From positions 155,947 through 219,946 of the forward strand of contig CAKPFG010000001.1 in assembly GCA_934153675.1 (NCBI GenBank): a stretch of DNA of 64,000 bases. The letters run 5' to 3'. Origin of the DNA: an uncultured Bacilli bacterium. GTDB taxonomy: Bacteria; Bacillota_I; Bacilli_A; RF39; UBA660. Positions 1-64,000 of the stretch are shown here, piece after piece. How positions within the stretch are numbered: position 1 is the first letter of the stretch; each line of letters opens with the position of its first letter. The translations under genes were made by a program, and so were the position numbers. The notes beneath the pieces were generated by a model. The model searched no databases and was not told the origin of the DNA. It worked only from the letters and a program-made list of their open reading frames with translations.

Positions 1-703
1 TAGTATAAAAGTTAATTATAAAAGAAATAATAAGGAAAAAGTTACTACCTTAAATGTTGCCAAAATAGGTAATACAGTTAAAACGGGATTGTATGTTAAA
101 GATAGTATTACAGGAGTTGGTACACTAACATATATAGATCCAAACACTAAAATTTTTGGTGCATTGGGTCATGAAATTATGGATAGTACAACAAAAAAAA
201 TAGTAAATATTAAAAGTGGAAATATTTTTCCATCAATAGTAACAGGCATTACGAAATCAAATGATGGGGTTCCAGGAGAGAAAAATGCTACCTTTAATTC
301 TGCTAAAGTCGATGGTAAAATTAAAGAAAATACTAATAAAGGTATTTTTGGGAACTATGTTAGTAAATTTGATAGTAGTAAACTTTATAAAGTTGCTAAA
401 TATAATGATATAAAGACGGGAAAAGCAACAATAAAAACAGTATTAGATGGTGATGAAGTAGGAGAATATAATATTAATATTATCAGTGTTTCTAATACTT
501 TAAATAAAACTAAAAATATAATTTTTGAGATAACTGATCAGGAATTGATAAATAAAACAAATGGTATAGTACAGGGAATGAGTGGTAGCCCTATTATTCA
601 GGAAAATTATATAGTAGGAGCTGTTACACACGTAGTAGTAGAAGATCCGTTAAAAGGGTACGGAATACTTATTACTAGTATGTTAGAAGAAGGGGAGAAT
701 TAG
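1..703 (+). CDS. spoIVB: SpoIVB-type stage IV sporulation serine peptidase (S55), 5' end outside window
   Basis: C-terminal catalytic region GMSGSPIIQENYIVGAVTHV typical of SpoIVB; frame open to window edge. Confidence 0.65.
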   Translation, partial: SIKVNYKRNNKEKVTTLNVAKIGNTVKTGLYVKDSITGVGTLTYIDPNTKIFGALGHEIMDSTTKKIVNIKSGNIFPSIVTGITKSNDGVPGEKNATFNSAKVDGKIKENTNKGIFGNYVSKFDSSKLYKVAKYNDIKTGKATIKTVLDGDEVGEYNINIISVSNTLNKTKNIIFEITDQELINKTNGIVQGMSGSPIIQENYIVGAVTHVVVEDPLKGYGILITSMLEEGEN

Positions 704-776
704 AGTGAAATACTCTTTTTTTCTTTATTGCTTTTATTTAATGATAAAATATGCTACAATTAATTAGGTGATAATT

Positions 777-1697
777 ATGTATGATTATATTATTGTAGGG
801 GCCGGTCTATATGGAAAATTAATGGCATATAAACTTAGTCATGATAATAAAATTTTATTAATAGATAAAAATGATATTTCTAAAAAAAGAAAATTATCTT
901 ATATAACCCTTAGTAATAAAAATTATGTTTTGTTAAAACAACTCATAATTAATATAAATAATTTTACTAAAAAAGAAAATATAATCATAAATAAAAAAAT
1001 TACTAAAACTAAATATATTATCAATTTAAAAAAATTAGAAGATTATTTAATTTCTGAAATTGAAAAAAATAAAGCAAAAATACTTGATAAGGTTATTATT
1101 AATAAATATAATTTAAAAAGCAATTATCTAGTTATTTTAAATAAAAAGTATAAATATAAAAAATTAATTGCTGCTGATGGGACCATGTCAGAAATAAGAT
1201 TAAATTTAACACACAATATACAAAAATTTAATTTAATTACAACTGTTAAATCAAATAAAGCGGATAATTTATTTAAAATTGATTATAATATTAAAAATAA
1301 AACTATGATAGAAATATTAACTATCAGAAATAGTAATTATATTAAAATTATAAATAGAAATAAAATAAACAATAATTTTTTAACATTATCACAATTAAAA
1401 AAGATTTATAATTTAAAATACAAAAAAATTAATTGTTACTTCATACCTAATAATGATATATTAAATAGATATAATAATGTTTTTTTCGTAGGAGATGCTA
1501 GTGGGATGATTGATCCTATTAGTTATTCTACACTTGGTTATAATTTAAGAATTATGAATAATAATAGTAACAAAAATATAACAAAAATAAAAAAAGAAAT
1601 TAAATATAAAAAAATCTTAGCTAATTTTTTATATTTGCCAATTGTTAATAAATTTGCATTTTATATAATTAGTAAAATATACGAGGAGGATTTATGA
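777..1697 (+). CDS. FAD-dependent oxidoreductase (geranylgeranyl-reductase-like), N/K-rich
   Basis: N-terminal dinucleotide-binding motif [12 protein letters not shown]-terminal GDASGMIDP; ATG at 777 preceded by AGGTGAT (ORF-track start 768 is a GTG inside the RBS). Confidence 0.45.
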
Positions 1698-2050
1698 TTA
1701 AAGAATTTAAAAAATTTATTTCTAGGGGTAATGTTATTGATCTTGCTGTTGGTGTTATTATGGGTAGTAGTTTTTCAAAGATTGTAACATCACTTGTAGA
1801 AGACATTATAATGCCTTTTATAGGGCTATTAATTGGAGGAATTGATTTTTCTAACCTATATTTAAAAATAAATAAAGTATCTATAAACTATGGCAATTTT
1901 ATTCAAAATATTGTTAATTTTTTAATTATTGCTTTAAGTATTTTTATGTTTGTTAAGATTATTAATAGAATTTGCCATAAAGAAGAAAAAGAAAAGAAAG
2001 ATCCACAAATTAAATTATTAGAAGAAATTAGAGATGAATTAAAAAAATAG
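1694..2050 (+). CDS. mscL: Large-conductance mechanosensitive channel MscL
   Basis: [24 protein letters not shown]...[15 protein letters not shown] matches MscL; ATGA overlap with upstream gene. Confidence 0.85.
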
Positions 2051-2063
2051 TAATAATACTATT

Positions 2064-2153
2064 TTATACTCTAGGAAATAATGAAACAACAAACATGCCT
2101 ATCATAGCTATTAAAAAAATAATTATCACAATTTTTTGTAAAATCTTGTTCAA
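2064..2153 (-). CDS. Small hydrophobic peptide (29 aa, TTG start)
   Basis: AAAGAGGTGA RBS 7 nt upstream of TTG; one predicted TM helix (NKILQKIVIIIFLIAMIGMFVVSLFPRV); not in ORF track. Confidence 0.25.
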   Translation of the reverse strand: MNKILQKIVIIIFLIAMIGMFVVSLFPRV

Positions 2154-2242
2154 AATAGTTCACCTCTTTTTAATTATAATATAAATTAATAAAAAAAGGA
2201 ATAATTTTTATTATCATTTAATAATATTTATTGGGTGATAAT

Positions 2243-2860
2243 ATGGACAAACTAAAAAAAATACTAAAATATGATAAAAAAGTTATGACATTTTTAAATA
2301 TAATAACTATAATAGGTATTATTACTGGAAGTATATTTATAGTAATTCTAAACAAGGGTGATAAGAGTCTTGTAATAAATTCAATAAAACAATTTTTTTC
2401 AAATTTATCTAAAGATAAATTTGATTATATTTTAATATTTAAAAATGCTATAATAAGTAATACTTTATTTTCATTTGTTATTTGGATTATTGGTATTTCT
2501 GTTATAGGTGTTATAATTGTAATATGTATTTTATTTTATAAAAGTTTTACTTTAGGATTTACAATATCTTCTATTATTTATACTTATAAATTAAAAGGAA
2601 TTGTGCTTTCAATATTTTATGTGTTTCCCCATATGATTATTAATATTTTAATCTTATTATATTTAAGCTCATATTCTATAAAATTATCTATTATATTGAT
2701 AAAATCAATTATTAAAAAAGAAAATTTAAATTTTAAATCATTTTTTAATAACTATATTCAGGTTTTGTTAATTTCCTTAATATTTATAGTTATAAGTTCA
2801 TTATATGAATCATTCATTTCGTTACAAATTTTAAAATATATAGCTAAACTTTTAATTTAA
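2243..2860 (+). CDS. spoIIM: SpoIIM-like (DUF95) polytopic membrane protein
   Basis: ~205 aa, multi-TM, YVFPHMIINILIL resembles the SpoIIM PHGIIE motif; ATG at 2243 after GGGTGAT. Confidence 0.5.
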   Translation: MDKLKKILKYDKKVMTFLNIITIIGIITGSIFIVILNKGDKSLVINSIKQFFSNLSKDKFDYILIFKNAIISNTLFSFVIWIIGISVIGVIIVICILFYKSFTLGFTISSIIYTYKLKGIVLSIFYVFPHMIINILILLYLSSYSIKLSIILIKSIIKKENLNFKSFFNNYIQVLLISLIFIVISSLYESFISLQILKYIAKLLI

Positions 2861-2905
2861 ACATTAATATGATATAATATGTGTGTCATTTTGGAAAGGA
2901 GTTTT

Positions 2906-4003
2906 ATGAAGGTTGTTGTTGGAATGAGTGGGGGAGTGGACTCAAGCGTTGCTGCTATATTATTAAAAAATCAAGGATATGATGTTATTGGCTTATTTAT
3001 GCGTAATTGGGATGCTTCCGTTAATAATGATATATTGGGGAATCCTACATTAAATAATAATATATGCCCCCAAGAACAGGATTATAACGATGCTCTTGCT
3101 GTATGTGAAAAACTGCAAATTCCATTAAAACGAATAGATTTTGTCAAAGAGTATTGGGATTATGTTTTTACTTATTTCTTAGATGAACTTAAACTTGGAA
3201 GAACACCAAATCCTGATATTATGTGCAATAAGTATATTAAATTTGATATGTTTTTAAAAGAGGCTCAAAGACTTGGAGCCGATTTTGTAGCAACAGGTCA
3301 TTATGCTCGTATTTTAGATGGTAAATTATTAAGAGGAATAGATAGAAACAAAGATCAAACTTATTTTTTATCCCAGGTAGCCAAAGAGAAATTCGAAAAA
3401 ATATTATTTCCAGTTGGGGATTTAAAAAAAGAAAATGTTAGAAAAATAGCTTTAGAATATGGACTTATTACTGCTAATAAAAAAGATTCTACTGGAATAT
3501 GTTTTATAGGAGAAAGAAATTTTAAAAAATTTCTAGAAAATTATCTACCAAACATTTCTGGAGATATTATTAATATTGACACTAATGAAAAAATGGGTAC
3601 ACATATTGGATTGATGTATTATACTATTGGGCAAAGAAAAGGACTTAATTTAGGAGGATGTTCTGATAGATGCTTTGTTGTCGGTAAAAATTTAGAAAAG
3701 AATATTTTATATGTTTCATTAAACGGCAATACTAAATATTTATTATCGGATTCTTGTATTGTTGACAATATTAATTGGTTAGGAGAAAAAGTACAAAATT
3801 GTACTGCTAAGTTTAGATACCGACAATTGGACAATGATGTAAATTTGATTTGGCACAAAGATTATATTGAAGTAAAATATCCACAACTGGTAAAGGCAGT
3901 TACCCCTGGACAGGCTTGTGTCTTTTATTTAGGTGAACAATGCCTTGGTGGTGGTATTATAAAAGAAGTTAGAAAAAACGGAAAAAAACTATGGTATTTA
4001 TAA
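2906..4003 (+). CDS. mnmA: tRNA-specific 2-thiouridylase MnmA
   Basis: MKVVVGMSGGVDSSVAA PP-loop and conserved C-terminal region; RBS GGAAAGGAG. Confidence 0.9.
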   Translation: MKVVVGMSGGVDSSVAAILLKNQGYDVIGLFMRNWDASVNNDILGNPTLNNNICPQEQDYNDALAVCEKLQIPLKRIDFVKEYWDYVFTYFLDELKLGRTPNPDIMCNKYIKFDMFLKEAQRLGADFVATGHYARILDGKLLRGIDRNKDQTYFLSQVAKEKFEKILFPVGDLKKENVRKIALEYGLITANKKDSTGICFIGERNFKKFLENYLPNISGDIINIDTNEKMGTHIGLMYYTIGQRKGLNLGGCSDRCFVVGKNLEKNILYVSLNGNTKYLLSDSCIVDNINWLGEKVQNCTAKFRYRQLDNDVNLIWHKDYIEVKYPQLVKAVTPGQACVFYLGEQCLGGGIIKEVRKNGKKLWYL

Positions 4004-4043
4004 TAAATATTATAGTTTTTTTATTTTACATAATGTTTACATA

Positions 4044-4071
4044 TTGACATTTTTAATATATGTGTTAAAAT
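4044..4071 (+). promoter_or_regulatory. Sigma-A-type promoter (TTGACA-N16-TGnTAAAAT, extended -10)
   Basis: Perfect -35 TTGACA at 4044-4049 and TGtTAAAAT at 4063-4071, ~17 nt upstream of the HTH gene start. Confidence 0.45.
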
Positions 4072-4087
4072 TATATTGGGAGTGAAA

Positions 4088-4861
4088 ATGATGAATGAGT
4101 TAAATAATTTGTTACACGAACTAGGCATTTCTAAGGTTAAATTGGCAAAATTTTTAGGAGTATCAAGACAAATGATTTACAATTATTTGGAATTAGATGA
4201 CGTAAATAAATGGCCTAAAGATAAAAAAGTATTATTATTTAATTTGCTTGGTATAAAATCTTATGATGAAATGAAAAACATTAAGGTTAATACTGATTAT
4301 ATAATGGATGTAGAACTTAGATTAAATAGTTTAAATTTAAGAAAAAATGAAAATAATAATGATGATATATATAATGGTTTAAATGAAAAAGGAAAACAAT
4401 TATTATCTAAAACTATAGATATTTTGAAGGATTATATTGAGGATGAAAAAACAGGATATAAAATTGGAGAATATTTGTTTCATTTCATTCAATCTTTAAA
4501 TAATAATGATGAATTAAAGTATTTACTTGGGTACATTGTTAAGGAAACTGGATATGTAAAAGCTAATGAATTTATTTTTGATGAAGATAAACAGTATGTA
4601 TTTGAAAGTATTTTATTTACTGCAATGTCTTTATATCATAGTGGAAAAGCATCTAAGAATCGTTTAATAGAAGCACATAGAAGATTTGAAACGCAAATAG
4701 ACCATAAAATTGAAGAAAAAATGAGTAGAACTATGGAACTTATGAATATTAAAAAACAAGCTTTAAAAGAACTTGGAATTAATGAGATAAATGAAAATAA
4801 CATTAGTCAGGTATTTGCTAAGATAACAGAAATTCAATCAAGAAAAAGCGCTTTTAAATAA
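4088..4861 (+). CDS. XRE-like HTH DNA-binding protein
   Basis: N-terminal LGISKVKLAKFLGVSRQMIYNYL helix-turn-helix; ATG at 4088 after GGGAGTGA. Confidence 0.5.
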   Translation: MMNELNNLLHELGISKVKLAKFLGVSRQMIYNYLELDDVNKWPKDKKVLLFNLLGIKSYDEMKNIKVNTDYIMDVELRLNSLNLRKNENNNDDIYNGLNEKGKQLLSKTIDILKDYIEDEKTGYKIGEYLFHFIQSLNNNDELKYLLGYIVKETGYVKANEFIFDEDKQYVFESILFTAMSLYHSGKASKNRLIEAHRRFETQIDHKIEEKMSRTMELMNIKKQALKELGINEINENNISQVFAKITEIQSRKSAFK

Positions 4862-4976
4862 TAAAAAATAAAAAAACAATAATTCCTATAATGTATATTA
4901 TGTTAACTTCTATAAAATTATTATTTTTTGTATATATATTAAGAAAAAGATAATAATATTATTGGGTGATTAATTT

Positions 4977-5081
4977 ATGAAGAAAAGTAAAAAAGCTAAA
5001 TCTAATAAGAATAATAATATTAGTAAGCAAATGAATGATTCTAGTGAAAATAATTCATTTAATACTAACAATTGTAAATAA
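4977..5081 (+). CDS. Small basic protein (34 aa)
   Basis: GGGTGAT RBS 7 nt upstream of ATG; followed directly by a stem-loop terminator; MKKSKKAKSNKNNNISKQMNDSSENNSFNTNNCK. Confidence 0.3.
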   Translation: MKKSKKAKSNKNNNISKQMNDSSENNSFNTNNCK

Positions 5082-5087
5082 CCCACA

Positions 5088-5120
5088 AAAAAAGAAATCA
5101 TTTAATTGATTTCTTTTTTA
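5088..5120. terminator. Bidirectional intrinsic terminator hairpin
   Basis: AAAGAAATCA-tttaat-TGATTTCTTT flanked by A-run and T-run; its 3' half overlaps the last codons of the minus-strand TSCPD gene. Confidence 0.5.
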
Positions 5121-5356
5121 TAATTAATTAATGCTTGTGCTATTTGGTCTGGACATGATGTTTTTCTAGCTGCACATTTAATATCTTTTAATGTATTTAT
5201 TACAGTATCAATATCTTTATTAATGCAAAAAGCTCTAACACCAAGAGAATTTCCAGGACATCCTCCAATAACTCTCATATCTTTGATAATATTATTTTCT
5301 ATTAAAAAATCCATTTTTCTAGCACAAACACCTTGTGGCTTATATTCATAATTCAT
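5102..5356 (-). CDS. TSCPD-domain protein (TIGR03905-like)
   Basis: MNYEYKPQGVCARKMDF...GGCPGNSLGVRAFC...KCAARKTSCPDQIAQAL matches TSCPD family; start at internal Met with RBS AAAGGAA. Confidence 0.7.
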   Translation of the reverse strand: MNYEYKPQGVCARKMDFLIENNIIKDMRVIGGCPGNSLGVRAFCINKDIDTVINTLKDIKCAARKTSCPDQIAQALINYKKEIN

Positions 5357-5373
5357 AATCAAAATTCCTTTCT

Positions 5374-6264
5374 TTAATCTCCATGTGGATGATAACATTT
5401 AAAATTACCTTTTAATTGTTCTTTTGAAATATGTGTATATATTTGTGTTGTTGATATATCACTGTGACCTAGTAACTCTTGTATTATTTTTAAATCGGCC
5501 CCATTATTTATCATATGGGTAGCAAATGAGTGACGAAGAGTATGTGGAGATATTTCTTTTTTGATATTTTTTTCCTTAGCTATTTTTTTTATTATTTTAA
5601 ACAAACCTTGTCTGGTCATTTTTTTTCCGTGATTATTTAAGAATAAATCATCGTTAATTTCTTTTTTAAAAAAACTAGATCTTACTTTTAAATATTCATT
5701 TAATGCATTATTAGCAATTTCTCCAATAGGAACAATTCGTTCCTTACTCCCCTTCCCCATTGTCCTTACAAGACTATCCGTTATATCAATATCATATATT
5801 TTTAAATTAACAAGTTCAGACACTCTAAGCCCAGTGGCATACATAAGTTCTAACATGGCTTTATTTCTAATAGAATAATTATCATATGTTTGAATATCTA
5901 ATATCTTATTTATTTCATCTATTGATAAAACCGACGGTAATTTTTTTGTTAATTTTAAAGTAACAATATTTTCTGCAGGATTAAATTTTACATAATTATT
6001 TATTACTAAATATTTATAAAATGATTTTATTGATGAAATATTTCTTGCAATACTTTTTTCACTATGGTTATTTTCTTTTAAATGCTTTAGATACCATTTA
6101 ATATCATCATTTTTAATAAGAATAGTATCTTTATCAATGGCTTTATAAAAGTTATTCAAATCGGTTTTATATGCGATGATAGTATTATTACTGTAATTTT
6201 TATCTATTAATAAATATGTACAAAATTCATCAATATACTTTTTCATAAACACTTCCATATACAA
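5374..6264 (-). CDS. Site-specific tyrosine recombinase XerC/XerD family
   Basis: C-terminal HTLRHSFATHMINNGADLKIIQELLGHSDISTTQIYTH catalytic region (R..HxxR..Y); true start probably the MKKYIDEF Met (~6246). Confidence 0.8.
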   Translation of the reverse strand: MYMEVFMKKYIDEFCTYLLIDKNYSNNTIIAYKTDLNNFYKAIDKDTILIKNDDIKWYLKHLKENNHSEKSIARNISSIKSFYKYLVINNYVKFNPAENIVTLKLTKKLPSVLSIDEINKILDIQTYDNYSIRNKAMLELMYATGLRVSELVNLKIYDIDITDSLVRTMGKGSKERIVPIGEIANNALNEYLKVRSSFFKKEINDDLFLNNHGKKMTRQGLFKIIKKIAKEKNIKKEISPHTLRHSFATHMINNGADLKIIQELLGHSDISTTQIYTHISKEQLKGNFKCYHPHGD

Positions 6265-6333
6265 AACAATTATATTTACTATTTTATTATATCATATTTT
6301 TATATAATTTGATATAATATTCTAGGTGATTGA

Positions 6334-7539
6334 ATGAAACCTTTAGCAATAAGAATGAGACCAAAAAATATAAGTGAAGTTATTGGTCAAAAACATTTAG
6401 TAGGAAAAAATAAAATAATTTCTAATTTCGTAAAAAACAATTACATAACTTCAATGATTTTGTATGGGAAACCTGGTATTGGTAAAACAAGTCTTGCTTT
6501 TTCTATTGTAAATAGTATTGATAAAAAATATAGATTATTAAATGCTACCATTAATAATAAAAAAGATTTTGATATTGTAGTTGAAGAGGCTAAGATGTAT
6601 GGAGAGCTTATTGTTATAATGGATGAAATTCATAGATTAAATAAAGATAAACAAGATCTACTTCTTCCCTATTTAGAAAGTGGCTTAATAATATTAATCG
6701 GTCTTACAACTGCTAATCCGTATCATAGTATTAATCCTGCAATTCGTAGTAGATGTCAAATCTTTGAATTAAATTCACTTACTGATGATGAAATAATAGA
6801 AGGAATAAATAGAGTTATTTTAAATAATGAACTTGAAAATATCAAAATAGACAAACAATCTATAAAATATATAGCTAAAATAGCAAACGGAGATTTACGA
6901 TATGCTTATAATTTGTTAGAAACAGCATATTATTCATCTGATAAACATATAGATATTTCTCTATTAGAACAATTGTGTAATAAAACTAATTTTTTATCTG
7001 ATAAGAATGAAGATGGATATTATGATACTATAAGTGCATTTCAAAAAAGTATTAGAGGATCAGATGTTGATGCATCACTACACTATTTAGCAAGATTAAT
7101 TTTAAGTGGAGATTTAGATATTATATATAGAAGAATGAGTGTTATTGCCTATGAAGATATAGGACTGGCCAATCCAATAATGGGGGTTAAGGTTGATGCT
7201 GGGATTAACGCTTGTATTAGACTTGGTTTACCAGAAGCACAGATTATTCTTTCTAATTTGGTTATTGAATTAGCACTATCACCAAAATCAAACAGTGCCT
7301 ATTTGGCTATTAAAGATGCTTTAAATGATATTAATAAGGGTCTTGGTGATAATATTCCTCCAAACATAAAAACAAATGCGAGAGATTATAAATATGCTCA
7401 CAATTATCCTAATCACGTTGTAAAGCAACAATATTTACCAAATAAATTAAATAAAAAAAGATATTATAAGCCTCAAAATAATAAATATGAAAATAATTTA
7501 AAACACATAAATGATAATTTAAAAAAGATATTAGATTAA
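6334..7539 (+). CDS. rarA: Replication-associated recombination protein A (AAA+ ATPase RarA/MgsA)
   Basis: LRPKNISEVIGQKHLVG...GKPGIGKTSLA Walker A, MgsA C-terminal domains; RBS AGGTGAT. Confidence 0.85.
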   Translation: MKPLAIRMRPKNISEVIGQKHLVGKNKIISNFVKNNYITSMILYGKPGIGKTSLAFSIVNSIDKKYRLLNATINNKKDFDIVVEEAKMYGELIVIMDEIHRLNKDKQDLLLPYLESGLIILIGLTTANPYHSINPAIRSRCQIFELNSLTDDEIIEGINRVILNNELENIKIDKQSIKYIAKIANGDLRYAYNLLETAYYSSDKHIDISLLEQLCNKTNFLSDKNEDGYYDTISAFQKSIRGSDVDASLHYLARLILSGDLDIIYRRMSVIAYEDIGLANPIMGVKVDAGINACIRLGLPEAQIILSNLVIELALSPKSNSAYLAIKDALNDINKGLGDNIPPNIKTNARDYKYAHNYPNHVVKQQYLPNKLNKKRYYKPQNNKYENNLKHINDNLKKILD

Positions 7540-7547
7540 TATCTTTT

Positions 7548-8483
7548 TTAAATATTTAATAAATATAATTCTAAGGCCATATTTTTATCAACTTCTCCAG
7601 ATTTAATTTTAATATCTAAATTGGCTAGTTTAGATATATTTTCAATTAAAACATCATTATCATAATTATAACCCTTTTGAATAGCCAAATGAACAGGATA
7701 TCTTTTGACATGTAATATTTGTGCTATATCATCTTCAGTATACCCCTTATTATATAAAATTTTAGCTTGATATATTAATCTAAATTGATTAGAAAGTAAA
7801 ATAATTATTTTAATAGCTTCTTCCCCATTTTTGATTAACTCTTTATATATTCTAATTATTTCTTTTTTATTTTTAGAAATAATATTATCTATAAAAGCAA
7901 ATATATTAATATTTATTTTTTCAACAGTACATTCAATGATATCTTTATTAGTAATTACTTTATTATCTATTTTGTATAATTTTAATTTTTCAATTTCATT
8001 ATTTAAATTATTCAAATTATTTGAATTAGTAAAAGTCCTTTTAATAAGCAAATTAATAGTTTCATTGGTAATACTATAATTTGAAAATAACTTTTTTACA
8101 TATGAATTAAGATTAGATATTTTATTGAATTCCTTTATTATTCCTTTTTTATTTATTAATTTATATATTTTTTTTCGCATATCCAATTTTTCTTCATTAA
8201 CTCTGAATATCAAAATAGTATTATTATTAAAATTGTCTATATATTTTTCTAAATTAGTGGTATCCTCTACTTTTTTACCTGTAAATATTTCATTAATATT
8301 AACAATAATTATCTTTTTAGAATCAAATAGTGAAAAAGTATTAGCATCATCTGTTATTTTATTTATATCATTAATATTGTCATACTTTATTATGTTAAAA
8401 TTATCTATTTTTTCTTTTTTTATAATGCTATTTATATAATCATCAATCAAAGGAACTAAAGTTCCATATAGTAAATATATCAT
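7548..8483 (-). CDS. holA: DNA polymerase III delta subunit-like (HolA)
   Basis: Size and N-terminal MIYLLYGTL.. pattern of HolA; lies upstream of smc with 4-nt overlap; weak similarity only. Confidence 0.5.
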   Translation of the reverse strand: MIYLLYGTLVPLIDDYINSIIKKEKIDNFNIIKYDNINDINKITDDANTFSLFDSKKIIIVNINEIFTGKKVEDTTNLEKYIDNFNNNTILIFRVNEEKLDMRKKIYKLINKKGIIKEFNKISNLNSYVKKLFSNYSITNETINLLIKRTFTNSNNLNNLNNEIEKLKLYKIDNKVITNKDIIECTVEKININIFAFIDNIISKNKKEIIRIYKELIKNGEEAIKIIILLSNQFRLIYQAKILYNKGYTEDDIAQILHVKRYPVHLAIQKGYNYDNDVLIENISKLANLDIKIKSGEVDKNMALELYLLNI

Positions 8484-11428
8484 TTTTTCTCCTCAATACT
8501 ATCTAATTTAACACTGACTAATTTACTAACACCACTTTCTTGCATTGTTATACCATAAAGAACATTAGCATACTCCATTGTTTTCTTTTTGTGTGTAATA
8601 ACAATAAACTGTGTTTTTTCTTTTAACTTAATTAAATATTGACCAAATGATTGAACATTAACATCATCCAATGCTGCTTCAACCTCATCAAGAACACAAA
8701 ATGGCAATGTTCTCGATTTTAAAATAGCAAATAATAGTGAAATTGCTGTAAATGTTTTTTCACCACCACTTAAAAGGCTAATATTTTTGAGCGTTTTTCC
8801 TGGTGGAGATGCAATAATATCAATTCCTGTTTCTAATATGTTATCCTTATTGGTAAGCTTTAAATGGGCATTTCCACCTTTAAATAATTCTTTAAAGGTT
8901 TCTTGAAAATTATCATTAATGATATCAAATGTTTTTACAAATTCCTTAATCATAATTTGATCCATATCTTCTATAATTTTTAATAATATGTTTTTTGCGT
9001 TAATCAAATCATTTTGTTGCTTTAATAAAAATTCATATCTTTCACTTTCTTTTTTATATTCTTCAATAGAAGTTAAATTTATCATTCCTAAAGATTTTAT
9101 TTTTCTTTTTATAGTATTGACATTATCACGAGCCTCATCAACATCAATGCTAAGTTTGTACATACTTTTAGCCTTTTCATAAGTCATATTATATTCTTCA
9201 TTTAAAGTATTAAGCCAATTATCTAATTTCACATCATAACGATTAATTTCTATTTCTAAATTTTTTAATTGTTCATTTTTTTCATAATAAAGGGTATTTT
9301 CTTTCTTGATAGAATATGAAAAATCGCTAAGAATATTTTCTAATTCTTTTTTATTTTCGCTAAGAACTTTTATTTTATTTACAATTTCGTTTTTATAATT
9401 TATTTCATTATAATACTGATCAATAATACTTTCCTCTTCATTTGATAATTTATCATGAATAATGTTATTTGTTCCGATAAGTTCGTTTGTAATATTGGTT
9501 AATTTTTTATTTAAATTGATAATATTGTCTTTCTTTAAATTAAGACTATCGTTTTTAACCAATTTTTCTTTATTGTATAAATATAACTTATCTTCACTGT
9601 TTCTAATATATGTATCAGTTTCATTAATATCATTTTCTATATTTTCAATATTTTTTTGATAATTTTTATCTTCTTTAATTTTTCTTTCTAATTCATATTT
9701 ATCTAAGATTATATTTCTTGTTTTAATATTACCACCAGTTAGAGAACCACCAACATTAATTATTTCTCCATCTAAAGTGACAATTCGATAATTAAAATTA
9801 ATAAGTTTACTTAATCTATTTGCAGTATCAATGTTATCAACTACTATAATATTTCCTAATAAATTTTTAACAATATTGCTATAATTTTTATTATATTTAA
9901 CAAGATTGGATGCAATATCTATAAAACCATCTATATTAATTAAATTAATCATATCCTTATTTATATATTTTTCCTTCATAATATTTAATGGTAAAAAGGT
10001 AACACGTCCTAATTTATTTTCTTTTAAATAATTAATAGCTTCACTGGCACAAACTTCGTTTTCAACAATTATGCTAGATATATTAGAAGCAAGAGCAATA
10101 CTAATTGCTTTAGAATACTTTTCTAAAACTTCACACACTCCACCAACTGTATCATAAATACCACGTAATTTAGGATTTTGTAATACTTTTTTTACAGCAT
10201 ACGGATAATTAGAATTATTATCAATATTATCGCGAAGAATATCTATTTCATTACTGTTTTTTTTATAAAGTCGTACTTGTTTATTTAACTTATCAAGCAA
10301 TAATTCTTTTTGCTTTTTTATTTCGTCATAACGCTTATTTTCTTCTTTTATTTTTTCATTACAGTTATTATAATCTTTTAAAATTAATTCCATTTCTCTA
10401 TTTGTACTTTTAATTTCATTTTTTATTTTTGATTCTTGCTCTTTTAAATCAATAATGTTATTATGTAATTTAAAATTATCAACTTGATATTTCTTTCTTT
10501 CTAAAATAATATTTTTTTGACTATTTATTTGTTCTACTTTTTCTGTTACAACAAGTAATTTATCTTGAAGTTCTTTTATCTTTTTATCAAGATTAGTAAT
10601 TTTTACTTTAACTTCCAAAGATTTGGCTTCATTAGTAGAATTATTAGTAGAAATACTGCTCAAATCTTGCTTTAGTTCATCTATTTTTTCTTTCTTTTCT
10701 TTATAGGTATCATTTGTATTAGTTATATCTAAAACAATTAAAGATATTTCCAATTGTTTTAATTGCTCTTTTAAATCTTGATATTCTAATGCTGTTTCGC
10801 TTTGCTTTTTTAATGGTTCTATTCTATTTTCCAATTCCTTGATAATATCATTAACTCTATCCATGTTAACATGTGTCTTATCTAGTTTTTTTAGTGCATC
10901 TTCTTTTCTTTTTTTATATTTGGTAACACCAGCGGCTTCTTCAAATATGCTTCTTCTATTCTCTGGTTTACTCGATATTATTTCTTCAATTTTTCCTTGT
11001 TGTATTATATTAAAACTTTCTTTTGCTATACCACTATCCATTAATATATTATAAACATCTTTTAAGCGAACCTTTTCGCCATTTATAAAATATTCATTTT
11101 CGCCGTCTTTATAAAGTCTTCTTTTAATAGAAACCTCGTCAAAACTTAAAGGCAGATAATTGTCATGATTATCAAAAATTAATGTTACACTAGCCGCATT
11201 CATAGCTCTTCTACTTTTAGAACCAGCAAAAATGACGTCTGTTGTTTTATCCCCTCTTAAAGATTTTATTGATTGCTCTCCCAATACCCATCTTATAGCA
11301 TCTACAACATTACTTTTTCCACTTCCATTTGGTCCTACTATACCAGATATATCACCGTCAAAATCTATTATCGTATTATCAGCAAACGATTTAAAACCAT
11401 GTGCAATCATTTTTTTTAAATACATCAA
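8480..11428 (-). CDS. smc: Chromosome segregation protein SMC
   Basis: N-terminal GFKSFAD...GPNGSGKSNVVDAIRWVLGEQS Walker A, long coiled coil, C-terminal LSGGEKTFTAISLLFAI...LDEVEAALD signature/Walker B. Confidence 0.85.
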   Translation of the reverse strand: MMYLKKMIAHGFKSFADNTIIDFDGDISGIVGPNGSGKSNVVDAIRWVLGEQSIKSLRGDKTTDVIFAGSKSRRAMNAASVTLIFDNHDNYLPLSFDEVSIKRRLYKDGENEYFINGEKVRLKDVYNILMDSGIAKESFNIIQQGKIEEIISSKPENRRSIFEEAAGVTKYKKRKEDALKKLDKTHVNMDRVNDIIKELENRIEPLKKQSETALEYQDLKEQLKQLEISLIVLDITNTNDTYKEKKEKIDELKQDLSSISTNNSTNEAKSLEVKVKITNLDKKIKELQDKLLVVTEKVEQINSQKNIILERKKYQVDNFKLHNNIIDLKEQESKIKNEIKSTNREMELILKDYNNCNEKIKEENKRYDEIKKQKELLLDKLNKQVRLYKKNSNEIDILRDNIDNNSNYPYAVKKVLQNPKLRGIYDTVGGVCEVLEKYSKAISIALASNISSIIVENEVCASEAINYLKENKLGRVTFLPLNIMKEKYINKDMINLINIDGFIDIASNLVKYNKNYSNIVKNLLGNIIVVDNIDTANRLSKLINFNYRIVTLDGEIINVGGSLTGGNIKTRNIILDKYELERKIKEDKNYQKNIENIENDINETDTYIRNSEDKLYLYNKEKLVKNDSLNLKKDNIINLNKKLTNITNELIGTNNIIHDKLSNEEESIIDQYYNEINYKNEIVNKIKVLSENKKELENILSDFSYSIKKENTLYYEKNEQLKNLEIEINRYDVKLDNWLNTLNEEYNMTYEKAKSMYKLSIDVDEARDNVNTIKRKIKSLGMINLTSIEEYKKESERYEFLLKQQNDLINAKNILLKIIEDMDQIMIKEFVKTFDIINDNFQETFKELFKGGNAHLKLTNKDNILETGIDIIASPPGKTLKNISLLSGGEKTFTAISLLFAILKSRTLPFCVLDEVEAALDDVNVQSFGQYLIKLKEKTQFIVITHKKKTMEYANVLYGITMQESGVSKLVSVKLDSIEEKK

Positions 11429-11502
11429 AAAACATTCCCTTCTAGTTTCGTACTAACATATTATAGCAAATTTAAAAAAGAAAAACAATCAAATTTGACT
11501 GT

Positions 11503-12294
11503 TTAATAAGCATTTATGTTAGTATACTCAACTTTTTCTTTTCCATTATAATAATAACACCATATTACATCAATATCATATTTTTTAATAAAAATTTTTC
11601 CCTCATTAATAGGTAAATATAATAATAAAGATGCTATAAAATCAATATTTTTTATATCATTATTCTTAGAAATTACTGTCACACTTACGTTAGAGGTATC
11701 TTTATTTGAAAAATCATTAATGCTTTTTGTTACTATATATTCGTCTTTAGACTTTAAAGTTATAATAGAATCATCAAAAAATGATGGTATTAAAATAGTA
11801 TAATACTCTTGAGCATTGTTTAATCCTGTTAATACAAATTTATTACTATTAATTTTAAATTTAGTTATTTTTTTTGATTTTAAATAATTTTTCACTCTGT
11901 TATTAGCAAGTGATAAAGCAAAAAAAGAAATATCAGAATTATTTTTAACGATTTTATCTTTCTTTAATATTGGATTAAACTTTATATATTTATTATACTG
12001 TTTAAATTTTAATCCAGTATCGACAATTTCTTTTAATTCATCTTTATAATTTATTTCTGTGTTAGAGTCAAATTCTTTTATAATATTATTGTAGTTAATA
12101 TATATTTTTTTAATATTTTCTAATATTTTTTTACCATCTTTTTTAGTATAAAAAGAAATATTAATTTTTTTTCCATCTAGATCAATAGTTTTATTATATA
12201 AATTTTCTTTAGAACAACCACCAACAAATAAAAAAGGTAACAAACAAATGAATAATACAATAAAATTATTTTTTAGTTTTAATTTTACTGTCAT
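11503..12294 (-). CDS. Lipoprotein, unknown function
   Basis: Signal peptide with lipobox LFVGGCSK; K/N-rich. Confidence 0.4.
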   Translation of the reverse strand: MTVKLKLKNNFIVLFICLLPFLFVGGCSKENLYNKTIDLDGKKINISFYTKKDGKKILENIKKIYINYNNIIKEFDSNTEINYKDELKEIVDTGLKFKQYNKYIKFNPILKKDKIVKNNSDISFFALSLANNRVKNYLKSKKITKFKINSNKFVLTGLNNAQEYYTILIPSFFDDSIITLKSKDEYIVTKSINDFSNKDTSNVSVTVISKNNDIKNIDFIASLLLYLPINEGKIFIKKYDIDVIWCYYYNGKEKVEYTNINAY

Positions 12295-12811
12295 TTTTCT
12301 TCCCAATATAATCGTCAATATTTATAATATTATCCATATTTTTATGGTTTTTATTATTTAAATTAGATAAATATTTTCTATATTCAAAAATAGATAATGT
12401 TTTCAGTGATCGATCTTTTATCTTACTTTTTTTCTTACAATTATCATACTTTTTATTATCCTTTGAATTATCATAAGATAACATATCACTATTAAATTTA
12501 TATAAAATATTATCAATTGAATCAACAATACTAATGTTATCAACTAAATCATAAAATTTAATAATTTCTGTTATATTATTTTTATTAGTACCAATAATAG
12601 GCTTATAATGATAAATAAGTAAATAATTGTCATTAATTTCATAATCTAAATAATAAACAAATGAATCTAATAAAAATCTGCCAATAAAATAAACCTTTTC
12701 CTTACACAAGTTATATATATCATAATAATAACGGTTATTTTCTTGAAACAATAAAATATTAACGCAATTATTATTTGAAGTAATAATTGTATTATTAATT
12801 AATTTTTCCAT
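12266..12811 (-). CDS. Hypothetical protein
   Basis: ORF only; overlaps the downstream lipoprotein ORF start; no recognisable motif. Confidence 0.3.
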   Translation of the reverse strand: MEKLINNTIITSNNNCVNILLFQENNRYYYDIYNLCKEKVYFIGRFLLDSFVYYLDYEINDNYLLIYHYKPIIGTNKNNITEIIKFYDLVDNISIVDSIDNILYKFNSDMLSYDNSKDNKKYDNCKKKSKIKDRSLKTLSIFEYRKYLSNLNNKNHKNMDNIINIDDYIGKKNDSKIKTKK

Positions 12812-12812
12812 A

Positions 12813-13817
12813 CTACTTTTCCTCTAAAACTTCTTTATAAATTTTAACCAATTCTTTTCCAACTTTTTTAATATCGTGTTCTAGCGCTACTTGATATCCA
12901 TCTGAAGTAAGATCTGGTAATTCACCATTAAAAATTTGCTTTATTTTTTCTTCAAAATCATTTATATCTTTAGCTTTATAAACATTAACACCATCAAGTA
13001 ACCACTCATCAAAAACCTCTATATCTCGAATTATCGCTTTTATTTTAGCACTACAAGCTTCTAATATAGGAATACCTTCCGTTTCTTCTTGCGTTGGAAA
13101 AATAAATAAATCAGCCCCACTGTAAGCTTTTTTTAACTCGATAGGTTCCACATATCCTGGAAAGTATAAATTATCAAGTTTAGTATTAACTGCTTTTCTT
13201 ATTTTAGCAGGAGAGGCAGCAAGTGGTGAATGTCCAAACCAAATAAATTTATATTCAGGCAAGCGTTTAGCAAGTTCAACAAAATCTAAGATTCCTTTTC
13301 TTTCAATATATAATCCAACACCCATTATAACTTTATCTTCTTTTTTAAAACTATATTTTTTTCTAAATTCTTCTCCTAATTTATCATCATGTTTAAAAAA
13401 GCTTACATCAACTCCATTACTAATAGCAGTAATAGGTACATCTATGCCATAACCTTCAAGCAACTTTTTAGAATAAGGCGTTGGGGTTAAAATATGATCC
13501 CCTAATGAATAACAAGTAATAAGCCATTGTTTAAATTGCGGAGATACCAAGTTTGAACCAATGAATGAATTTTTAAAATCTTCTTCTGTTGAATGAGCAT
13601 GGTATATAATTTTTTTACCTTCTTTTTTAGCTTTTTTAGCAAATAAGTATGATTTTGGTCCATAAAAATTTATATGTAAAATATCATAATCATCATCTAA
13701 ATCAGTTGTATAATCGATATTGTTTTCTTCTAAAGCACACATTTGATGTTTAATTGCTTTTCCAAGCCCAGATTTACTAATAGTTTTTAATCCTTCTGTG
13801 TATAATAAAACCTTCAT
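12813..13817 (-). CDS. Glycosyltransferase family 4 (GT-B, group 1)
   Basis: C-terminal GT4 core (FIFPTQEETEGIPILEACSA..., EX7E-like) and N-terminal GT4 domain. Confidence 0.7.
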   Translation of the reverse strand: MKVLLYTEGLKTISKSGLGKAIKHQMCALEENNIDYTTDLDDDYDILHINFYGPKSYLFAKKAKKEGKKIIYHAHSTEEDFKNSFIGSNLVSPQFKQWLITCYSLGDHILTPTPYSKKLLEGYGIDVPITAISNGVDVSFFKHDDKLGEEFRKKYSFKKEDKVIMGVGLYIERKGILDFVELAKRLPEYKFIWFGHSPLAASPAKIRKAVNTKLDNLYFPGYVEPIELKKAYSGADLFIFPTQEETEGIPILEACSAKIKAIIRDIEVFDEWLLDGVNVYKAKDINDFEEKIKQIFNGELPDLTSDGYQVALEHDIKKVGKELVKIYKEVLEEK

Positions 13818-13865
13818 TAAATCACCATTTTTATTATAACATATTTATATTTTTTTTTAAAGATA

Positions 13866-14096
13866 TTATATTTTAATATTAACTAAAATGACATCCTGCC
13901 CTATTTTTTCTATTTGATTCCATTTAACCACTACTTCACCACTATTTGAAAAACGCGAAATTAAAAATTTGCTTTTTTCTACTATAATACCCGATGATAA
14001 ACCATTAGAATCAATATTAATATCTATAATATTACCTATCATTTTTCCATCATTAATATTGACAATATTTTTATTTTGTAAATCAGAAAGTCGCAT
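13866..14096 (-). CDS. ylmC: YlmC/YmxH-family sporulation protein (PRC barrel)
   Basis: MRLSDLQNKNIVNINDGKMIGNIID..., 76 aa, placed downstream of sigG as in Bacillus. Confidence 0.7.
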   Translation of the reverse strand: MRLSDLQNKNIVNINDGKMIGNIIDINIDSNGLSSGIIVEKSKFLISRFSNSGEVVVKWNQIEKIGQDVILVNIKI

Positions 14097-14119
14097 AAAA
14101 TCACCAATATAATTATATG

Positions 14120-14150
14120 AAAAAAAAGAGAATAAATACTTATCCTCTTT
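14120..14150 (-). terminator. Intrinsic terminator/attenuator hairpin 9 nt upstream of ylmC RBS
   Basis: RNA AGAGGAUAA-guau-UUAUUCUCU (9 bp, one GU) followed by U8. Confidence 0.5.
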
Positions 14151-14154
14151 AATT

Positions 14155-14229
14155 CAGCCAGAGATTACTAAAGCCAACTGAATGTGCGCATTTGATGATT
14201 ACTGATTAGAATGCGCATACCCTCTCGAG
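14155..14229 (-). promoter_or_regulatory. GC-rich structured leader element (candidate cis-regulatory RNA / riboswitch-like aptamer)
   Basis: Only GC-rich island in an AT-rich spacer; palindromic TGCGCA arms 32 nt apart, CUCGAGAGGG 5' segment, duplicated GATTACT; sits between promoter and terminator. Confidence 0.3.
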
Positions 14230-14238
14230 TACATACTA

Positions 14239-14267
14239 ATAATATCATACTTTTTTTAATATTGCAA
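14239..14267 (-). promoter_or_regulatory. Sigma-A-like promoter TTGCAA-N17-TATTAT
   Basis: -35 at 14262-14267, -10 at 14239-14244 on minus strand; predicted TSS ~14231 at start of the GC-rich leader. Confidence 0.4.
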
Positions 14268-14366
14268 GTGGTTTTTCGACAAAATTTGACATTTTTACTA
14301 TTATATATATGTATATACTAATACTAAGGCAAAAAAATTTAAAATATAATATCAATAAATAAACAT

Positions 14367-15143
14367 TTAGTCAAATTTTTTCCTAATATTTTCGATGCCA
14401 CTTTTTTCTAATCTAGATATTTGCGCCTGAGAAATGCCAAGTTCTAAGGCAAGCTCCATTTGTGTTTTTCCTATCAGATATCGTTGATTTATAATGTATT
14501 TTTCCCTTTCTTTTAATGACTCTATTGCATCTTTTAAAGCTATTTTTATATCTATATTTTTCATATTGCTATTTTTTTCTTCCAATTGATCAGATAAATA
14601 TATAGTGTCTCCTCCATCATTATAAATTGGTTCAAACATACTAATAGTTTCTTTCATACTATCTAAAGCATTAGAAACTTCAAATTCTGTTAAATTAAGT
14701 TCTTTAGCTATTTCACAAACTGTAGGTTCTCTGTTGAATTTGTTAGTTAATTGTTCTTTTACTTTTAACGCTTTATATGATATATCTTTGATACTTCTAG
14801 CAATTCTAACACTGTTATTATCTCGTAAATATCTTTTAACTTCTCCTAATATCATGGGAACTGCATAAGTTGAAAATTTAACTTCATGTGAAAGGTCAAA
14901 ATTATCAATAGCTTTAATAAGACCAATACACCCTACTTGAAATAAATCATCCATATTATCGGTGCGGTTATTATATTTTTTTAAAATTGATAGAACTAAT
15001 TTTAAATTACCATTTATTAATTCCTCCTTTGCTTTATAATCACCTTTTTTATACTTTTTAAATAATTCTATCATCTCACTACTTGATAATACATTAATAT
15101 TCGCAGTATTCACGCCATTTATTTTCACTTTATGACGTGACAT
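14367..15143 (-). CDS. sigG: Sporulation sigma factor SigG (sigma-F/G family)
   Basis: MSRHKVKINGV...LVNGNLKLVLS...DDLFQVGCIGLIKAIDNFDLSHEVKFSTYAVPMILGEVKRYLRDNN is near-identical in pattern to B. subtilis SigG. Confidence 0.8.
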   Translation of the reverse strand: MSRHKVKINGVNTANINVLSSSEMIELFKKYKKGDYKAKEELINGNLKLVLSILKKYNNRTDNMDDLFQVGCIGLIKAIDNFDLSHEVKFSTYAVPMILGEVKRYLRDNNSVRIARSIKDISYKALKVKEQLTNKFNREPTVCEIAKELNLTEFEVSNALDSMKETISMFEPIYNDGGDTIYLSDQLEEKNSNMKNIDIKIALKDAIESLKEREKYIINQRYLIGKTQMELALELGISQAQISRLEKSGIENIRKKFD

Positions 15144-15162
15144 TCAAATTCTCCTTTCATCA

Positions 15163-15192
15163 TATATTGATAAAAATTTAAATATTATATAC
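15163..15192 (-). promoter_or_regulatory. Forespore-type (sigma-F/G-like) promoter GTATA-N18-CAATATA
   Basis: -35 GTATA (15188-15192) and -10 CAATATA (15163-15169) with 18-nt spacer ~20 nt before sigG ATG; approximate match to GHATR-N18-CATnnTA. Confidence 0.3.
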
Positions 15193-15254
15193 AATTAATA
15201 TTTTTTTACTTGAATTTAAAATAATTATATAGTACTATTGTATCGGGTGATTTA

Positions 15255-16031
15255 ATGAATGAACAGAATTTAACAAATTATTATAATAAATTTAATGAAA
15301 ATAAAAGATTATTAACTCGTCATGGAAAATTAGAATTTATTACTGTAACAAAATATATTGAAATATATTTAAAAAAATATAAGCATCCTAAAATAATAGA
15401 TATAGGTGCTGGTACCGGCAGATATGCCAAATATTTAGCAGAAAAAGGTTTTGATGTAACAGCTGTAGAATTAGTTAAACATAATTTAAGAATAATTGAA
15501 GAAGATAAAAGAATTAAAGCCTATCAAGGAAATGCCTTAGATTTATCTAGATTTAAAGATAAAAGCTTTGATATAGTTTTATTATTTGGCCCTCTATATC
15601 ATTTAATTAGTGATAAAGATAAATTAAAAGCATTGAGGGAAGCTAAAAGAATATTAAAAGATGATGGCATTATGTTTGTACAATATATAATGAATGAATA
15701 TTGTGTAATAACACACGGTTTTAAGGAAAAAATGATCATTAATGAAATGATAAATAATAAATTAGATAATAATTACAAAATCACCCCTAGTAAGCAAGAT
15801 CTATATGCTCCTGTTAGAATCTGTGATATCAATTTTTTTAATGAACAAGTTAAATTAAAAAGAATAAAAATATTATCTCCAACAGGTCCTGCTAACTATA
15901 TCAGAAAATATATTAACAAATTAACAGAACAGGAATTCAATATATTTATAGATTATCATTTAAAAACTTGTGAAAAATATGAGTTACTAGGAGCATCATC
16001 ACACATATTAGATATATTAATAAAAAAGTAA
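15255..16031 (+). CDS. Class I SAM-dependent methyltransferase
   Basis: IIDIGAGTGRYAKYLAEKGFDVTAVE motif I, LLFGPLYH post-I; RBS GGGTGAT. Confidence 0.75.
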   Translation: MNEQNLTNYYNKFNENKRLLTRHGKLEFITVTKYIEIYLKKYKHPKIIDIGAGTGRYAKYLAEKGFDVTAVELVKHNLRIIEEDKRIKAYQGNALDLSRFKDKSFDIVLLFGPLYHLISDKDKLKALREAKRILKDDGIMFVQYIMNEYCVITHGFKEKMIINEMINNKLDNNYKITPSKQDLYAPVRICDINFFNEQVKLKRIKILSPTGPANYIRKYINKLTEQEFNIFIDYHLKTCEKYELLGASSHILDILIKK

Positions 16032-16060
16032 ATATTAAAATAAAAAAGTAAATATTAAAA
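16021..16060 (+). repeat. 20-bp tandem duplication (TAAAAAAGTAAATATTAAAA x2) spanning the methyltransferase stop codon
   Basis: Two exact adjacent copies, partial third. Confidence 0.6.
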
Positions 16061-16061
16061 T

Positions 16062-16091
16062 AAAAAAAAGCAAATAAATATTTGCTTTTTT
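16062..16091. terminator. Bidirectional intrinsic terminator between methyltransferase and ftsZ
   Basis: A8-GCAAATA-aa-TATTTGC-T6. Confidence 0.5.
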
Positions 16092-16092
16092 A

Positions 16093-17223
16093 TTAGAAAC
16101 TGCTTCTTTTCCTTAAAAATGATGGAATAATATCATCATCTTCATCATCAGACGAATTTATACTTTGGTCTAATGATGGCACTGTTTGTCTTGATAATTC
16201 ACTTCTTGTTTGACTTTGAAGAACTTTTGGTTCTTCTTTAGCAGTTGTAGTATAAGAATGATATAAAGGTTCTTTTTCATCTTCAAAGCCAGTAGCGATA
16301 ACAGTTACAATTATTTCGTCATTTAAATTTTCATTAATAACTGCTCCAAATATTGTATTAATATCTGTGTTAGCGCTTGATCTGATAACTTCTGCTGCCT
16401 CCTCTACTTCAAATAGAGTAAGATTGTTACCTCCAGTAACATTAATAATGGCATCAGTAGCACCACTAATACTAGTTTCTAAAAGTGGTGAGGCAACAGC
16501 TTGTCTAGCTGCTTCTGTTGCTCTATTTTCTCCAACACCTATACCAATACCGATAAGAGCACTACCACGTTTTTCCATAACAGTTTTAACATCTGCAAAA
16601 TCCAAATTGATTAATCCAGCAACAGCTATTAAATCTGATATAGATTGAACTCCACGTCTAAGTACATTATCAACTTCTTTAAATGATTCCAATAAAGGTG
16701 TTGATTTATCAATAATCTCTCTTAACTTATCATTTGGTATAACAATTAATGTATCAACATTTTTCTTTAATTCTTCAATACCAACTAAAGCTTGTTCCAT
16801 ACGCCTTTTTCCTTCAAAAGAAAATGGTTTTGTAACAATACCTACAGTAAGAGCTCCCAATTCTTGGGCAATTGATGCAATAACAGGAGCAGCTCCAGTA
16901 CCAGTACCACCACCCATACCACAAGTAATGAATACCATATCAGCACCTTTTAATGATTCTTCAATTTCTTTTTTACTTTCTAAAGCTGCTTCTCTACCTA
17001 TTTCAGGTTTAGCCCCAGCACCACGACCACCTGTTAGTGATTGTCCTATTTGAATTTTAGTTTGTGCCTTAGAACAATTTAATACTTGTAAATCAGTGTT
17101 AGCAACTATAAATTCTACTCCTTTTACTCCTGTTTCTATCATTCGGTTGACAGCATTTCCTCCACCGCCACCGATTCCTATAACCTTAATTTTCGCAATT
17201 TGATCCATTTCTAATCCAAACAT
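16093..17223 (-). CDS. ftsZ: Cell division GTPase FtsZ
   Basis: [13 protein letters not shown], tubulin signature [13 protein letters not shown], acidic C-terminal tail. Confidence 0.95.
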
Positions 17224-17234
17224 AATAATCCTCC

Positions 17235-18473
17235 CTAATCGTTAAAGAAATATCCAAATATCTTACCTAACGTTGAATCAGGTGCGTTACGAGTACTATC
17301 AGCATGAGTCATTACTGAATATTCACCATCATCTATCATCGAATAATTTTTTCCTTTTAATTTCAATTTACTTATAAAGTAAACAATATTGCCCACAACA
17401 GATGAATATTTGTTATTTCTAACACCAAGCATCTTCATAGTACCAATATTTACATCTTTACCAAATATGTCTGATGCGGCATACTCAAATCCCGCCATGT
17501 TAGACATACCTCCTGTAATAATAATATAATCAATTCTTTTGCTTGTCAAGTTATTTAATTCATTTTTTGACAAATTAAGTATTTCTTTAATACGAGAAGA
17601 TACCATCTCACTTATTTCATACTGATTAATTTTTATTACTTCACCGTTTTTATTTTTACACTCTATTGTGTCATTTGTTTGTGCATGATTAACATCCGCA
17701 ACAGCATACTTATGTTTCATTTTTATAGCATCATCGTTATCAATATTATAAAAAGAAGAAATAGCCAAATCTATACTTTTACCTCCTAGTGCTAAAACAG
17801 TACTTTTTACAATTACACTTCTATTAAAAATAGAAACACTCGTTGTATCACTTCCTATATTTATAATAGCAGCCAATTTATCAGAAAAGTTTTTTGTTCT
17901 AAAGGCATATAAATCACCAATATTATTAATGGAGATATCAACTACTTCAATTCCAATATTTTCAAGTAAACTCAAAACAGAATAAACATTTTTCTTTGGC
18001 ACTGTTACTATTACTGCTCTTGTTGAAAGCTTAGAACCAGTAAGCCCCACTGGATCTTTAATAGCAACAGAATCATTAATCTTAAAATCAATAGGAAGTA
18101 CGGTTACCATTTCACGCCCAGATAATTTTTTTTCTTGTATCGCTTTTTTGATAGTAAGCATTACATCATTATTAGTAATTGCATTAGAACTATCTAAAGT
18201 AATAGACCCTTTAATAATACTATACTCTGCTAAATAGCTAGGTACAGATGTAATTACTTTATTTATTTTAAAGCCAAGCATCTCTTCAATCTCACTAAAG
18301 GCTTGTTTTACAGTAATACTAGCAAGTTCAAAATCAACAATAAGACCTCTTTTAATTCCCTTTGATTTGCAAGAAGTTGCGGCAAGTACATTTAGCTTAT
18401 TTTGAAAAAGTTCACATACTACAACCTTTATTGTATCTGATCCTATATCTAAACTCGTATAAATATGCTTCAT
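17235..18473 (-). CDS. ftsA: Cell division protein FtsA
   Basis: Actin-like ATPase fold motifs ([31 protein letters not shown]); directly upstream of ftsZ. Confidence 0.9.
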
Positions 18474-18683
18474 AAAATCAACTCCTACGGTCTATTAACA
18501 ATTATACTATATTTTTTTATAAAAGTAAAAGAAAAAATAGCGTTTTTCTAAAAATACACTATTTTATTATTTATTATCCATATAAAAATTCTCAAGACCC
18601 CTCATTATAGTAAAACTTTTTTTCTACTTTATCATATAAACAAGCAATCCCTTTTAAATCAAGAACCGGAATATAATCACGAA

Positions 18684-19148
18684 TTAAATTATCTCCATCA
18701 TATATTTTAAATACATATCATAGCTGGAAAATGTTTGAATTGTATTATTTTTATTTCTAACAAAAATGCCTAGTGGTATATTTAAATTGCTAATACTCAC
18801 AGCTAATGTTGTAGATAAATCCCCATATTTTATTATTCCACTCTTATATACTAATTTATTAAATTCAAATTTTGTAGTACTAACATCAAAAGTATATATT
18901 TTTCCTCCTGCACTATATGTTTATCAGACCATAAATAAAAAATTACTTTGACTATTTTCAAAATTTATTTGAAAAGCATATGGCATTTCTAAAGATCCAA
19001 AAATACAATCTGTAACATCATTTCTCGATTCTATTTCACTTTTAAAGACACCACCAAATTTTAATACAGTTTCTATCTTAGTGTTTTTTGTAGGATTATA
19101 ACCAGTATCTACATATTAAGTACCTGTAGATTTTATATAATTTAACTC
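18684..19148 (-). pseudogene. Decayed in-frame 3' extension of the pilin-like gene (four in-frame stops within ~155 codons)
   Basis: Same frame as 19149-19535 stays open for segments of 10, 60 and 78 codons separated by TAA, TAA, TGA-TAA; random frames in this AT-rich DNA hit a stop about every 11 codons. Confidence 0.45.
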
Positions 19149-19535
19149 TTAATATGTATTAATATTTACATTACAATCATTTTTATTTACAATTTCATAT
19201 TGAAAAGTATTATCATACGTTATTTTTACTGTTTTTAAATTAGTGATATCACTATCATTAACAACATCTAAAGTATTTGATAAATATTCTTTCTTTACAA
19301 GAGTCTCCAAAGGAAGACAATATATATTCTCTTTATCTTTTTCAAAGCTTAAATAATTATCACTTACATACTTTTTGGCTGCTGTTATTATTAAATTATT
19401 ATTAATCAGATTAACCTCATTCTTTTTATTATAAATTGAATTAGTAATTTTGGGCATAGCTAATATGAACAATAATCCTAAAATAGTTACTACGGCTAAT
19501 ATTTCAATTAAACTAAATCCTTTTTTCATAAACAC
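19149..19535 (-). CDS. Type IV pilin / pseudopilin-like protein (prepilin N-terminal cleavage-methylation motif)
   Basis: N-terminus MFMKKGFSLIEILAVVTILGLL (K-G-F-S-L-I-E class III signal); located between ftsQ and ftsA. Confidence 0.6.
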   Translation of the reverse strand: MFMKKGFSLIEILAVVTILGLLFILAMPKITNSIYNKKNEVNLINNNLIITAAKKYVSDNYLSFEKDKENIYCLPLETLVKKEYLSNTLDVVNDSDITNLKTVKITYDNTFQYEIVNKNDCNVNINTY

Positions 19536-19537
19536 CT

Positions 19538-20206
19538 CTAATTTTTGAAAGTTTCAAAATATTCTCCACTATCTAAATATAAAGTTCCTTTCTTATCTTC
19601 TAGGGTAGATACTATATCACTATAATCATTAATTTTTTCTATTTTATTTAAAGTAATATATACGTAAATACCATCATTCATAGTTAACAAAAATCTATTT
19701 TTATCTACTTCATTAGGGTCATATTTTATTTCAGAAATTCGCTCTAGAATATCTATATTGATTTTTCTAATAGACAATATAAACTTATTATACACATCAG
19801 TAATATCATTAACAACTAAGGGAACAACTTTATCTTCTTTTATTGTTTTCCCATCATATAAATATATTTTATCCTGATACTTAAACAAAGGATAATTTTC
19901 ATCAACTATAATATATACTTGATTAAAAAAACCTTTTTTATAAACTTTTGCTTTTCTTATATATTTATTTTTTTCTAAATTCAATTTAATAGATAAACTA
20001 TTGGCTTTAAAAATACTAGGATAATCCTTTAAACCGGCTATTTTTATTATCTCTTCATCTGTAAGATAATAATTATTTTTAATATAAATATTAGTTATAT
20101 GATAATTATATATATAAAGAAAAATAAATACTAAAGCAATAAATACAGAAAAAACTATTATAATTTTCTTTTTCCTTAATCGTCTACCCCTTTTTTTTCT
20201 TGCCAT
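19538..20206 (-). CDS. ftsQ: Cell division protein FtsQ/DivIB
   Basis: N-terminal basic tail plus single TM, POTRA-like region; position between murB and ftsA. Confidence 0.6.
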   Translation of the reverse strand: MARKKRGRRLRKKKIIIVFSVFIALVFIFLYIYNYHITNIYIKNNYYLTDEEIIKIAGLKDYPSIFKANSLSIKLNLEKNKYIRKAKVYKKGFFNQVYIIVDENYPLFKYQDKIYLYDGKTIKEDKVVPLVVNDITDVYNKFILSIRKINIDILERISEIKYDPNEVDKNRFLLTMNDGIYVYITLNKIEKINDYSDIVSTLEDKKGTLYLDSGEYFETFKN

Positions 20207-20215
20207 AACTCACCT

Positions 20216-21109
20216 TTATTCTACAAATTCTTGTTCAACTTTTAAATCTATATTATATTTTTCTTTAACCTTGCTTTTAATTTCTAATATCAATTTTTTA
20301 ATATCAGATCCAGTAGCATTTCCCATATTGACTATGAAATTTGCATGTTTTAAACTAACCATCGCATCTCCTATACGATATCCTTTATAACCGATAGCCT
20401 CAATTAATCTGCCAGCATAATCATTATTAGGATTTCTAAATACACTTCCAGCTGATGGATATTCTAATGGTTGCGTTTCTAATCTTCTTTTTTTTCTATC
20501 ATTAATTACTTCTAAAATAGAATTCACATCCCCCTTTCTAAGCAACAAAGTTGCTTCTAAACAAATATAATTTTTTGCTTTTTGTAAAAATGAATAACGA
20601 TAGTGAAAATCTAAATCTTGATTAGTTAATATTTTGACTTCTAAATTAGGATCAAGTACTTTTATTGTAGTTGTAATATATCCCATATCCATTTTATAAG
20701 CTCCAGCATTCATAAAAATAGAACCACCAACACTACCAGGTATACCAGATGCAAATTCAAGTCCAGAAAGCCCCATTCTAGCTGTGCGAAGAGCTAATTT
20801 AATTAATGAATATCCTGCTCCTACTGTTACATAATTATCATTAAATTCTAATTTATTAAAATTATCTAATTTTATTAAAACACCATCATATATCCCATCA
20901 GAAAAAATTAAATTAGACCCATTTCCCAAAATTTTATATTTAACTTTTTCCTGTTTTAAAAATTTAATAAGAGTGATTAAGCTATCAATATCATCAGGTA
21001 TTACTATATCAGCAAAGCCCCCAGCTTTATATGTAGTATAATCTTTTAAACTAACCTTTTTTAAAACATCTCCAATATTTAATTTTTCTATTTTATCTAT
21101 TACATTCAT
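20216..21109 (-). CDS. murB: UDP-N-acetylenolpyruvoylglucosamine reductase MurB
   Basis: FAD-binding PCMH domain (YTTYKAGGFADIVI, GNGSNLIF) and MurB C-terminal domain. Confidence 0.85.
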   Translation of the reverse strand: MNVIDKIEKLNIGDVLKKVSLKDYTTYKAGGFADIVIPDDIDSLITLIKFLKQEKVKYKILGNGSNLIFSDGIYDGVLIKLDNFNKLEFNDNYVTVGAGYSLIKLALRTARMGLSGLEFASGIPGSVGGSIFMNAGAYKMDMGYITTTIKVLDPNLEVKILTNQDLDFHYRYSFLQKAKNYICLEATLLLRKGDVNSILEVINDRKKRRLETQPLEYPSAGSVFRNPNNDYAGRLIEAIGYKGYRIGDAMVSLKHANFIVNMGNATGSDIKKLILEIKSKVKEKYNIDLKVEQEFVE

Positions 21110-21111
21110 AA

Positions 21112-22194
21112 CTACTTCCTATCCACTAATTTTTTAATATTTTTATAAATTATTTCTGCACTATCTTTTACTTGCATGCTTTGCAAATTTTTTTTCATAT
21201 CCAAATAATTTTTTTTATCATTTAACAACTTATCAATTAAAGCATCTAATTTTTCAAAGGATAAATCTTTTTCCTCTAACAAAAGTGCGGCCTTATTGTT
21301 GACTAGACTAATGGCATTTTTATATTGATGATTATTTGGAACAAACGGAGATGGTATTAAAATTGATGGAATTTTCAAAGCAATTATTTCACTTAATGTA
21401 GATGCTCCTGCCCTTGTTATTAACAAGTTTGTATTTTTTAAAAGACCTGTTAAACTATTTATATAAGATACAACCTTAACATTACTTGGATACTTAATAT
21501 CTTTTATATCATCATAATTATTTTTACCACAAATATATAAAACCTCATAATTTTTACATTTAAATCTATGCAAATTTTCTTTCATAAATAAATGGACATT
21601 TGAAGCACCTAAAGATCCCATTACAATTACAATCAATTTTTTATCTTGTTTTAATCCCAAACTTTCTTTTTTTACCTCTTTAGCATTTATAGCATTAGTA
21701 GAACAAGGATTACCTGTAAAAATTGTTTTATCTTTAGGAAAAAAATCCATACTATCTTTAATTGAAATTCCAATCAAATCAACATACTTAGACATAATCT
21801 TATTAGCTTTACCAGCTACACTATTTTGTTCGTGTATAAATGTTTTATAACCTAATTTATGAGCAACAGTTATAACAGGATATGTAATATATCCCCCTGC
21901 GCCTATTACAATATCTGGATTAAATTTTTTTATAATTTTTTTTAATTTTCTTTTACTTGTTATTAAACATTTTAATGTTTTAAAATTTTTAAATAAATTT
22001 TTTCTATTGAAACCATACATTTCAATACCTATAAAATCAATATGTTCAAGAGGTACAATATCTTTTTCCATTCTATTATTTGTTCCTATATATAAAAAAG
22101 CACTATTAGGTTCATGTTCTTTTATTTTCTTTAAAATTGCTAAAGCTGGATAAATATGACCACCAGTACCTCCTGCACTAATTATTACCCTCAT
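21112..22194 (-). CDS. murG: UDP-GlcNAc:lipid I N-acetylglucosaminyltransferase MurG
   Basis: MRVIISAGGTGGHIYPALAI N-terminal G-loop, C-terminal GT28 domain. Confidence 0.85.
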   Translation of the reverse strand: MRVIISAGGTGGHIYPALAILKKIKEHEPNSAFLYIGTNNRMEKDIVPLEHIDFIGIEMYGFNRKNLFKNFKTLKCLITSKRKLKKIIKKFNPDIVIGAGGYITYPVITVAHKLGYKTFIHEQNSVAGKANKIMSKYVDLIGISIKDSMDFFPKDKTIFTGNPCSTNAINAKEVKKESLGLKQDKKLIVIVMGSLGASNVHLFMKENLHRFKCKNYEVLYICGKNNYDDIKDIKYPSNVKVVSYINSLTGLLKNTNLLITRAGASTLSEIIALKIPSILIPSPFVPNNHQYKNAISLVNNKAALLLEEKDLSFEKLDALIDKLLNDKKNYLDMKKNLQSMQVKDSAEIIYKNIKKLVDRK

Positions 22195-22250
22195 AAATCC
22201 TCCTATTTAATTATATCATAAAATATCTAAAATACAACAAATAGATTCTA

Positions 22251-23195
22251 TTAAAAACGTTTTGCCAAAGTTTTTTGCTTATAATAACATTGATATAAAA
22301 AATTATTTTTTTCTATTTCATTTTGATACATTAAATCTGCTAATAAAAATATTTTTTTATCATCATCTATGCCAAATCTTTTTTCTTTTTTATATAATGA
22401 CTCTAGAGTATGCTGATCAATATCATTGCTAAGCGATATCAATTTGCAAAAAAAATTTATATTATTTTGACTAACTATTTCATTTAAGGTAGCGTTAGGA
22501 CATCTAAATTCTATCACATTATTAAAAGCGTATTTTAAAGACGGATTTTCAGACAAAGCAAAGGCTTTATAAATAGATTTATTATGGCACCTTTTTAATG
22601 AATTAAAAAAAGAAATATTAAATAATTCGCAAAAAAAACCTTTTACATTATCGTCTTGTTTTATCAAATCGACATTTTTATATATATAATACGCTATTTT
22701 TTTAGCATAATCCTTTCCTCCAACATCACCACGATATTCTCTATATTCTCCATTTGTAAATTGATATATAACATCTTCAAAAATAGCCCATAACTTAAAA
22801 AAATTAATAAGGCTTTGTGTTTGTTTAAAACTCTGCATTCCAACAATCACATGCCCCCCACAATCAAAATCAATTTTTGCATTTAATTTTTTTAAGTTCG
22901 TCATTATATCTTTTAATAGTTTCCAATCTTTAAATTTGTCTTGAAGTGGCCCCATAGTAAGCTCACCACCAATTTGTTCTCCCATTAAAAAATTCCTTGT
23001 AACATGTTCATAATCGTTTTTTAAAAAGGTTTTTTCTTTCTCATTTGTTTTTTTCACAAAATTACTAACATCTTTAAAAAATGCATTTTTATATTCTATT
23101 TCTAAAGAAAAAGTAATATTTTCATTTAAATAAATTTTATTTAAATAAATAGGTTGATAAGTTTTTAAATTTTTTATATATTTTTTATTTTTCAT
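22251..23195 (-). CDS. Glutamine-synthetase-like amidoligase family protein (putative)
   Basis: ITFSLEIEY (ExE strand) and CGGHVIVG (His-rich) motifs reminiscent of the Amidoligase_2/GS-like fold; start probably MIMKNKK after GGGGGGAA RBS. Confidence 0.35.
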   Translation of the reverse strand: MKNKKYIKNLKTYQPIYLNKIYLNENITFSLEIEYKNAFFKDVSNFVKKTNEKEKTFLKNDYEHVTRNFLMGEQIGGELTMGPLQDKFKDWKLLKDIMTNLKKLNAKIDFDCGGHVIVGMQSFKQTQSLINFFKLWAIFEDVIYQFTNGEYREYRGDVGGKDYAKKIAYYIYKNVDLIKQDDNVKGFFCELFNISFFNSLKRCHNKSIYKAFALSENPSLKYAFNNVIEFRCPNATLNEIVSQNNINFFCKLISLSNDIDQHTLESLYKKEKRFGIDDDKKIFLLADLMYQNEIEKNNFLYQCYYKQKTLAKRF

Positions 23196-23197
23196 AA

Positions 23198-23458
23198 TCA
23201 TTCCCCCCATAAAAATAAAAAAAGTGTCCATATTATAACAGAAATCAAAACAAAAGTAAAAAAAGACTTCTTTTTTATTTTATGATTAAATAAATACATG
23301 CTAATTAAAAACAAAAAACATCCTCCTAAAAAGCAAAATAAAAGAAGTGTTTTTTCTTTTATTCGCCACATTTGTTTTATTGCTAATAGTTTATCGATTA
23401 AGCAAAGAAAAAAAGAAATGATATTGATAACGATTAGATATATTAAAAAATATTGCAT
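23198..23458 (-). CDS. DUF1294 small membrane protein
   Basis: LCLIDKLLAIKQMWRIKEKTLLLFCFLGGCFLFLISMYLFNHKIKK matches DUF1294 pattern (IDK..A...RIPE..L...GG..G...FrHKt.K). Confidence 0.6.
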   Translation of the reverse strand: MQYFLIYLIVINIISFFLCLIDKLLAIKQMWRIKEKTLLLFCFLGGCFLFLISMYLFNHKIKKKSFFTFVLISVIIWTLFLFLWGE

Positions 23459-25221
23459 TAAAAACCACTTCTTTTAAACATTTTTTCCAAATCTTCTTTG
23501 GTAAAAGTAACAATAGTAGGTCTACCGTGTGGACAGTTAAATGGATTATCACACAAAGATAAATCTTCAATCAAATATTTTGCTTCTTCGATGGTAATAT
23601 TAGTATTTGCCTTAATTGATGCTTTACATGCTAAAGTTGCAGCTAAATGATCATTAAATTCTTCCTTAGAAAATTTCTTTTCTCTATTTATAACTTCTGA
23701 AATAATTCTTTTAATTGTTTCATTTATATTATTTCTAATCCACGTTGGATGGGCTTTAATAATAATAGTATTAATTCCAAATTCTTCTATAACAAATCCC
23801 ATATCTTGTAATATTTCTATATTATTTTTTAAAATAATATACTCATTTAATGGGATTTCTAAAGATAATGGTATTAACATATCTATGCTAGTTGCTTTTT
23901 TAGCTAAACTATTTTTAATAAGTTCATAGTTGCATCTTTCTTTAGCAGCATGTTGGTCTATTAAATACATTCCATTCTCATTTTGACATATGATGTAAGT
24001 TCCCCATACTAAGCCAACAGGATACAAAATGGGGAATTTTTTTTTATATTCATCATTAATTTCATATACATTATAATCAATTATTTCATTATCAAATAAA
24101 TTATATTCATAATTATTTAAATTATTATCTATCACTTTATCTATGTCAGAATTTATATTATTATTTTCATCATTAAAATTATAATCATTACTTTCATTTT
24201 TTAAATTTGCATTACTTTCATAAACACGGGGAATTAACGTTTTTTTTGATATTTTCTCTTTTATTAATTTAGTTATCAAACTAATTAACTCATCTAACTT
24301 GGAAAATTTGACATCCATTTTAGTTGGATGAATATTTACATCAACTAAACTAGTATCAACCTTTATATTAAGCACTACAATCGGATAATAATTATCTGGT
24401 TTATAAGAATGATAAACATCATTAATAGCACTATTTAATTTAATATTTTTAACAACCCTACCGTTTACTATAGTAATTATACTATTATTTTTGCTTCTAT
24501 ATACTTCTGGTAAACTAACATATCCAAAAATTTCGTAATCACTATCTGATCCATTAATTTTTAACATTTTTTTACTCACAGAAAGGCCATATATATTATT
24601 TATAACTTTAAGTAAATTATTGCTTCCATCAGTTTTCAATAATACTTTATGATCATTTGTTAAAGTAAATCTAATATCTGGATGAGACAAAGATACTTTG
24701 TTCATATAATCAGTAATATGCGAAAGTTCTGTATACAAACTTTTTAAATACTTTAATCTAGCCGGCGTATTGTAAAAAAGATCACTTACAGTAATAATTG
24801 TCCCACGTCTTGCATTACCATTTTTAATATCTATTATTTTTCCACCTTCAATATTAACAACAGTTCCAACATCTCCTTTACTAGTAGACAGATTAATTTT
24901 AGAAACAGAACAAATAGAGGCTAAAGCCTCGCCTCTAAAACCTAATGTACTAATATGAAACAAATCATCTTCATCTATAATTTTGCTAGTAGCATGCCTT
25001 AAAAAACAATTTGTAGAATCCAGCTTATCCATTCCACATCCATTGTCTGTTACTTTAATCATCTTAACACCTGAAGAGAGCAATTCAACCTTAATTTCCG
25101 TACTATTTGCATCAATACTATTTTCCACAAGTTCTTTTACTACTGATGCACATCTTTCCACTACTTCTCCTGCCGCTATTTTATTTGCAAGAATTGTATC
25201 CATAACTTTAATAACTGCCAT
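23458..25221 (-). CDS. mutL: DNA mismatch repair protein MutL
   Basis: N-terminal GHKL ATPase IAAGEVVERCASVVKELVENSIDA, C-terminal dimerisation/endonuclease region; no mutS adjacent. Confidence 0.9.
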   Translation of the reverse strand: MAVIKVMDTILANKIAAGEVVERCASVVKELVENSIDANSTEIKVELLSSGVKMIKVTDNGCGMDKLDSTNCFLRHATSKIIDEDDLFHISTLGFRGEALASICSVSKINLSTSKGDVGTVVNIEGGKIIDIKNGNARRGTIITVSDLFYNTPARLKYLKSLYTELSHITDYMNKVSLSHPDIRFTLTNDHKVLLKTDGSNNLLKVINNIYGLSVSKKMLKINGSDSDYEIFGYVSLPEVYRSKNNSIITIVNGRVVKNIKLNSAINDVYHSYKPDNYYPIVVLNIKVDTSLVDVNIHPTKMDVKFSKLDELISLITKLIKEKISKKTLIPRVYESNANLKNESNDYNFNDENNNINSDIDKVIDNNLNNYEYNLFDNEIIDYNVYEINDEYKKKFPILYPVGLVWGTYIICQNENGMYLIDQHAAKERCNYELIKNSLAKKATSIDMLIPLSLEIPLNEYIILKNNIEILQDMGFVIEEFGINTIIIKAHPTWIRNNINETIKRIISEVINREKKFSKEEFNDHLAATLACKASIKANTNITIEEAKYLIEDLSLCDNPFNCPHGRPTIVTFTKEDLEKMFKRSGF

Positions 25222-25224
25222 AAC

Positions 25225-25722
25225 TCACCTTTTTTTTATATATTTTTTTAAAATTTCAATTTCTTCCGTTGCAATCATGCTAATTGGAATAACACTCATG
25301 TTTTTAGCATTTTTTAAAGTATACCATGCTGTATATTCTCCCGATAATTCCTTTAGCATATCTATTAATCTATAATTTATCTTTTCATATATAACACTAT
25401 CTATAATTTTTTTTACATTAGGTTCTATATTACATTCACAAATATTAATTTCATCTATCGGACGAAGATGATATTTTTCATAATAAGCATATATGTTTTT
25501 TACAATGGGACAATAATCACCCGTTATAAACTCATCATTGATAATTTCAATACCATTTTTTAGCCCTGATATTTGAATATAATATAAAATACATTGTAAC
25601 ATTAGATTATTAATTTTTCTATTCATAATAGTATATTTATAAATAATATAATTAGCTATTTTAAAAGAACTTGCCTTATATTTTTTATCTATTTTGAATG
25701 AATATATATCTATTTTTTTCAT
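25225..25722 (-). CDS. Panacea-domain (DUF4065, SocA-like antitoxin) protein
   Basis: LQCILYYIQISG...FITGDYCPIVKNIYAYY fits the Panacea core (LQKLLYyaq ... f.AW.yGPVv..vY); 3-nt gap to mutL. Confidence 0.5.
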   Translation of the reverse strand: MKKIDIYSFKIDKKYKASSFKIANYIIYKYTIMNRKINNLMLQCILYYIQISGLKNGIEIINDEFITGDYCPIVKNIYAYYEKYHLRPIDEINICECNIEPNVKKIIDSVIYEKINYRLIDMLKELSGEYTAWYTLKNAKNMSVIPISMIATEEIEILKKYIKKR

Positions 25723-25725
25723 ATC

Positions 25726-26508
25726 TCACCCACTATAATTACTACTAACACCTAAATAAGATTCTAAACTAATAATATCTCCATTATTATATAATTTTTT
25801 AGCAAGGCTTTTTCCTACATATCTATAATGCCATGCTTCAAACTGATATCCTGTTTCATTCTCCTTGCCTTCTGGAAAGCGTAAAATAAAACCATATTTA
25901 TAATAATTGTTAAAAACCCATTTACCAATATCTGTATTAAAGAAATTGGCATTTGTACCATTCATATCAAAACAAAGACCACTTTGATGTTCTGAATAAC
26001 CTGGACGGGCTGAGTATGTATCTGCTTGATTTTTACCATCACGGGCTACATAATTATTATAAAGATCAACTTGCACTTTATATGAACGATATCCACTTGA
26101 TAAATACAAATTATATCCAGCTTTTTTAGCATCACGTTGCATATCTAAAAAGGCTAAATATGTTGTTTTATCTATATAATCTGCACCATATAAATAATCA
26201 CTTGTAATTTCTTTATAAGGATATAAAGGAGTATAAGTACTATCTAAATTATAAGTTTTATTAACAATCATAATGCCATTTACATAATAAGCACCATTAT
26301 ATTTAGTTAAATTCATCCCTGTTTTGGTTTTTTTAATAAAAGTCTCACCATCTTTAAGCTTATACTCCACATTATCCGTTTTTATCTTTTCTTTTATTTT
26401 TACTTCTTCTTTTTTTTTCACTTTTAAATTATTTTTATTTTCGACACTAAATAAAATAACACTTAAAATAATTAAAACAATTACCAAAAAAAAACATATT
26501 TTTTTCAT
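25726..26508 (-). CDS. Secreted M15B D-Ala-D-Ala carboxypeptidase (VanY-like) family peptidase
   Basis: Signal peptide; SGYRSYKVQ ... SEHQSGLCFDM zinc-binding H/D/H motifs of VanY/M15. Confidence 0.65.
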   Translation of the reverse strand: MKKICFFLVIVLIILSVILFSVENKNNLKVKKKEEVKIKEKIKTDNVEYKLKDGETFIKKTKTGMNLTKYNGAYYVNGIMIVNKTYNLDSTYTPLYPYKEITSDYLYGADYIDKTTYLAFLDMQRDAKKAGYNLYLSSGYRSYKVQVDLYNNYVARDGKNQADTYSARPGYSEHQSGLCFDMNGTNANFFNTDIGKWVFNNYYKYGFILRFPEGKENETGYQFEAWHYRYVGKSLAKKLYNNGDIISLESYLGVSSNYSG

Positions 26509-26510
26509 AC

Positions 26511-26726
26511 TTATTCTACCTTAAAATCCTCTAGTGTATTATTTTCAGTAACAATTTTACTAACTTTCTCATCTATATTTTTCAATTTTTCATCGCAAGA
26601 CTTAACTAGTTTCATAGCTTTTGTATATTTTTCTATAGAATCATCTAAATCAACATCCCCATTTTCTAATTCATTAATAATACTTTCCAATTCTTTTATT
26701 TGATCTTCAAATTTTACTTTCATCAC
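26511..26726 (-). CDS. xseB: Exodeoxyribonuclease VII small subunit
   Basis: 71-aa acidic coiled-coil protein FEDQIKELESIINELENGDVDLDDSIEKY; overlaps xseA. Confidence 0.75.
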   Translation of the reverse strand: MMKVKFEDQIKELESIINELENGDVDLDDSIEKYTKAMKLVKSCDEKLKNIDEKVSKIVTENNTLEDFKVE

Positions 26727-27990
26727 AATTCCTCTTTTCTAATACCAAGGCATTTATAATACCATCTTTTACTTTAATGTCTATTTTATCATCTTTATTT
26801 ATTTTTTCTACGCTATTTACCAATTTATTATTTTTATAAGTGATACTAAAACCACGTTTTAAATTATTAAAAGGGTTAAGCAGTTCTAATTTATTTATAG
26901 CATTATCTAAATAAGTTATATAACTTTCATATAATACTTTAGGGTTATTAATTATATAATTATTTTTCAAAAGTTCAAATTTATGCTTTTTCATATTTAT
27001 TTGGCTAATCATGGACTTATTTATTTTTTCTATTAATAAATCCAATTTTTGTTTTTTACTTTCAAACATAATCATTGGGTTTTTTATAACAAAAGAATTT
27101 TTGACTGTTTCCAAATATAACTTTTTTAAATTAATTTTTTTATTTATAGCCTCATTTAATCTAACATTTAAGTTATTTAAATAATTAATTAAATCGGGCA
27201 AATTTGGAACTGCCATTTCAGCTGCTCCTGTTGGAGTAGGCGCTCTTAAATCAGCAACAAAATCTGCAATAGTATAATCCACTTCATGACCTACAGCACT
27301 TATTGTAGGAATATTACATTCATAAATTTTTCTTGCTAATGCTTCTTCATTAAATGCCCATAAATCTTCAATAGAACCGCCACCTCTACCAATAATCAAA
27401 ACATCAAGGGCATACTTTTCTGCTTTTTCAATAGAAGAAATTATACTTTGCGATGCATTATCCCCTTGTACTAAACTAGGAAATAATATTATATCACAAA
27501 CAGGATATCTTCTTTTTATTGTAGAAATTATATCCCTAACTGCAGCTCCTTCTTTAGCAGTAATTACACCAATTTTTTCAGGATATTTAGGAATTTTTAA
27601 TTTATGTTCGTTATCAAAAAGTCCTTGCTTTTGCAATTCTTTTTTTAATTTTTCAAAAGCTAAATATAAATTACCAACGCCATCTTTTTCTAGTGTATTT
27701 ACATATATTTGATAGCTACCACTAGCCTCATAAACACTTATTCTACCACTTATTAAAACCTTGTCCCCATCTGCTGGTATAAATGTTAATCTTTTAGCAT
27801 TACTACTAAACATAATGGCATTAATTTTACTATTTTCATCTTTAATAGAAAAATAAATATGACCTGTTGAATGCATTTTTAAATTAGATATTTCTCCCTT
27901 TAAAAATACATCTAATAAATTATTATCACTATCAAGTTTATGCTTCAAATAACGATTTATAGCTGTTACGGTAAGATATTTATCCTTCAT
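26707..27990 (-). CDS. xseA: Exodeoxyribonuclease VII large subunit
   Basis: OB-fold N-terminus (VFLKGEISNLKMHSTGHIYFSIKDE) and catalytic core; adjacent xseB. Confidence 0.85.
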   Translation of the reverse strand: MKDKYLTVTAINRYLKHKLDSDNNLLDVFLKGEISNLKMHSTGHIYFSIKDENSKINAIMFSSNAKRLTFIPADGDKVLISGRISVYEASGSYQIYVNTLEKDGVGNLYLAFEKLKKELQKQGLFDNEHKLKIPKYPEKIGVITAKEGAAVRDIISTIKRRYPVCDIILFPSLVQGDNASQSIISSIEKAEKYALDVLIIGRGGGSIEDLWAFNEEALARKIYECNIPTISAVGHEVDYTIADFVADLRAPTPTGAAEMAVPNLPDLINYLNNLNVRLNEAINKKINLKKLYLETVKNSFVIKNPMIMFESKKQKLDLLIEKINKSMISQINMKKHKFELLKNNYIINNPKVLYESYITYLDNAINKLELLNPFNNLKRGFSITYKNNKLVNSVEKINKDDKIDIKVKDGIINALVLEKRNCDESKI

Positions 27991-28405
27991 TTAAAACCTC
28001 ATTATGATAAAACTTATCTAATACAGCATTAATCATGTTTTTAACTTTTATATCACTATATATATCAGCTAAATTTAAAGCCTCATTAATAACAACAATA
28101 GGAGGTGTTTTAGCGTATTTAAGCTCATAAAGAGCCATTAATAAAATTGCCTGATCAGTATTACCAAGTCTATCAATAGTCCAACCATTTAAATATTTAT
28201 TTGCAATATCTCTAAGTTCATTTTTATAAGTAACAACGCCATAAACAATTTCTTTTACAAATTCATTGTCTACAGGCACTAATTGTTTAATAACATCATC
28301 TATAGTATATTCAACATTATTTGTTTCATAAACATTAACTTGATATAAAATAGTCATAATTTTTTTTCTTAATTCACTTCTATTTAAATTCATAACAACC
28401 ACCAT
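27980..28405 (-). CDS. nusB: Transcription antitermination factor NusB
   Basis: NRSELRKKIMTILYQ ... all-helical NusB pattern; upstream of xseA as in Bacillus. Confidence 0.75.
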   Translation of the reverse strand: MVVVMNLNRSELRKKIMTILYQVNVYETNNVEYTIDDVIKQLVPVDNEFVKEIVYGVVTYKNELRDIANKYLNGWTIDRLGNTDQAILLMALYELKYAKTPPIVVINEALNLADIYSDIKVKNMINAVLDKFYHNEVLNEG

Positions 28406-28466
28406 TCATAACTAATTTTAACATATTCTAAAAAAAATATAAAGCGTTATATTTAATTTATTAAAA

Positions 28467-28799
28467 TTACTCTTTAGCTAATTTAGCAATTGTATCAAAA
28501 AAACCAGTAACACCTTTATTTACCAAATTACTTATTCCTTTTGACATATTATATCCATAACTAGATAATTTATTGCTATAACTTTTTTTATTATTTTCAC
28601 TATATTTAGTTAAATCTATTTTTTTACCACTTTTAACATCATTTTCAAATTGAATAATTTTTTCTTTAGTTAAATATGCCTTTTTAGAATTTTGAAAATC
28701 GATATATCCAGATTTTTGAGATGCATAAATAGTTATATAGGCAATAAATAAAAATATAAATAAAACTTTAAATAATTTTAATTTTTTATTATTTTTCAT
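28467..28799 (-). CDS. YqxA-like (DUF3679) small membrane protein
   Basis: ~110 aa, single N-terminal TM, immediately downstream of spoIIP as yqxA is in B. subtilis; start at internal MKNNKK. Confidence 0.35.
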   Translation of the reverse strand: MKNNKKLKLFKVLFIFLFIAYITIYASQKSGYIDFQNSKKAYLTKEKIIQFENDVKSGKKIDLTKYSENNKKSYSNKLSSYGYNMSKGISNLVNKGVTGFFDTIAKLAKE

Positions 28800-29754
28800 T
28801 AATATATTCTCCAAGTATATTAACAAGAACCGATATAGTATTTAAAACTTCATCTAAATTATTTTTATCTCCTCCAAGTTCAATTAAAATTATATTTTCA
28901 TTTAAATCTTGATTATAAACACCATTTACATATTGTCCTTGTTTTTGCATAATTCCACGACTTAATGTTTTATATTTACTTTTTATTTTTTCATTTATAT
29001 TAACTGCTACTGATAAATTTTTTTGATAACTATCATACTCTTTTCCTATTACAAACATCACTTTAGCATAACTTTTATTTTCTATAACGGTAGTAGTTAC
29101 ATCCTTTGAAGCAGAATCTCTATGCAAATCAATAAATAATTTAATTGATGAATATTTATTAATAATAGGAGTTAAAAAATGTCTACTAGCTAAATAACTA
29201 TTACTATAATCTAGTTTATTATCATTTAAGTAAGTAGTTATTGAATCTTCCATTACTAAAGTATTAATACCAATAGCATTTAGTTTTTCTTGCATAATAT
29301 GACTAGCTAAAAAAACATCAGGATTAACATTATAATCATCCATATACTCTTTACTATAACTTTCTTTTTGATGCGATGAGTATATATATATCAAAGGATT
29401 ATTTTTCTTTAAAACAGTTTTACTTTCTTGTTTATTTTCTTTTCTTTTTGAGATATTTTTATCATTATTATGTTTGGTATTGTTTGGAATATCCGTATTA
29501 TACTCTGATGTTTTTAATATATTACTTGGTTTATTTATAATATTATTTTTGGCATAACTATAAACCATATTAAAAATATTATCCTCCTTTTTATAATAAT
29601 TATTATCAGAAAATATGGTTTTAATTATATAATTTGAATGATTAACCATTAAATTTTTTAATATTTTAAATGATAACAAAGCTATCAAAACTACTATAAT
29701 CAACTTTAATATAGCCAATTTTTTAACTCTTCTTTTAGGTTTAAAACGTTTCAT
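28789..29754 (-). CDS. spoIIP: Stage II sporulation protein P (SpoIIP)
   Basis: IYSSHQKESY (IYHTHxxE-like), FIDLHRDS, ILIELGG motifs of SpoIIP amidase; start MKRFKPKRR after GGTGAT RBS. Confidence 0.7.
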   Translation of the reverse strand: MKRFKPKRRVKKLAILKLIIVVLIALLSFKILKNLMVNHSNYIIKTIFSDNNYYKKEDNIFNMVYSYAKNNIINKPSNILKTSEYNTDIPNNTKHNNDKNISKRKENKQESKTVLKKNNPLIYIYSSHQKESYSKEYMDDYNVNPDVFLASHIMQEKLNAIGINTLVMEDSITTYLNDNKLDYSNSYLASRHFLTPIINKYSSIKLFIDLHRDSASKDVTTTVIENKSYAKVMFVIGKEYDSYQKNLSVAVNINEKIKSKYKTLSRGIMQKQGQYVNGVYNQDLNENIILIELGGDKNNLDEVLNTISVLVNILGEYINEK

Positions 29755-29820
29755 TAAATCACCATTTATAATATAATATATTAAGTTATAAAAAAATGTC
29801 ATTTAATAGAAAAAAGGATA

Positions 29821-30489
29821 CTATTTGATCCTTTTTATTATTTCTTCTATATTATGTGCATTATATTTAAAAATACCATTATTATTATTTATAATATAAC
29901 TTTCATAATCCTTAAGTGATTTATCATTATTATCTTTCACAATAGTATACACTTGATGATTTTTTAAATTATAAAAATCAAGCAAATATTCTAAAGCCAT
30001 CTTTTTAGATACACTATTATTTACAATATTTATATAATTATAAGTAGTATAAGCATACACTCCTTTATACTTTTTATTAATTAATTCTTGTATTTTTAAA
30101 GCTATTTTTTTATCATTGTACTTCATAACAATTTTATTTGCATTTTCTATTAAATTATCAACCAGCGTAGATGATGTATCTATTTTAATATAATCTATAT
30201 ACCTACATTTTTTAAATATATTAAAAAAACTCTTCACATAAATAGGAGCAATATCTACTCTATATATAACATTTAAATATTTATCAAATATAACAGCACC
30301 ATCATTACAAATATAATAACTAACATCAAGATTAAAATTAGCAAGAGTACTTAATACTTTACTTATATTCTTTCCAGTTGATATTATAAACATATTTCCT
30401 TCTTTTACGAAATTATTTATAATATTTACATTATTTTTTAAATCATTAACAAAAACTTTATCACTAAAAGAAGACACTAATATTTTCAT
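29821..30489 (-). CDS. HAD-IIB (Cof-like) family protein with degenerate catalytic motif I
   Basis: MKILVSSFSDKVF aligns to hhhDxDGTL with both Asp replaced by Ser; ICNDGAVI resembles Cof motif. Confidence 0.4.
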   Translation of the reverse strand: MKILVSSFSDKVFVNDLKNNVNIINNFVKEGNMFIISTGKNISKVLSTLANFNLDVSYYICNDGAVIFDKYLNVIYRVDIAPIYVKSFFNIFKKCRYIDYIKIDTSSTLVDNLIENANKIVMKYNDKKIALKIQELINKKYKGVYAYTTYNYINIVNNSVSKKMALEYLLDFYNLKNHQVYTIVKDNNDKSLKDYESYIINNNNGIFKYNAHNIEEIIKRIK

Positions 30490-30493
30490 TATT

Positions 30494-31030
30494 CTATCCT
30501 ACCAAAATATTACTAATAAAATCTAAAAAATTATTAAATGTATCATTAATAAAGAATATTATATTTTTAAATTTATTTGTTTTACTATTTTTATTATCTA
30601 CTATAACAAGATTATTTTTATCATATTCTTTTATATCAATTATACTATTATATCTTTTATATTTTAATATATATTCATAATCAATATCAGAAGAAGCATA
30701 AAAGAATATTTTTTTATTATTTAAATAAATAGAATCTTTAAATACATATTTATAATACTTTATTATTTGTTCATAATCACAAATTATATAATCAATACTA
30801 TTTTTCTTAAAATATTTAGATAATTTTTTAATATTAATAGTTTGACCATTGCTCATATTCATTTTCTTTTTTTGAAAAAATTTGAATTTCTCAAAAGGTT
30901 TTATTTCATAAACACTTACTTTTTTATTTTTATTTAGACCATCTATTAATTTGTTATTAATACCTATTGTAAGAACATTACCTTCCATCTTTTTTATTTC
31001 ATTAAGTAAAAAATTAAACATCACAACCAC
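30494..31030 (-). CDS. Hypothetical protein
   Basis: ORF only; overlaps tcdA stop region. Confidence 0.3.
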   Translation of the reverse strand: MVVMFNFLLNEIKKMEGNVLTIGINNKLIDGLNKNKKVSVYEIKPFEKFKFFQKKKMNMSNGQTINIKKLSKYFKKNSIDYIICDYEQIIKYYKYVFKDSIYLNNKKIFFYASSDIDYEYILKYKRYNSIIDIKEYDKNNLVIVDNKNSKTNKFKNIIFFINDTFNNFLDFISNILVG

Positions 31031-31718
31031 CTACTATATCATTTATAATATAACTAGTAATAAGTAACCCAGCAGATGCTGGTACAAAGGAATTTGATGG
31101 AATTATGCCTTTTACTTTCTTCTTTATTTTCTCACAGCTACAAACAACAGTTAATTTTTTTATTCCCATTTTACGTAAATTATAACGCATTATTTTTGCT
31201 AAAGGATCATAACTTGTTTTATATATATCGGTAATTTCTAATAAAGATGGATTCATCCTTCCACCCATTCCCATTGAAGAAATTAATTTAATTTTTTTAA
31301 AAAAGCAACATTTAATAATAGCAAGCTTTGCCTTTATGTCATCAACTGCATCTACCACATAATCAAAATTAGTTATAATATCATCAATATTTTCTTCACT
31401 TACTAATATATCTTTAGCACAAACAATACAATCTTTATTAATACTATTGATTCTTTCTTTTAATACATCCACCTTTTTTAAACCAATATTATTTAAATTA
31501 GTCATTAATTGTCTATTTAAATTAGTTATATCTACTATATCATTATCAACTATAGTAATATTTTCTATACCACATCTTACTAATGATTCAACAACATAAC
31601 TACCAACACCACCGACACCTATAACTAATATATTCTTATTTTTTATTTCTTCAAATTTATCGCCAACTAATAACTCAAAACGTTTAAACATATTATCATC
31701 TCTATTAAATTGTAACAT
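31014..31718 (-). CDS. tcdA: tRNA threonylcarbamoyladenosine dehydratase TcdA (ThiF/MoeB E1-like)
   Basis: ILVIGVGGVGSYVVESLVRCGIENITIVDNDIVDITNLNRQL. Confidence 0.75.
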   Translation of the reverse strand: MLQFNRDDNMFKRFELLVGDKFEEIKNKNILVIGVGGVGSYVVESLVRCGIENITIVDNDIVDITNLNRQLMTNLNNIGLKKVDVLKERINSINKDCIVCAKDILVSEENIDDIITNFDYVVDAVDDIKAKLAIIKCCFFKKIKLISSMGMGGRMNPSLLEITDIYKTSYDPLAKIMRYNLRKMGIKKLTVVCSCEKIKKKVKGIIPSNSFVPASAGLLITSYIINDIVGGCDV

Positions 31719-31805
31719 AATTTATTTATTTTTTAAATACCTAAATGTACTTTTTAAATATATCGAAATAAAATTAATTCATAAAATAAAATGTAAGGTG
31801 AAAAA

Positions 31806-32321
31806 ATGTTTAAATATATTAAAAACCAAATAAAAACTATCAGGAAAAACGACCCGGCAATAAAAAGTAATATAGAAGTATTCTTATATCCTTCTTTTAA
31901 AGTATTAATATACTATAAAATTGCACATTATTTTTATTTAAAAAAACATTACTTTCTAGCTAGATTTTTTAGTGAAAAAGGTAAAAAAACGGGAATTGAA
32001 ATTCATCCTGGAGCCAAAATTGGGAAAAATTTATTTATAGATCATGGTGCTGGCGTTGTAATTGGTGAAGATACTATAATCAAAGATAATGTAGTTTTAC
32101 ACCATGGTGTTACATTAGGTGGCACAGGAAAAGATGAAAAAAATAGACATCCCGTTATTGGTAACAACGTATATATAGGATGTGGAGCAAAAATTCTTGG
32201 CAATATTACAATTGAAGACAATTGTAAAATAGGAGCTAACGCAGTAATACTTAAAAACGTTAAAAAAAACAGTACTGTTGTTGGAATTCCTGGCAAAGTA
32301 GTAAAGAATAACTCTCAATAA
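31806..32321 (+). CDS. cysE: Serine O-acetyltransferase (short form, hexapeptide repeat)
   Basis: [27 protein letters not shown] ... [21 protein letters not shown] left-handed beta-helix repeats. Confidence 0.75.
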
Positions 32322-32389
32322 TCATTAAATTGAGAGTTATTTTAAAAAATAATAATTGTTTAAATAAAAAATGCAAATTATTATTGCAT

Positions 32390-35245
32390 TTAATTATGTT
32401 TTATTTTAAATATAGCTGTTGATATTCCTAGTAATGATATAATCATTGTACTAACTATAAAAACTATATTTTTATCTTTTGTATTAGGCGTTTTGGAGTT
32501 ATACATAACTATCGTTTGTATGTCTTTAGTATTGGTAACTGTAAATTTAATTACCTCATAACTTAAATCATATCCATCTGGGGCTTGTATTTCTGTTAAT
32601 GTATAATTTCCACTTGGTAAAGCTATATAATGAGGTGTATTTCCTGATACCCATCTATCTATTTCGTTACCATTTGCATCTTTAATAACTAATGTTGCAC
32701 CGGCTAATTCTTTTTTCGTTGTTATATCTTGTTTTGAAATTTCTACCTGATTTTTATTATCAGTAGGAACAACAGGTACAGGTGTTTTTTCTTGTACATT
32801 ATACATTACTACCTTAGTAACTGTACCATCTCCCTTTACAGTAAAAGAAACGTTTTCTTCTTTAAGAACATATCCATCTGGAGCCTGAATTTCTGTTAGA
32901 GTATAATTACCTTTTTTTAAATCTTTAATAACATGAATTTCACCAGTTGATGTCCATTTATCTATTTCCTTACCATTTGCATCTTTTACAACTAATACAG
33001 CACCAGCTAATTCTTTTTTCGTTGTTATATCCTGTTTTGAAATTTCTACCCCATTTGGTTTTCTTACATTTTTAAAATCAATATTAATAGTTTTATCATC
33101 GTTTGATACAGTAAATTTAATTACTTCTTTAGAAAGTTCATATCCTTCTTTAGCTTTAATTTCAGATACTGTATAAACACCAACTTTTAAATTCTTTAAT
33201 GTATATGGTTGTTCTTTCGTTGTAAATTGTGCAATTTTATTACCCTTTGCATCTTTTACAACTAATACAGCACCACTTACAGGTTTTTTTGTTTTGCTAT
33301 CAATCTTATTAATATTAACAACAGTTGTTTTTTTAAGTTCATTATGCATAACTACCTTAGTAACTGTACCATCTCCCTTTACAGTAAAAGAAACAGTTTC
33401 AGTTTTTAATTTATAACCTTCTGGAGCCTGAATTTCTGTTAGAGTATAATTACCTTTTTTTAAATCTTTAATAACATGAATTTCACCAGTTGATGTCCAT
33501 TTATCTATTTCCTTACCATTTGCATCTTTTACAACTAATACAGCACCAGCTAATTCTTTTTTCGTTGTTATATCCTGTTTTGAAATTTCTACCCCATTTG
33601 GTTTTCTTACATTTTTAAAATCAATATTAATAGTTTTATCATCGTTTGATACAGTAAATTTAATTACTTCTTTAGAAAGTTCATATCCTTCTTTAGCTTT
33701 AATTTCAGATACTGTATAAACACCAACTTTTAAATTCTTTAATGTATATGGTTGTTCTTTCGTTGTAAATTGTGCAATTTTATTACCCTTTGCATCTTTT
33801 ACAACTAATACAGCACCACTTACAGGTTTTTTTGTTTTGCTATCAATCTTATTAATATTAACAACAGTTGTTTTTTTAAGTTCATTATGCATAACTACCT
33901 TAGTAACTGTACCATCTCCCTTTACAGTAAAAGAAACAGTTTCAGTTTTTAATTTATAACCTTCTGGAGCCTGAATTTCTGTTAGAGTATAATTACCTTT
34001 TTTTAAATCTTTAATAACATGAATTTCACCAGTTGATGTCCATTTATCTATTTCCTTACCATTTGCATCTTTTACAACTAATACAGCACCAGCTAATTCT
34101 TTTTTCGTTGTTATATCCTGTTTTGAAATTTCTACCCCATTTGGTTTTCTTACATTTTTAAAATCAATATTAATAGTTTTATCATCGTTTGATACAGTAA
34201 ATTTAATTACTTCTTTAGAAAGTTCATATCCTTCTTTAGCTTTAATTTCAGATACTGTATAAACACCAACTTTTAAATTCTTTAATGTATATGGTTGTTC
34301 TTTCGTTGTAAATTGTGCAATTTTATTACCCTTTGCATCTTTTACAACTAATACAGCACCACTTACAGGTTTTTTTGTTTTGCTATCAATCTTATTAATA
34401 TTTACCTTATTACCTTTTAAAGTAATTTTTCCATTCGCAAGAGCACTAGCTTTAGAAGTTATTTTTGTAGTTGTATTTGGCGTTAATTTTTGATAATTTT
34501 GCCCACAATCAAATTTCTTGGCAATGCTTATTGTTTTTTGACCAGATACTGTCAATTTGACATTAACGGTACTACCTACTTTAATCTTATCTTTTAAAAT
34601 TCGAACATAAAAAGTATTGCCTGATTTTTTATATACTTCTGCTTTAACATCTCCCGCTAATGAAACACTATAACTAGAATTTCCATTTTTAACATTAACT
34701 TTTATTTTATTAGAAACATAATAATTACCGGATAATTTAAAATTTAACGTAGATGATGATAATTTTATTTCATATTTTGCCTTAGCGTCATTATAAGCCT
34801 TTACAGCTGCATCATAAAATGGCTTTACACCATTCGTATTTCTAACATTGCGAGTAGTACTAATTCTATTTACTGAATTTTTTCCATTATAGTAATATAA
34901 AAATTCATTAATAGCAAGTTCTGAATAATAATAATTTTTTTGTGTTGGATTATTATTATATTTTTTTATAATAGCCGCAATACCAGATGCAACAGGTGTA
35001 CTATATTGACTAGTACTAAGTTTACAAGTATAACCTACATACTGTTTATGAAATGATAAACAAAAAACATTATATGAACCACTTGTTTTATAAAGCAAAT
35101 AATCATAGCCATTGTACTTTAATGTAACACCCTTTTTTACATTAGTTAATCGTGTTGGATAACTTTTTGCGTTTACTTTATAAGAATTACTAACCCCTAT
35201 AAACATAAGCAAAAAAATTGCCAAAATTCTAAAAATTTTCTTCAT
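32390..35245 (-). CDS. Cell-surface adhesin-like protein with eight SpaA/CnaB-type (prealbumin-fold) domains, signal peptide and C-terminal TM anchor
   Basis: Signal peptide MKKIFRILAIFLLMFIGVSNSYKVNA; repeated GAVLVVKDA(K/N)G...Y(T/L)...E(I/K)(K/Q)A(K/P)EGY modules; C-terminal hydrophobic IVFIVSTMIISLLGISTAIF without LPXTG. Confidence 0.8.
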   Translation of the reverse strand: MKKIFRILAIFLLMFIGVSNSYKVNAKSYPTRLTNVKKGVTLKYNGYDYLLYKTSGSYNVFCLSFHKQYVGYTCKLSTSQYSTPVASGIAAIIKKYNNNPTQKNYYYSELAINEFLYYYNGKNSVNRISTTRNVRNTNGVKPFYDAAVKAYNDAKAKYEIKLSSSTLNFKLSGNYYVSNKIKVNVKNGNSSYSVSLAGDVKAEVYKKSGNTFYVRILKDKIKVGSTVNVKLTVSGQKTISIAKKFDCGQNYQKLTPNTTTKITSKASALANGKITLKGNKVNINKIDSKTKKPVSGAVLVVKDAKGNKIAQFTTKEQPYTLKNLKVGVYTVSEIKAKEGYELSKEVIKFTVSNDDKTINIDFKNVRKPNGVEISKQDITTKKELAGAVLVVKDANGKEIDKWTSTGEIHVIKDLKKGNYTLTEIQAPEGYKLKTETVSFTVKGDGTVTKVVMHNELKKTTVVNINKIDSKTKKPVSGAVLVVKDAKGNKIAQFTTKEQPYTLKNLKVGVYTVSEIKAKEGYELSKEVIKFTVSNDDKTINIDFKNVRKPNGVEISKQDITTKKELAGAVLVVKDANGKEIDKWTSTGEIHVIKDLKKGNYTLTEIQAPEGYKLKTETVSFTVKGDGTVTKVVMHNELKKTTVVNINKIDSKTKKPVSGAVLVVKDAKGNKIAQFTTKEQPYTLKNLKVGVYTVSEIKAKEGYELSKEVIKFTVSNDDKTINIDFKNVRKPNGVEISKQDITTKKELAGAVLVVKDANGKEIDKWTSTGEIHVIKDLKKGNYTLTEIQAPDGYVLKEENVSFTVKGDGTVTKVVMYNVQEKTPVPVVPTDNKNQVEISKQDITTKKELAGATLVIKDANGNEIDRWVSGNTPHYIALPSGNYTLTEIQAPDGYDLSYEVIKFTVTNTKDIQTIVMYNSKTPNTKDKNIVFIVSTMIISLLGISTAIFKIKHN
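32885..34400. repeat. Near-perfect 543-bp tandem repeat (about 2.8 units) inside the adhesin gene, with diverged partial copies on both sides
   Basis: Period confirmed at 33043, 33586 and 34129 (TTTCTACCCCATTTGG...); each unit encodes one pair of SpaA-like domains (181 aa). Confidence 0.85.
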
Positions 35246-35509
35246 ATATACCCCCCAAAAGCGAATAAAATCATTCGTTATGCGAGTTATATTATCACAA
35301 ACTTTTCACTTTGTCAATTCTTTATCATTTTATAATCCCAGTAAATATGATTATGTAGAATAAAATAGTAAATTCTCTTTTTGTTGATTTACGAGAAATT
35401 AGTTTTATAATTTATATTGTTTCATTTGTCATGATAGGAGTATATTTTAAAATGAAACAAAAACACTTAACTCTTAAAGAAAGAGAATTTACTATTTTAT
35501 TCTACACAT

Positions 35510-36223
35510 TTAATAATAATCATTAGTTTTTTTAAGTATTTTTTCTTTTTCTTTATTGATTATAAAAAGAGCCGTATCATAAGTAATATATCCATTAGAT
35601 AAATTAGAGTCAAGACTATATGATTTAATATTATCATCATTTCTAAAGGTCAAAGTTGTCATATCCTTGATAGAATAAATATACCTATTTTCATCATATA
35701 ATCTTTCTGGTGACAGATCATATCCTATTATAATATTATTATTATATATAAAAATTTCCATTTTTGAACTTTTAGAATATTTAAAATTCTCAGTTACGTA
35801 ATATTTTTTACTTTTATAATAATTATCCCCTATATCTTTAGGGAAACTCTTAGCTAAATTAATTAAATCATTATAATTCATGCTATCTTTATTTAGTACT
35901 TCTTTTAAACTTGTAACCTGCATTTCACTTATGAATTCAGTTGAAAAATGATGATTTTCATAATCAAAATTATTACCATTAGAACATATTGATCCTATTG
36001 TTTTATTATCAATAATCGAATTATAATCATAATCATCACGATTTTTATAAATGTCAGTTCTATAGCAAATACTATAATTTCCATCCTTCGAAACCAAATA
36101 ATAATCATCTAAACTCTTACTGTTACATCCAGTAAAAAAAGATGAGGCAACTAAAACGCAGGAACTAACCTTTATTAAGTTTATTTTTTTAAATTTTTCA
36201 ATCCCATTAATATTTTTAATCAT
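35510..36223 (-). CDS. Lipoprotein, unknown function
   Basis: Lipobox SSFFTGCNSK; start probably the MIKNINGIEKF Met. Confidence 0.4.
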   Translation of the reverse strand: MIKNINGIEKFKKINLIKVSSCVLVASSFFTGCNSKSLDDYYLVSKDGNYSICYRTDIYKNRDDYDYNSIIDNKTIGSICSNGNNFDYENHHFSTEFISEMQVTSLKEVLNKDSMNYNDLINLAKSFPKDIGDNYYKSKKYYVTENFKYSKSSKMEIFIYNNNIIIGYDLSPERLYDENRYIYSIKDMTTLTFRNDDNIKSYSLDSNLSNGYITYDTALFIINKEKEKILKKTNDYY

Positions 36224-36840
36224 TATTTTTTTCTTCTTTCTATTATAGAGTATATACAACCACAAAAATCTTGTCGATATAAATTATATTTATAAGAAAG
36301 TTCTATACTTTTTTTATAACCATCTTTTTTCTTAAAATCAGCATAAAGGTATTTAATAGAATACTTTTGTTCTAAATCCTTTCCGATTTCATTTAACCAA
36401 CAAGCATTTTTATAAGGACTTATAGATAATGTTGTTGTAAAGAAATCAAAGCCTAATTTTTGTGCTAATCTAGCAGTATATTCTAATCGTAATTTATAAC
36501 AAATATAACATCTTTTTCCACCTTCTTTTTCTTGTTCTAATCCTTTTACAGAGGTAAAAAAATCCAAATTATTATATTCACAATCTATTATATTTATTCT
36601 ATTTTGATACATTTTCATATTAACAAATCTTTTTAATTCTTCTTTTCTTTTATTATATTCTACTTCATTTGTAATATTGGGATTGTAATATACTATACTT
36701 ATATAAAAATATTCATCTAACAATTTTAATACATATGATGAACAAGGAGCACAACAAACATGTAATAATAATCTAGGCTTATATGTCAATGAACAAAGAA
36801 TTTTTTCCATTTCTTTTTGATAATTCATAAATACCTCCAT
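36223..36840 (-). CDS. queH: Epoxyqueuosine reductase QueH (DUF208)
   Basis: LLLHVCCAPCSSYVL and second Cys cluster CGCIYS. Confidence 0.75.
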   Translation of the reverse strand: MEVFMNYQKEMEKILCSLTYKPRLLLHVCCAPCSSYVLKLLDEYFYISIVYYNPNITNEVEYNKRKEELKRFVNMKMYQNRINIIDCEYNNLDFFTSVKGLEQEKEGGKRCYICYKLRLEYTARLAQKLGFDFFTTTLSISPYKNACWLNEIGKDLEQKYSIKYLYADFKKKDGYKKSIELSYKYNLYRQDFCGCIYSIIERRKK

Positions 36841-36891
36841 AAGAAAAAAGTCACAAAGACTTTTTAATTATATATTAAATGTAATTTTATT

Positions 36892-37590
36892 TCAACATGC
36901 ATCATCACAATAATTATTAGAAATTTTCTTTAAATATTCTTGATAAATTCCACTTAATTCATCATATTGCTCATCTGTAAGATTACTATAAGCATCAATT
37001 TGTGATGAAACCGTAGATTGATGAGTACCAATTATCTTACCATTTTTTACAAAAACAACAAATGGTACATACATTCTTTTTTCATTAACTTTATACTCTT
37101 TTTGATTATCATCTTTTACAATATAATCATCAAGTTCACTATCAAGTAATTTTAATAATTTAAAATATCCCTTGCTACCTTTTATTTCCTTACCATTTTC
37201 ATCCTTTTTTAAAACTAACTTACCATCTTTTACTTCATAAAAATCTCTTTCCTTTTCCATATTCATATAATATATTTTATCTATATTATATTCTTCAGCA
37301 CTTTTTAATAAAACAGGGAGAGCTGTTCTACACCAAGGACATTCAGGAAAGCCAAAATATATAACGCCAGTTTTATTTTTAATTATATCAATTATCTCAT
37401 CATATGAGGAATATTTTATCGGATTAGAAGAAGAAATTGATATGTTTTTGATTTTCTTCCCTGTACTGCTTAAAGTACCATTCAAAGCCTCATACTCTTC
37501 CTTAAACTTTAAAGCATCATCTTTATCTATAGAACAAGCCGTAACAGTAAAAATCACAAATATAGCTAAAATATATTTTAAATATTTCAT
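36892..37590 (-). CDS. Thioredoxin-fold lipoprotein (CPWC active site)
   Basis: Lipobox TVTACSID; FGFPECPWCRTALPVL thioredoxin-like CxxC. Confidence 0.6.
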   Translation of the reverse strand: MKYLKYILAIFVIFTVTACSIDKDDALKFKEEYEALNGTLSSTGKKIKNISISSSNPIKYSSYDEIIDIIKNKTGVIYFGFPECPWCRTALPVLLKSAEEYNIDKIYYMNMEKERDFYEVKDGKLVLKKDENGKEIKGSKGYFKLLKLLDSELDDYIVKDDNQKEYKVNEKRMYVPFVVFVKNGKIIGTHQSTVSSQIDAYSNLTDEQYDELSGIYQEYLKKISNNYCDDAC

Positions 37591-37697
37591 CTAACCACCT
37601 TCCACTTTATAACACACAACAATATCTTAGATAATTATATCTAATAACTAATTTATCAAATATAGATAATAATTAAATATAACCAATTGCATATAAA

Positions 37698-38429
37698 TCA
37701 TTCTTCTCTTTTTTTAGTAGGAGCTATATATTCAACTTCATTTCCATCATTATCCATTTCTATAACTCTAGATTGAGCAAGATAATCATGTAATCCCCTA
37801 CCATCTTTAGACATAAATACCATTAATAAAATTATTATTTCTAATATTGATTGCAAATTAGTAATTATATAATTTGCAGTATAAAAATTGTTATACCCTA
37901 AAACATAAATACAAATAATTAACGCCGTATTAAAAATTACACCATTTAATATTACACATCTTATTAAATAATTACCAATATTTAAAGATCCACCATTATT
38001 TTTTATAACCTTCAATTTCAATAATTTTTTTCCTAAAGTTTGACCACCCATTGAAAATTGGAAAACACCAAAATAACCAATAACTATTATTATAGATATT
38101 ATAGTAGAAAAAGTTGAATTTTTAGATAATTTATAGTTATACTTTTTGACATTATTAGTATATTTATCTTTATAATTCAAAAAAGCAGTTTTCTTACTAT
38201 TATACTCTTTTTTATTTATTTTTTTATTTTCATAATCCTTTTTAGCAGTATTATATTCCTTTTCTAAGTCTTTATATTTCTCAGATATTTTTAAATAATC
38301 CTTATAAATTTTATTATAACTATCTAATTGAGGATTAATTTGTTTAATATTCGTAAAAGCAAAAACAATAATACTTACTATAATCATATCTATCATATAT
38401 GCTAAAATTCTTTTAAAATTCTTATTCAT
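37698..38429 (-). CDS. RDD-family membrane protein
   Basis: N-terminal RILAYMIDMIIVSIIVF and 3 TM pattern typical of RDD (PF06271). Confidence 0.55.
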   Translation of the reverse strand: MNKNFKRILAYMIDMIIVSIIVFAFTNIKQINPQLDSYNKIYKDYLKISEKYKDLEKEYNTAKKDYENKKINKKEYNSKKTAFLNYKDKYTNNVKKYNYKLSKNSTFSTIISIIIVIGYFGVFQFSMGGQTLGKKLLKLKVIKNNGGSLNIGNYLIRCVILNGVIFNTALIICIYVLGYNNFYTANYIITNLQSILEIIILLMVFMSKDGRGLHDYLAQSRVIEMDNDGNEVEYIAPTKKREE

Positions 38430-38530
38430 CTTATCAACTCCTATTTAACTATAACATATTTTTAAAATTAAATAAACATTTTTCACAAATTTCACATGTT
38501 TTTTACTTTTAATAAAAAAGAGTTATTTTA

Positions 38531-40279
38531 TTAACTCAATATAGCTTTAATTCTTCTAACACCTGAACTACTAGCTTCTTCCTTTTTTATTTTAAAATTT
38601 CCAAGACACTTAGTGCTATCCACATGAGGACCACCACAAATTTCTTTAGAAACATCCCCAATAAAATAAACAGTTACAATGTCAGGATATTTATCTATAA
38701 ATTGATGTTCTGCCCCAATAGCACATGCTTCTTCTTTTGACATTTGCTTTTTAGTAACCTTTAAATCTTCCCCTATCCACTTATTAACTAAATTTTCAAC
38801 CTGCTTTTTTTCTTCATCAGTTAGCTTGTGGTCACAAGAAAAGTCAAAACGCATACGTTCACTAGTTATATTAGATCCTTTTTGAACACAAGATGGACTT
38901 AATACAATTTTCAAAGCTGCATTCAAAAGATGTGTTGCTGTATGATATTTAGTTTCAATAATTCCATTTGATGAAAGACCACCTTTAAATCTTCCTTTAG
39001 AAGATGACCTTGACAGTTCTTGATGCTGCTTATATTTTGCATAAAAGCCTTCTATATCAACTGTCATGTTATGATCTTTAGCAAGTTCAACTGTAAGTTC
39101 AATAGGAAAACCATAAGTATCATATAATTTAAAAGCAATATCTTTATCTATTTTACCAGATAAATTATTAATATATTTTTCAAATTCCTTCAATCCTTTT
39201 TCTAAAGTTTTATTGAATTTATCCTTTTCCTGTTTTAAAACAGATAAAACGACATCCTTATTTTCTAAAACTTCTTTATAATAATCTTTATAATAATCAA
39301 TTATAGAAAGAGCAATTTGTTCTTCAAAATTACTAGATATATCAATACCAAGTTTTTTAGCATGACGAATAGCCCTTCTTATCAATCTTCTTAAAATATA
39401 TCCTTGATCTGTATTACTAGGTTTAATAGAAGCATAATCAGAAGCAATAAAAACAGAGGTCCTAATGTGATCAGCAATTATACGCATACTTTTCTCATTA
39501 CCTTTATAACTTTTGTTAGATACCTTTTCAATTGTTTTTATAATATTAGTCCATATACTAGACAAATAATTATCATCTTTCTTTTCAAGAATGGCTTGAA
39601 CTCTTTCAAGTCCCATACCGGTATCAACGTTTTTTTTAGGTAATTCTGTAAACTTATTATCTTTATGCATGTACTGCATGAAAACATTATTCCAAATTTC
39701 TACCCATCTATCATCTTTAGGATCGTATTTTTCGGGCACATCATCATCGCTTCGAAAATAAAAAATTTCTGTATCAGGTCCACAAGGACCATTTAATTCC
39801 ATATTAGGCCACCAATTATCATCTTCACCTAAATAAGCAATATGATTACTAGAAATTCCAAGACTCTTCCATATATTAGCTGAATCTAAATCTGGTTTTA
39901 CTATATCATTACCCTTAAAAACAGTAACTGCTATTTTTTCTTTAGGAATTTTTAAAACTTGTGTTAAAAATTCAAAACTCCAACTAATACTTTCTTTTTT
40001 AAAATAATCCCCCAAGCTCCAATTACCAAGCATTTCAAAAAAAGTATGATGGGTTTTATCCCCAACTTCCTCTAAGTCATTTGTACGTATACATTTTTGA
40101 TAATCACAAAGTCTAGTTCCTAAAGGATGAATTTCTCCCTTTAAATAAGGAACAAGTGGTTGCATTCCAGCTGTATTAAATAAAACAGAAGGGTCATTTT
40201 CAGGTACTACCGGACTTGATGGAATTTGCACATGCCCTTTACTTACAAAAAAATCTATATATAATTTTCTTAAATTCAT
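38531..40279 (-). CDS. alaS: Short alanine--tRNA ligase (AlaRS catalytic + tRNA-recognition + editing core, no C-Ala domain)
   Basis: N-terminal FVSKGHVQIPSSPVVPENDPSVLFNTAGM, FFEMLGNWSLGDYFK, MGLERV; editing HTATHLL ... CGGPHV; ends right after GVRRIKAI; 582 aa vs ~870 typical. Confidence 0.7.
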   Translation of the reverse strand: MNLRKLYIDFFVSKGHVQIPSSPVVPENDPSVLFNTAGMQPLVPYLKGEIHPLGTRLCDYQKCIRTNDLEEVGDKTHHTFFEMLGNWSLGDYFKKESISWSFEFLTQVLKIPKEKIAVTVFKGNDIVKPDLDSANIWKSLGISSNHIAYLGEDDNWWPNMELNGPCGPDTEIFYFRSDDDVPEKYDPKDDRWVEIWNNVFMQYMHKDNKFTELPKKNVDTGMGLERVQAILEKKDDNYLSSIWTNIIKTIEKVSNKSYKGNEKSMRIIADHIRTSVFIASDYASIKPSNTDQGYILRRLIRRAIRHAKKLGIDISSNFEEQIALSIIDYYKDYYKEVLENKDVVLSVLKQEKDKFNKTLEKGLKEFEKYINNLSGKIDKDIAFKLYDTYGFPIELTVELAKDHNMTVDIEGFYAKYKQHQELSRSSSKGRFKGGLSSNGIIETKYHTATHLLNAALKIVLSPSCVQKGSNITSERMRFDFSCDHKLTDEEKKQVENLVNKWIGEDLKVTKKQMSKEEACAIGAEHQFIDKYPDIVTVYFIGDVSKEICGGPHVDSTKCLGNFKIKKEEASSSGVRRIKAILS

Positions 40280-40809
40280 TTTATCACCTCAACTAATTGT
40301 CTAAATTTATCTTCTAAATTTTCTATTGTTCCATCATTAATTACTGTATAATCTATATTATTATAATCATCTAAATCTACCTCAGTAAAATGTGCTTTTT
40401 GAGCTTCTGTCAAACCATTATCAAAATTGGGGCGAACAACTCTAATTGTACACACATCATTAAAAGCTTTTTTAATTTCTTCTATTTCAACTTTTGTTCT
40501 AGCATCAGATATAGTTATAATATCAAAATAATTTGAATAAACCTTAATATCGCCAATGATTCTTTTAACAAAAAATAAAGGATCTATTTTTTTTCTTATA
40601 ATTTCTGTTCCTAGATGTTGTAATAACTCTCTTGGCTTATCTGTTTCATCACCATCCCAATTAGCAATTCTTTTAGCATATTCTTTAATATATGATGAAA
40701 ATTGTAAATTAATAGAATTAATATTTTGATCTTTATAATACTTTCTTATTAAAGAACAAAAGGTATCTTTGCCATGACGAGCTTTACCACAAATTATAAA
40801 TATTTTCAT
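40276..40809 (-). CDS. Deoxynucleoside monophosphate kinase (phage T4 gp1-like family)
   Basis: MKIFIICGKARHGKDT P-loop and C-terminal VVRPNFDNGLTEAQKAHFTEVDLDDYNNIDYTVINDGTIENLEDKF recalled as closely resembling T4 gene 1 dNMP kinase; 4-nt overlaps with both neighbours. Confidence 0.5.
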   Translation of the reverse strand: MKIFIICGKARHGKDTFCSLIRKYYKDQNINSINLQFSSYIKEYAKRIANWDGDETDKPRELLQHLGTEIIRKKIDPLFFVKRIIGDIKVYSNYFDIITISDARTKVEIEEIKKAFNDVCTIRVVRPNFDNGLTEAQKAHFTEVDLDDYNNIDYTVINDGTIENLEDKFRQLVEVIK

Positions 40810-41987
40810 AAATCATCTTCCTTTACTTCATCATTATTAAATAAATGTATCTTTGAATCTATAAATTCAACTATTACCTTAAATACACTTATAATAGGAG
40901 TGGATAAAAGCATTCCTATAATTCCAAAAAAATGACCAAAAACTAATAATCCAACTATAATAGAAACAGGATGCAATTTGGTAGTTTTACTCATTACTAT
41001 TGGAGATAATATATTTCCTTCTAGACATTGGACTACTATAATTGAAATAGTTGCTGCAATACCAATAGATAAACTTTGAGAATAAGCAACAATTAAACAA
41101 GGAACAGCTCCAATATATGGTCCAGCGTAAGGAATAACGTTCATCAAACCACAAAATAATCCAAACAATATAGGAGACTTTACGCCTATTATAAAAAATA
41201 ACAACGAACAAACAACAAAAATAATAGTAGCATCAAATAAAGCTCCGTTTACATATCCTCTTAAGGCTTTATTTATTTTTTCTACAAGCTCAGTTGTAGA
41301 ATCATGAAATTTTTTGGGGACAAAATAAAGTAAAGTATCATTTACATTATTAAAACCTAAAAGCAAGAAAAAGCCAATTAATAATCCTAATAAAAAGGTA
41401 CCCGTGCCCGATATAATCCCTTTTAAAATACCAAACAAAGTATTAGGTAAAGTATTATAAATTCCATTTAAATAACCATTAATTAAATGATACATTTTTT
41501 CTTTTAATGTTGAAAAATCTAAAGTAGCATTATTTTTGAAATGATTAAAAATATTATCAATCAAATTTTTACAATTATCCACCAATTGAGGAACCAAATT
41601 AGATAAATCATTTAATTGATGATAAAAAAGTGGAATAATACTACCTATAATTAAATATAAAGTAAATATTAAAACTATATAAGAAAGCGTCGCTCCAATT
41701 ATTCTTCTAATACCTTTTTTATAAAGAAAATTAACAATCGGATTCATTAACCAAGCAATGGCAATGCCAATAAAAAGAGGTTTTAATATTGATAGAATTT
41801 TTGCTAATATATGAACCACATTAAGTTCTTTAAAGACTCTAACACAGATATAAATAGAAAGAACTACTAATAATATTAAAAAAATTTTTAATATTTTCTT
41901 TAATATTTTTAATATATCATTTATATCTTTATAATTTACTTTCCTTTTATTGTTAAAACTTTCCTTTATTTCTTTTATTTTTTGCAT
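40806..41987 (-). CDS. AI-2E family transporter (UPF0118/PerM-like permease)
   Basis: 393 aa, ~8 TM, size and topology of AI-2E family. Confidence 0.6.
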   Translation of the reverse strand: MQKIKEIKESFNNKRKVNYKDINDILKILKKILKIFLILLVVLSIYICVRVFKELNVVHILAKILSILKPLFIGIAIAWLMNPIVNFLYKKGIRRIIGATLSYIVLIFTLYLIIGSIIPLFYHQLNDLSNLVPQLVDNCKNLIDNIFNHFKNNATLDFSTLKEKMYHLINGYLNGIYNTLPNTLFGILKGIISGTGTFLLGLLIGFFLLLGFNNVNDTLLYFVPKKFHDSTTELVEKINKALRGYVNGALFDATIIFVVCSLLFFIIGVKSPILFGLFCGLMNVIPYAGPYIGAVPCLIVAYSQSLSIGIAATISIIVVQCLEGNILSPIVMSKTTKLHPVSIIVGLLVFGHFFGIIGMLLSTPIISVFKVIVEFIDSKIHLFNNDEVKEDDL

Positions 41988-42014
41988 AAAAACACCTCTA
42001 TAAAGAAAAACGAG

Positions 42015-42557
42015 CTATACACTCATCAAATCTTTTTCTTTTTCTTTAAATTTATCATCTACTACTTTATTATATTTAATAATTAAATCTTGAACATCAG
42101 ATAAAAGATTTTTTTTATCATCTTCCGGTATTTCCATTTTTTTTATATCATTATTGAATTCTTGTCTAACACCTCTTAAAGCAATTCTACAATCCTCAGC
42201 ACAAGACTTAGCCTGTTTTACATATTCTCTTCTTGTTTCTTCTGTTAATGCTGGAATATTTAAAATAACAACCTCTCCATTATTATTTGGAGTAAGCCCT
42301 ATATTAGCCTCATATATAGCTTTTTCAATAGAAGAAATTGAACTTCTATCAAAAGGTTTTATTTGTAGCATCCTAGCTTCAGGTATAGATATTGTAGCAA
42401 GTTGCTTTAACGGTGTTAAAGAACCATAATAATTAACCATTACGCTATCTAATATAGCAGGATTAGCACGTCCAGCACGTATATTCTTCAATCTTTTCTC
42501 TAAAGATTCAATTGCTTTTTCCATTTCCAATTCCACATTCATTAAAATATCATCCAT
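42015..42557 (-). CDS. frr: Ribosome recycling factor
   Basis: LEKRLKNIRAGRANPAILDSVMVNYYGSLTPLKQLATISIPEARMLQIKPFD. Confidence 0.9.
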   Translation of the reverse strand: MDDILMNVELEMEKAIESLEKRLKNIRAGRANPAILDSVMVNYYGSLTPLKQLATISIPEARMLQIKPFDRSSISSIEKAIYEANIGLTPNNNGEVVILNIPALTEETRREYVKQAKSCAEDCRIALRGVRQEFNNDIKKMEIPEDDKKNLLSDVQDLIIKYNKVVDDKFKEKEKDLMSV

Positions 42558-42573
42558 ATAATTCTCCTTTAAT

Positions 42574-43995
42574 TTAATATTGTATACCCCATATTACCGA
42601 ATACTTGGCCTCATTACCACAACATACACACTTACCAGTAAGCAACTCATCATCAGTAATACATCTAGATTTACAACCATTTATTTCCTTTATTTTTTCT
42701 TCGCATTCATCACAACCACAGAAATCAGCCCTTATAAACCCTGGTTGCTTATTTAAAATATTTTTTATATCATCCATATTATATGCTTTAAAAGTCAATT
42801 CTTCTCTTCTTTTCAAAGCTTTACTATACATATCATTTTGAATTGTATTAAGTAAATCTTTAGTATAATTAACAACATTATCAAAATCAGTCAAAATCTT
42901 TTCTCTTGTATCACGGCGAACAAAAGTTATTTTATTATTCTCTAAATCACGAGGCCCAATCTCTATTCTAATTGGAATACCACTAACCTCTGCTTCTGCA
43001 AATTTATATCCTGGAGATTTTTGTGATTCATCTATTTTAACCATTATATTATTTTTTGCAAGATCATCTTTTATACTTCGACACTTATCAATAACAAAAC
43101 TAGAATTTCCAATAGGTATAATAACAACACTAATAGGTGCTATTTTTGGAGGCAGAACCAACCCATAATCATCACTATGAACCATAATTAAACCTCCAAT
43201 CATCCTAGTTGTAGTACCAAATGATGATTGATAACAATATTCTAACTTATTATCTTTATTTAAAAATTTAACATCATAAGCCTTAGCAAACTTATCTCCA
43301 AAATAATGAGAAGTGCCAGATTGTAATGCTACCCCATTATACATTAAAGCCTCATTAGTAAGTGTATAAACAGCCCCAGCAAATTTTTCTTTTTCCGTTT
43401 TTCTACCAACAATCGTTGGAATAGCTAAAATATCATGAAAAAACCATTTATATACATCTATCATTTGTTTAGTTTCATTCATAGCCTCTTCTTTTGTTGC
43501 ATGAACAGTATGTCCTTCTTGCCATAAAAACTCACGACTTCTCAAAAAAGGTCTTGTTTCTTTTTCCCATCTTAATACATTGCACCACTGATTATATAAT
43601 TTAGGCAAATCTCTATATGAAGTAATATGTTTTTTATAATAATCACAAAACAAAGTTTCACTAGTAGGCCTTATACATAATCTCTCATCAAGATTTTTTT
43701 TACCACCCATAGTTACCCAAGCCACTTCCGGAGCAAAGCCATTTACCAATTCACTTTCCTTATTAAGTAAACTCTCAGGTATTAAAAGAGGCATTTGACA
43801 ATTAACATGGCCCAACTCTTTAAATTTCTTATCAAGAATTTCTTGCATACGCTCCCATATAGCATATCCAGCAGGTTCTATCGCAATACATCCTTTAACA
43901 GATGTATAATCAGCAAGCTTAGCAGCACGTACAACATCCGTATACCACTTTGCAAAATCAACGCTTCTTTTAGTAATCTGCTTATTACAACTCAT
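42574..43995 (-). CDS. proS: Proline--tRNA ligase, archaeal/eukaryote-like short form
   Basis: 473 aa class II aaRS with ProRS motifs and C-terminal zinc-binding Cys cluster (CGCDECEEK...CVCCG). Confidence 0.85.
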   Translation of the reverse strand: MSCNKQITKRSVDFAKWYTDVVRAAKLADYTSVKGCIAIEPAGYAIWERMQEILDKKFKELGHVNCQMPLLIPESLLNKESELVNGFAPEVAWVTMGGKKNLDERLCIRPTSETLFCDYYKKHITSYRDLPKLYNQWCNVLRWEKETRPFLRSREFLWQEGHTVHATKEEAMNETKQMIDVYKWFFHDILAIPTIVGRKTEKEKFAGAVYTLTNEALMYNGVALQSGTSHYFGDKFAKAYDVKFLNKDNKLEYCYQSSFGTTTRMIGGLIMVHSDDYGLVLPPKIAPISVVIIPIGNSSFVIDKCRSIKDDLAKNNIMVKIDESQKSPGYKFAEAEVSGIPIRIEIGPRDLENNKITFVRRDTREKILTDFDNVVNYTKDLLNTIQNDMYSKALKRREELTFKAYNMDDIKNILNKQPGFIRADFCGCDECEEKIKEINGCKSRCITDDELLTGKCVCCGNEAKYSVIWGIQY

Positions 43996-44186
43996 ACCAA
44001 TTGCCTCCTTAAAACTATATAAATTATATAATAAATATATAAATTTGTAAATAATAATTTATAAATAAAAAAGAAAAAAATCGCAGCAATAATTATACCA
44101 GTCTTCAATTTCTCTACCAAAAGTATAATCATCTACGATATAGTTTAGTGAAATAATACTTGTTTTCCTAACCTTTTCATTATTAA

Positions 44187-44371
44187 CCTTTGTATAAATA
44201 AAACTTTCAATAAATTATAAATCATTGAAAGTTCTTTTAAACATTAGCCAGGCTACTCCCTATATTATGAATAGCAAATCCTAATCACAGCAAAGCTATC
44301 TATCACAATAATTTGTGAACAAATTATTATAAATTATTAAGTATCATTTACAATACATTTTTAGCTTTTCT
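44187..44371. repeat. ~185-bp direct repeat, copy 1 (between proS and pilin-like gene)
   Basis: ~93% identical to 45457-45642; contains hairpin CTTTCAAT..ATTGAAAG and inverted repeat TCACAA-TAAT-TTGTGA (44303-44318). Confidence 0.8.
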
Positions 44372-44399
44372 ATTTTTTTAATTGCTGTTATCTTTTTGT

Positions 44400-45368
44400 T
44401 TAGATAGCAGTTTTTAAGAGGGTTATAACAGGGCGCACGGAGCCTGCGATGCTACCCGCATAGTTGCCATCCACGAAGCCATTGCTGTACACATTCCACA
44501 CGCTAGAAGAAGAATCTTCATATTGACTCATCGTAAAATACCAATAGTTACTATTATATACCCAACTTGGGGTTTCTCCATTTTGTGACATTTTTATTGT
44601 ACCTTGTCCATTATCGCCATATCCTAAATTATCTAATAACTCATTATATGTTATTAATCTTGCACTATAGCCGGTTTTATCCTCTTTTAGATCACTACTT
44701 TTTAATTTACTATTTGACCAAACATCTACTACTTGTTTTATGTTTGATGAATTATAACCTGGCGTACATCCTGCATCACCAACAGTTTCACAAGTATAAT
44801 AAGCAATTTTTAAATAATTATTATCATCATAAGATACTTTGTTAGCAATTTCTGTTGATGATAAATCCACTTCACCCTTTTTTAATGGTTCTGCTTTTAA
44901 TAATGTGACCGTATCACTATTCTCATCACTATTTTCTATAACATAAAAATTAATACCGTTATATGTGATTTCATCGCCTATTTTATAGGCTTTTTTTTGA
45001 AACTTACCATAGTGATACCATCCATCGCTAGTATTTTTATCTTTAACATCACTACTACCTACTTTGCATTCTGATAAGTATACACTTGAATCTTCATTTA
45101 ATAGAGAAATATTACATATAACCTCTTTACCTGAGTATTCAATTTCTAAATCACTTATGTTTGTTGGAAATTCTCCTTTATCTAGTAAGTAATTAGCTAC
45201 AGCAAGTTCTATACTTTTTCCGTATGCATCAACACTTCTTTTATTAGCTGATTCCTTAGCGTGTTTTACGATATTTAATACAATTGGGGTTACTATTAGT
45301 GCTAATATAGCTAGTATTACTAATACGGCTATTAATTCTATTAATGTAAATGCTTTTTTATTTTTCAT
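44400..45368 (-). CDS. Type IV pilin-like protein (prepilin N-terminal motif) with large C-terminal domain; 3' end unusually GC-rich
   Basis: N-terminus MKNKKAFTLIELIAVLVILAILALI; last ~100 nt of CDS (44410-44520) ~50% GC with atypical codons (GCA GGC TCC GTG CGC CCT). Confidence 0.65.
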   Translation of the reverse strand: MKNKKAFTLIELIAVLVILAILALIVTPIVLNIVKHAKESANKRSVDAYGKSIELAVANYLLDKGEFPTNISDLEIEYSGKEVICNISLLNEDSSVYLSECKVGSSDVKDKNTSDGWYHYGKFQKKAYKIGDEITYNGINFYVIENSDENSDTVTLLKAEPLKKGEVDLSSTEIANKVSYDDNNYLKIAYYTCETVGDAGCTPGYNSSNIKQVVDVWSNSKLKSSDLKEDKTGYSARLITYNELLDNLGYGDNGQGTIKMSQNGETPSWVYNSNYWYFTMSQYEDSSSSVWNVYSNGFVDGNYAGSIAGSVRPVITLLKTAI

Positions 45369-45456
45369 ATATCTTCCTACCTTATGTATTCATAATAGCA
45401 TAATTCATTGAAAAAAGCTACCACTTCAAAATAAAAAAGCGCAGTAATAATTACTA

Positions 45457-45642
45457 CCTTTGTATAAATAAAACTTTCAATAACTTATAAATTATTGAAA
45501 GTTCTTTTAAATATTAGTAAGACTACTCCCTATATTATAAATAGCAAATCGCTCATCACAGCAAAGCTATCTATCACAATAATTTGTGAACAAATTATTA
45601 TAAATTATTAAGTATCATTTACAATATATTTTTAGCTTTTCT
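45457..45642. repeat. ~185-bp direct repeat, copy 2 (upstream of pilin-like gene)
   Basis: Same hairpin and TCACAA-TAAT-TTGTGA (45574-45589) as copy 1; its distal end encodes the last 7 codons (RKAKNIL*) of the adjacent small gene. Confidence 0.8.
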
Positions 45643-45880
45643 GATATTTTCATTTAATTCATCATTACATGACTCAAAAGGAAATGCAACAGAATTTAAA
45701 TAGTCTTTCATTTTCCAATACTTATCTTCGGTTAACAAAATTCCGTTTGTACTTAATCTTGTATTAAGGCCTTTTAAATAAGCATCTTTCTGGACAACAG
45801 TGAGTAATTATCCAAGATACAATTACATCTTGTTTATGTTGTTTATGTTCACCATCTTCAATTTCATATTTTCTACTCAT
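45619..45880 (-). pseudogene. Small Cys-containing gene with apparent frameshift (MSRKYEIEDGEHKQHKQDVIVSWIITHCCPE | (K/R)DAYLKGLNTRL...NENIRKAKNIL)
   Basis: Strong RBS GGGGGGG before ATG at 45880; frame A stops after 38 codons, +1 frame continues open for 56 more codons ending inside the repeat; shift near the CCAGAAAGATG A-run. Confidence 0.35.
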
Positions 45881-45902
45881 ATTAATCCCCCCTACAAATT
45901 AA

Positions 45903-46427
45903 TTATTCATTTTCATATTCTAAATATTCACAATTTTTTAGTTTGTAATTATTATAATTGCCATCTTCTGGCTCGCCTTCAAAATAGCATCTAACATAAA
46001 TACTAACACCAGCATGTGTTACAACTAAAATATTTTGCCCTTTATAATTTTTAGTAATATCATCTAAAAAATCCTTAATTCTGTTTCTAAAATCTGTAAT
46101 AGTTTCAATTCCAAATTTAGTACTATGTGGATCATTAAAATCAATGTCTTCAGTAACTTCTGTCTTTAATTTTCCTTCTAATTCTCCATTACATCTTTCA
46201 AATAATCTTTCATCTGGAATAATCTCTTCTTCTGTAATTATTTCTGCAGTTTGAAATGCTCTTTTAAGTGGACTTGAAAATACTTTATCAAACTTAATAC
46301 CTGAAAGTTTTTCAGCAGTCTTTTTTGCTTGCTCTATTCCTTTAGAATTAAGTTCAACATCTTTTCTACCTTGGTATCTTCCCTCTACATTCCAATCGGT
46401 TTGACCATGTCTTACAATATAAATCAT
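45903..46427 (-). CDS. Histidine phosphatase family protein (phosphoglycerate-mutase-like)
   Basis: MIYIVRHGQTDWN catalytic RHG motif. Confidence 0.75.
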   Translation of the reverse strand: MIYIVRHGQTDWNVEGRYQGRKDVELNSKGIEQAKKTAEKLSGIKFDKVFSSPLKRAFQTAEIITEEEIIPDERLFERCNGELEGKLKTEVTEDIDFNDPHSTKFGIETITDFRNRIKDFLDDITKNYKGQNILVVTHAGVSIYVRCYFEGEPEDGNYNNYKLKNCEYLEYENE

Positions 46428-46554
46428 TTTAATTCTCCTTTTCTTTCAATACAAATGTAAACATTGCAATCGGTTTAAACAATCTTTTTGGCTTTTTTAT
46501 TTTTCATATTTCCTCCTACCTTATATTTATATCATGTATACTTTAAAATAAAAT

Positions 46555-48315
46555 CTACTCAAGATTATCTAAAAAAGTTTTTAAATTTACACTTATTTGG
46601 TGAGGTAATATTAGATCTAATTTTTCAATACTTGTTTCTTTTAATTTATTAATTGTTTTATATTTTTTTAAAAGAGCATATTTTCTTTTTTCACCAATAC
46701 CAGAAATATTATCAAGTAAGCTTGAAAGACTTCCTTTACTTCTTATTTTTCTATGATAGTTAATAGTAAAATTATGAACTTCATCTTGCATACGTTCTAA
46801 CAAATAAAATAAATTACTTCTTTTATCTATATCTATTTCTTGTAATGGGTAAAATGCTAATAATTTGCTTGTAGCATGATTTTTATCCTTCTTTAACCCA
46901 ACAACTGGAATATTTAAATTAAGACTATTTATAACTTTTCTAGCTACATTAATTTGACCCACACCACCATCTACTATAATTAAATCTGGTCTTTCTAAAT
47001 TATCTTTTAATACTTTAAAATATCTTCTATATATTACTTCTTCCATTGTTTTATAATCATCGTTTTGATCAACACTAATTTTAAACTTACGATAATCATT
47101 TTTAGAAGGAACACCATTTTTAAAAACAACCATACCAGACACATTGTAATTTCCAAAAAGATGGGCATTGTCAAAAATATCAATTCTATCTAACACATCA
47201 AGTTTTAATAATTTTTTTAATTCAACAAACGATTCGATTGTTTTTTCTTCATCCTTTTTAATAAGTTCAAACTTTTCTTCTAGAGCTATTTTAGCATTAT
47301 TGCAGGCCATATTTACTATATTTAATTTTTCCCCTTTTTTAGGAATTTGAAAACGTAGTGAAAAGTAATTACTTAAAAGAGAAGAATCAACTATATCAGG
47401 CACCAATACCTCTTTAGGCTTTAAAGCTATTTTCAAATAAAAATTTATAATATATCTTGTAAAATCTTCATCAACCCCACCAACAAGAGAAAATATTTTA
47501 GCATGCCTTTCTATAATTTTAGAATTTCTAATAAAGAATACTTGAACACTTAAATAACCCTTATCTACATAATAACCAAAAACGTCACGATTTACATTAT
47601 CCTTTAACTCAACTTTTTGTTTTGTTAATGTTATATCAATATAATCAAGTATTTTTTTTAATTCCAAAGCTTTTTCGTAATTTAAATTATCAGATTCTAT
47701 CTTCATTTGATTATATATTTTTTCCTTTATAATACTAGCATCTCCATTTAAAAATTTAAGAATTTCTTTTTTCATAGCATCTATTTTATTTATATCTATA
47801 TTTTTCTTACAATAGCCAAGGCATTGACCGAGATGATAATAAAGACAAGGTTTTTTTTGATAATTATTACATTTTCTTAGAGGATATATCCTATTTAATA
47901 AATTAACAGTACTACGAGCAGCTGTAACATTTGGATAAGGACCATATAAATTTTTTTTAATCTTTTTTTTATGAATATTTCTTACAATTTTTAATTGAGG
48001 AACTATTTCATCAGTAAGTTCAATATATGGGTAGCTCTTATCATCTCTAAGTAAAATATTATATTTAGGATCATATTTTTTGATTAAGTTAATTTCAAGA
48101 ATCAATGATTCTATTTCACTAGATACAACAATATATTCAAAATCGGTTATTTCACTAACTAATTTAGCAGTTTTACCATAGTGTTTACCACGAAAATAAG
48201 AATTAACCCTATTTTTTAAATTTTTCGCTTTACCTACATAAATAATTACCCCCAATTTATTTTTCATTAAATAACACCCAGGGCTATTAGGTAGTAAAAG
48301 TAATTTATCATGCAT
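46555..48315 (-). CDS. uvrC: Excinuclease ABC subunit C
   Basis: N-terminal GIY-YIG (PGCYLMKNKLGVIIYVGKAKNLKNRVNSYF), UvrBC-interaction, RNaseH-like and C-terminal HhH domains. Confidence 0.9.
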   Translation of the reverse strand: MHDKLLLLPNSPGCYLMKNKLGVIIYVGKAKNLKNRVNSYFRGKHYGKTAKLVSEITDFEYIVVSSEIESLILEINLIKKYDPKYNILLRDDKSYPYIELTDEIVPQLKIVRNIHKKKIKKNLYGPYPNVTAARSTVNLLNRIYPLRKCNNYQKKPCLYYHLGQCLGYCKKNIDINKIDAMKKEILKFLNGDASIIKEKIYNQMKIESDNLNYEKALELKKILDYIDITLTKQKVELKDNVNRDVFGYYVDKGYLSVQVFFIRNSKIIERHAKIFSLVGGVDEDFTRYIINFYLKIALKPKEVLVPDIVDSSLLSNYFSLRFQIPKKGEKLNIVNMACNNAKIALEEKFELIKKDEEKTIESFVELKKLLKLDVLDRIDIFDNAHLFGNYNVSGMVVFKNGVPSKNDYRKFKISVDQNDDYKTMEEVIYRRYFKVLKDNLERPDLIIVDGGVGQINVARKVINSLNLNIPVVGLKKDKNHATSKLLAFYPLQEIDIDKRSNLFYLLERMQDEVHNFTINYHRKIRSKGSLSSLLDNISGIGEKRKYALLKKYKTINKLKETSIEKLDLILPHQISVNLKTFLDNLE

Positions 48316-48413
48316 ATTATCACCAGCTAAATTATAACATTTAATTTAAAATAACACAATTTGAATTTTCTTTTAATTTGTGTTATTATACGTACCTGAA
48401 AAGGGGGATATAT

Positions 48414-49451
48414 ATGAATTTGGAAAATTTAAATGGAGTACAATTATTTAATTTAATTATTAATAATAAATTACCATTAGAAAAATATATAAACAACAAA
48501 AAACAATTAATTGACCTGTTTATTAGAAATTTTAATTTATTTGATTATTATTCACTTTTGGTCTTAAAAGAAAATAATAATTTTAAAAAAGAAGTTAATG
48601 AATTATTTAGTTGTACTATTGATCATATTTTTAGTAACAAAAGTAAAATATTTTTATTTAAAATTTTTAAAGATTTACTAAATAAAAAAGTAAAAGAAGA
48701 AGATTTAATTAATTATATTTTCTTAAAATGCAAAGAAAAAGATACCATTAGTTCATCTGCTATTTTATTTGATTTATCAATATTTCAAGATTTTAATGAA
48801 GCGTTTAAAAAACTATATCCTGTATCACATTTAATAACCAAAGCATCTCAAAGATTCAATCCAGATATCATAGGTGCTGATATGTTTAAAGGAAGTTCTA
48901 TAATAGGAAAATTAATAAAAGATAATAATGAACAACTACTATTACCATATATAGATGATTATTTAAAACAAATAAATTATCAATTATCTAATTTTAAAAT
49001 GATAGGTGGAGGTGGTTCTAGTTTAGTATTTTTAGTTAACGATAAAATTTTAAAAATTGGTGAAACAAGAAATAATAGACTTGTTTATATAAATCATCGT
49101 ATTTTAATGTCAAAAATAAGAAAGTTAATAACAAGAGATGACGGTGAGGAAATATGTTATTTTGAAGTTATGAATAGAGCTATAACAGGTGATGTAACAG
49201 AAGAAGAAAGAGATGAACTTAAAAGGGATTTATTAAAACAAGGACTAAACTGGCATGATGATAAATTAGAAAATTGTGGTGTATTACAAGAGAATGATCA
49301 AAACGAACTACCAATAGGAAATAAACCAGATTGGGCAGCAGCTATTATAGATAATCCATACGAAAGAGAAAAATTTAATAAAAGGAAAAGACGTGTTGTT
49401 GTAATAGATAACGATTTTATAGATCCAAGTTATGGTAAATTATATAAATAA
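48414..49451 (+). CDS. Atypical protein-kinase-like fold protein (CotH/spore-kinase-like?) with uncharacterised N-terminal domain
   Basis: C-terminal half has G-loop IGGGGSSLVF, ILKIG lysine, catalytic-loop-like WHDDKLENCGVL and VVVIDNDFIDP (DFG-like); start MNLENLNG after AAGGGGGAT RBS. Confidence 0.4.
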   Translation: MNLENLNGVQLFNLIINNKLPLEKYINNKKQLIDLFIRNFNLFDYYSLLVLKENNNFKKEVNELFSCTIDHIFSNKSKIFLFKIFKDLLNKKVKEEDLINYIFLKCKEKDTISSSAILFDLSIFQDFNEAFKKLYPVSHLITKASQRFNPDIIGADMFKGSSIIGKLIKDNNEQLLLPYIDDYLKQINYQLSNFKMIGGGGSSLVFLVNDKILKIGETRNNRLVYINHRILMSKIRKLITRDDGEEICYFEVMNRAITGDVTEEERDELKRDLLKQGLNWHDDKLENCGVLQENDQNELPIGNKPDWAAAIIDNPYEREKFNKRKRRVVVIDNDFIDPSYGKLYK

Positions 49452-49452
49452 A

Positions 49453-49481
49453 AATACTCTCAAAATTTGAGAGTATTTTTA
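49453..49481. terminator. Bidirectional intrinsic terminator between convergent genes
   Basis: A-run TACTCTCA-aaatt-TGAGAGTA T-run. Confidence 0.55.
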
Positions 49482-49673
49482 ACTGTTTTAATATATTTTT
49501 TAAATAACTAACATTATTATTACTGAATATCCATAAGCATGCAAATACCACACATAAAAATTAGAATTTTCAGACTTTCTCATTGTCCAACATCAAGAAT
49601 TTTAGTTATATATCCATTTTTTCTCTATTACTTGATGGCACAACGGTTTCGTTTATTTTTTCATATCTTATAA

Positions 49674-51251
49674 TTAATTATTTTTTTTATATTTCAACAT
49701 GATTTTTTCTGCACATTTAAGACCATCTAAAGCAGAGGATGTAATACCTCCTGCATACCCAGCTCCTTCTCCTATTGGATAAAGTCCTTCAATAGCTTCC
49801 ATATCAAAATTTCTAACAATTCTTATAGGGGATGATGTCCTAGTTTCAACAGCAGAAATAATAGCTGATTTACTAAAACCATTTATTTTTCTACTAAAAT
49901 AATCTATCCCTTCTTTTAAAGCATCTGTTATATAATTTGGTAAAATCCTATTTATATCATAAAATTCATAATCACCTTTCATTACAGGCTTTACATCTTT
50001 AAAATTTGAAGATTTTTGACCTCTTTTAAAATCTTCATATAATTGAACTGGTATTTTTCCTTTACAACAATTATAAGCAATATTTTCTATTTTCTCTTGA
50101 AATTTCAAACCATCTAAAGGATTTTTACCATAATCTTTATCATTTACAGTAACTACTATAGCACTATTAGCATTAGCACTTTCCCTTTTATAATTACTCA
50201 TACCATTAATAACAAGTTTTTCATGTTCACTTGAGGCATTAACAACATAACCACCAGGACACATACAAAAAGTATAAACGCCTCGATTATTAGACGATTT
50301 ATAAGTTAATTTATAACTAGCTGTTAATATATCTCCCCCATATTGACTTTTATTTATTAATTTTTGGCTTTGTTGGATACGAACACCTATTGCAAATGGT
50401 TTTGATTTTATTTCTATATTTTTACAAGATAACATTCTAAAAGTATCCCTAGCACTGTTGCCTATTGCAAGTACTAATAAATTGGTCTTTACTACTTTAC
50501 CATTACTAAGTTTAATACTATTTACTTTATCAGATATATTTATATCAATTAATTTGGTATTATAAATAAATTCTCCACCATTAGCAATTATTTTTTTTCT
50601 TAAATTTATAATAACATCCCTTAGTATATCTGTTCCAATATGTGGTTTATTATCATACATTATATCCTCATTCGCACCACATTCTACAAACGTCTTTAAA
50701 ATAAATTTGATTCTATTGTTTTTATCTTTAACTAAAGTATTTAACTTACCATCAGAAAAAGTTCCTGCTCCCCCTTCACCAAATTGAACATTAGATTCTA
50801 AATTTAATTTTCCACCATTAAAAAAACAATTTACATCCTTTACCCTATTTTCTACTTTATCTCCTCTTTCAATGATAGTTGTTTTATAGCCATTTAAAGA
50901 TAATAAATAAGCACAAAACAAACCAGCAGGTCCACTACCTATAATTATAATTTTATTTTCTATTTTCTTATTACCACTAACTTGATACTTATAATCTATT
51001 GGAGGTGCTTTCATTATATCTTTATCTTTTATTTTACTCAACACTTTATCCTCATCATATACTGATACTAAAACTTCATATATGTAGTATAACTTAGGCT
51101 TATATCTAGCATCAATACTTCTTTTATTAATAATTATTTTATTAATAAAAGAAGCATTAATTAATAATCTTTCACTTACTTTTTCTTTTAATTGATTGCT
51201 GTTAATAGGAATTTTTATTTGTCTAATTAATATCATAATTTTCACCTGCAA
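49674..51251 (-). CDS. FAD-dependent protein, COG2509 family (NAD(FAD)-utilising dehydrogenase-like)
   Basis: IIIGSGPAGLFCAYLL dinucleotide motif plus FAD-dependent C-terminal domain; true start probably MILIRQIKIP. Confidence 0.65.
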   Translation of the reverse strand: MQVKIMILIRQIKIPINSNQLKEKVSERLLINASFINKIIINKRSIDARYKPKLYYIYEVLVSVYDEDKVLSKIKDKDIMKAPPIDYKYQVSGNKKIENKIIIIGSGPAGLFCAYLLSLNGYKTTIIERGDKVENRVKDVNCFFNGGKLNLESNVQFGEGGAGTFSDGKLNTLVKDKNNRIKFILKTFVECGANEDIMYDNKPHIGTDILRDVIINLRKKIIANGGEFIYNTKLIDINISDKVNSIKLSNGKVVKTNLLVLAIGNSARDTFRMLSCKNIEIKSKPFAIGVRIQQSQKLINKSQYGGDILTASYKLTYKSSNNRGVYTFCMCPGGYVVNASSEHEKLVINGMSNYKRESANANSAIVVTVNDKDYGKNPLDGLKFQEKIENIAYNCCKGKIPVQLYEDFKRGQKSSNFKDVKPVMKGDYEFYDINRILPNYITDALKEGIDYFSRKINGFSKSAIISAVETRTSSPIRIVRNFDMEAIEGLYPIGEGAGYAGGITSSALDGLKCAEKIMLKYKKNN

Positions 51252-52428
51252 TCAATCCTGAGATAAAAGCAAATCCTAAGTTATAGCCACCACAAACACC
51301 ATCACAGTCAAGTAATTCCCCGGCTATATACAAATTTTTATTATATTTAGATTCTAAGGTATTTATATTAACTTCACTAAGTGAAATGCCACCAGTACAA
51401 ACTTGAGCATCATCATAACCTTTAGTATTTATTATTTTAAGTGGGAAACTTGTAACTAATCTTTCTAATTTGTTCTTTCTTTTTAAATCAATTGAATCCC
51501 ATTTTTCTTCATTATTAATATCAGATAAATTTAAAAATAAATTGACTAAATTATAATTAATAAGTTGATCCATAAGTTCACTAACAGATCTATTTTTTAC
51601 AATGTCATTACGATTATTCATATAACTTATAAAATTATTTATATTAGGTAAAAAATTAATTACAATGACCTCTTTTTTATGATTATATAATCCGCGAGCA
51701 ACCACTCCACTTAATTGAAATACACAAATACCACTTATTCCATAACTTGTAAGTTGAATTTCGCCAGAACTTTCTATAATCAATTTTTCATCTTCATATA
51801 ATTTTAAATTAACATCACACCTAATACCTTTCCATTTATTAAAATAAGATTCATCCCCAACTAATTTTACTAAAGCTGGTAACGGTTTTATTATATTATG
51901 ACCTAATTTTTTTAAAAATTTATATCCATCACCTGTTGATCCTGTTTTTCCACAAGCTAAAGAACCAGTCGCAAGGATTACTTTATCGCAAGAAAATTCT
52001 CCCATATTTGTTTTTATAATATATTTATCTTTCTTGATAATATCCAATACATTACAATTTGTAATAATATTTACCCCTCTTATTTTGGCTTCTTTAACTA
52101 AAGCTTCTTTTACACTAATTGCTTGACTTGATGATGGATAATAATATCCATTCCTTATTTTGGGAACGATTCCTATTTTATCTAATAATGATAAGACTTT
52201 TTCTTGATTTTTCAATGTTATAATATGCTTTAAAAGATTCATATTTTGACTATTAAAATAATCAATTTTAAAATCACTATTCCAATAATTACATTTACCA
52301 TTTCCTGTAATTAATAATTTTTTCCCACATTTATTATTCTTTTCAAGCAAAATAACTTCATTTTTGGTTGCTGAAGTAATGCTTGCAACAAGGCCTGATG
52401 CACCACCACCAATAACTATTACTTTCAT
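51223..52428 (-). CDS. HI0933-like / aminoacetone-oxidase family FAD-binding protein (COG2081)
   Basis: MKVIVIGGGASGLVASI Rossmann motif and HI0933 family length/pattern. Confidence 0.7.
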   Translation of the reverse strand: MKVIVIGGGASGLVASITSATKNEVILLEKNNKCGKKLLITGNGKCNYWNSDFKIDYFNSQNMNLLKHIITLKNQEKVLSLLDKIGIVPKIRNGYYYPSSSQAISVKEALVKEAKIRGVNIITNCNVLDIIKKDKYIIKTNMGEFSCDKVILATGSLACGKTGSTGDGYKFLKKLGHNIIKPLPALVKLVGDESYFNKWKGIRCDVNLKLYEDEKLIIESSGEIQLTSYGISGICVFQLSGVVARGLYNHKKEVIVINFLPNINNFISYMNNRNDIVKNRSVSELMDQLINYNLVNLFLNLSDINNEEKWDSIDLKRKNKLERLVTSFPLKIINTKGYDDAQVCTGGISLSEVNINTLESKYNKNLYIAGELLDCDGVCGGYNLGFAFISGLIAGENYDIN

Positions 52429-52477
52429 AATTCCTCCAAATTATTATTTTAAAAAAATTATCAGTAACTTGATAATT

Positions 52478-53848
52478 TTAAAATTTAATTTTCTCCATTA
52501 TATAATCTACTAATTCTTCTAATTTAACTATCTCTTGTTTCATTGTATCTCTATATCTTACAGTTACAGTATTAGAATTTAATGTATCATCATCTACTGT
52601 AATACAAAATGGTGTACCAATTACATCAGCACGACGATATCTTTTTCCAATTGATGCTGTTTCATCATAATCTGTCATAAAATGTTTTGATAAAAGATTA
52701 AATACTTCATCAGCTTTCTTTCCATGTATTTTTTTAACGAGTGGTAAAACTGTTGCTTTATATGGAGCAAGAGCAGGATGTATTTTTAAAACATCTCTTT
52801 TTTTACCATCTTCTAAAATTTCTTCAGTTAAAGCATCACATATAACAGCTAAAAATAATCTATCAACACCTACTGAAGGCTCTATTACATAAGGCACATA
52901 TTTTTCATTTGTTAAAGGATCTAAATATCTTAAATCTTCATTGGAATGAGATATATGCGTTGACAAATCATAATCAGTACGATCAGCAATCCCCCATAAT
53001 TCACCAAACCCCATAGGATATTTATATTCTATATCTGTTGTTGCATTACTATAAAAACTAAGTTCTTCTTTTTTATGATCTCTATAACGCAAGTTATTAG
53101 GATTAATACCGATATCAATTAAAAACTGATAACAATATTCTTTAAAATACTTATGATATTCTAAATCAGTTCCAGGTTTACAGAAAAATTCCAATTCCAT
53201 TTGCTCAAACTCACGCATACGAAATATAAAATTCCCCGGCGTTATTTCATTACGAAATGACTTTCCAATTTGGGCTATTCCAAATGGTATTTTAGCACGA
53301 CAACTACGTTCAACGTTTTTAAAATTAACAAATATTCCTTGGGCTGTTTCCCCTCTTAAATATACTTTACTTTTATTATTAGAAACAACGCCCATATTAG
53401 TTTCAAACAATAAATTAAATTGGCGAATACCTGTAAAATCTACACTACCACATTTTGGGCAACATATATTATTATCCTTAATATATTGTTCTAATTTTTC
53501 ATTTTCCCATCCATCACCAGTTTCTTTTCCATTTGTAAAATCTTCTATTAATTTATCTGCGCGATATCTAGATTTACAATTTTTACAATCAAGAAGAGGA
53601 TCTGAAAAACTATTTACATGTCCTGATGCTTCCCATACCTTAGGATTCATAATAATAGCAGTATCAAGTCCATAAATATTTTTATGTTCCTGTACCATCC
53701 TTTTATGCCATAATGCTTTAATATTCTCTTTAAGTTCTCTACCTAAAGGGCCACAATCAAAACTATTTGCAAGACCTCCATAAATTTCACTACCCTTATA
53801 CATATATCCATATTGTTTACAATAATTAGCAATATCTTCTATACTTTT
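52478..53848 (-). CDS. glyQS: Glycine--tRNA ligase (alpha2 GlyQS type)
   Basis: MKSIEDIANYCKQYGYMYKGSEIYGGLANSFDCGPLG class II motifs; start at MKSIED after AGGAGGAAT RBS rather than the ORF-track start. Confidence 0.9.
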   Translation of the reverse strand, partial: KSIEDIANYCKQYGYMYKGSEIYGGLANSFDCGPLGRELKENIKALWHKRMVQEHKNIYGLDTAIIMNPKVWEASGHVNSFSDPLLDCKNCKSRYRADKLIEDFTNGKETGDGWENEKLEQYIKDNNICCPKCGSVDFTGIRQFNLLFETNMGVVSNNKSKVYLRGETAQGIFVNFKNVERSCRAKIPFGIAQIGKSFRNEITPGNFIFRMREFEQMELEFFCKPGTDLEYHKYFKEYCYQFLIDIGINPNNLRYRDHKKEELSFYSNATTDIEYKYPMGFGELWGIADRTDYDLSTHISHSNEDLRYLDPLTNEKYVPYVIEPSVGVDRLFLAVICDALTEEILEDGKKRDVLKIHPALAPYKATVLPLVKKIHGKKADEVFNLLSKHFMTDYDETASIGKRYRRADVIGTPFCITVDDDTLNSNTVTVRYRDTMKQEIVKLEELVDYIMEKIKF

Positions 53849-53999
53849 CATTTGATTCCTCCTATTTAAATAAAAAAAGTCCAAAATGTAAGAGTGAGAT
53901 CCACGCTTTTTCACCTTACTTTGAACTATTAACTATACTCAAAAATTTCAACCTCGTCATCACTTTACAAAAATATTATATTATATTTTTTTTAATAAT

Positions 54000-54716
54000 T
54001 CAAGACTTTAAATACATATCCTTAAAAAAAACTTTTTGTCTTAAAAAAAGCCCCGTATATTTATCATAATAATCATCTAAAAATTTGTTTATAAAAAGAA
54101 GATATGAATTATCAAGGTTTATACTTTCCAATTTATCTAATTCTATATTTTTATATATTTTAATCAATTTCAATATTTTTTTATCCATTTTTATATTGGA
54201 ACAATTACTACACAAGAATCCTGAATAATCTAACGACAAACAGGTAATATTGGAATTATTACATAAAGCACAACTTTCTAAATTTAATTTCAATCCCAAA
54301 TAAGGTAAAAGTTTTACTTCTATTATATTTACTATAGCTAAGGGATTTATATTATCATTTATTTTATTTAAACTAGATAACAAAAATGAATACAATTCTT
54401 TGCTTTTATTTTGTTTAAAAACCTGTGTAATTAATGATACTATATAACTGCTAGCACTTAATTTAACTATATCTTTTAATATATTCTTATAATTCTTTTT
54501 TTCACTAGCACTTTTTAAAATTGATAAATCATGTTCATATATTAAAAAAGATCCATATGTTAAATACGTTGTTGCTGTAAAATTTTTATTAGTTATTTTC
54601 TTACTTCCCTTAGCAAGAACATTTATAATTCCATCACAAGTAAATATCTTAATAATTTTACTTGTTTCTTTATATGAAATTTCTCCTACTACAATACCTT
54701 CTATTTTTTTAATCAT
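54000..54716 (-). CDS. recO: DNA repair protein RecO
   Basis: N-terminal OB-fold IEGIVVGEISYKETSKII, C-terminal Cys4 zinc motif CALCNNS...CSNCS; upstream of glyQS as in Bacillus. Confidence 0.65.
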   Translation of the reverse strand: MIKKIEGIVVGEISYKETSKIIKIFTCDGIINVLAKGSKKITNKNFTATTYLTYGSFLIYEHDLSILKSASEKKNYKNILKDIVKLSASSYIVSLITQVFKQNKSKELYSFLLSSLNKINDNINPLAIVNIIEVKLLPYLGLKLNLESCALCNNSNITCLSLDYSGFLCSNCSNIKMDKKILKLIKIYKNIELDKLESINLDNSYLLFINKFLDDYYDKYTGLFLRQKVFFKDMYLKS

Positions 54717-54957
54717 AATCTTCAACCAATTTAAAACGATATTCTTGGGTTTCGTTAGGATATAGATCTTTATCAACTTTTTCACAAAACATTTCAATTG
54801 GCCTAGTCCAAATACGGTGTTTACCATCTAATTCTTCATATACAACAATTTCTTTTAAAGATTCACCTTTGGGGGTTGTTGAATCATTTGCTATAAATAA
54901 AACACGATAATATTTACCAGAAAAATGTCTATAAACTTTTCCTATTATTACTTCCAT
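54709..54957 (-). CDS. DUF1653 small protein (between era and recO)
   Basis: GKYYRVLFIAND...VVYEELDGKHRIWTRPIEMFCEKV matches the DUF1653 pattern. Confidence 0.55.
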   Translation of the reverse strand: MEVIIGKVYRHFSGKYYRVLFIANDSTTPKGESLKEIVVYEELDGKHRIWTRPIEMFCEKVDKDLYPNETQEYRFKLVEDYD

Positions 54958-55077
54958 CCATCTTCCTCATTTCAACAAACTTCATATAATATTCAATTTT
55001 ACCAGTATTTTTAAATAATAACCAATATAATTCTTTCATTTTATCACCTATTTTATTATGTAAAATAGTAATAATTT

Positions 55078-55962
55078 TTATTCTTTGAAATCGGTAAATC
55101 CATATTCACTTAAATATTTTTCTCTATCTCGCCACTTTTTTACTGTTTTTACAAACAATTCCAAATAAATTTTTTTATTTAACAAAGACTCTATTTCTAT
55201 ACGTGCACTGGTACCTATTTTTTTTATTTTATCTCCCTTAGAACCTATCACAATTTTCTTTAAGGAAGTTCTATCTACTATAATGCTTACAACAATATTA
55301 TAAGCATTATTATTACGAATAATACTTTCTGTTTTACAAGTTATACTATGTGGAACTTCTTCTTTGGTTTGATTAAATACTTTTTCTCTTACTATTTCTG
55401 CAATTTGAAACTCAATTGATTTATCGACTATATCATTTTTACCATAATATAAAATATTATCAGGTAAATATTTTTCTAAAACATTAATAAGTTCTTTTAT
55501 ATTATTCTTTTTTAAAGCCGATATAGGAACAATATCCTTAAAATTGTAAATATTGTTATAGAGGCTTATCAATTTAATAAGCATTTCTTTACTTATTGCA
55601 TCTATTTTATTTATAACTAGTATAACATCTTTTTTTGTTTTCTTTATTTCTTCTAAAATAAATCTATCTCCAGCCCCCAAACCACTAGTATCAACAACAA
55701 ACATAATAAAGTCAGCATCATTTATACTATAATAGGCTTGACTATTTAATGTTTTACCTAATTTAGAATTAGGTTTATGAATTCCAGGTGTATCAACAAA
55801 TATAATTTGTGTATCATCTTTATTATAAATGCCACGAATTATATTACGTGTAGTTTGAGGTTTATTTGATGTAATAGCCACTTTTTTCCCTATAATACTA
55901 TTAATTAAAGTAGATTTACCTACATTAGGCCTACCAACAACTGCAACAAAACCACTTTTCAT
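55078..55962 (-). CDS. era: GTPase Era
   Basis: G1 GRPNVGKST, G3 DTPG, G4 NKID, C-terminal KH domain. Confidence 0.9.
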   Translation of the reverse strand: MKSGFVAVVGRPNVGKSTLINSIIGKKVAITSNKPQTTRNIIRGIYNKDDTQIIFVDTPGIHKPNSKLGKTLNSQAYYSINDADFIMFVVDTSGLGAGDRFILEEIKKTKKDVILVINKIDAISKEMLIKLISLYNNIYNFKDIVPISALKKNNIKELINVLEKYLPDNILYYGKNDIVDKSIEFQIAEIVREKVFNQTKEEVPHSITCKTESIIRNNNAYNIVVSIIVDRTSLKKIVIGSKGDKIKKIGTSARIEIESLLNKKIYLELFVKTVKKWRDREKYLSEYGFTDFKE

Positions 55963-55963
55963 A

Positions 55964-56416
55964 CTACCTCCTAATATCTAAATTATTAAGTATTTCGTCT
56001 TGTTTTTTAAACATTACTTTTTCATCTTCTTCTACCATATGATCATAACCTAGCAAATGCAAAATACCATGGGTTGTTAAAAATGATAATTCTCTTTTTA
56101 ATGAATGTTTATAATAATCAGCTTGAGATTTTGCTTTATCTATTGATATATATATATCACCAAGTACTCTAATAGGAAGCTTTATAAATGTATCATCATC
56201 TTCCAAGGCAAAAGAAATAACATCAGTAGCAGAATCTTTGCCTCTATACTCTAAATTAATTTTATGTATTAAATCATTGTTCACAATAATAATATTAACG
56301 ATAGCATTTTCTACATTTTCATATTCTAAGGCATATTTTGCCACCATGTGCAATAAATTGCAATCAACTTTTTCTAATGTTTTATTAGTTATATTTATTT
56401 CATTCATATCAATCAC
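55964..56416 (-). CDS. ybeY: Endoribonuclease YbeY
   Basis: HGILHLLGYDH zinc-binding motif. Confidence 0.85.
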   Translation of the reverse strand: MIDMNEINITNKTLEKVDCNLLHMVAKYALEYENVENAIVNIIIVNNDLIHKINLEYRGKDSATDVISFALEDDDTFIKLPIRVLGDIYISIDKAKSQADYYKHSLKRELSFLTTHGILHLLGYDHMVEEDEKVMFKKQDEILNNLDIRR

Positions 56417-56455
56417 ATTATAATTATATAATATTTTCTTAAATGATTCAACTTT

Positions 56456-56932
56456 TTATCTTGATTTATATAATAAATATCCTACTAAAGAACCGATAAC
56501 ATTCAAAATAATATCGTCTATATCAAATACTCTCCCTATTAATAACTGAAATGTTTCTATTAAACTAGAGTAAATAATAGTAACTATTAAAATAAAAAAA
56601 CATTTTGCCTTATAAAAGTATGCCAAAAATAAACCAAATGGTATAAAAAGTAATATATTTCCTATTACATTTTTAAAAAATAAATTACTACCTATTTTAT
56701 ATCTAGTAATCTCTTTAAATAATTTCATATTATTATCATTATAATTTAATATTTGCGTTGTAACTATATTAAATAAAATTAATAAATAAATAATAAAAAG
56801 GATTATTATAAATTCTTGTTTTATATTTATTTTTTGTTTAAGTTTTATTCTGTTTGTAATAATAAATAAGATATAACTTATAACTGATAAAACAATTAAT
56901 TTGTAAGAATTAATTAGTATTGTTTGGCTCAT
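56456..56932 (-). CDS. VanZ-like family membrane protein
   Basis: GNILLFIPFGLFLAYF and C-terminal NVIGSLVGYLLY typical of VanZ-like proteins. Confidence 0.5.
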   Translation of the reverse strand: MSQTILINSYKLIVLSVISYILFIITNRIKLKQKINIKQEFIIILFIIYLLILFNIVTTQILNYNDNNMKLFKEITRYKIGSNLFFKNVIGNILLFIPFGLFLAYFYKAKCFFILIVTIIYSSLIETFQLLIGRVFDIDDIILNVIGSLVGYLLYKSR

Positions 56933-58052
56933 AATAATCTATCTTTCTAGGAGATGAAATTATTTCAAAAGTACTTATAAATAATTCTAAATTAACATAG
57001 TTTTTCTCTTTTGAAGTTTTTAATATTTTAACATTTTTGATATATTCATCTTTAGTAAATTTCTTAGTTATTTTATCAAAAGCAGTCTTTATAGCTTTTT
57101 TCAAAGCTTCATCATAACTATTATTTTCATAATCTAAAATAACCTCATGCTGACTTTGATAATTAATAGCTATAGGTAATAAATAATTTTTAAGTAAAGT
57201 ATTATTCTTTTTTTCGTAATTTTTATATTTATTGAAATTAAATAGTTCAATTTCTTTATTTAAAAAATTAATGGTAAATACATTCTTACTTTTATTAGTT
57301 TTTATTATATTTTTATATTTTAGTGGATATCTGCATTTAACCTTATACCATGTTTCACCATAAATATCCCCCATAGCCTCCACTGTATTAGTAATCTTAT
57401 CATTCAAATAAATATAACCACTTACAATAACGTCTCCCTTTTTGACATAATCAAATCTATTTTTTACAATTTGACCATTTTTAACGTTCATTTTATATAT
57501 AATTGCATTTTTTTTGGCAATTATACTTTGATATTTTACTTCTTTTTTTAAATGTGATTCCAATCTAGGCTCAAACCTTATAATATATTTACTACCAACA
57601 CTTTCTATTTCTATCCAATCAATTTCATTTTTATATTTATGTAAAATTCCTTCTTTTATTTTTTTTAATTTTTGATAACTTTTTTTAAAATGAAACATCC
57701 TTATATCATTTTGATATAAATAATCATTTATTTTTTTCTTCATTTTATTATCGTTAGTTATAATATCAATTCGAAATATTAAATTACTTAAAAAATAAAT
57801 TGTCATAAAACTTATTGTAATAAAAAATAAAATATATTTATAATTTACTATATCTTTTTTTATTTTAGTAAGACCTAAATAAGATATAATATTAATATCA
57901 TATATTGTTTTATTTTTTATAATCTTTTCATAATCTTTTTTATATACTTCTATTTTAACAGCATTTTTATTAATATAATTAATATTTAAAAGATCAATTC
58001 CTAATTTATTTAATCGAAAAATAAAATTATAAATATTTTTCCCTTCAACCAT
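56910..58052 (-). CDS. yqfD: Sporulation protein YqfD-like
   Basis: ~380 aa, single central TM, position downstream of yqfC-like gene and upstream of ybeY as in the B. subtilis yqfC-yqfD...ybeY-era region. Confidence 0.5.
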   Translation of the reverse strand: MVEGKNIYNFIFRLNKLGIDLLNINYINKNAVKIEVYKKDYEKIIKNKTIYDINIISYLGLTKIKKDIVNYKYILFFITISFMTIYFLSNLIFRIDIITNDNKMKKKINDYLYQNDIRMFHFKKSYQKLKKIKEGILHKYKNEIDWIEIESVGSKYIIRFEPRLESHLKKEVKYQSIIAKKNAIIYKMNVKNGQIVKNRFDYVKKGDVIVSGYIYLNDKITNTVEAMGDIYGETWYKVKCRYPLKYKNIIKTNKSKNVFTINFLNKEIELFNFNKYKNYEKKNNTLLKNYLLPIAINYQSQHEVILDYENNSYDEALKKAIKTAFDKITKKFTKDEYIKNVKILKTSKEKNYVNLELFISTFEIISSPRKIDYYEPNNTN

Positions 58053-58083
58053 TAAAACTAATTTATCATTATTTTTAATAATA

Positions 58084-58320
58084 TCACCTAAATTCTAATG
58101 AAGAAAAAGTTCCTTCTATTAATACTTCGTTTTTTTTAAGACGAGCTACTGACAAATTTTTCCCTTTTATTATCAAAATTTTATTAGAAAGATATCTAAT
58201 TATAACTTGATTATTATCAAAATGACCCATTTCTTTATAATTTACTACATTTATTTTTTTATCTAAAATAGTAATTTTAAAATCATCTTCTAATATATAT
58301 GAACGAATACCACTAAACAT
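58084..58320 (-). CDS. yqfC: Sporulation protein YqfC-like
   Basis: 78-aa protein, conserved size and position. Confidence 0.45.
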   Translation of the reverse strand: MFSGIRSYILEDDFKITILDKKINVVNYKEMGHFDNNQVIIRYLSNKILIIKGKNLSVARLKKNEVLIEGTFSSLEFR

Positions 58321-58375
58321 AGTATCACCAATACTATTTTATTTAAATCAATAAAAAAAATACTAAAAATAGTAT

Positions 58376-58741
58376 TTAATCACGTGGTTTAAATATTAAT
58401 GAGAAAAAGAAAGAAAATATAATTGCCGCTACAATACCAGAAGAAGTTAAATCAAACATTCCTATAAAAAGACCCATAGCACCATAATTATTAACTGTAT
58501 CCATTGCTCCATGAATTAATAAATGTCCAAAAGAAGTTATAGGCACAAGCGCTCCTCCTCCAGCCCATAAAACAAATTTATCATAAATATTAAATGAGTC
58601 TAAAAAAGCACCTACAACAACAAAAATAGTTGTAATATGTCCAGGCGTTAATTTGGTATTGTCAAGAATAATTTGACCTATCAAACAAACTATTCCACAA
58701 AAAATAAAAGCATTTAAATAAATCATAAAGCCTCCAAGCAA
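58376..58741 (-). CDS. spoVAEB: Stage V sporulation protein AEb
   Basis: Small polytopic membrane protein with GGGALVPITSFGH motif shared with SpoVAC/SpoVAEb; last gene of spoVAC-AD-AEb. Confidence 0.7.
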   Translation of the reverse strand: MLGGFMIYLNAFIFCGIVCLIGQIILDNTKLTPGHITTIFVVVGAFLDSFNIYDKFVLWAGGGALVPITSFGHLLIHGAMDTVNNYGAMGLFIGMFDLTSSGIVAAIIFSFFFSLIFKPRD

Positions 58742-59709
58742 ACAGCATGACTAATAGATGGAATGGACTGTTTTTCGTTTACTATTGTTTGACTCATTAA
58801 AGCACCGGTTGCTACCATTAATACTTTTTTTAATTTTCCTTTTTTCATTTTTTCTATTATATAACTATAAGCAACTAAAGCAATGCAAGAAGGCCCTGAA
58901 CCTCCTGCATAAACATCTTTATTTTTAAGATCATATATCATACAAGCACTATCTGCTAAATTATCAAATTCTATTTCATATTCAGTTTTCATAAAATCTT
59001 TCAAAATATTAAAACCGTATTTCCCTAAATCACCTGTTAAAATCAAATCATAATCCTTTACCTTAGTATTGGTGTTTTTTAAGTGAGTAAATATGGTTTT
59101 AGCAGCAGCTGGAGCCATTGCTGCCCCCATATTTAAAGGATCTTTTTGATCATAATCAACTACCGTTCCTAATGTAGCTGAAGTTATTTTTATTTTAGAT
59201 TTTTTACTAGATAAAAAAGCACTTGCAGCACCAGTTGTTGTAAACGTAGCACTTTTTTTCTTTGGGCCTCCATATTCTACGGGTTGTCTAAATTGCTTTT
59301 CACTACAACAATTGTGTGAAGATGTAGATACAACTGCATTTTTTACTTGATTTGAAGAAATTAAACAAGATGCAAGAAGTAATCCAAGCGTACTTGTTGA
59401 ACAGGCTGCATATATCCCAATCAAAGGTATTTCTAGTTTAGCTGCAGTATAATTCGTACTAACTATTTGATTTAATAAATCTCCAGCTATATGAATATCA
59501 ATATCATAATTTTTAAGTCCTATTTTACTAAGTAATACATCAACACATTCTTTATGCATTTTTATTTCTGCTAATTCAAATGTTTTCTCCTTAAAATATA
59601 AATCTTGATAACTTTTATCAAAATAATTTCCAAGAGGACCTTTTTTTTCATATGGACCAGTTATAGTTGCAGTTTCATTTACATATACATTGTCAAATTC
59701 AAAAGTCAT
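58723..59709 (-). CDS. spoVAD: Stage V sporulation protein AD
   Basis: 328 aa thiolase-like fold protein between spoVAC and spoVAEb; overlaps neighbours. Confidence 0.75.
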   Translation of the reverse strand: MTFEFDNVYVNETATITGPYEKKGPLGNYFDKSYQDLYFKEKTFELAEIKMHKECVDVLLSKIGLKNYDIDIHIAGDLLNQIVSTNYTAAKLEIPLIGIYAACSTSTLGLLLASCLISSNQVKNAVVSTSSHNCCSEKQFRQPVEYGGPKKKSATFTTTGAASAFLSSKKSKIKITSATLGTVVDYDQKDPLNMGAAMAPAAAKTIFTHLKNTNTKVKDYDLILTGDLGKYGFNILKDFMKTEYEIEFDNLADSACMIYDLKNKDVYAGGSGPSCIALVAYSYIIEKMKKGKLKKVLMVATGALMSQTIVNEKQSIPSISHAVCLEAL

Positions 59710-59710
59710 A

Positions 59711-60151
59711 TTAACCTCCTATAATAATTAATCTTAAAAAACCAAAAACATATGCACTCACAACACCAAATAATATAACAGAGCCCGCAAGACGAAACAT
59801 ATTAGCCCCAAGACCAGTCACTAATCCTTCTTTACGATATTCTAAAGCTGCACTCATCATAGCATGAGCAAATCCTGTAATTGGAACAATCAAACCACAT
59901 TTAGCAAAATTGACCCATTTATCGAAAAAACCTAATGAAGTAAATAAACATCCCAAAAAAATTAATGTTACAATCATAAAAACAGAAGCTTCTTTGGTAG
60001 GAATATTTAAATAATAAGAATACATCTCAACTAAAACTTCGCCAATAACGCCCATAATACCACCTATAGAAAAACTTATAAATCCATTCAAAAGTCTGTT
60101 TTCTTTTTCCATATGTTTTGAAACTATGCTTTGATATTTATTTTTTTCCAT
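59711..60151 (-). CDS. spoVAC: Stage V sporulation protein AC
   Basis: 146-aa membrane protein with IVPITGFAHAMMSAALEYR. Confidence 0.75.
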   Translation of the reverse strand: MEKNKYQSIVSKHMEKENRLLNGFISFSIGGIMGVIGEVLVEMYSYYLNIPTKEASVFMIVTLIFLGCLFTSLGFFDKWVNFAKCGLIVPITGFAHAMMSAALEYRKEGLVTGLGANMFRLAGSVILFGVVSAYVFGFLRLIIIGG

Positions 60152-60193
60152 AAAAAAATCCTCCTACCATTATTATGTAGAAGAATATTTCTT

Positions 60194-60574
60194 TTATTCA
60201 TCAATTTTTTTATACTTTTCACATTCTTTTTCATCATCTATATAATGATAATGATATTGATTACTATAAGACTTAATACCCACACAACCTATCATTTTCT
60301 TTTTTGTAAGTGGATTAGTTAACATTGTATCAAGATAACCACTACTTACAATATCTTTTACATATATAACCTTCTCATCATTTTCTACTTTAAAATCAGA
60401 ATTCATAATATAATTTTCAGCAGAAGACAAAATCGTATTAACCTGAGATTCATAACTACTTTCTCTTGCCTTTTTTATAGAATCATTGACTGTTGGCACT
60501 AAAATAACAGAAAGAATAGAAAGTATTACTAAGATTGCCAAAAGTTCTATTAAAGTAAATGCATTTTTTTTCAT
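60194..60574 (-). CDS. Type IV pilin / ComGC-like pseudopilin
   Basis: MKKNAFTLIELLAILVILSILSVILVP N-terminal prepilin motif; 126 aa; 42 bp upstream of spoVAC. Confidence 0.6.
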   Translation of the reverse strand: MKKNAFTLIELLAILVILSILSVILVPTVNDSIKKARESSYESQVNTILSSAENYIMNSDFKVENDEKVIYVKDIVSSGYLDTMLTNPLTKKKMIGCVGIKSYSNQYHYHYIDDEKECEKYKKIDE

Positions 60575-60685
60575 ATCATCATCTCTATCTATAACAATTT
60601 TATCAAATTTTTATATAAAAATAAAGCTTTTTAATTATAAATGTATAACTATAATATAATAACGAACAATAATAATGGTGATGAT

Positions 60686-61186
60686 ATGTATCTTATAAAT
60701 AATTTTTTTATCTTTTCCATAATGGGTCATATATTTGAATCTATTATGTTTATATTTTTAAATAGCAATAACAATAGTGGAATATTAATAGGCCCCATTA
60801 CCCCTGTTTATGGTTTTGGAATTGTTTTAATAATTCTTATCAATAAAATAATAGACAAATTTAATTTGAATATCATTGCAAAAATAATTATATCATTTTT
60901 ATTATATACAATAATACTATCATTTATTGAATTTATAGGTGGGGTTATAATAGAAAAATTATTTAATAAAGTATTTTGGGATTATACAAATCATAAATTC
61001 AACTGGGGACATTATATATCTTTAGAAATGGCATTACTATGGGGAATAATTTCATCATTATATCTTTTTGTTTTCAAAAGACTTTTTGATAAATTAATTA
61101 AAAAAATTCCAAATTATGTCACCTATTTTTTTATGATTTTATTTTTATCTGATCTAATAGCTACATTAATAATCAAATTAAAGTAA
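60686..61186 (+). CDS. Small polytopic membrane protein, unknown function
   Basis: ~4 TM; ATG at 60686 after GGTGATG RBS (ORF-track start 60641 lacks RBS). Confidence 0.35.
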   Translation: MYLINNFFIFSIMGHIFESIMFIFLNSNNNSGILIGPITPVYGFGIVLIILINKIIDKFNLNIIAKIIISFLLYTIILSFIEFIGGVIIEKLFNKVFWDYTNHKFNWGHYISLEMALLWGIISSLYLFVFKRLFDKLIKKIPNYVTYFFMILFLSDLIATLIIKLK

Positions 61187-61708
61187 CTTAGTAAAATGAC
61201 TATCCACTTCATTTAAATAATACTCATCAGCAACTTTTCCAATAATGTTTTCATTCCTTTTATCATCATCTTCTTTAATATAATCAACAACGCATTCTTT
61301 AATGGCATCAATATTATTTTCACACATAAGATTTCCTAAATGTATAACGGCTTTATTACCGTTATTTTTATTGTATAAATCAATTTCATCAAGTAAACCA
61401 TAAAGTAAAGCAACCTGTTTTTTACTTACTTGCATATTAGTTGGTAAAAACATATATATATCAGCATATAAAACCGTTATACAAATTAAATTTTTATCAA
61501 AATCACCCATTTCTAAAAACAATTTTTTTAAAAGTTCATAATGAGTGATGTCTCCAAAATCACTAATTGCTGGTAAAAAAACCAGTTGATTCTTTGTAAT
61601 TGCTACAACACATTTCTTATATTTTTCATAATTTTTTAGATAATCAATAAAACTATTATCCTTGTTTATTATTTTTATTATATCATTTTTCATATATTCT
61701 CCCATCAT
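61178..61708 (-). CDS. Hypothetical protein downstream of addA
   Basis: ORF only; likely start MKNDIIK after GGGAGAA. Confidence 0.3.
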   Translation of the reverse strand: MMGEYMKNDIIKIINKDNSFIDYLKNYEKYKKCVVAITKNQLVFLPAISDFGDITHYELLKKLFLEMGDFDKNLICITVLYADIYMFLPTNMQVSKKQVALLYGLLDEIDLYNKNNGNKAVIHLGNLMCENNIDAIKECVVDYIKEDDDKRNENIIGKVADEYYLNEVDSHFTKLL

Positions 61709-64000
61709 AATTTCTTTAACATTTTATCTAAGATTGAATAAAGATATATATTAACTTTTTTATTGGTTTTTTTCTCTATGTAATTTTTATAACCGTTTAA
61801 TTGTTTAACATATTCCCTATCAAGTACATTTTTTAATTTATAGTCAATTATATTAATATAATCATCGTATTCCATAATCAAATCAATAAATCCATGATAG
61901 CTAATATTATCTAATTCATATTTAAATTCATATTCTTTATATATATTACAATCAAAATTTATTTGATCATTTTCTAAAAAACTTTTTATATATGGTACAT
62001 ACTTACTATTTATAATGCTATAATCTGGATTTTTAAAATCTATATTTTCTAATATATAATGAATATCTAAACCTAAATTTAAATTTTCCTGTTCCTCTTT
62101 ATTAATCAAATGTATATCATCATGTGAAAAATGAGCATTTTTAATAGGTTTATATTCGATATTAATTTTTTTATCAATTATATTATCATCAAAATCATGC
62201 AAATACTCATCTAAATTAGTAGATATCACATTTTTATAATTTAAATCAACATTAACTTCAGTATCTTGAATAAACTTTTCAATAAACGGATAAATTGAAT
62301 TTAATATATCGCGAAATGATCTATATTTTAATTTATCCATTTCATTAAACTCGGATTCACTGTATTCTAAATTGGTTACTATAATCATTTTTTCACGTGC
62401 CCTAGTTAAACCTACATAAAATAACCTAATTTTTTCAGAAATTTCTTCCTTTATATAGTCATAACGAACTAGTTCTTTTACAAAAGTGTCATTTAATGTA
62501 TCTTTGAATACTGGTAAAATAAGACCATACTTATTATAATAAAAAACATTTTCTTTTAAATCACTAATATTAAATTTCTTATGAAGCCCAGTATAATAAC
62601 AAACTGGAAATTCTAACCCCTTTGATTTATGAATATTCATAATTTTAACACTATCTGACGAGACTGTATTTAATGAATATTTTATTTCTGTTTTATCTAT
62701 TTCATTCATATAATTAATAAAATCAATGGGAGTATATCCTAATTCTTCTAAATTATCAGCAATATTAAATAAATAATATATTCTAACTATTGAATCATTC
62801 ATATTACCAAAAAGAGGAATTTTCAAATAAAAGGAAAAATCATCTATTATTTTGTTTAATAATTGTTTATTAGTTAATTTATTTAATAAATAGCTTATAT
62901 TTTGACTTTTTACAAATATTTCATTCTCATAAAAAGTATTATTTTTAAATATAGTAAAAATCATCTGATCAGTATAACTAAATAAATAACTACGTGCAAT
63001 ACTAACAAAATAATATCTAAACTCCTTATCAAAACATTTATTATATATCTTAAAAATTAAATTAAGTATATTTTTGATTAAAATTATATCTATAGAACTT
63101 GATAAAACTTCATCACGGTACATAACAAGAGGAATATTTAAATATTCAAATATTTGTTTATACTTTAAAAATTCTGTATTACGATCCATTATAATACATA
63201 TATCATTATAGTTTATATCTCTTAATTTATTTGTTTCTTTATCAAGAACTTGATATTTTTTTTCTATTTTATCCTTTATATCTTTGGCAACAATGAATAT
63301 TTCAGCTTCCTCTTTAGTATAATCTCCTTCTTCATAATTAAGTATAGTAAGTTTATTGTTATCACAAAAAGCATAGTTAGTATTTCCAAACACCATTTGA
63401 TGTGAAGATTTATAATCTGCACCACCAATAGCAATATTCATAACAACATTAAATATATCATTAATAGAAGATAATACTTCCTTTCTCGATCTGAAATTTT
63501 TCAATAAATCAATTTTTATTCCACCATTTTTATTTTGATAATTTAAATATTTATTTTTAAAAATATTAGGATTTGCATTTCTAAAACGATAGATAGATTG
63601 TTTTACATCACCTACCATATATACATTATTATTGCTGATAAGAGAAATAAATTCCTCTTGCAAATCGCTAGTATCCTGATACTCATCAACCATAATTTCA
63701 TTATAATAATTTTTTAATTCTTCCCTAACCTGTTTATTTTCCCTTACAACTTTAATAGCCAATTTAGAAATATCTACAAATTCATAAGAATTATTTTTCT
63801 CTTTAAATATTTTTATTCTTTTATCTAATTTTTTTAGTATTTCAATAATAATTAAAGCATAATCTTTAGTATCATATATATCATCATAACAAATATTGAC
63901 AAAATTATTAATTTCTTTTATTAAATTAGATATATTGGTCTTATATTTTTTTATATCTGGTGTTGATTTAGATAATCTTGGTAATTTTATATTAATATTA
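61705..64000 (-). CDS. addA: ATP-dependent helicase/nuclease subunit A (AddA-like, UvrD helicase + C-terminal PD-(D/E)xK nuclease), 5' end outside window
   Basis: VDEYQDTSDLQEEF and GDVKQSIYRFRNANP helicase motifs, C-terminal GFIDLIMEYDDYINIIDYKL nuclease motif; frame open to window edge (ORF-track Met is a TTG inside the gene). Confidence 0.75.
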   Translation of the reverse strand, partial: NINIKLPRLSKSTPDIKKYKTNISNLIKEINNFVNICYDDIYDTKDYALIIIEILKKLDKRIKIFKEKNNSYEFVDISKLAIKVVRENKQVREELKNYYNEIMVDEYQDTSDLQEEFISLISNNNVYMVGDVKQSIYRFRNANPNIFKNKYLNYQNKNGGIKIDLLKNFRSRKEVLSSINDIFNVVMNIAIGGADYKSSHQMVFGNTNYAFCDNNKLTILNYEEGDYTKEEAEIFIVAKDIKDKIEKKYQVLDKETNKLRDINYNDICIIMDRNTEFLKYKQIFEYLNIPLVMYRDEVLSSSIDIILIKNILNLIFKIYNKCFDKEFRYYFVSIARSYLFSYTDQMIFTIFKNNTFYENEIFVKSQNISYLLNKLTNKQLLNKIIDDFSFYLKIPLFGNMNDSIVRIYYLFNIADNLEELGYTPIDFINYMNEIDKTEIKYSLNTVSSDSVKIMNIHKSKGLEFPVCYYTGLHKKFNISDLKENVFYYNKYGLILPVFKDTLNDTFVKELVRYDYIKEEISEKIRLFYVGLTRAREKMIIVTNLEYSESEFNEMDKLKYRSFRDILNSIYPFIEKFIQDTEVNVDLNYKNVISTNLDEYLHDFDDNIIDKKINIEYKPIKNAHFSHDDIHLINKEEQENLNLGLDIHYILENIDFKNPDYSIINSKYVPYIKSFLENDQINFDCNIYKEYEFKYELDNISYHGFIDLIMEYDDYINIIDYKLKNVLDREYVKQLNGYKNYIEKKTNKKVNIYLYSILDKMLKKL

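Follow-up and report, generated by a model that had tools for sequence, protein, structure and literature searches.

To our knowledge, few sRNAs are tied to the onset of sporulation, and RNA regulation is almost unexplored in the uncultured, very low-GC Bacilli of the gut and rumen. Firmicute sRNAs of the RoxS/RsaE type carry a repeated short motif in several unpaired regions, end in a terminator and pair with translation-initiation regions; their motifs are C-rich and pair with the Shine-Dalgarno sequence itself, and these RNAs are widely conserved. In E. coli, OxyS represses fhlA by forming kissing complexes at two sites (Argaman and Altuvia 2000, in PMC2946933). OxyS is an sRNA of ∼110 nt with three stem-loops, and two of its loops contact two sites of one mRNA near the ribosome-binding site, which blocks translation (PMC2946933). 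CsfG, a sporulation-specific sRNA of endospore formers, comes from the strand opposite to the Rfam "ylbH leader"; it was first regarded as an orphan riboswitch or leader and was later shown to be an independent sRNA with conserved loop motifs (PMC3574147).

A locus in the window (the whole 64-kb stretch of DNA analysed here) resembles each of these systems in part. Between sigG and ylmC, a promoter, a structured RNA and an intrinsic terminator precede a gene on the same strand, as in the terminator-type riboswitches and attenuators (T-box, purine and SAM leaders); unlike these, the candidate has no antiterminator and no junction-centred conservation and is not conserved with its downstream gene. 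Like RoxS/RsaE, it is a compact, terminator-ended RNA with a repeated unpaired motif apparently aimed at translation-initiation regions. However, its motif is AGUAAUC, its proposed pairing lies beside the Shine-Dalgarno sequence, its distribution is limited to one narrow clade of low-GC, uncultured Bacilli and it has no Rfam match. The predicted size, the three stem-loops and the two loops directed at one mRNA near its ribosome-binding site recall OxyS and fhlA. There is no sequence or phylogenetic kinship with OxyS, which is proteobacterial, OxyR-controlled and Hfq-dependent; further, both loops of the candidate carry one heptamer, the proposed sites lie on either side of the Shine-Dalgarno sequence and include the AUG, and the candidate is known from sequence alone. 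CsfG has a history that parallels that of the present RNA, but its gene is located between ylbG and ylbH and depends on sigma-F/G and its loops are CU-rich, whereas the promoter of the candidate is of the sigma-A type. Identity with CsfG was rejected on its ylbG-ylbH location, its position on the reverse strand of the ylbH leader, its CU-rich loops and the lack of any Rfam match to that family in the window. By comparison with these systems, the RNA is a new family of putative sRNAs whose proposed mechanism, two-site loop contact, is of an already known type. On balance, and with some reservation, we favour the reading that 14232..∼14120 is an independent gene for a trans-acting sRNA of ∼110 nt that represses csp, a cold-shock protein gene, by means of two loops and is possibly controlled by Spo0A.

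Organization and conservation of the RNA between sigG and ylmC

The 270-nt minus-strand spacer between sigG and ylmC houses a promoter, three hairpins and a terminator (Table 1), and human gut metagenomes contain the same species with a spacer almost identical to that of the window. Because both SigG and YlmC are encoded, the genome is probably that of a spore former. In a window with an overall GC content of 24%, promoter-like matches occur about as often as expected by chance (35 found versus 32 expected). The promoter of the putative sRNA has an extended -10 (TG at 14247-14246, minus strand), and in all six variants of the element it takes the form TTGmAw, a 17-nt spacer, TGn, TAwwAT and a 6-nt gap to a G; this fixed gap predicts transcription to start at G14232. 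A sigma-F/G promoter was considered and rejected by eye, because its hexamers misfit across the variants and TTG, the 17-nt spacer and TGnTAwwAT fit.

Table 1. Coordinates of the features discussed, in window numbering.
Feature	Position	Strand	Remarks
ylmC/ymxH (PRC-barrel sporulation protein)	13866-14096	minus	NCBIfam TIGR02888, 65.7 bits versus cutoff 44.2
ylmC ribosome-binding site GGUGA	14105..14101	minus	downstream neighbour, outside the sRNA
-10-like motif CATATAAT	14112..14119	minus	15 nt upstream of the ylmC ATG; probably belongs to ylmC, not to the sRNA
Predicted intrinsic terminator	14120..14150	minus	A/U-rich 11-bp hairpin (14150..14125), U8 at 14127..14120
Putative sRNA gene	14232..∼14120	minus	∼110 nt; three tandem hairpins and terminator
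sRNA core	14151..14232	minus	covariance-model match of 108 bits; predicted +1 at G14232
P1 (CUCGAGAGGG)	14232..14217	minus	6 bp, tetraloop
P2	14216..14186	minus	7 bp, GCGCAUU/AAUGCGC
P2 apical loop CUAAUCAGUAAUCAUCA	14193..14209	minus	holds proposed seed 2, CAGUAAUCAUCA
P3	14183..14152	minus	7-10 bp
P3 apical loop CUUUAGUAAUCU	14162..14173	minus	proposed seed 1, UAGUAAUCUCU, extends 2 nt into the stem
Sigma-A-type promoter, extended -10	14239..14267	minus	-35 TTGCAA 14267..14262; 17-nt spacer; -10 TATTAT 14244..14239
Tandem direct heptamers, 10 bp apart	14291..14285 TGTCAAA; 14281..14275 TGTCGAA	minus	second is a perfect Spo0A-box core
SigG-type sigma gene (sigG)	14367-15143	minus	best NCBIfam match SigG, 371 bits

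The structured part of the transcript is predicted to fold into the three hairpins and the terminator (-30.4 kcal/mol; z = -2.2 for the MFE). The heptamer AGUAAUC occurs twice on the RNA strand (14203..14197 and 14169..14163), once in each of the P2 and P3 loops and each time within an invariant stretch of 11-12 nt. The terminator was missed by a consensus scan because it has fewer than 3 G-C pairs. In four relatives (L007, L040, L008 and L018), its stem has another sequence with the pairing kept and U8 always following; the stem thus covaries, and it is stronger in these relatives than in the window, where its energy is -8.9 kcal/mol.

Relatives were sampled via YlmC homologues, and extra copies came from scans of genomes and metagenomes with the loop pattern described below. 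The element is present at ylmC in the window and in L007 and L040 (YlmC 83% identical to that of the window), L008 (74%) and L018 (80%; P0016); the L018 copy came from the genome scan, and a more diverged copy, L034, came from the metagenome scan. A covariance model built from four variants found one copy in each positive locus at 97-111 bits, and L034 at 42 bits, with no match in the other loci scanned. All 20 modelled pairs are formed in five distinct core sequences, and 4 of them are changed on both sides, compared with only 17-45% paired in controls with slid partners; RNAalifold independently recovered the same three helices. All of the double changes come from L034, which was aligned by fitting to the covariance model because a MAFFT alignment that included it misaligned the helices. 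The P2 loop core, CAGUAAUCAUC, is invariant in six variants. In three of these (L007, L008 and L040) the loops are unbiased because the loci were found via YlmC, whereas L018, L034 and all csp matches were found with the loop pattern, so that their invariance is partly a product of the search. Further, the methyltransferase-sigG block is inverted in L034 (176-3031), which places the RNA 3' of the methyltransferase gene and not of sigG; the element is therefore not tied to sigG.

Searches with Rfam 15 gave no match in the whole 64-kb window at gathering thresholds and none over 13850-14450 at E ≤ 10, with riboswitches, the ylbH/CsfG leader, 6S, SRP and known sRNAs included. The whole window also holds no tRNA or tmRNA genes. 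Fusobacterium phages gave weak AT-rich matches to the promoter flank and plasmids gave none, and a phage or plasmid origin of the element was rejected. Overall, the element has its own promoter in six variants and a Rho-independent terminator in all five full-length variants, which together bound a short non-coding unit, and its invariant seeds, CAGUAAUCAUC and UAGUAAUCUCU, are exposed in the loops of covarying hairpins. On this comparative evidence, 14232..∼14120 is very probably a real, conserved sRNA gene without an Rfam match.

We also considered whether the transcript encodes a small peptide, because an AUG at 14218 opens a 16-codon ORF, MRILISNHQMRTFSWL, and an ORF with an upstream purine-rich stretch occurs in the window, L007, L040, L008 and L018. 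However, the purine stretch stops 1 nt before the AUG, the ORF varies in length (16, 14 and 11 codons) and conservation runs past the stop codons. L034 has no AUG at this position and nevertheless keeps the hairpins by means of compensatory changes. Because the ORF is not conserved in L034, this explanation was rejected as scarcely credible, and the non-coding sRNA gene is the reading retained below.

Much of what an earlier note had described from the same DNA stands. The near-consensus sigma-A promoter TTGCAA-N17-TATTAT is present, with the extended -10 and the geometry fixed in six variants. The note had proposed that transcription starts within the spacer at about 14231; a start of its own is predicted by the conserved geometry, with the position shifted to 14232. 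The island that it had called GC-rich has a GC content of 0.39 at 14160-14239 and is GC-rich only relative to its flanks (0.14-0.19). Its first hairpin (P1), its UGCGCA arms (P2) and its GGCUG segment (the 3' arm of P3) were all recovered, and consistent with its failure to recognise the fold as any known riboswitch family, no known Rfam element explains the RNA. The terminator hairpin and its U8 are present and kept in relatives, with a stem of 11 bp (14150..14125) where the note gave 9 bp. Two details need correction. The heptamer is indeed duplicated; GAUUACU, as the note gave it, is the plus-strand complement of AGUAAUC in the RNA. The U-tract ends 14 nt, and not 9 nt, before the ylmC ribosome-binding site GGUGA.

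The neighbourhood has two further peculiarities. Compared with the classical order ftsAZ-spoIIGA-sigE-sigG, the window lacks spoIIGA-sigE between ftsZ and sigG, and a SAM-dependent methyltransferase gene on the opposite strand separates sigG from ftsZ (14367-17223). Downstream of a gene for an IagA/BgsA-type glycosyltransferase, two minus-strand ORFs of 181 and 271 aa overlap by ∼50 nt (11503-12811). Neither has an NCBIfam match, and their counterparts in related contigs have no Pfam match, except for the second ORF of L007, which matches ApbE.

Relation of the RNA to ylmC

The earlier note had read the locus as a riboswitch- or attenuator-like leader of ylmC. On this view the locus would act in cis, as a riboswitch or a leader-peptide-less attenuator whose hairpins bind a ligand or factor and whose terminator gates read-through into ylmC. 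The order of promoter, structured RNA and terminator directly 5' of ylmC on the same strand is consistent with this, as are the position of all full-length copies next to ylmC (window, L007, L008, L018 and L040) and the absence of a match to any Rfam family. We compared the predicted structures and the distribution of the element with what this reading implies. When the 3' arm of the terminator was blocked in the five full-length variants, the 5' arm was left unpaired and P1-P3 were unchanged, and no antiterminator or mutually exclusive pairing was found in any of them; the RNA thus has no expression platform. Nor does the modelled fold contain a ligand-binding core with a multi-helix junction, because it consists of three tandem hairpins whose invariant nucleotides lie in the apical loops.

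The distribution of the element also argues against a leader of ylmC. It is absent at ylmC in 7 of the 12 related lineages sampled (L009-L013, L041 and L042), close ones included. At six loci without the element, the spacer upstream of ylmC is 33-72 nt long; L013 has a 318-nt spacer that gave no covariance-model match. The YlmC proteins of L041 and L042 are 78% and 80% identical to that of the window, and their spacers, without the element, measure 33-48 nt. Further, loci with the sRNA (L007, L008, L018 and L040) have the motif CATAyAnT between the terminator and the ribosome-binding site of ylmC, and the motif is also found at loci without the sRNA (L013, L041 and L042). Because both kinds of locus have the motif, ylmC is probably transcribed from a promoter of its own that follows the terminator, with CATATAAT as its probable -10 in the window. 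The latter sequence is compatible with both the sigma-E/K-type CATAcAnT and the sigma-A hexamer TATAAT. At 15 nt upstream of the ylmC ATG, the motif would leave ylmC with a very short leader.

The pairing potential of the loops adds to this. Their complementarity to the initiation regions of ylmC, sigG, ftsZ, ftsA, the methyltransferase gene and the glycosyltransferase gene was at background level only. By contrast, both conserved loops are perfectly complementary to the initiation region of csp (see below), which points to action in trans, and we regard action in trans rather than in cis as likely. With no antiterminator, no junction, absence from the ylmC locus in 7 of 12 lineages and loops that match a target in trans, a riboswitch or attenuator leader of ylmC appears very improbable. 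With regard to conservation, which the earlier note had proposed to check, the pairing of the UGCGCA stem and of the terminator is kept or covarying, whereas the element does not lie upstream of all ylmC orthologues. The locus thus serves as a cautionary case: the order of promoter, structure, terminator and gene mimics a riboswitch and is better read as an sRNA gene between two other genes, a reinterpretation that parallels the one that led from the ylbH leader to CsfG (PMC3574147).

Dual use of the transcript is a milder form of a link to ylmC. The sRNA would be made by termination, and partial read-through would provide ylmC with an early input beside that from its own promoter. The common strand, the distance of only 23 nt from the U-tract to the ylmC ATG and the A/U-rich terminator stem of the window, at -8.9 kcal/mol, are compatible with this. 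However, U8 and the conserved hairpin predict efficient termination, ylmC of relatives does well without the upstream unit and no regulated switch is present, and we consider dual use unlikely. An sRNA that acts in trans is the reading followed in the next section.

Complementarity of the apical loops to csp

We scanned 596 Gb of species-representative genomes with the pattern CAGTAATCATC-N18-30-TAGTAATCTC, taken from the two loops. Besides one sRNA homologue (L018), this gave four unrelated matches (∼3.5 expected by chance) and three csp loci. These csp loci are orthologous and come from uncultured Bacillales/Erysipelotrichaceae, and in each the match is the reverse complement of the initiation region. 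A scan of metagenomes with the same loop pattern and a gap of 8-30 gave 4 sRNA matches and 7 csp matches. All four assemblies with the sRNA also hold a matching csp: OLGZ01 (sRNA in L024, csp in L036), OJAW01 (L032 and L035), JAEEGL01 (L037, with csp in both L025 and L033) and Ga0256404 (L034 and L027). The exact sRNA of the window occurs in two assemblies, both of which have the same csp variant, and the GC content of the csp contigs is 23-28%, compared with 24% for the window.

In csp, the sense strand reads GUA-AGAGAUUACUA-GAAGGGAG-AUGU..-UGAUGAUUACUG-G. Seed 1 in the P3 loop, UAGUAAUCUCU, is complementary to AGAGAUUACUA, which abuts the Shine-Dalgarno sequence on its 5' side, and seed 2 in the P2 loop, CAGUAAUCAUCA, is complementary to UGAUGAUUACUG, which covers the AUG and codons 2-4. 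The two sites are separate perfect matches of 11 and 12 nt, and their order and spacing suit antiparallel pairing, with P3 followed by P2. Calculated duplex energies are -19.4 kcal/mol for the P2 loop and -16.8 kcal/mol for the P3 loop, and a predicted cofold of the two RNAs contains both contacts (gain, -22.8 kcal/mol). Whole-core RNAduplex energies were undiscriminating, because the background reaches -45 kcal/mol, and a loop-only score was therefore used. By this score, csp reaches a sum of -36.2 or -34.3 kcal/mol, compared with a window background of -10.8 ± 4.05 kcal/mol and a window minimum of -28.4 kcal/mol (n = 25,449). On each csp contig scanned, the top-scoring site is the csp initiation region. 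No gene in the 64-kb window, ylmC and sigG included, has comparable two-site complementarity.

The two sites are not general to csp. In csp orthologues that were sampled independently of the loop pattern (the P0127 type, identical in csp-hpf synteny), site 1 reads GAAUUACUA and pairs with a bulge, and AUGAUGAAAGG stands in place of site 2, where the match is missing; their loop energies reach no more than -7 to -9 and -12 to -13 kcal/mol. These weak sites indicate that the two-site arrangement is a trait of the subclade and not a general feature of csp. Further, the position beside site 2 changes on both partners: the sRNA of the window has an A where csp reads GGU (L035/L036), and that of L034 has a U opposite GGA in the csp of L027, matched by assembly.

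The link between the two genes is one of co-occurrence within four metagenome assemblies, on contigs of the same GC class. No csp gene was found in the 64-kb window itself. Tetranucleotide signatures of L035/L036 and the species of the window were undiscriminating at 4-8 kb, and the exact Csp sequence of L035 was not among the homologues listed, its 90% cluster having 433 members. In three genomes with csp sites (L014, L020 and L021), the genome scan gave no sRNA match, which could reflect incomplete metagenome-assembled genomes, masked stretches or true absence; if the sRNA is truly absent from them, the csp sites would be kept for another reason.

These considerations bear on the possibility that the sRNA is genuine and its match to csp incidental or secondary, the AGUAAUC loops instead binding a protein or mRNAs other than csp in the manner of a sponge or decoy. 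The anatomy of the sRNA gene is equally well explained by this, the sRNA-csp link stands at the level of assemblies and not of a single genome, three csp-bearing genomes lack an sRNA match, and the window contains other 11-nt matches to the P3 loop, at ∼56714 and ∼43979 (minus). On the other side are two perfect sites, of 11 and 12 nt, correctly ordered and spaced around the Shine-Dalgarno sequence and the start codon, co-occurrence in 4 of 4 assemblies within the same low-GC group, and a two-loop score that nothing in the 64-kb window approaches. We therefore consider an incidental match rather unlikely, and csp appears, by a modest balance of the sequence evidence, to be a target of the sRNA.

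These other 11-nt matches to the P3 loop region, both of them perfect complements, lie at ∼56704-56714 and ∼43969-43979 (minus). One, AGAGATTACTA, falls at codons 5-8 of a possible ORF, and the other, AGATTACTAAA, lies ∼17 nt inside a gene that has a strong ribosome-binding site; either may be a secondary target or due to chance.

If csp is the target, the sRNA would be transcribed from its own extended -10, sigma-A-type promoter and would fold into the 5'-terminal hairpin P1, P2 and P3 with their large apical loops, and the Rho-independent terminator. The P3 loop would pair just 5' of the csp Shine-Dalgarno sequence and the P2 loop across the csp start codon. In the target mRNA, in which csp is the first gene of a csp-hpf pair, the two contacts would clamp the csp ribosome-binding site, block initiation of translation and possibly trigger decay; in this way the sRNA would limit or shape the synthesis of Csp. 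We infer from these features that the sRNA would be expressed, would pair with csp mRNA in vivo and would repress csp, and that it may be controlled by Spo0A. The candidate offers a definite prediction that experiments can address, pairing at two sites around the ribosome-binding site of csp, with Spo0A as a plausible regulator. Its practical consequences are modest, given that it belongs to a narrow, uncultured clade and that its proposed mechanism is already known in kind.

Spo0A-box cores at the sRNA and csp promoters

Upstream of the sRNA promoter, the heptamer TGTCGAA, which is the core motif of the Spo0A box (PMC3485338), ends 7 nt before the -35 hexamer. In the window, L007, L040 and L008, this heptamer precedes the -35 by 6-7 nt, and L018 has TGTTGAA; the sRNA promoter of L034 has no evident 0A box. 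TGTCGAA occurs only three times in the window on both strands, and the other two copies, at 26440-26446 and 43077-43083 (minus), apparently lie within coding sequence and are probably due to chance. Most csp contigs have a pair of such boxes in the csp promoter, spaced by 10 bp and about as far from an extended -10; these boxes are degenerate in L035/L036. The core is thus common to the csp promoter and, in most variants, the sRNA promoter, which suggests that both respond to Spo0A~P.

Spo0A may bind the tandem heptamers (14275..14291), where the core, ∼45-60 bp upstream of the start in most sRNA promoter variants and likewise in the csp promoter, would make the sRNA and csp responsive to Spo0A~P as cells enter stationary phase or begin to sporulate. 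From the motif and its position, we tentatively propose such control of the sRNA, which is possible and by no means assured. A further extension, that Spo0A drives both the sRNA and csp-hpf in an incoherent feed-forward loop, with two near-identical seeds clamping the ribosome-binding site, in uncultured spore-forming Bacilli of the gut and rumen, is speculative and probably goes too far; if true, it would tie expression of a cold-shock protein and of ribosome hibernation to the decision to sporulate.

Downstream of csp, hpf, a gene for a ribosome hibernation factor of the S30AE family, is found at csp loci L014, L020, L021, L025, L027, L035, L036 and L038 as well as at L043-L050. The csp-hpf loci of low-GC Bacilli have at least one TGTCGAA upstream, an extended -10 and a short 5'UTR, and the two genes may form a stationary-phase unit under the control of Spo0A.

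Follow-up and report, generated by a model that had tools for sequence, protein, structure and literature searches.

In the 64,000-nt stretch of DNA analysed here (the window), from an uncultured Bacilli bacterium, the gene between ftsQ and ftsA is very probably a unitary pseudogene of a modular type IV pilin. The family is one of unusual, uncharacterised modular pilins, and the feature in the window is itself an ordinary pseudogene. An initial sequence-only reading had placed a prepilin-type gene in this interval and proposed that a longer pilin-like protein had been pseudogenised there with its N-terminal module kept. Both proposals hold: the gene is a minus-strand ORF between ftsQ (20206..19538) and ftsA (18473..17235), and P0001, an intact syntenic orthologue in L001 (a sister species), matches the read-through translation at E 3e-93. 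The lesions were located at single-base resolution by comparison with L001 and with nine further assemblies of the window species (L089-L097). The features of the region are as follows.

19538..20206, minus strand: ftsQ/divIB-like POTRA_1 gene; its TAG stop overlaps the pilin Shine-Dalgarno sequence, with an 8-nt gap to the pilin ATG
19149..19529, minus strand: retained ORF of 126 codons followed by TAA, encoding the whole of a type IV prepilin module
18574..19148, minus strand: what decay has left of the gene; as modelled, it once encoded a LamG/ConA-like lectin module of ~190 aa but can no longer be translated (evidence: tblastn and DNA alignment against P0001/L001, family alignment)
19149..19151, minus strand: nonsense TAA ending the present ORF, exactly at the pilin/lectin junction; ACT (Thr) in the orthologue; fixed, 10/10 strains
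19116..19118, minus strand: nonsense TAA replacing the near-invariant Gln (CAA in L001) of STGTQYIDTG; fixed in the species
18920..18945, minus strand: out-of-frame patch with TGA 18926 and TAA 18923 (alignment to L001 and same-species assemblies)
18707..18716, minus strand: 10-nt deletion (one copy of TTTAAAATAT), window strain only; it moves the relic out of frame 1 into frame 3
18592..18594, minus strand: nonsense TGA replacing the invariant Gly (GGC in L001) of the C-terminal NQGTGEFLYG; fixed in the species
18534..18565, minus strand: weak AT-rich hairpin and U run, terminator-like, between the ancestral stop and the ftsA promoter
18501..18529, minus strand: sigma-70-type promoter-like site TTTACT-17-TATAAT for ftsA, outside the decayed gene
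17235..18473, minus strand: ftsA, intact, 412 aa

Intact orthologues at the same chromosomal position identify what was lost. P0001 is a 323-aa protein with 52% identity to the read-through translation at 99% coverage. It is encoded between ftsQ and ftsA, and the order mutL-murG-murB-ftsQ-X-ftsA-ftsZ is shared with the window. P0002, P0009 and P0010 occupy the ftsQ-X-ftsA position in other strains or species; in a third species the version found there is 519 aa long. The search for an intact homologue at this dcw position was positive in L001, L082, L107 and L108, as befits a unitary pseudogene. The P0001 model has a pilin at residues 1-120 and a beta-sandwich at residues 130-323; on such models the orthologues are predicted modular pilins, and the window gene is a former member of that class. 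In three species it stands alone between ftsQ and ftsA, as an orphan, and other family members are orphans at other loci. A scan of genome contigs with the family alignment, overrun by the generic pilin pattern KGFTLIE[IL]L, yielded nothing but pilin N-termini of no relation to the family (at most 37% identity).

The ancestral gene would have encoded ~320 aa; a longer ancestor had been proposed correctly, with its length underestimated at ~285 aa. It would have consisted of a class III (prepilin) signal peptide, a ~125-aa pilin module and a jelly-roll module of the LamG/ConA-like type, ~190 aa long and delimited by the motifs Y.E(L/V)(N/E)YLESTGTQYIDTG and RDYIPVLD....CLYDKVEKKFYYNQGTGEFLYG. 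Because the ftsQ stop overlaps the pilin Shine-Dalgarno sequence, it was probably co-transcribed with ftsQ. By analogy with PilC, the head may have been displayed on a type IV filament or a membrane-anchored pilin as a ligand- or glycan-binding adhesin. In the window lineage this head was disabled by two junction nonsense codons, a 1-nt deletion and a C-terminal nonsense codon. The dead part is now drifting neutrally, and ftsA retains a conserved promoter of its own beyond the relic.

The retained ORF carries a leader MKKG followed by FSLIE, the alpha-1 helix, a small beta-sheet and conserved Cys71/Cys119. An N-terminal module had been recognised from the outset, at a length of 128 aa. The product is 126 aa: translation starts at ATG 19529, which has GAGG 5 nt upstream, and homologues begin MKKGF, whereas GTG 19535 is itself part of the Shine-Dalgarno sequence. 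The class III signal (MKKG before FSLIEILAVVTILGLLFILAMP) has a basic leader ending in Gly, Phe+1, Glu+5 and ~20 hydrophobic residues, and the ORF scores 22.2 bits against PF07963 (cutoff 21.2) and 25.8 bits against TIGR02532 (cutoff 16.3). An AF2 model of the remnant (pLDDT 77.5; a predicted, not a solved, structure) has the lollipop fold, with a helix at 7-57 and strands at 69-73, 99-106 and 108-115. The same alpha-1 helix and beta-sheet are present in the AF2 model of P0001 (pLDDT 82).

Beyond this module, the reading frame is heavily damaged. The decayed stretch covers 575 bases (19148..18574). An in-frame extension had been described to 18684, and the extension is real; the relic runs 110 bases further, to 18574, once the 10-nt deletion is taken into account. 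From the end of the ORF onward, in-frame stops lie at TAA 19151, TAA 19118, TGA 18926 with TAA 18923, and TAA 18686. Past the deletion at ~18712, the relic reads KIYDGDNLIRDYIPVLDLKGIACLYDKVEKKFYYNEGS, a stop, EFLYG and then the ancestral stop TAA 18576..18574. Four nonsense codons had been counted in the extension. Nonsense codons there are, although as three nonsense substitutions together with frameshifting deletions, and at least six lesions destroy the head module. The TGA-TAA pair does not represent two point mutations: it arose when two small deletions shifted ~16 nt out of frame, and frame 2 in this patch reads LWSDK (compare AWSDI of the orthologue). One deletion, of 1 nt near 18922, is common to all strains of the window species; the other, which removes TG near 18941 and by chance restores the frame, occurs in no strains but the window strain and L097. 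We rejected a split arrangement, with a pilin and a separate lectin gene, since no open piece of the relic exceeds 78 codons and the longest is missing the conserved ends.

Comparison of strains separates the two halves of the gene. The same truncated gene is found in nine other independent assemblies of the species, and four lesions (the two junction nonsense codons, the 1-nt deletion and the C-terminal nonsense codon) occur in all ten. Since they are fixed, the loss predates the common ancestor of these strains, and the truncation, which had been called recent, is so only in a relative sense. Diversity was calculated from nine aligned sequences (the window and eight assemblies). The decayed part has 22 segregating sites in 475, six indel events and a pi of 0.0169, while the pilin module has four in 384, no indels and a pi of 0.0042, equal to ftsQ and murB (Fisher p 0.002; against all flanks, 4e-9). 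Nucleotide diversity in the decayed part is thus four times that of its neighbours, and flanking genes range from 0.0016 to 0.0045. Indels are absent from murG, murB, ftsQ, the pilin module and ftsA; four indel events in ftsZ are probably an artefact of a trimmed alignment end. Strain-specific deletions in the decayed part measure 13, 10 and 2 nt. The decayed part is drifting neutrally, as a pseudogene does.

On balance we favour the view that the 126-aa module is still made as a head-less short pilin. Our confidence goes no further because its divergence between species is accelerated ~1.3-fold, and constraint on its sequence may perhaps be relaxed. Identity of the remnant to every relative is 56-61%, compared with 61-70% between relatives of different clades; FtsQ, unlike the pilin remnant, is equidistant among the three species. 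Synonymous sites between species are saturated at ~78% DNA identity, and the polymorphism offers only four variable codons for a selection test, two synonymous and two non-synonymous.

The main competitor is that the whole locus is dead and the 126-aa ORF, non-functional, has merely not been hit yet. We consider this the less probable outcome, though one to be taken seriously. The faster divergence would fit it, as would the half share of non-synonymous changes among the polymorphic codons and the change of the near-invariant Thr+2 to S. So would the lack of visible type IV pilus machinery in the 64-kb window: a T2SSF fragment had no tblastn match there, Pfam searches of the scanned ORFs, a minority of those in the window, gave no pilus machinery domains, and no prepilin peptidase turned up. 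This negative result for the window also counts against our preferred explanation, as does the position of the gene as an orphan outside any pil locus; a T2SSF gene is present in a sister species. Against a dead locus, 384 nt without an indel lie directly beside a stretch with six indel events, at a pi like that of ftsQ and murB, and no damage is seen in the Shine-Dalgarno sequence, the start codon, the class III signal or the Cys pair. In addition, a head-less pilin of equal size occurs naturally in the same genome (60574..60194).

Reversible phase variation between head-less and headed pilins by slippage is very unlikely in the window species. The idea draws on sister-species alleles switched off by single lesions in homopolymer runs, namely a 2-nt loss in a T7G4 run in L109 and an A-run frameshift exactly at the pilin/lectin junction in L098/L099. 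In the window species, however, the truncating lesions are substitutions fixed in ten strains plus irreversible deletions, and an ON allele was seen in 0/10.

Synthesis of the full-length protein through stop read-through, an altered code or programmed frameshifting is more improbable still. In its favour are the unusual openness of the frame and the change of a Gly codon to TGA at 18594, since TGA is read as Gly in genetic code 25. Recoding of TGA as Gly was nevertheless rejected: among 60 ORFs counted in the window, 12 end in TGA, 37 in TAA and 11 in TAG. ORFs compared with orthologues are full length, while the relic would need three kinds of stop to be read and at least two frameshifts, and indels of 13, 10, 2 and 1 nt between strains go beyond any single recoding scheme. 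A tRNA scan of the window found no genes, hence no suppressor tRNA, and the four-fold diversity is that of neutral DNA.

An assembly or sequencing artefact masking an intact gene has next to no chance of being correct. The window is apparently metagenome-derived and some lesions fall in A/T-rich low-complexity runs. Nine other independent assemblies from different samples and studies exclude an assembly error: they share the 126-aa ORF, TAA 19151, TAA 19118, TGATAA and TGA 18594. Moreover, three of the lesions are base substitutions, and all neighbouring genes are full length against their orthologues. A chance open frame in AT-rich intergenic DNA can be dismissed: the relic frame has four stops in the 155 codons 19148..18684, compared with 18 and 20 in the other two frames and an expectation of one about every 11 codons (mean stop-to-stop spacing 11.0 over all six frames of the window, as predicted), and although ~10% of 465-nt window frames have 1-5 stops, these are mostly real genes, equal openness (five stops or fewer in the best of three frames) was reached in only 0.22% of 5000 dinucleotide-preserving shuffles, and the read-through product matches intact proteins along nearly its entire length.

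Decay of the pilin gene does not appear to have reached ftsA. The sequence-only reading suggested that truncation may have affected ftsA expression signals, and this is not supported because the promoter-like site and RBS lie 3' of the ancestral stop and are conserved: they do not vary among strains of the window species, and two other species that have the intact gene (L001, L082) show almost the same sequence there. The intergenic stretch before ftsA has 0/102 segregating sites. The hairpin upstream of the promoter (-8.5 kcal/mol, z -2.5) has the same architecture in L001 and L082; a consensus terminator scan did not call it, and Rfam gave no match on 18300..19700.

In structure prediction the lost part takes the form of a LamG/ConA-like lectin jelly roll, with the two-sheet beta-sandwich of that fold. 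Foldseek matches the head to ConA-like/LamG phage proteins (E 5e-16), and its similarity to lectin, LamG and CBM40 domains is at fold level only, so ligand binding is a prediction. Pfam and NCBIfam gave no match to the module at E up to 1 (P0001, P0045, P0085), which includes Pfam Laminin_G and related curated superfamily sequence models. PHROG models did not match it in the members scanned, and in a PDB sequence search the pilin alpha-1 helix alone was matched. In the full-text literature we found no paper for the motif STGTQYIDTG and nothing relevant on pilin/tail fibre/LamG. The module family is nevertheless very large, comprising over 26,000 representative clusters when grouped at 50% identity and with up to 13 tandem copies per protein.

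The module family extends to phage tail regions. Sequence homologues of the lost module (E about 1e-15 to 1e-27) occur as 201-aa proteins on phage-like contigs, where their genes immediately precede the holin gene, and on IMG/VR viral contigs. The tail-region homologues lie before holin in L100-L103 and before endolysin in L105, and in the pilin allele P0011 the whole module is 67% identical to a phage tail-region protein. The window copy has conserved chromosomal synteny and no phage genes nearby, and does not belong to a phage tail block. Between sister-species strains the head has been replaced as a cassette, with flanks 95-100% identical and a core of 30-45%. Similar head types also occur in different species, the window relic and P0001 being 51% identical. 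Head loss is recurrent: it is fixed in the window species, and alleles with a single lesion occur in the sister species. Wholesale swapping together with repeated loss would fit a function in an arms race. A head-bearing pilin system of a very AT-rich, spore-forming clade of uncultured gut Bacillota, co-expressed with division genes, drawing on a pool of phage-tip cassettes and maybe engaged in such an arms race, is a speculative proposal that we regard as doubtful. If it were true, the head might act as a cell-borne copy of a phage receptor-binding domain, either masking the wall receptor of its own cell or competing for it, or alternatively as an adhesin under immune- or phage-driven diversifying selection.

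Modular pilins are known in other bacteria. PilC of S. sanguinis combines a pilin with an Ig-like and a ConA-like lectin module (PMC9934059), and modular pilins, including PilB, are documented as a wider class (PMC8179133). The ancestral gene and its orthologues resemble PilC in their class III signal, short pilin module and ConA-like/LamG beta-sandwich, which folds separately on a short linker and has a predicted role as a ligand-binding head. They differ in having no sequence similarity to it beyond the signal peptide and no Ig-like spacer, and in being orphans in the dcw cluster, outside any pil operon or pil locus, unlike PilC and PilB. Their head also belongs to a very large module family without a Pfam, NCBIfam or PHROG match in scanned members, is swapped as a cassette with variants shared with phage tail-region proteins, and in the window is destroyed. 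Conserved ends around a hypervariable core are the pattern of swappable receptor-binding tips of phage tail fibres, but here the module is fused to a prepilin in a chromosomal housekeeping neighbourhood. ComGC, ComGD, ComGE and GspG weakly match the N-terminal signal and alpha-1 helix (E 1e-4 to 3e-6), and 126 aa is a typical size for them; equivalog scores, however, are far under cut-offs (ComGC 22 bits against 75), and comG operon context is absent.

The divIB-ftsA interval of B. subtilis holds ylxW, ylxX and sbp. The occupant of the same dcw interval here is the pilin-lectin gene of a small AT-rich clade of gut Bacillota. The relic points to a clade-specific modular pilin wired into the dcw operon, and to a very large jelly-roll module family without a curated model match in the members scanned. 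It also points to head variants shared by bacterial pilins and phage tail-region proteins, with cassette replacement at the strain level and recurrent loss. With these observations, the "modular pilin" concept put forward by Pelicic and colleagues reaches uncultured Bacillota of the human gut, and the intact, freshly frameshifted and long-dead alleles provide a natural series for head turnover.

Between ftsQ and ftsA, a pilin-plus-jelly-roll gene has become a unitary pseudogene whose pilin ORF is intact. The relevant features are as follows (window positions).

20206..19538, minus strand: ftsQ/divIB-like POTRA gene
ATG 19529 to TAA 19151..19149, minus strand: pilin ORF, 126 aa
18473..17235, minus strand: ftsA, after the relic and followed by ftsZ

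The sequence-only reading gave a 128-aa product from GTG 19535, the start in the ORF list. This codon falls within the Shine-Dalgarno sequence (aGAGGTGtttATG), and all homologues begin with MKKGF; thus, the true start is ATG 19529, giving 126 aa. The 126-aa product has a prepilin (class III) signal (MKKG|FSLIE) and matches Pfam PF07963 (22.2 bits, cutoff 21.2) and TIGR02532 (25.8 bits, cutoff 16.3). Every pilin-module element is present in an AF2 model of the remnant (pLDDT 77.5). Because the gap to the ftsQ/divIB-like gene is 8 nt and the stop codon of that gene overlaps the Shine-Dalgarno sequence, the pilin gene would be co-transcribed with ftsQ. Neither a tblastn search with a T2SSF fragment nor Pfam scans of selected ORFs revealed pilus machinery in the window.

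A stitched read-through translation (320 aa) used as query found 60 proteins. The top match was P0001, an intact 323-aa protein of a sister species (52% identity, 99% coverage, E 3e-93). The family alignment has four regions: a conserved pilin module of ~125 aa, a motif (Y.ELNYLESTGTQYIDTG), a hypervariable core, and a conserved tail (KIYDN..LVRDYIPVLD....CL.DKVEKK.YYNQGTGEFLYG). The check proposed in the sequence-only reading came out positive: relatives carry the intact gene at the same dcw position. Gene order in the sister-species locus L001 is that of the window (mutL-murG-murB-ftsQ-[P0001]-ftsA-ftsZ-methyltransferase-sigma-PRC). The same slot holds P0009 and P0010 in further strains of that species, and P0002 (519 aa, two tandem heads) in locus L082 of a third species. 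Identity between the window and L001 is 94% for FtsZ, 84% for MurB, 80% for FtsA, 70% for FtsQ, 60% for the pilin module, and 51% for the decayed part. The dcw position is clade-specific, since family members P0011, P0012/P0030, and P0036 are orphans at loci unrelated to dcw.

Base-by-base alignment of the window to the P0001 gene mapped the following lesions.

19151, minus strand: nonsense TAA, ACT in the P0001 gene
19118, minus strand: nonsense TAA, CAA (near-invariant Gln) in the P0001 gene
near 18945, minus strand: net 5-nt deficit
near 18922, minus strand: 1-nt deletion
~18712, minus strand: 10-nt deletion, after which the relic continues in frame 3 instead of frame 1
18594, minus strand: nonsense TGA, GGC (invariant Gly) in the P0001 gene

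Four nonsense codons had been proposed, of which TAA 19151 and TAA 19118 stand. The TGA-TAA pair does not; it lies in a patch of ~16 nt that is out of frame owing to the 5-nt deficit and the 1-nt deletion, where frame 2 reads LWSDK, matching AWSDI of P0001. The relic also extends beyond 18684, its earlier assigned end: a third frame starts just ahead of the frame-1 stop at 18686, reads KIYDGDNLIRDYIPVLDLKGIACLYDKVEKKFYYNEGS*EFLYG*, and carries on to TAA 18576..18574.

The truncation is fixed in the species. The exact FtsQ protein of the window occurs on at least 20 contigs, and nine loci from other assemblies (L089-L097; Hadza, Nepal, and other samples) are ~99% identical to the window and have the 126-aa ORF in every case. 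TAA 19151, TAA 19118, the TGATAA patch (including the 1-nt deletion), and TGA 18594 are common to all ten sequences. Other indels vary: five strains have lost 13 nt, the window and L097 lack TG, the 10-nt deletion is unique to the window, and two 1-nt insertions are strain-specific. Where TG is retained, frame 1 runs through ...NLFYLWSDK before the reading frame is lost; therefore, the single long open frame described earlier is in part accidental, since two deletions happen to compensate each other in the window strain. Diversity in the window and eight assemblies (L089-L096) was as follows.

Decayed part: 22/475 segregating sites, pi 0.0169, 6 indel events
Pilin module: 4/384 segregating sites, pi 0.0042, 0 indel events
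murG, murB, ftsQ, ftsA, ftsZ: pi 0.0016-0.0045, 0 indel events except ftsZ (4, taken to be an artefact of a trimmed alignment end)
Intergenic region upstream of ftsA: 0/102 segregating sites, pi 0, 0 indel events

By Fisher's test, the decayed part differs from the pilin module (p = 0.002) and from all flanks (4e-9). These contrasts in pi, indels, and segregating sites indicate that the dead head drifts neutrally and that the pilin module behaves as a gene. As a caveat, the identity of the window pilin module to every relative is 56-61%, against 61-70% between relatives of different clades, and FtsQ is equidistant among the three species; this pattern suggests that the module is ~1.3-fold accelerated in the window lineage. 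On balance, the 126-aa stalk is probably still produced; that the locus is wholly dead, stalk included, is conceivable but somewhat doubtful.

Reversible phase variation does not account for the window species, and it is possible in the sister species, where losses are independent of the window's. In one allele (L109 2501..3579; P0068, 177 aa), the only lesion is a T7G4 run short by 2 nt, and the remainder of the head is wholly open in another frame. Another, P0071 (126 aa), is frameshifted in an A-run that lies precisely where the two modules join (L098 3001..3420; L099 2242..2788); this copy is at a different locus, with a T2SSF gene and an IS110 transposase as neighbours. These single-lesion alleles may represent phase variation or very recent loss.

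Recoding or read-through of the stops is rejected, as all three stop codons are in use among 60 tallied window ORFs, the relic contains frameshifts, indels are polymorphic among strains, and diversity is elevated in the decayed part. A chance open frame is rejected as well. The pilin frame has 4 stops in 155 codons (TAA 19118, TGA 18926, TAA 18923, and TAA 18686 are the only ones 3' of 19149) versus 18 and 20 in the two other frames, and 0.22% of 5000 dinucleotide-preserving shuffles were as open in the best of three frames; the read-through product also matches P0001. The long open frame noted from sequence alone was thus confirmed, and its expected stop spacing of ~11 codons agrees with the window-wide mean of 11.0. 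Assembly error is ruled out by the same ORF in the nine other loci and the lesions common to ten sequences.

Decay of the pilin-plus-jelly-roll gene left the ftsA signals untouched, which does not support the earlier, hedged suggestion of an effect on them. The promoter-like site (TTTACT-17-TATAAT, 18529..18501) and the RBS are downstream of the ancestral stop and have almost the same sequence in L001 and L082. In the window, L001, and L082 alike, these signals are preceded by a weak AT-rich hairpin with a U run after it.

In an AF2 model of P0001 (pLDDT 82), the pilin alpha-1 helix (7-57) and a small sheet are followed by a beta-sandwich (130-323). Foldseek matches in PDB included sialic-acid-binding CBM40 domains; among viral models, gut Siphoviridae and Myoviridae proteins matched (E 5e-16 to 2e-11), with proteins annotated as ConA-like lectin or LamG ranked next. 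The ancestral protein was probably a modular pilin whose head would bind a ligand or glycan. In the members scanned, the head module had no match to a Pfam, NCBIfam, or PHROG model. The family of the ~190-aa module (YLESTGTQYIDTG ... FYYNQGTGEF) is very large (P0079-P0228; L100-L106). At E ≤ 1e-3, a profile of stand-alone modules matched 26,525 representative proteins (18,256 at E ≤ 1e-10), many of them with 3-13 tandem copies (largest 7,647 aa). On phage-like contigs, genes for stand-alone 201-aa versions (P0045, for example) lie directly upstream of a holin; the gene just ahead of P0045 encodes a 408-aa protein with a match to a PHROG "tail protein" family. The module is also encoded on three IMG/VR viral contigs, in one case with an endolysin gene directly after it. 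The head of pilin P0011 is 67% identical to P0038 (201 aa) over its whole length, and the P0038 N-terminal leader is nearly that of phage-borne P0045; therefore, pilin heads and phage-region modules share variants. Three sister-species strains (L001, L107, and L108) are 95-100% identical in ftsQ, pilin module, C-terminal tail, and ftsA, and only 30-45% identical across ~450 nt of head core; at this fixed place in the chromosome, the head is thus replaced as an allelic cassette.

Three further genes in the window were noted.

44400..45368, minus strand: second orphan modular pilin, intact, 322 aa, prepilin signal PF07963 (32 bits)
60194..60574, minus strand: third orphan pilin gene, 126 aa, pilin module alone
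22251..23231, minus strand: 326-aa gene with a weak Amidoligase_2 match, between mutL and murG

The ~200-aa C-terminal module of the second pilin is unrelated and had no Pfam match. Over its N-terminal part, this pilin shares 48% identity with P0036, which has a LamG-type head and is encoded between mraY-LemA and ftsW in another organism. The third is directly upstream of the spoVAC-spoVAD-spoVAEB operon (59711..60151, 58723..59709, 58376..58741). The 326-aa gene is missing in L001, and L082 has an AAA_14/DUF4143 gene there; given these different contents, the mutL-murG spot is a variable insertion point at the dcw cluster edge. The window has a GC content of 0.19-0.31 per 2 kb, a GC skew steadily negative from about 8 kb onwards, and many sporulation genes (spoIIP, spoVA, yqfD, and a sporulation-type sigma factor). 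The source, with ~24% GC, appears to be an uncultured Bacillota spore-former that occurs in human-gut metagenomes.

Pseudogenes and modular pilins with lectin heads are already known, and the window carries a decayed member. The relic itself is of modest interest; the uncharacterised family behind it is of more, being unusual in its dcw-operon position, in head variants common to pilins and phage tail regions, and in strain-level cassette replacement with recurrent loss.

Follow-up and report, generated by a model that had tools for sequence, protein, structure and literature searches.

A probable thioester-type fibrillar adhesin with a repeat-built SpaA/CnaB stalk in an uncultured gut lineage of Bacilli

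Thioester adhesins attach to their targets through covalent bonds, and nearly all work on them has dealt with pathogens. In their thioester domains (TEDs), the bond-forming Gln is located on strand Q near the domain end, and a TQxxΦW motif was reported in all TEDs predicted as of 2018, with the Gln and Trp of this motif reported to be non-essential for thioester formation (Miller et al. 2018, PMC6194298). In BaTIE of Bacillus anthracis, Lys384/Glu443/Asp464 and Lys475/Glu524/Asn555 are proven isopeptide residues (PMC6194298). The gene analysed here probably encodes a cell-surface fibrillar adhesin of this TIE (thioester/isopeptide/ester domain) type, and its class II TED is the most informative feature of the adhesin.

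The coding sequence occupies 32390..35245 on the minus strand of the window, i.e., the whole 64-kb stretch of DNA that was analysed. As given in the list of open reading frames, it starts with ATG and ends with a stop codon at 32390-32392, and the 951-aa ORF noticed in the sequence-only reading is thus real. The exact protein is found in the public collection (P0268), where it shares one 90% cluster with P0001. A promoter-like site (TTGACA, a 17-nt spacer, and a TG-extended TAATAT) was found by consensus scan at 35289..35317 on the minus strand; it has 10 of 12 consensus matches plus the TG, as a pattern match only. In the region as a whole, the same scan found 28 such sites against 23 expected, without enrichment. 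A G-rich Shine-Dalgarno-like run, GGGGGG (35251..35256, minus strand), was read from the sequence 5 nt 5' of the ATG. Residues 1-26 (35168..35245, minus strand) read as a Sec-type signal peptide, MKKIFRILAIFLLMFIGVSNSYKVNA, with a basic N-terminus, a hydrophobic core, and a predicted cleavage after VNA, before KS. An equivalent N-terminus is present in all homologues, in keeping with the signal peptide that had been proposed.

Upstream of the gene, the small IS30-like ORF mentioned in the sequence-only reading does exist (MKQKHLTLKEREFTILFYTFNNNH). A 27-nt perfect inverted repeat is also present upstream of the adhesin gene. It was considered as an invertible promoter switch and rejected, its orientation being identical in four of four strain sequences. 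Since, in addition, an arm of the repeat precedes the start of an IS30-like transposase in another contig, the repeat is more plausibly the remnant of an IS with an internal deletion. Two genes upstream of the adhesin lies a gene for an extracytoplasmic CPWC thioredoxin-like lipoprotein, which is kept in five species. Rfam and tRNA scans of the window gave no matches.

The N-terminal domain had been described as of unknown type, and structure prediction had been proposed for it. Residues 27-278 (34412..35167, minus strand) form a class II TED, as judged from profile-profile comparison and from the AF2 fold. When residues 1-368 were modelled from the single sequence, the pLDDT was 37.5, and a 27-sequence alignment was needed as input; the head model then reached a pLDDT of 93.8 and a pTM of 0.86. 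The strong fold matches of this model in the PDB were TEDs only, and it contains the class II hallmark, a beta-sandwich inserted between helix 3 and strand P of the TED fold. The head-domain profile matched canonical TEDs with a probability of 99.8% (E 9e-28, 244 columns), and the canonical TED profile led to BaTIE (6FWV) with an E of 8e-24. The Cys and Gln columns of that profile fall on chain residues 40 and 235 of 6FWV, which correspond to BaTIE Cys71 and Gln266 (PMC6194298). The profile of the window protein's own class had no match among the PDB sequences, and a mixed profile matched SaTIE-TED only (E 0.03); the link to the solved TEDs therefore comes from the transitive profile route together with the fold comparison. 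No match was found with the Pfam TED model PF08341 at E<=0.1 or with the NCBIfam TED-type models at E<=1, and a word-indexed homologue search with the head only returned 3 proteins. The head defines a small uncharacterised TED subfamily that neither the Pfam nor the NCBIfam models recognise at these thresholds.

The predicted thioester pair is Cys62 (35060-35062, minus strand) and Gln252 (34490-34492, minus strand). The bond-forming Cys motif of strand C, [YFL]CΦζ, is present as F61-C62-L63-S64, and the weak Gln motif ΦQζΦΦ of strand Q near the domain end is present as Y251-Q252-K253-L254-T255. C62 does not vary among 113 N-termini or in the mixed alignment and aligns with the BaTIE Cys71 column, and Q252 is invariant in the own-class and mixed alignments and aligns with the Gln266 column. 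Among 27 diverse sequences only 3 columns are invariant, C62 and Q252 being two of them. The accessory TQxxΦW of helix 2, next to the thioester, is absent. The window protein has S108-E109-L-A-I-N113 instead, with ELAIN at 34907-34921 on the minus strand; all 55 members of its class have E109 and N113 where the motif has Gln and Trp, and most of the 52 sequences whose position 109 is Gln show TQxxΦW. The idea that E109 marks a dead TED which has lost its bond-forming Gln was reduced to a minor alternative, since the true bond-forming Gln is Q252, which is kept and invariant.

Downstream of the head, the SpaA/CnaB character of the protein, as had been proposed, was clear. Pfam SpaA (PF17802) matched seven stretches at an E of 8.8e-123, with 401 bits against a gathering cut-off of 23.1. 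Residues 279-820 (32786..34411, minus strand) form six SpaA/CnaB isopeptide-type domains, A1-B1-A2-B2-A3-B3, that is, three A+B units of 181 aa. From the sequence and the domain boundaries, a Pro-rich linker, TPVPVVPTDNK (residues 821-831; 32753..32785, minus strand), comes next, and then a seventh SpaA domain of diverged B type, B4 (residues 832-918; 32492..32752, minus strand), placed by Pfam SpaA and triad alignment. This gives seven SpaA domains (A-B-A-B-A-B-linker-B') and not the eight proposed; eight Ig-like domains result only if the beta-sandwich inside the head is counted as well.

To find the isopeptide triads, for which a search had been suggested, the stalk domains were aligned to BaTIE and FbaB CnaB2. 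The layout consists of a Lys on the first strand, a catalytic Glu in a YxxxE..A..GY box, and an Asn/Asp on the last strand. A triad was found in seven of seven domains: K285/E333/N364 in A1, K375/E423/N454 in B1, K466/E514/N545 in A2, K556/E604/N635 in B2, K647/E695/N726 in A3, K737/E785/N816 in B3, and K838/E885/N916 in B4. These residues align with the ITK, KET, and VQD/VKN positions that hold the bond residues of BaTIE given above. Isopeptide bonds are thus predicted in all seven stalk domains.

The stalk contains a tandem repeat, which, in window coordinates, is on the minus strand. Besides TRF and another repeat scan, we compared the sequence with itself at an offset of 543 nt, and the match was perfect over 983 nt (32877-33859). 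This gives a perfectly self-identical block at 32877..34402, with a period of 543 nt, a length of 1,526 nt, and 2.81 copies; near-identity continues down to about 32808. A2 and A3 have 100% nucleotide identity, as have B1 and B2. Three 100%-identical tandem repeats of 543 bp had been claimed: the period stood, and so did the perfect identity in the assembly, but the copies number 2.81 and not three. The partial units at the ends are diverged, as had been noticed, with B3 93.4% identical in nucleotides to B1/B2 and B4 more diverged.

Repeat-number variation between strains, which the sequence-only reading had predicted, was found. Alleles of 952, 951, and 770 aa lie within one 90%-identity cluster, and a 589-aa allele is present at the same locus; the locus is syntenic among the four, with flanks about 99% identical where checked. 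In a sister lineage (P0005/P0015/P0029), clean indels of 181 and 362 aa separate proteins that are elsewhere 99.1-99.8% identical. Whole-unit length alleles are thus present in close relatives, robustly in the P0005 lineage and with an assembly caveat at the window's locus. The third A domain of the window protein is a copy of A2, while nine other alleles have a 70%-identical A' there. Between the window and P0280, 19 parallel substitutions fall at 7 unit offsets, each change being present in all copies. This pattern fits homogenisation or recent expansion, in agreement with the earlier suggestion.

The C-terminus (32393..32491, minus strand) is tripartite and sorting-signal-like. It consists of TPNTK (residues 919-923; 32477-32491), the hydrophobic segment VFIVSTMIISLLGISTAIF (residues 928-946; 32408-32464), and the basic tail KIKHN (32393-32407), all on the minus strand. 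Neither LPxT nor [LIV]PxT[GAS] occurs anywhere in the protein, and TPNTK, just before the TM segment and the basic tail, is its sole xPxT[GASNK] motif. The hydrophobic C-terminus without LPXTG was thus described correctly. The statement that there is no sortase motif holds for the literal LPXTG only, since a conserved TPxT[S/A/K] occupies the sorting-motif position. KTPxT[SAK][DG][KR]N and the tripartite layout are conserved across relatives. Furthermore, three paralogous adhesins (L006, L008, and L009) which carry KTP[QND]T[AS] signals are followed, after 70-100 bp, by class B sortase genes. These sortases score 155-159 bits with TIGR03064 (cut-off 153.75). The enzymes of the relatives, at 378-402 aa, are longer than usual and are extended by about 190 aa at the N-terminus. 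One MAG, RUG12438, has both a syntenic ortholog of the window adhesin (L007) and such a class B sortase locus (L009). From this comparison, the C-terminal segment most likely serves as a variant sorting signal, at which a class B sortase would cut.

From these observations, a course of events can be proposed. After Sec export and removal of the signal peptide, the class II TED would fold and the internal Cys62-Gln252 thioester would form spontaneously. A nucleophile on the ligand, typically a lysine amine, may then attack the thioester, as expected from the family, and the bacterium would be covalently tethered. The head is predicted to sit on seven CnaB/SpaA domains, each self-locked by a Glu-catalysed Lys-Asn isopeptide bond. 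TPNTK, the TM segment, and KIKHN would keep the protein in the membrane, and cleavage by a class B sortase, as suggested by the relatives, would link it to peptidoglycan. The 543-nt A+B units are presumably similar enough to recombine, and unequal crossing-over and gene conversion would add, remove, and homogenise units, so that the stalk may have 1, 2, or 3 units in different strains.

Other readings of the head and of the anchor were considered. The head may have the TED fold and be non-reactive, with Cys62 free or disulfide-bonded and binding non-covalent. This is unlikely in our view. The Cys-contacting TQxxΦW residues are replaced by E109/N113 in every class member, the curated TED HMMs do not match at the thresholds used, and the three cysteines, C62, C74 (35024-35026, minus strand), and C247 (34505-34507, minus strand), permit alternative pairings. 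However, the invariance of C62 and Q252 within the class and across both classes is hard to explain without a bond, and the motif Gln and Trp were reported as non-essential (PMC6194298). Moreover, about 127 matches have both C74 and C247, 8 have C247 alone, and about 50 have neither; such joint gain and loss fits a C74-C247 pairing that leaves C62 for Gln252. A more elaborate and rather improbable reading would be a TED subfamily with a rebuilt reactive centre, i.e., a covalent adhesin switched by redox state or pH and anchored by SrtB through a new TPxT[S/A] signal. The helix-2 Gln/Trp that hydrogen-bond the thioester Cys would have become Glu/Asn, with the co-evolving C74/C247 added. C247 is five residues before Gln252, and a C74-C247 disulfide would staple the Gln-bearing hairpin to the head lobe. 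If this disulfide forms, the redox state or pH of the gut could gate thioester formation or reactivity, and the CPWC lipoprotein might service it. As for the anchor, the C-terminus could be a plain membrane anchor, in which the TM helix tethers the protein, no sortase cleaves it, and KTPNT is only the junction between stalk and membrane. We regard this as a serious possibility, though less likely than not. Besides the absence of LPXTG, a TLxTC-type motif search found no sortase gene in the 64-kb window, and none was found up to 10 kb away from the full-length L004 ortholog. After the motif Thr, the window's species has Lys, and relatives have Ser or Ala; in known sortase substrates, this position is taken by Gly, Asn, or Ser. 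TIEpLS20, a class II TED adhesin, also works sortase-free and without a sorting signal (PMC8092201). Nevertheless, the layout of motif, TM segment, and basic tail is typical of sorting signals, and the xPxT core is kept across clades while its neighbours vary (TPNT, TPQT, TPET, TPDT, TPVT, VPNT, and VPIT). The class B sortase genes directly 3' of three paralogous adhesins with the same signal also argue for the variant sorting signal, and sortase processing in the window's organism is inferred. TIEpLS20 being a class II TED adhesin (PMC8092201), a mating-pair (conjugation) adhesin of that kind, or else a pilus subunit polymerised by a pilin-specific sortase, was also considered. The NCBIfam pilin models do give weak matches (NF033396, 63 bits against a cut-off of 600; NF033902, 62 bits against 95), and a class C-like sortase and a SpaA protein lie near L006. 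However, these scores are far under the cut-offs, the protein has no YPK (the YPKN-type pilin Lys motif), and no genes for conjugation were seen. The window is a housekeeping part of the chromosome (SMC, FtsA/FtsZ, UvrC, MutL, and tRNA synthetases), and the gene order of the adhesin is conserved in at least four other species. A role in conjugation or as a pilin is thus very improbable, and a TIE-type surface adhesin remains our reading.

The repeat itself could also mislead. The sequence-only reading had raised the collapse of repeats; beyond collapse, the perfect identity may be partly an assembly product. The true allele would then have slightly diverged copies or another number of units, the near-identical units having formed a loop in a de Bruijn graph in which bubbles were popped and traversals guessed from coverage, and collapse may also have produced the 589- and 770-aa alleles. 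We consider this less than likely, yet deserving of weight. In short-read assemblies, neither copy number nor perfect identity is reliable for near-identical repeats. A perfect self-match of 983 nt exceeds ordinary short-read inserts, and P0280 has the same 983-nt self-match (1,526-nt block) on a contig with SPAdes naming and 8x coverage (NODE_450_length_45627_cov_7.998135). P0010, with 589 aa, lies on a 7.7-kb k141_ (MEGAHIT) contig. On the other hand, in nine alleles of 952 aa the assembled units 1 and 2 differ from each other at 4-13 residues, indicating that modest divergence is resolved where present, and the single A domain of the 589-aa allele has private substitutions. In the sister lineage, the whole-unit indels lie between units only 63% identical to each other, a divergence that short reads can readily resolve. 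Changes in copy number do therefore occur in the family, though the count in the window is uncertain, and about three units in the window's strain would be the inferred number.

If the reading as a TIE-type adhesin is correct, the locus shows thioester-adhesin machinery in a gut lineage of Bacilli that is uncultured and very rich in AT, with relatives in MAGs from rumen and rabbit. The TED form without TQxxΦW and with an extra Cys pair by the reactive centre provides about a hundred sequences on which the needs of the active site can be tested. The locus is a clear case of a stalk changing length by whole 181-aa units, and, since perfect repeats may be mis-assembled, it gives a practical warning for the annotation of surface proteins in MAGs. 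TPxT[S/A] is suggested as a motif that a group of long class B sortases may recognise. In principle, the general understanding of such adhesins stays as it was.

Compared with known systems, the adhesin is of a known general type of Gram-positive surface protein, and it is a good example rather than a new kind of system. Class B sortase substrates, e.g., S. aureus IsdC (NPQTN) and the (S/P)PxTG proteins of C. difficile, have non-LPXTG motifs of xPxT type. The window protein shares with them such a motif, the TM segment, the basic tail, and, in relatives, an adjoining sortase gene, whereas its TPxT[S/A/K]D, a candidate signal, differs from their motifs. BaTIE (BasC/BA5258, 6FWV) has three stalk domains, LPATG, and TQxxΦW, whereas the stalk of the window protein consists of seven domains in recombining A+B units, and TPNTK, ELAIN, and the extra Cys pair are present; the two TEDs are only 11-12% identical. 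The class II TEDs of EfmTIE86 (E. faecium, 6FWY) and SaTIE (S. aureus, 6FX6) are 11-15% identical to the window TED and have the canonical Gln/Trp motif, except for the Trp146 detail of EfmTIE86 (PMC6194298). Both belong to LPXTG proteins of pathogens, whereas the window protein comes from an uncultured gut member of the Bacilli. The class I TEDs of SfbI, Cpa, and FbaB (S. pyogenes) and of CpTIE (C. perfringens) are without the beta-sandwich insert, and their domain organisation and anchors are different. TIEpLS20 (gene 34 of the B. subtilis plasmid pLS20) resembles the window protein in its class II TED, Ig-like stalk, and lack of a canonical sorting signal (PMC8092201). However, TIEpLS20 is plasmid-borne, is required for conjugation, and has a different, toast-rack-like C-terminal region, whereas the window gene is chromosomal, with conserved synteny and a sorting-signal-like TM tail.

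The N-terminal domain of the adhesin, which the sequence-only reading had left as of unknown type, is a class II thioester domain (TED), as the profile comparison and the conserved Cys and Gln showed. In the first homologue search, the Pfam TED family PF08341 was present in many distant homologues, and it gave no match to the adhesin itself at E<=0.1. A profile of the window's class (22 sequences) was aligned with a profile of canonical TED N-termini over 244 columns, with a probability of 99.8% and an E value of 9e-28. The canonical profile matched the B. anthracis TIE protein 6FWV at E 8e-24, and its conserved Cys and Gln columns fell on chain residues 40 and 235; given the construct start at Glu35, these positions are consistent with Cys71 and Gln266, the thioester pair shown crystallographically in that protein (PMC6194298). 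Only three columns were invariant across the window's class and the canonical TEDs, two of which were C62 and Q252 of the adhesin. By fold and family-defining residues, the adhesin belongs to the TIE adhesin family.

The surroundings of the thioester were distinctly altered. The Gln and Trp of the TQxxΦW motif lie on helix 2 beside the thioester, and the bond can form without them (PMC6194298). At this position the window's class reads [A/S]-E-L-A-I-N; the idea that E109 stands for a lost thioester Gln was ruled out, since the TQxxΦW Gln is not essential for the bond. All 55 N-termini with E109 also had C74 and N113, and nearly all of them carried an inserted Q80-W81, whereas C74 was found in none of the 52 N-termini with Gln at position 109. 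A third cysteine, C247, precedes Q252 by five residues (FDCGQNYQKL) and does not vary within the window's class; C62, C74 and C247 are all the cysteines of the adhesin. Since C74 and C247 nearly always occurred together in the 246 domain hits among the homologous proteins collected here, we reasonably infer that the two may form a disulfide. The full C62/C74/E109/N113/C247/Q252 set was present in 102 of these hits. When 1.84 billion cluster representatives were searched exhaustively with HMMER, only 301 proteins reached E<=1e-3, and 31 of them reached E<=1e-30. The adhesin falls in a small, uncharacterised TIE subfamily with an altered thioester environment. The TQxxΦW Gln was also gone in the homologues P0101, P0109, P0118, P0110 and P0096 (ITGLAVW, ITAVTVW, ATKMAVW, AANVAIS), so the loss of this supposedly universal residue reaches beyond the ELAIN class.

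The absence of a sortase motif, as first described, held for LPXTG, which did not occur in the adhesin, but probably not for the C-terminus as a whole. TPNTK (919-923), the sole xPxT[GASNK] motif in the protein, was followed four residues on by a 19-residue hydrophobic segment and a basic tail, KIKHN. Among the C-termini of 120 homologues, the window's class conserved ...MYNSKTP-x-T-[S/A/K]-[D/G]-[K/R]-N, a transmembrane segment and a basic tail, and other TED clades of the same low-GC lineage had VPNT[S/A], VPIT[A/D] or VENT[G/A/S]S at that position. In the window species a Lys follows the motif Thr, versus Ser or Ala in the relatives.

No sortase gene was found within the 64-kb window. At three MAG loci, a gene for a 378-402-aa sortase (L006, 2324-3532; L008, 2549-3685; L009, 11438-12586) lay within about 70-100 bp downstream of a same-class adhesin ending KTPQTADRN, KTPNTSDKN or KTPDTAGKN. 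These sortases matched Pfam Sortase at E about 1e-10 and exceeded the NCBIfam class B equivalog cut-off (155-159 bits against 153.75); one MAG, RUG12438, holds both the L009 locus and a syntenic ortholog of the adhesin gene (L007). Judged from these sequence patterns, the adhesin C-terminus is probably a sorting signal of the class B type. The main alternative is that the adhesin is simply membrane-anchored without sortase processing, as has been argued for TIEpLS20 (PMC8092201); we lean towards sortase B processing over such plain anchoring. In these three unusually long sortases, the N-terminus is extended by about 190 aa, a hydrophobic segment included. Further downstream of the adhesin and sortase in L006, the stretch 4161-10490 encodes a dockerin type I protein of 951 aa, a SpaA-domain protein of 678 aa and a sortase of 233 aa whose class C and class D matches stayed below threshold. 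This may be a pilus-like or cellulosome-related surface cluster of this rumen MAG.

In the ORF listing, the 951 aa are encoded by a minus-strand ORF at 32390..35245. Self-comparison of the DNA at a 543-nt offset showed identity without a break between 32877 and 33859, so that the region 32877-34402 (1,526 nt) is perfectly periodic, and near-identity at this period extended further down to about 32808. The period and the perfect identity of the tandem repeat were thus as first described, while the proposed three copies came to 2.81. Tandem Repeats Finder and the repeat search showed underlying half-units of 270/273 nt with 61-66% identity. At the nucleotide level, stalk domains A2 and A3 were 100% identical, as were B1 and B2; A1 and A2 differed in 5 nt at the 5' edge of A1, and the identity of B3 to B1/B2 was 93.4%. 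Seven stretches matched Pfam SpaA (E 8.8e-123), in the order A-B-A-B-A-B, a Pro-rich 11-residue linker and a diverged B, rather than the eight domains proposed; the remaining description of the ORF and repeat holds.

The predicted variation of repeat number between strains was borne out. Fourteen proteins, including the window's, formed a 90%-identity cluster: nine alleles of 952 aa (A-B-A-B-A'-B3-B4), two of 951 aa in which A2 is repeated as the third A (the window and P0280), one of 770 aa with two units, and two truncated calls. P0010 (589 aa, one unit) formed a separate cluster at this threshold but occupied the same locus. Gene order was the same around every allele whose contig was compared, and the flanks of two of these contigs (L001 and L002) were about 99% identical to the window. 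The window and the common 952-aa allele differed almost only at residues 634-733, where A stands in place of the 70%-identical A', apparently a tract of gene conversion or unequal exchange. Between the window and P0280, 21 residues differed, 19 of them on seven unit offsets with each change in every copy, the pattern expected of concerted evolution or independent recent amplification.

Assembly could have affected the perfect identity and the three-unit count, as well as the alleles of 589 and 770 aa. When tandem copies are nearly identical, a de Bruijn graph assembler can remove the small differences between them as bubbles and choose the number of passes through the loop by coverage; the perfect block of 1,526 nt recurred exactly in P0280, on a contig with a SPAdes-style name and 8x coverage, and the P0010 contig name was MEGAHIT-style. 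However, the sister lineage gave robust independent evidence for copy-number change: P0005 (1139 aa), P0015 and P0017 (958 aa) and P0029 (777 aa) differed by single clean gaps of 181 or 362 aa and were otherwise 99.1-99.8% identical, and their units were only 63% identical, so that short reads resolve them without difficulty. Family protein lengths stepped by 181 aa (777, 958, 1139, 1320), and most homologues had an intra-protein unit identity of 58-87%. Therefore, whole-unit gain and loss is real in the family, and the unit number and perfect identity in the window strain are provisional on long-read confirmation.

Just upstream of the adhesin promoter, the IS30-like 24-codon ORF fragment noticed earlier proved real, MKQKHLTLKEREFTILFYTFNNNH with a ribosome-binding site inside a 153-nt element (35354-35506). 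The element is flanked by two perfect inverted repeats of 27 nt (35354-35380 and 35480-35506), which lie 99 nt apart; it folds into a long hairpin (z = -8.2) and occurs once in the window. On the unrelated contig L014 (1.1 kb), this arm and its spacer lie ahead of MKQKHLTLEEREFIEE..., which we take to resemble the N-terminus of an IS30-family transposase, and the contig then turns G+C-rich. The element is probably what an internal deletion left of an IS30-family insertion sequence. An invertible switch was considered and rejected, since the orientation was identical in four strain sequences (window, L001, L002, L013) and the arm precedes an IS30-like start in L014.

The adhesin gene is preceded by a G-rich ribosome-binding site and by a good promoter-like sequence whose -10 is extended, and no terminator was predicted. 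The window (G+C about 24%) carries housekeeping genes (SMC, FtsA/FtsZ, UvrC, MutL, tRNA synthetases, NusB, XseAB, SpoIIP), and neither tRNA genes nor Rfam families at gathering score were found in its 64 kb. The order PedC-like CPWC lipoprotein, QueH, 251-aa lipoprotein-like gene and adhesin was kept in four other species-level MAGs (L003, L004, L005, L007), which speaks against the adhesin having come from a mobile or conjugative element. The immediate upstream neighbour (251 aa, 35510-36265, minus strand) has a lipobox-like N-terminus (FFTGC), no Pfam match and 40-44% identity in the four other species. Two genes upstream, a 232-aa lipoprotein-like protein (36892-37590, minus strand) has a thioredoxin-type CPWC motif and a weak Pfam PedC-like match; it may be connected with the two extra cysteines of the adhesin head, or may reflect mere conserved gene order. 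The closest genome records were uncultured Erysipelotrichaceae, Bacillales or Bacilli MAGs from rumen (RUG) and rabbit, with a TED identity of no more than 61% in representative genomes.

The search for isopeptide-forming triads in the stalk was positive at the sequence level. In all seven SpaA domains, the first strand carries a Lys (VNINK-ID or VEISK-QD), a Y-x-x-x-E-x-x-A-x-x-G-Y box carries a Glu, and the last strand carries an Asn (FKN, MHN or MYN). These residues aligned on the BaTIE positions of the triads Lys384/Glu443/Asp464 and Lys475/Glu524/Asn555 (PMC6194298). When one A+B unit was compared with the PDB by phmmer, the top match was BaTIE (E 4.6e-18), and the unit also resembled FbaB CnaB2, the parent of SpyCatcher (E 1.8e-11).

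Follow-up and report, generated by a model that had tools for sequence, protein, structure and literature searches.

Within a 64,000-nucleotide stretch of DNA from an uncultured Bacilli bacterium (the window), three minus-strand genes overlap one another and encode an AI-2E family permease, a kinase resembling that of phage T4 and an alanyl-tRNA synthetase (AlaRS) of only 582 residues. This locus raises two questions: whether so short an AlaRS serves its host as the housekeeping enzyme, and what a phage-type kinase does in such close company with it. The three-gene arrangement is genuine, is conserved across the clade and is made of known families. Our overall reading, held with moderate confidence, is that the locus is a housekeeping cluster in which a small-type AlaRS acts as the sole AlaRS and a domesticated (d)NMP kinase is co-expressed with alaS.

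Organization of the gene cluster

The three open reading frames (393, 177 and 582 aa) and their two 4-nt ATGA junctions lie exactly where the first-pass annotation had placed them (Table 1), and a purine-rich, Shine-Dalgarno-like stretch lies upstream of each junction. Because frames of this length occur here in DNA of 20-31% G+C and have thousands of homologues, they are far beyond chance. The 4-nt overlap of kinase and alaS would provide translational coupling, and thus the two proteins would be made together. The product of the first gene matches Pfam PF01594 above cutoff (201.5 bits, residues 37-375 aligned to profile positions 3-325 of 327), and most of 80 related loci likewise have an AI-2E gene upstream of the kinase.

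The cluster probably extends further upstream. Only 27 nt separate frr from the AI-2E gene and 16 nt separate proS from frr, and a search for a terminator-like site on the minus strand between proS, frr and the AI-2E gene returned none. As frr also stands upstream of the AI2E-kinase-alaS set in many relatives, it probably belongs to the same transcription unit. The sequence of the region that most resembles a promoter, TTTACA-17-TATAAT (11/12, at 44051-44023), lies just upstream of proS, the probable first gene of what is probably a longer unit, proS-frr-AI2E-kinase-alaS; it amounts to no more than agreement with a consensus within AT-rich DNA. At the other end, the roughly 100 nt of non-coding DNA reported at first pass proved to be 101 nt, followed by an RDD-family gene, and no terminator-like site was detected in this spacer. 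Taken together, the locus would represent a housekeeping gene cluster from a spore-forming gut bacterium of the Bacilli, uncultured and with a very low G+C content.

Table 1 Features of the locus, in window coordinates.
Feature	Coordinates	Strand	Basis
proS, archaeal/eukaryote-like ProRS with ProRS-C_1 domain	42574..43995	-	Pfam matches
frr, ribosome recycling factor	42015..42557	-	Pfam RRF, 198.5 bits
AI-2E family (PerM/YrrI-like) membrane transporter, 393 aa	40806..41987	-	PF01594
ATGA overlap, AI-2E stop TGA with kinase start ATG	40806..40809	-	
Kinase, 177-aa compact P-loop, T4 gp1 (dNMP kinase)/animal phosphomevalonate-kinase group	40276..40809	-	PF21448, phrog_139, 1DEK
Kinase P-loop GKARHGKDT	40762-40788		
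ATGA overlap, kinase stop TGA with alaS start ATG	40276..40279	-	
alaS, 582-aa small-type alanyl-tRNA synthetase (end 38531 includes stop codon)	38531..40279	-	NF002436
AlaRS residues 1-431, class II catalytic and complete tRNA-recognition (ATL) domain	38987..40279	-	Alignment to N453, N441
AlaRS residues 427-443, 17-aa linker SKGRFKGGLSSNGIIET replacing the ~124-aa barrel subdomain of canonical AlaRS	38951..39001	-	BLAST
AlaRS residues 444-582, editing core only (AlaX-S-like)	38534..38950	-	AlaXM, tRNA_SAD
Zinc motif HTATH, AlaRS residues 446-450	38930-38944	-	
Zinc motif CGGPH, AlaRS residues 548-552	38624-38638	-	
Non-coding spacer, 101 nt, between alaS and the RDD-family gene	38430..38530	-	

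Architecture and chromosomal position of the AlaRS

We compared the 582-aa protein with family models and with AlaRS of known architecture. It scored 780.3 bits against NCBIfam NF002436, a 595-position "alanine--tRNA ligase" equivalog with a cutoff of 529, residues 2-581 aligning to model positions 5-592. Pfam placed tRNA-synt_2c at residues 3-431 and tRNA_SAD at residues 535-577 (57.2 bits), and the same search gave no DHHA1 match, which the long relatives do have. The tRNA-recognition region had been described at first pass as shortened; on the contrary, residues 3-428 align end to end with two active N-terminal fragments of solved structure, A. aeolicus N453 (positions 7-429, E=9e-96) and E. 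coli N441 (positions 7-438), and the conserved motifs DTGMGLER (at residue 219), PSN...GYILRR and YDTYGFP are retained. The alaS product would accordingly be read as a complete aminoacylation unit, with catalytic and tRNA-recognition domains predicted to be enough for acceptor-stem recognition and tRNA-Ala charging, joined through the 17-aa linker to an AlaX-S-like editing core whose zinc site appears intact. A scan of the window and of 60 related loci found no tRNA-Ala gene.

The first-pass annotation had counted a single missing C-terminal part of ~170 aa, whereas the comparison with long forms points to two missing parts. The small AlaRS is 42% identical to the 900-aa AlaRS of a sister species, and BLAST against the 900-aa AlaRS of locus L010 paired residues 3-426 with 9-432 and residues 444-582 with 557-694. 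Because the matches stop at 432 and resume at 557, long-form residues 433-556 have no counterpart, the ~124 internal amino acids being replaced by the linker; the second missing part comprises the C-terminal ~206 aa (residues 695-900 of the 900-aa relative), made up of a further linker and the DHHA1-like C-Ala domain. Judged by its sequence, then, the enzyme lacks both the barrel subdomain and C-Ala. The absence of C-Ala had been recognized at first pass as no frameshift artefact, and this held: hundreds of relatives stop at the same place. An AlaRS without C-Ala would probably function as a monomer and leave the tRNA elbow unbound.

What remains of the editing region is well preserved. The NCBIfam AlaXM model was matched only at positions 96-233 of 234, by AlaRS residues 444-581, and both zinc motifs noted earlier are present and invariant. 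Across 22 AlaRS sequences the invariant residues are H446, T447, H450, C548, G550, P551, H552, G573, V574, R575 and R576, the last four forming a GVRR motif close to the C-terminus of a protein that ends, as first noted, in ...GVRRIKAILS*.

The small form is widespread, with 68 of the 150 best cluster representatives measuring 560-660 aa and at least 598 metagenome stretches matching it; contig G+C ranges from 24 to 64% among the 80 loci kept. Its position is informative. Two related loci (L010 and L012) carry the order AI2E-kinase-alaS(900 aa)-ireB-ruvX-DUF1292-yceG, and nine others (L034, L041, L050, L052, L058, L060, L073, L082 and L100) carry AI2E-kinase-alaS(~585 aa)-ireB-ruvX-yceG. The last gene of both orders, here called yceG, is also named mltG. 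Short and long AlaRS fall in separate deep clades of a neighbour-joining tree (all our trees are of this kind and carry no support values), the neighbouring kinase and frr are equally similar in the short-alaS and long-alaS sets, and no related locus holds both forms. From these sequence comparisons, a small alaS most likely replaced the canonical 900-aa gene in situ and took over as the housekeeping enzyme. The small AlaRS is presumably active and, since this gene type took the chromosomal position of canonical alaS, is most likely the organism's sole AlaRS.

The protein might instead be an AlaRS paralogue with an accessory role, an editing factor resembling AlaX but equipped with a catalytic domain, while a canonical alaS resides at another site in the genome; the relatives of the same clade that have a 900-aa alaS would allow such a reading. 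We give this very little probability because the small gene occupies the exact canonical slot, with the kinase on one side and ireB-ruvX-yceG on the other. The two forms were also found together at no locus; the catalytic, acceptor-stem-recognition and editing motifs are all strongly conserved, and NCBI curators model the family as an alanine--tRNA ligase equivalog.

Identity of the kinase and its link to alaS

As the first-pass annotation had proposed, the kinase resembles T4 gp1: its unusual P-loop is present and its VVRP...INDG block aligns with that of the phage enzyme. Profile searches agreed. Pfam PF21448 (DNMK) was matched at 54.8 bits (cutoff 27.1) by residues 56-168, which align only to the C-terminal half of the profile (positions 127-232), and phrog_139 (dNMP kinase) was matched over residues 1-176 with E=4e-36. 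The best PDB sequence match was 1DEK (E=3e-7), and the P-loop and the C-terminal DxR/RP/TE/NDG blocks that align to it consist of residues invariant in 23 homologues; 47 columns are invariant across this set, indicating strong purifying selection. The kinase is not colinear with the whole T4 enzyme, its residues 27-57 standing in place of T4 residues ~27-129 (target-normalised TM-score 0.55). Compact forms are common among phage dNMP kinases. Searches for membership of two ordinary families, cytidylate kinase (PF02224) and dephospho-CoA kinase, gave no match for the window kinase.

By structure, the kinase fold is as near to animal phosphomevalonate kinase (PMVK) as to T4 gp1. Foldseek with its confident AF2 model (pLDDT 91.8) ranked human PMVK first (3CH4, TMq 0.76, E=1.1e-7), with 1DEK at TMq 0.73; silkworm PMVK was also high-ranking, and among solved PMVK structures 7XND reached TMq 0.68. 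Together with the compact layout of ~180-190 aa common to both proteins and the alignment of residues 6-117 to positions 1-113 of 114 in PF04275 (P-mevalo_kinase), this would suit a bacterial PMVK of the animal, NMP-kinase-fold type, engaged in isoprenoid synthesis and placed beside alaS only by history. We regard this as highly unlikely: the PF04275 score of 25.0 bits falls under the cutoff of 33.8 while DNMK passes its own, phrog_139 is matched over the full length, 1DEK precedes PMVK (E=0.004) by sequence, and no mevalonate-pathway gene appeared in ~90 neighbourhoods, few of whose genes were Pfam-scanned. The 177-aa protein is better described as a compact, putatively domesticated P-loop kinase of phage type from the T4 gp1/phosphomevalonate-kinase group, most likely a housekeeping (d)NMP kinase that possibly takes the place of Cmk, Tmk or another canonical NMP kinase.

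We found the kinase in 159 GTDB species genomes, all of them uncultured Bacilli-like MAGs and all in housekeeping contexts. Phages are the best-known source of its family (phrog_139, T4 gp1 and homologues in 133 phage records), which might suggest the trace of a prophage or mobile element inserted upstream of alaS. To this we assign next to no probability, as synteny already contradicts it. The kinase is 50-80% identical among hosts but at most 33% identical to any phage homologue and is therefore not a recent prophage gene; moreover, its flanks are free of phage, integrase and transposase genes, it holds the same position in 68 of 80 species, and local composition is unremarkable.

That a kinase should be translationally coupled to an aminoacyl-tRNA synthetase had seemed unexpected at first pass, yet it is the norm in this clade. 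Among the best 80 species genomes, alaS lies immediately downstream of the kinase in 68, with a gap of at most 18 nt in 64 of the 66 unfused cases. In the remaining two of the 68 the genes form in-frame kinase::AlaRS fusions with differing linkers (L063, 1086 aa, and L079), and a third, divergent fusion fragment was recovered as P0412. Such fusions suggest that the two proteins may be linked in function more closely than by co-expression. The link is nevertheless not obligatory: in 11 of the 80 genomes the kinase is present but alaS is missing from the surrounding 4-7 kb, and one more locus did not extend far enough to be judged. At three loci (L011, L095 and L094), a canonical cmk lies directly upstream of the small alaS, in the kinase's slot, with PF02224 scores of 240 bits for L011 and 113 bits for L095; the window kinase may thus work like Cmk, though it is not a member of that family.

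These observations bear on whether the kinase serves AlaRS as a dedicated partner, for example by re-phosphorylating released AMP or by acting on tRNA-Ala or mischarged aminoacyl-tRNA, with the genetic coupling reflecting a physical or functional complex. The fusions in two species genomes and the P0412 fragment speak for such a role, as do the adjacency in 68 of 80 species, usually with overlap, and its survival through the exchange of long for small alaS. We nonetheless consider it unlikely. In the eleven species without a nearby alaS the kinase is well conserved, and a canonical cmk in the same slot suits a generic nucleotide kinase better; adjacent, translationally coupled genes may fuse neutrally, and the protein database yielded no full-length fusion protein, P0412 being the only fusion-like match. 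Moreover, action on RNA is known for no member of the kinase family. The more specific proposal, that in this Bacilli clade the kinase is a dedicated accessory AlaRS subunit, fused in some species, whose substrate is AMP, tRNA-Ala or the mischarged product, seems to us quite unlikely. If true, this would be the first example of functional integration between a P-loop kinase and an aminoacyl-tRNA synthetase, with the coupling kept while the synthetase changed from the canonical to the small form.

Comparison with known systems

All parts of the locus are known families, and no paradigm is changed. Reviews of AlaRS describe one 'prototype' four-domain structure kept throughout biology (PMC10036535, PMC8887476). 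The short AlaRS, whose novelty the first-pass annotation had implied, belongs to a curated equivalog (NF002436, PRK01584) and had already been named "small-AlaRS" in a 2023 preprint, which reported this three-domain form (catalytic, tRNA-recognition and editing-core, without the cradle-loop barrel or C-Ala) from CPR bacteria and from DPANN, Asgard and Thermoplasmatota archaea (bioRxiv 10.1101/2023.05.29.542759). The enzyme described here has the same architecture but occurs in host-associated, spore-forming Bacilli-like organisms, where it most likely replaced canonical alaS at the same locus. The literature searched contains no biochemically characterised small-AlaRS. Canonical bacterial AlaRS (TIGR00344; E. 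coli, A. aeolicus) shares the aminoacylation unit and the editing zinc motifs; the small form differs by the two missing parts and by GNWS in place of the usual GNFS motif. Tupanvirus mini-AlaRS and C. elegans mitochondrial AlaRS are also counted as natural forms lacking C-Ala; however, the former has lost the editing domain too, whereas the AlaRS here keeps a full editing core, and the latter retains a residual C-Ala (PMC10036535, PMC8887476).

The locus adds a three-domain small AlaRS as the apparent housekeeping enzyme of common gut and rumen Bacilli, and sister species with a 900-aa form at the same position offer a natural comparison for the roles of the barrel subdomain and C-Ala in vivo, including tRNA elbow binding, dimerisation and the editing of Gly- versus Ser-tRNA-Ala. 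For the kinase, which belongs to an otherwise unassigned protein family of ~160 species, the kinase::AlaRS fusions and the cmk alternative supply concrete hypotheses.

Animal PMVK (3CH4; PF04275) shares the compact size and fold of this kinase, which in contrast scores below the Pfam cutoff and has no isoprenoid context. Phage T4 gp1 (1DEK/1DEL) has in common with it the P-loop G-x-x-R-x-GKDT and the blocks RxLxQxLGT, DxR, VVRP, HxTE and NDG, at ~20% identity; the kinase is 177 aa long against 241 aa, reducing T4 residues ~27-129 to ~31 and lacking the ~70-residue insert of the phage enzyme, and, unlike T4 gp1, it belongs to the chromosome, occurs across the clade and is coupled to alaS. A precedent for its proposed role is P. 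putida PP_1964: this T4-like dNMP kinase provides the thymidylate kinase activity essential to the bacterium and was likewise adopted as a chromosomal housekeeping enzyme (PMC10653934). In P. putida, tmk is disrupted by the genomic island that carries PP_1964 (PMC10653934), whereas the kinase here sits in no island, between the AI-2E gene and alaS, and would represent a second example, this one spread over a clade, of a phage-type dNMP kinase retained on the chromosome in a housekeeping role.

The kinase–AlaRS gene cluster in its genomic setting

The genes for the AI-2E transporter, the kinase and the AlaRS lie where the first-pass annotation had placed them (see table), and at a G+C content of 20–31% the lengths of these open reading frames argue against chance occurrence. 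As that annotation had also proposed, an ATGA motif in which the stop codon overlaps the following start occurs at both junctions. A purine run resembling a Shine-Dalgarno sequence lies directly 5' of each junction, and 101 non-coding bases separate the AlaRS stop from an RDD-family gene. Such overlaps would couple translation, leaving synthesis of the kinase and alaS products roughly matched.

Coordinates of the features discussed, in the window and in related loci (L handles) on other contigs or metagenome-assembled genomes (MAGs)
Feature	Sequence	Coordinates	Strand	Remarks
AI-2E transporter	window	40806-41987	minus	ORF, 393 aa
Kinase	window	40276-40809	minus	ORF, 177 aa
AlaRS	window	38531-40279	minus	ORF, 582 aa
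ProRS	window	42574-43995	minus	
SpaA-type secreted protein	window	32390-35245	minus	951 aa
Pilin-like signal protein	window	44400-45368	minus	N_methyl (Pfam, contig annotation)
Pilin-like signal protein	window	19149-19535	minus	
Pilin-like signal protein	window	60194-60574	minus	
Sporulation genes	window	28789-29802	minus	
Sporulation genes	window	58376-60151	minus	
Kinase::AlaRS fusion	L063	668-3928		1086 aa; no plausible internal start
Kinase::AlaRS fusion	L079	1108-3869		cut by contig end
Cytidylate kinase	L011	7349-7999		1 nt from alaS, downstream of AI-2E gene
Cytidylate kinase	L095	1-318		directly upstream of small alaS
Cytidylate kinase	L094	3-548		upstream of small alaS; 160-aa mTERF-like ORF (550-1032) between

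We read 21 contigs encoding an identical AlaRS and examined gene order on six of them, from other samples, all of which carried proS-frr-AI2E-kinase-alaS. The coupled trio is probably the tail of a longer transcription unit, because frr and proS end only 27 nt and 16 nt upstream of their respective next genes, no terminator-like sites were detected between the cluster genes on the same strand, and the top promoter-like match of the region falls directly upstream of proS, although such matches are weak evidence in DNA this AT-rich. The ProRS whose gene shares this probable unit with frr and alaS belongs to the archaeal/eukaryote-like type: it has a ProRS-C_1 domain and lacks an INS editing domain. 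T-box leaders are usual for Firmicutes aminoacyl-tRNA synthetase genes, and it is unusual that neither a T-box nor any other Rfam family reached its gathering threshold in the 64-kb window, including the stretches before proS and alaS. In B. subtilis, an AI-2E gene, yrrI, presumably lies upstream of alaS.

Elsewhere in the window, the SpaA-type secreted protein contains repeated pilin/adhesin domains and varies in length on near-identical contigs (952 aa in L001-L005, 770 aa in L006). Three scattered proteins carry type IV pilin-like N-terminal signals (FTLIELxxV), so pseudopilin genes are dispersed through the window. Sporulation genes were found at two places: SpoIIP was identified by Pfam on a matching contig and a SpoVAC/SpoVAD/SpoVAE-like trio was recognised by eye only. 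Given these genes, the organism is probably a spore-former, although its relatives have small genomes and 'Mollicutes' labels. Reassignment of AGG, known in some uncultured Bacilli, was rejected, because where alaS uses AGG, Arg is invariant or near-invariant in the alignment. Across the 62 window ORFs of at least 100 aa, CGG was absent (0 of 507 Arg codons), with 321 AGA and 63 AGG codons.

Domain content and family of the small AlaRS

Pfam assigned residues 3-431 of the 582-aa AlaRS to tRNA-synt_2c and residues 535-577 to tRNA_SAD, and found no DHHA1/C-Ala domain. The tRNA-recognition region, which had been described as shortened, is complete: residues 3-428 align untruncated to the A. aeolicus N453 and E. 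coli N441 fragments, both of solved structure. Two segments have counterparts in the 900-aa AlaRS encoded by a related MAG: residues 3-426 correspond to 9-432 of that protein (42% identity) and residues 444-582 to its 557-694 (41% identity). The absence of the C-terminal part had been recognised from the start but not the extent of the loss, which comprises the last ~206 residues of the 900-aa form and a further ~124 internal residues of the canonical form, with a 17-aa linker in their stead. Since the match to the NCBIfam AlaXM model begins only at position 96, the internal piece that was lost corresponds to the barrel at the N-terminal end of the editing domain, which leaves an AlaX-S-like core.

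Both the editing and the aminoacylation motifs are intact, as the first reading had it. Across 22 relatives there is little or no variation in the zinc-ligand motifs HTATH and CGGPH, in the catalytic DTGMGLER, in PSN...GYILRR and YDTYGFP, or in GVRR close to the C-terminus; we take these motifs to correspond to E. coli residues D235, N303, D400 and R693. An alignment of small AlaRS (A2) also revealed an invariant Trp in EMLGNWS (residue 87 of the window protein), where canonical AlaRS have GNFS.

Using this Trp signature as the search pattern of a metagenome scan, we located AlaRS relatives on at least 598 stretches, and contig G+C ranged from 24 to 64% among the 80 loci kept. The best 120 database matches are all 582-590 aa long, and 68 of the 150 best 50%-identity cluster representatives fall between 560 and 660 aa, most of them matching end to end. 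The small form is thus abundant and diverse. It is also, judged by profile match, a family already curated, since the protein matches, over its full length and well above cutoff (780 versus 529 bits), the NCBIfam equivalog 'alanine--tRNA ligase' (NF002436, PRK01584), whose model has only 595 positions. Spirochaete AlaRS proteins of ~595 aa presumably belong to PRK01584 as well. An AlaRS with catalytic, tRNA-recognition (ATL) and editing parts and without cradle-loop barrel or C-Ala has been termed 'small-AlaRS' and reported from CPR bacteria and some archaea (2023 preprint, 10.1101/2023.05.29.542759). The window AlaRS carries every defining sequence feature of small-AlaRS/NF002436 that we examined and, on these features, belongs to it. 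Other AlaRS papers describe the enzyme as retaining its prototype structure throughout biology (PMC10036535, PMC8887476).

Small alaS at the canonical locus

In 12 species with the same kinase, the gene order is AI2E-kinase-alaS-ireB-ruvX-DUF1292-yceG, with an alaS product of 898-911 aa that includes DHHA1; ireB-ruvX-DUF1292-yceG is the usual Firmicutes neighbourhood downstream of alaS. A further 54 kinase-bearing species have an alaS of 578-595 aa at this same position, followed in at least 10 of them by ireB-ruvX-yceG. It is unlikely that the 582-aa AlaRS is an accessory paralogue beside a canonical alaS, given that the small gene occupies the canonical position and that no locus among the kinase-bearing relatives held both forms. 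Rather, this alaS would encode the cell's AlaRS.

Short and long AlaRS are only ~42% identical, and a neighbour-joining tree built on the catalytic region, drawn without support values, places the short proteins inside a broad small-AlaRS group and the long proteins among canonical AlaRS. Kinase and frr resemble their window counterparts to the same degree whether the species carries a long or a short alaS. Taken together, the shared slot, the low identity, the separate tree positions and the equally similar flanking genes are most simply read as a small-type gene having taken the place of canonical alaS within a conserved locus. The AI2E-kinase-alaS arrangement is older than this swap. In the kinase tree, likewise without support values, long-alaS and short-alaS species are interleaved; replacement possibly occurred more than once, or was followed by exchange among relatives.

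The N-terminal 430 residues would carry out G3:U70-dependent charging of tRNA-Ala, for which N-terminal fragments of the E. coli and A. aeolicus enzymes suffice (PMC10036535). The editing core would clear Ser-tRNA-Ala, and without C-Ala the enzyme probably neither dimerises nor binds the tRNA elbow. Loss of the barrel may limit editing of Gly-tRNA-Ala, a limit reported for AlaX-S relative to AlaX-M. The 64-kb window contained no tRNA genes, and no tRNA-Ala was found in the 60 related loci scanned. The locus offers a natural comparison for AlaRS domain function.

The kinase and its coupling to alaS

The resemblance of the kinase to T4 gp1, at first proposed from sequence motifs, was borne out by searches: the protein scores 54.8 bits against Pfam PF21448 (DNMK, the T4 gp1 family; cutoff 27.1), its residues 1-176 match phrog_139 'deoxynucleoside monophosphate kinase' (E = 4e-36), and its top PDB sequence match is T4 gp1 itself (1DEK, E = 3e-7), in an alignment that takes in the P-loop and the RELLQHLGT, SDAR, VVRP, HFTE and INDG blocks. 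It matched no NCBIfam model and neither cytidylate kinase nor dephospho-CoA kinase profiles. Profile scores place it in the DNMK/phrog_139 group and in neither the Cmk nor the phosphomevalonate kinase family. T4 gp1 differs in that its residues 27-129 stand against ~31 residues of the compact window kinase and are not colinear with them. The confident AlphaFold model (pLDDT 91.8) lies about as near to human phosphomevalonate kinase (3CH4, TMq 0.76) as to 1DEK (TMq 0.73), a likeness of fold that would suit a phosphomevalonate kinase, but the Pfam score for that family is below its cutoff.

Within bacteria the kinase family is strongly conserved: 23 of its sequences, 60-82% identical to the window protein, share 47 invariant columns. 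Members occur in 159 GTDB species genomes, which as far as the scan shows are all uncultured Bacilli-like MAGs, bearing the labels Bacilli, Tenericutes, Mollicutes, Erysipelotrichaceae or Firmicutes CAG:884; their sources are gut, rumen and digesters, and the gene contexts are housekeeping ones. Compact homologues annotated as dNMP kinases appear in 133 phage records at no more than 33% identity. This distance from any phage protein, together with synteny, rules out a prophage remnant; the kinase is a domesticated gene. Among the GTDB species representatives with this kinase (loci L013-L092), the best has a protein only 71% identical to that of the window, although more than 20 metagenome contigs encode one identical to it. 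It seems that the GTDB collection either contains no representative of the window's species or contains one that lacks this contig.

Conservation of the operon in relatives was extensive: alaS lies directly downstream of the kinase in 68 of the 80 best species loci (54 small, 12 long, 2 fused), with a gap of at most 18 nt in 64 of the 66 unfused cases, most of them overlapping, and with the AI-2E gene upstream in most loci. The coupling of kinase and AlaRS, called unexpected in the first-pass annotation, is therefore the clade's norm. In the two fused cases, both 'Mollicutes bacterium' digester MAGs (L063, DUPI01000036; L079, JAAYMD010000056), a single reading frame runs from the kinase into a canonical long AlaRS through differing linkers. 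A third, divergent fusion is a protein-database fragment (P0412), the only such entry in a search that returned no full-length kinase::AlaRS protein. These fusions favour a rival, less likely reading, a true functional partnership of kinase and AlaRS.

Eleven of the 80 loci have the kinase without a nearby alaS, and one more is too short to tell; the few neighbours sampled (DcuC, MurD, enolase, a short-chain dehydrogenase and a macro-domain protein) gave no functional hint. In at least three small-alaS lineages (L011, L095, L094), the kinase's slot holds a canonical cytidylate kinase (PF02224; scores of 240 bits and 113 bits), an alternative occupancy which suggests that the kinase may cover Cmk-like activity. 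Most likely it would serve as a (d)NMP kinase in housekeeping use, for which there is a precedent in P. putida, where the essential thymidylate kinase activity comes from the T4-like dNMP kinase PP_1964 (PMC10653934). For this unassigned kinase family, the locus provides a testable lead.

Our literature searches returned nothing relevant linking alaS with a dNMP kinase, or yrrI with alaS. Sequence comparison establishes the families, domains, conservation and synteny of alaS and the kinase, and the locus represents new members and contexts of known families and no new kind of system. New relative to the literature searched are a small-AlaRS in host-associated, spore-forming Bacilli-like organisms, replacing the canonical gene in situ, the coupling of kinase and alaS across the clade, and their occasional fusion.
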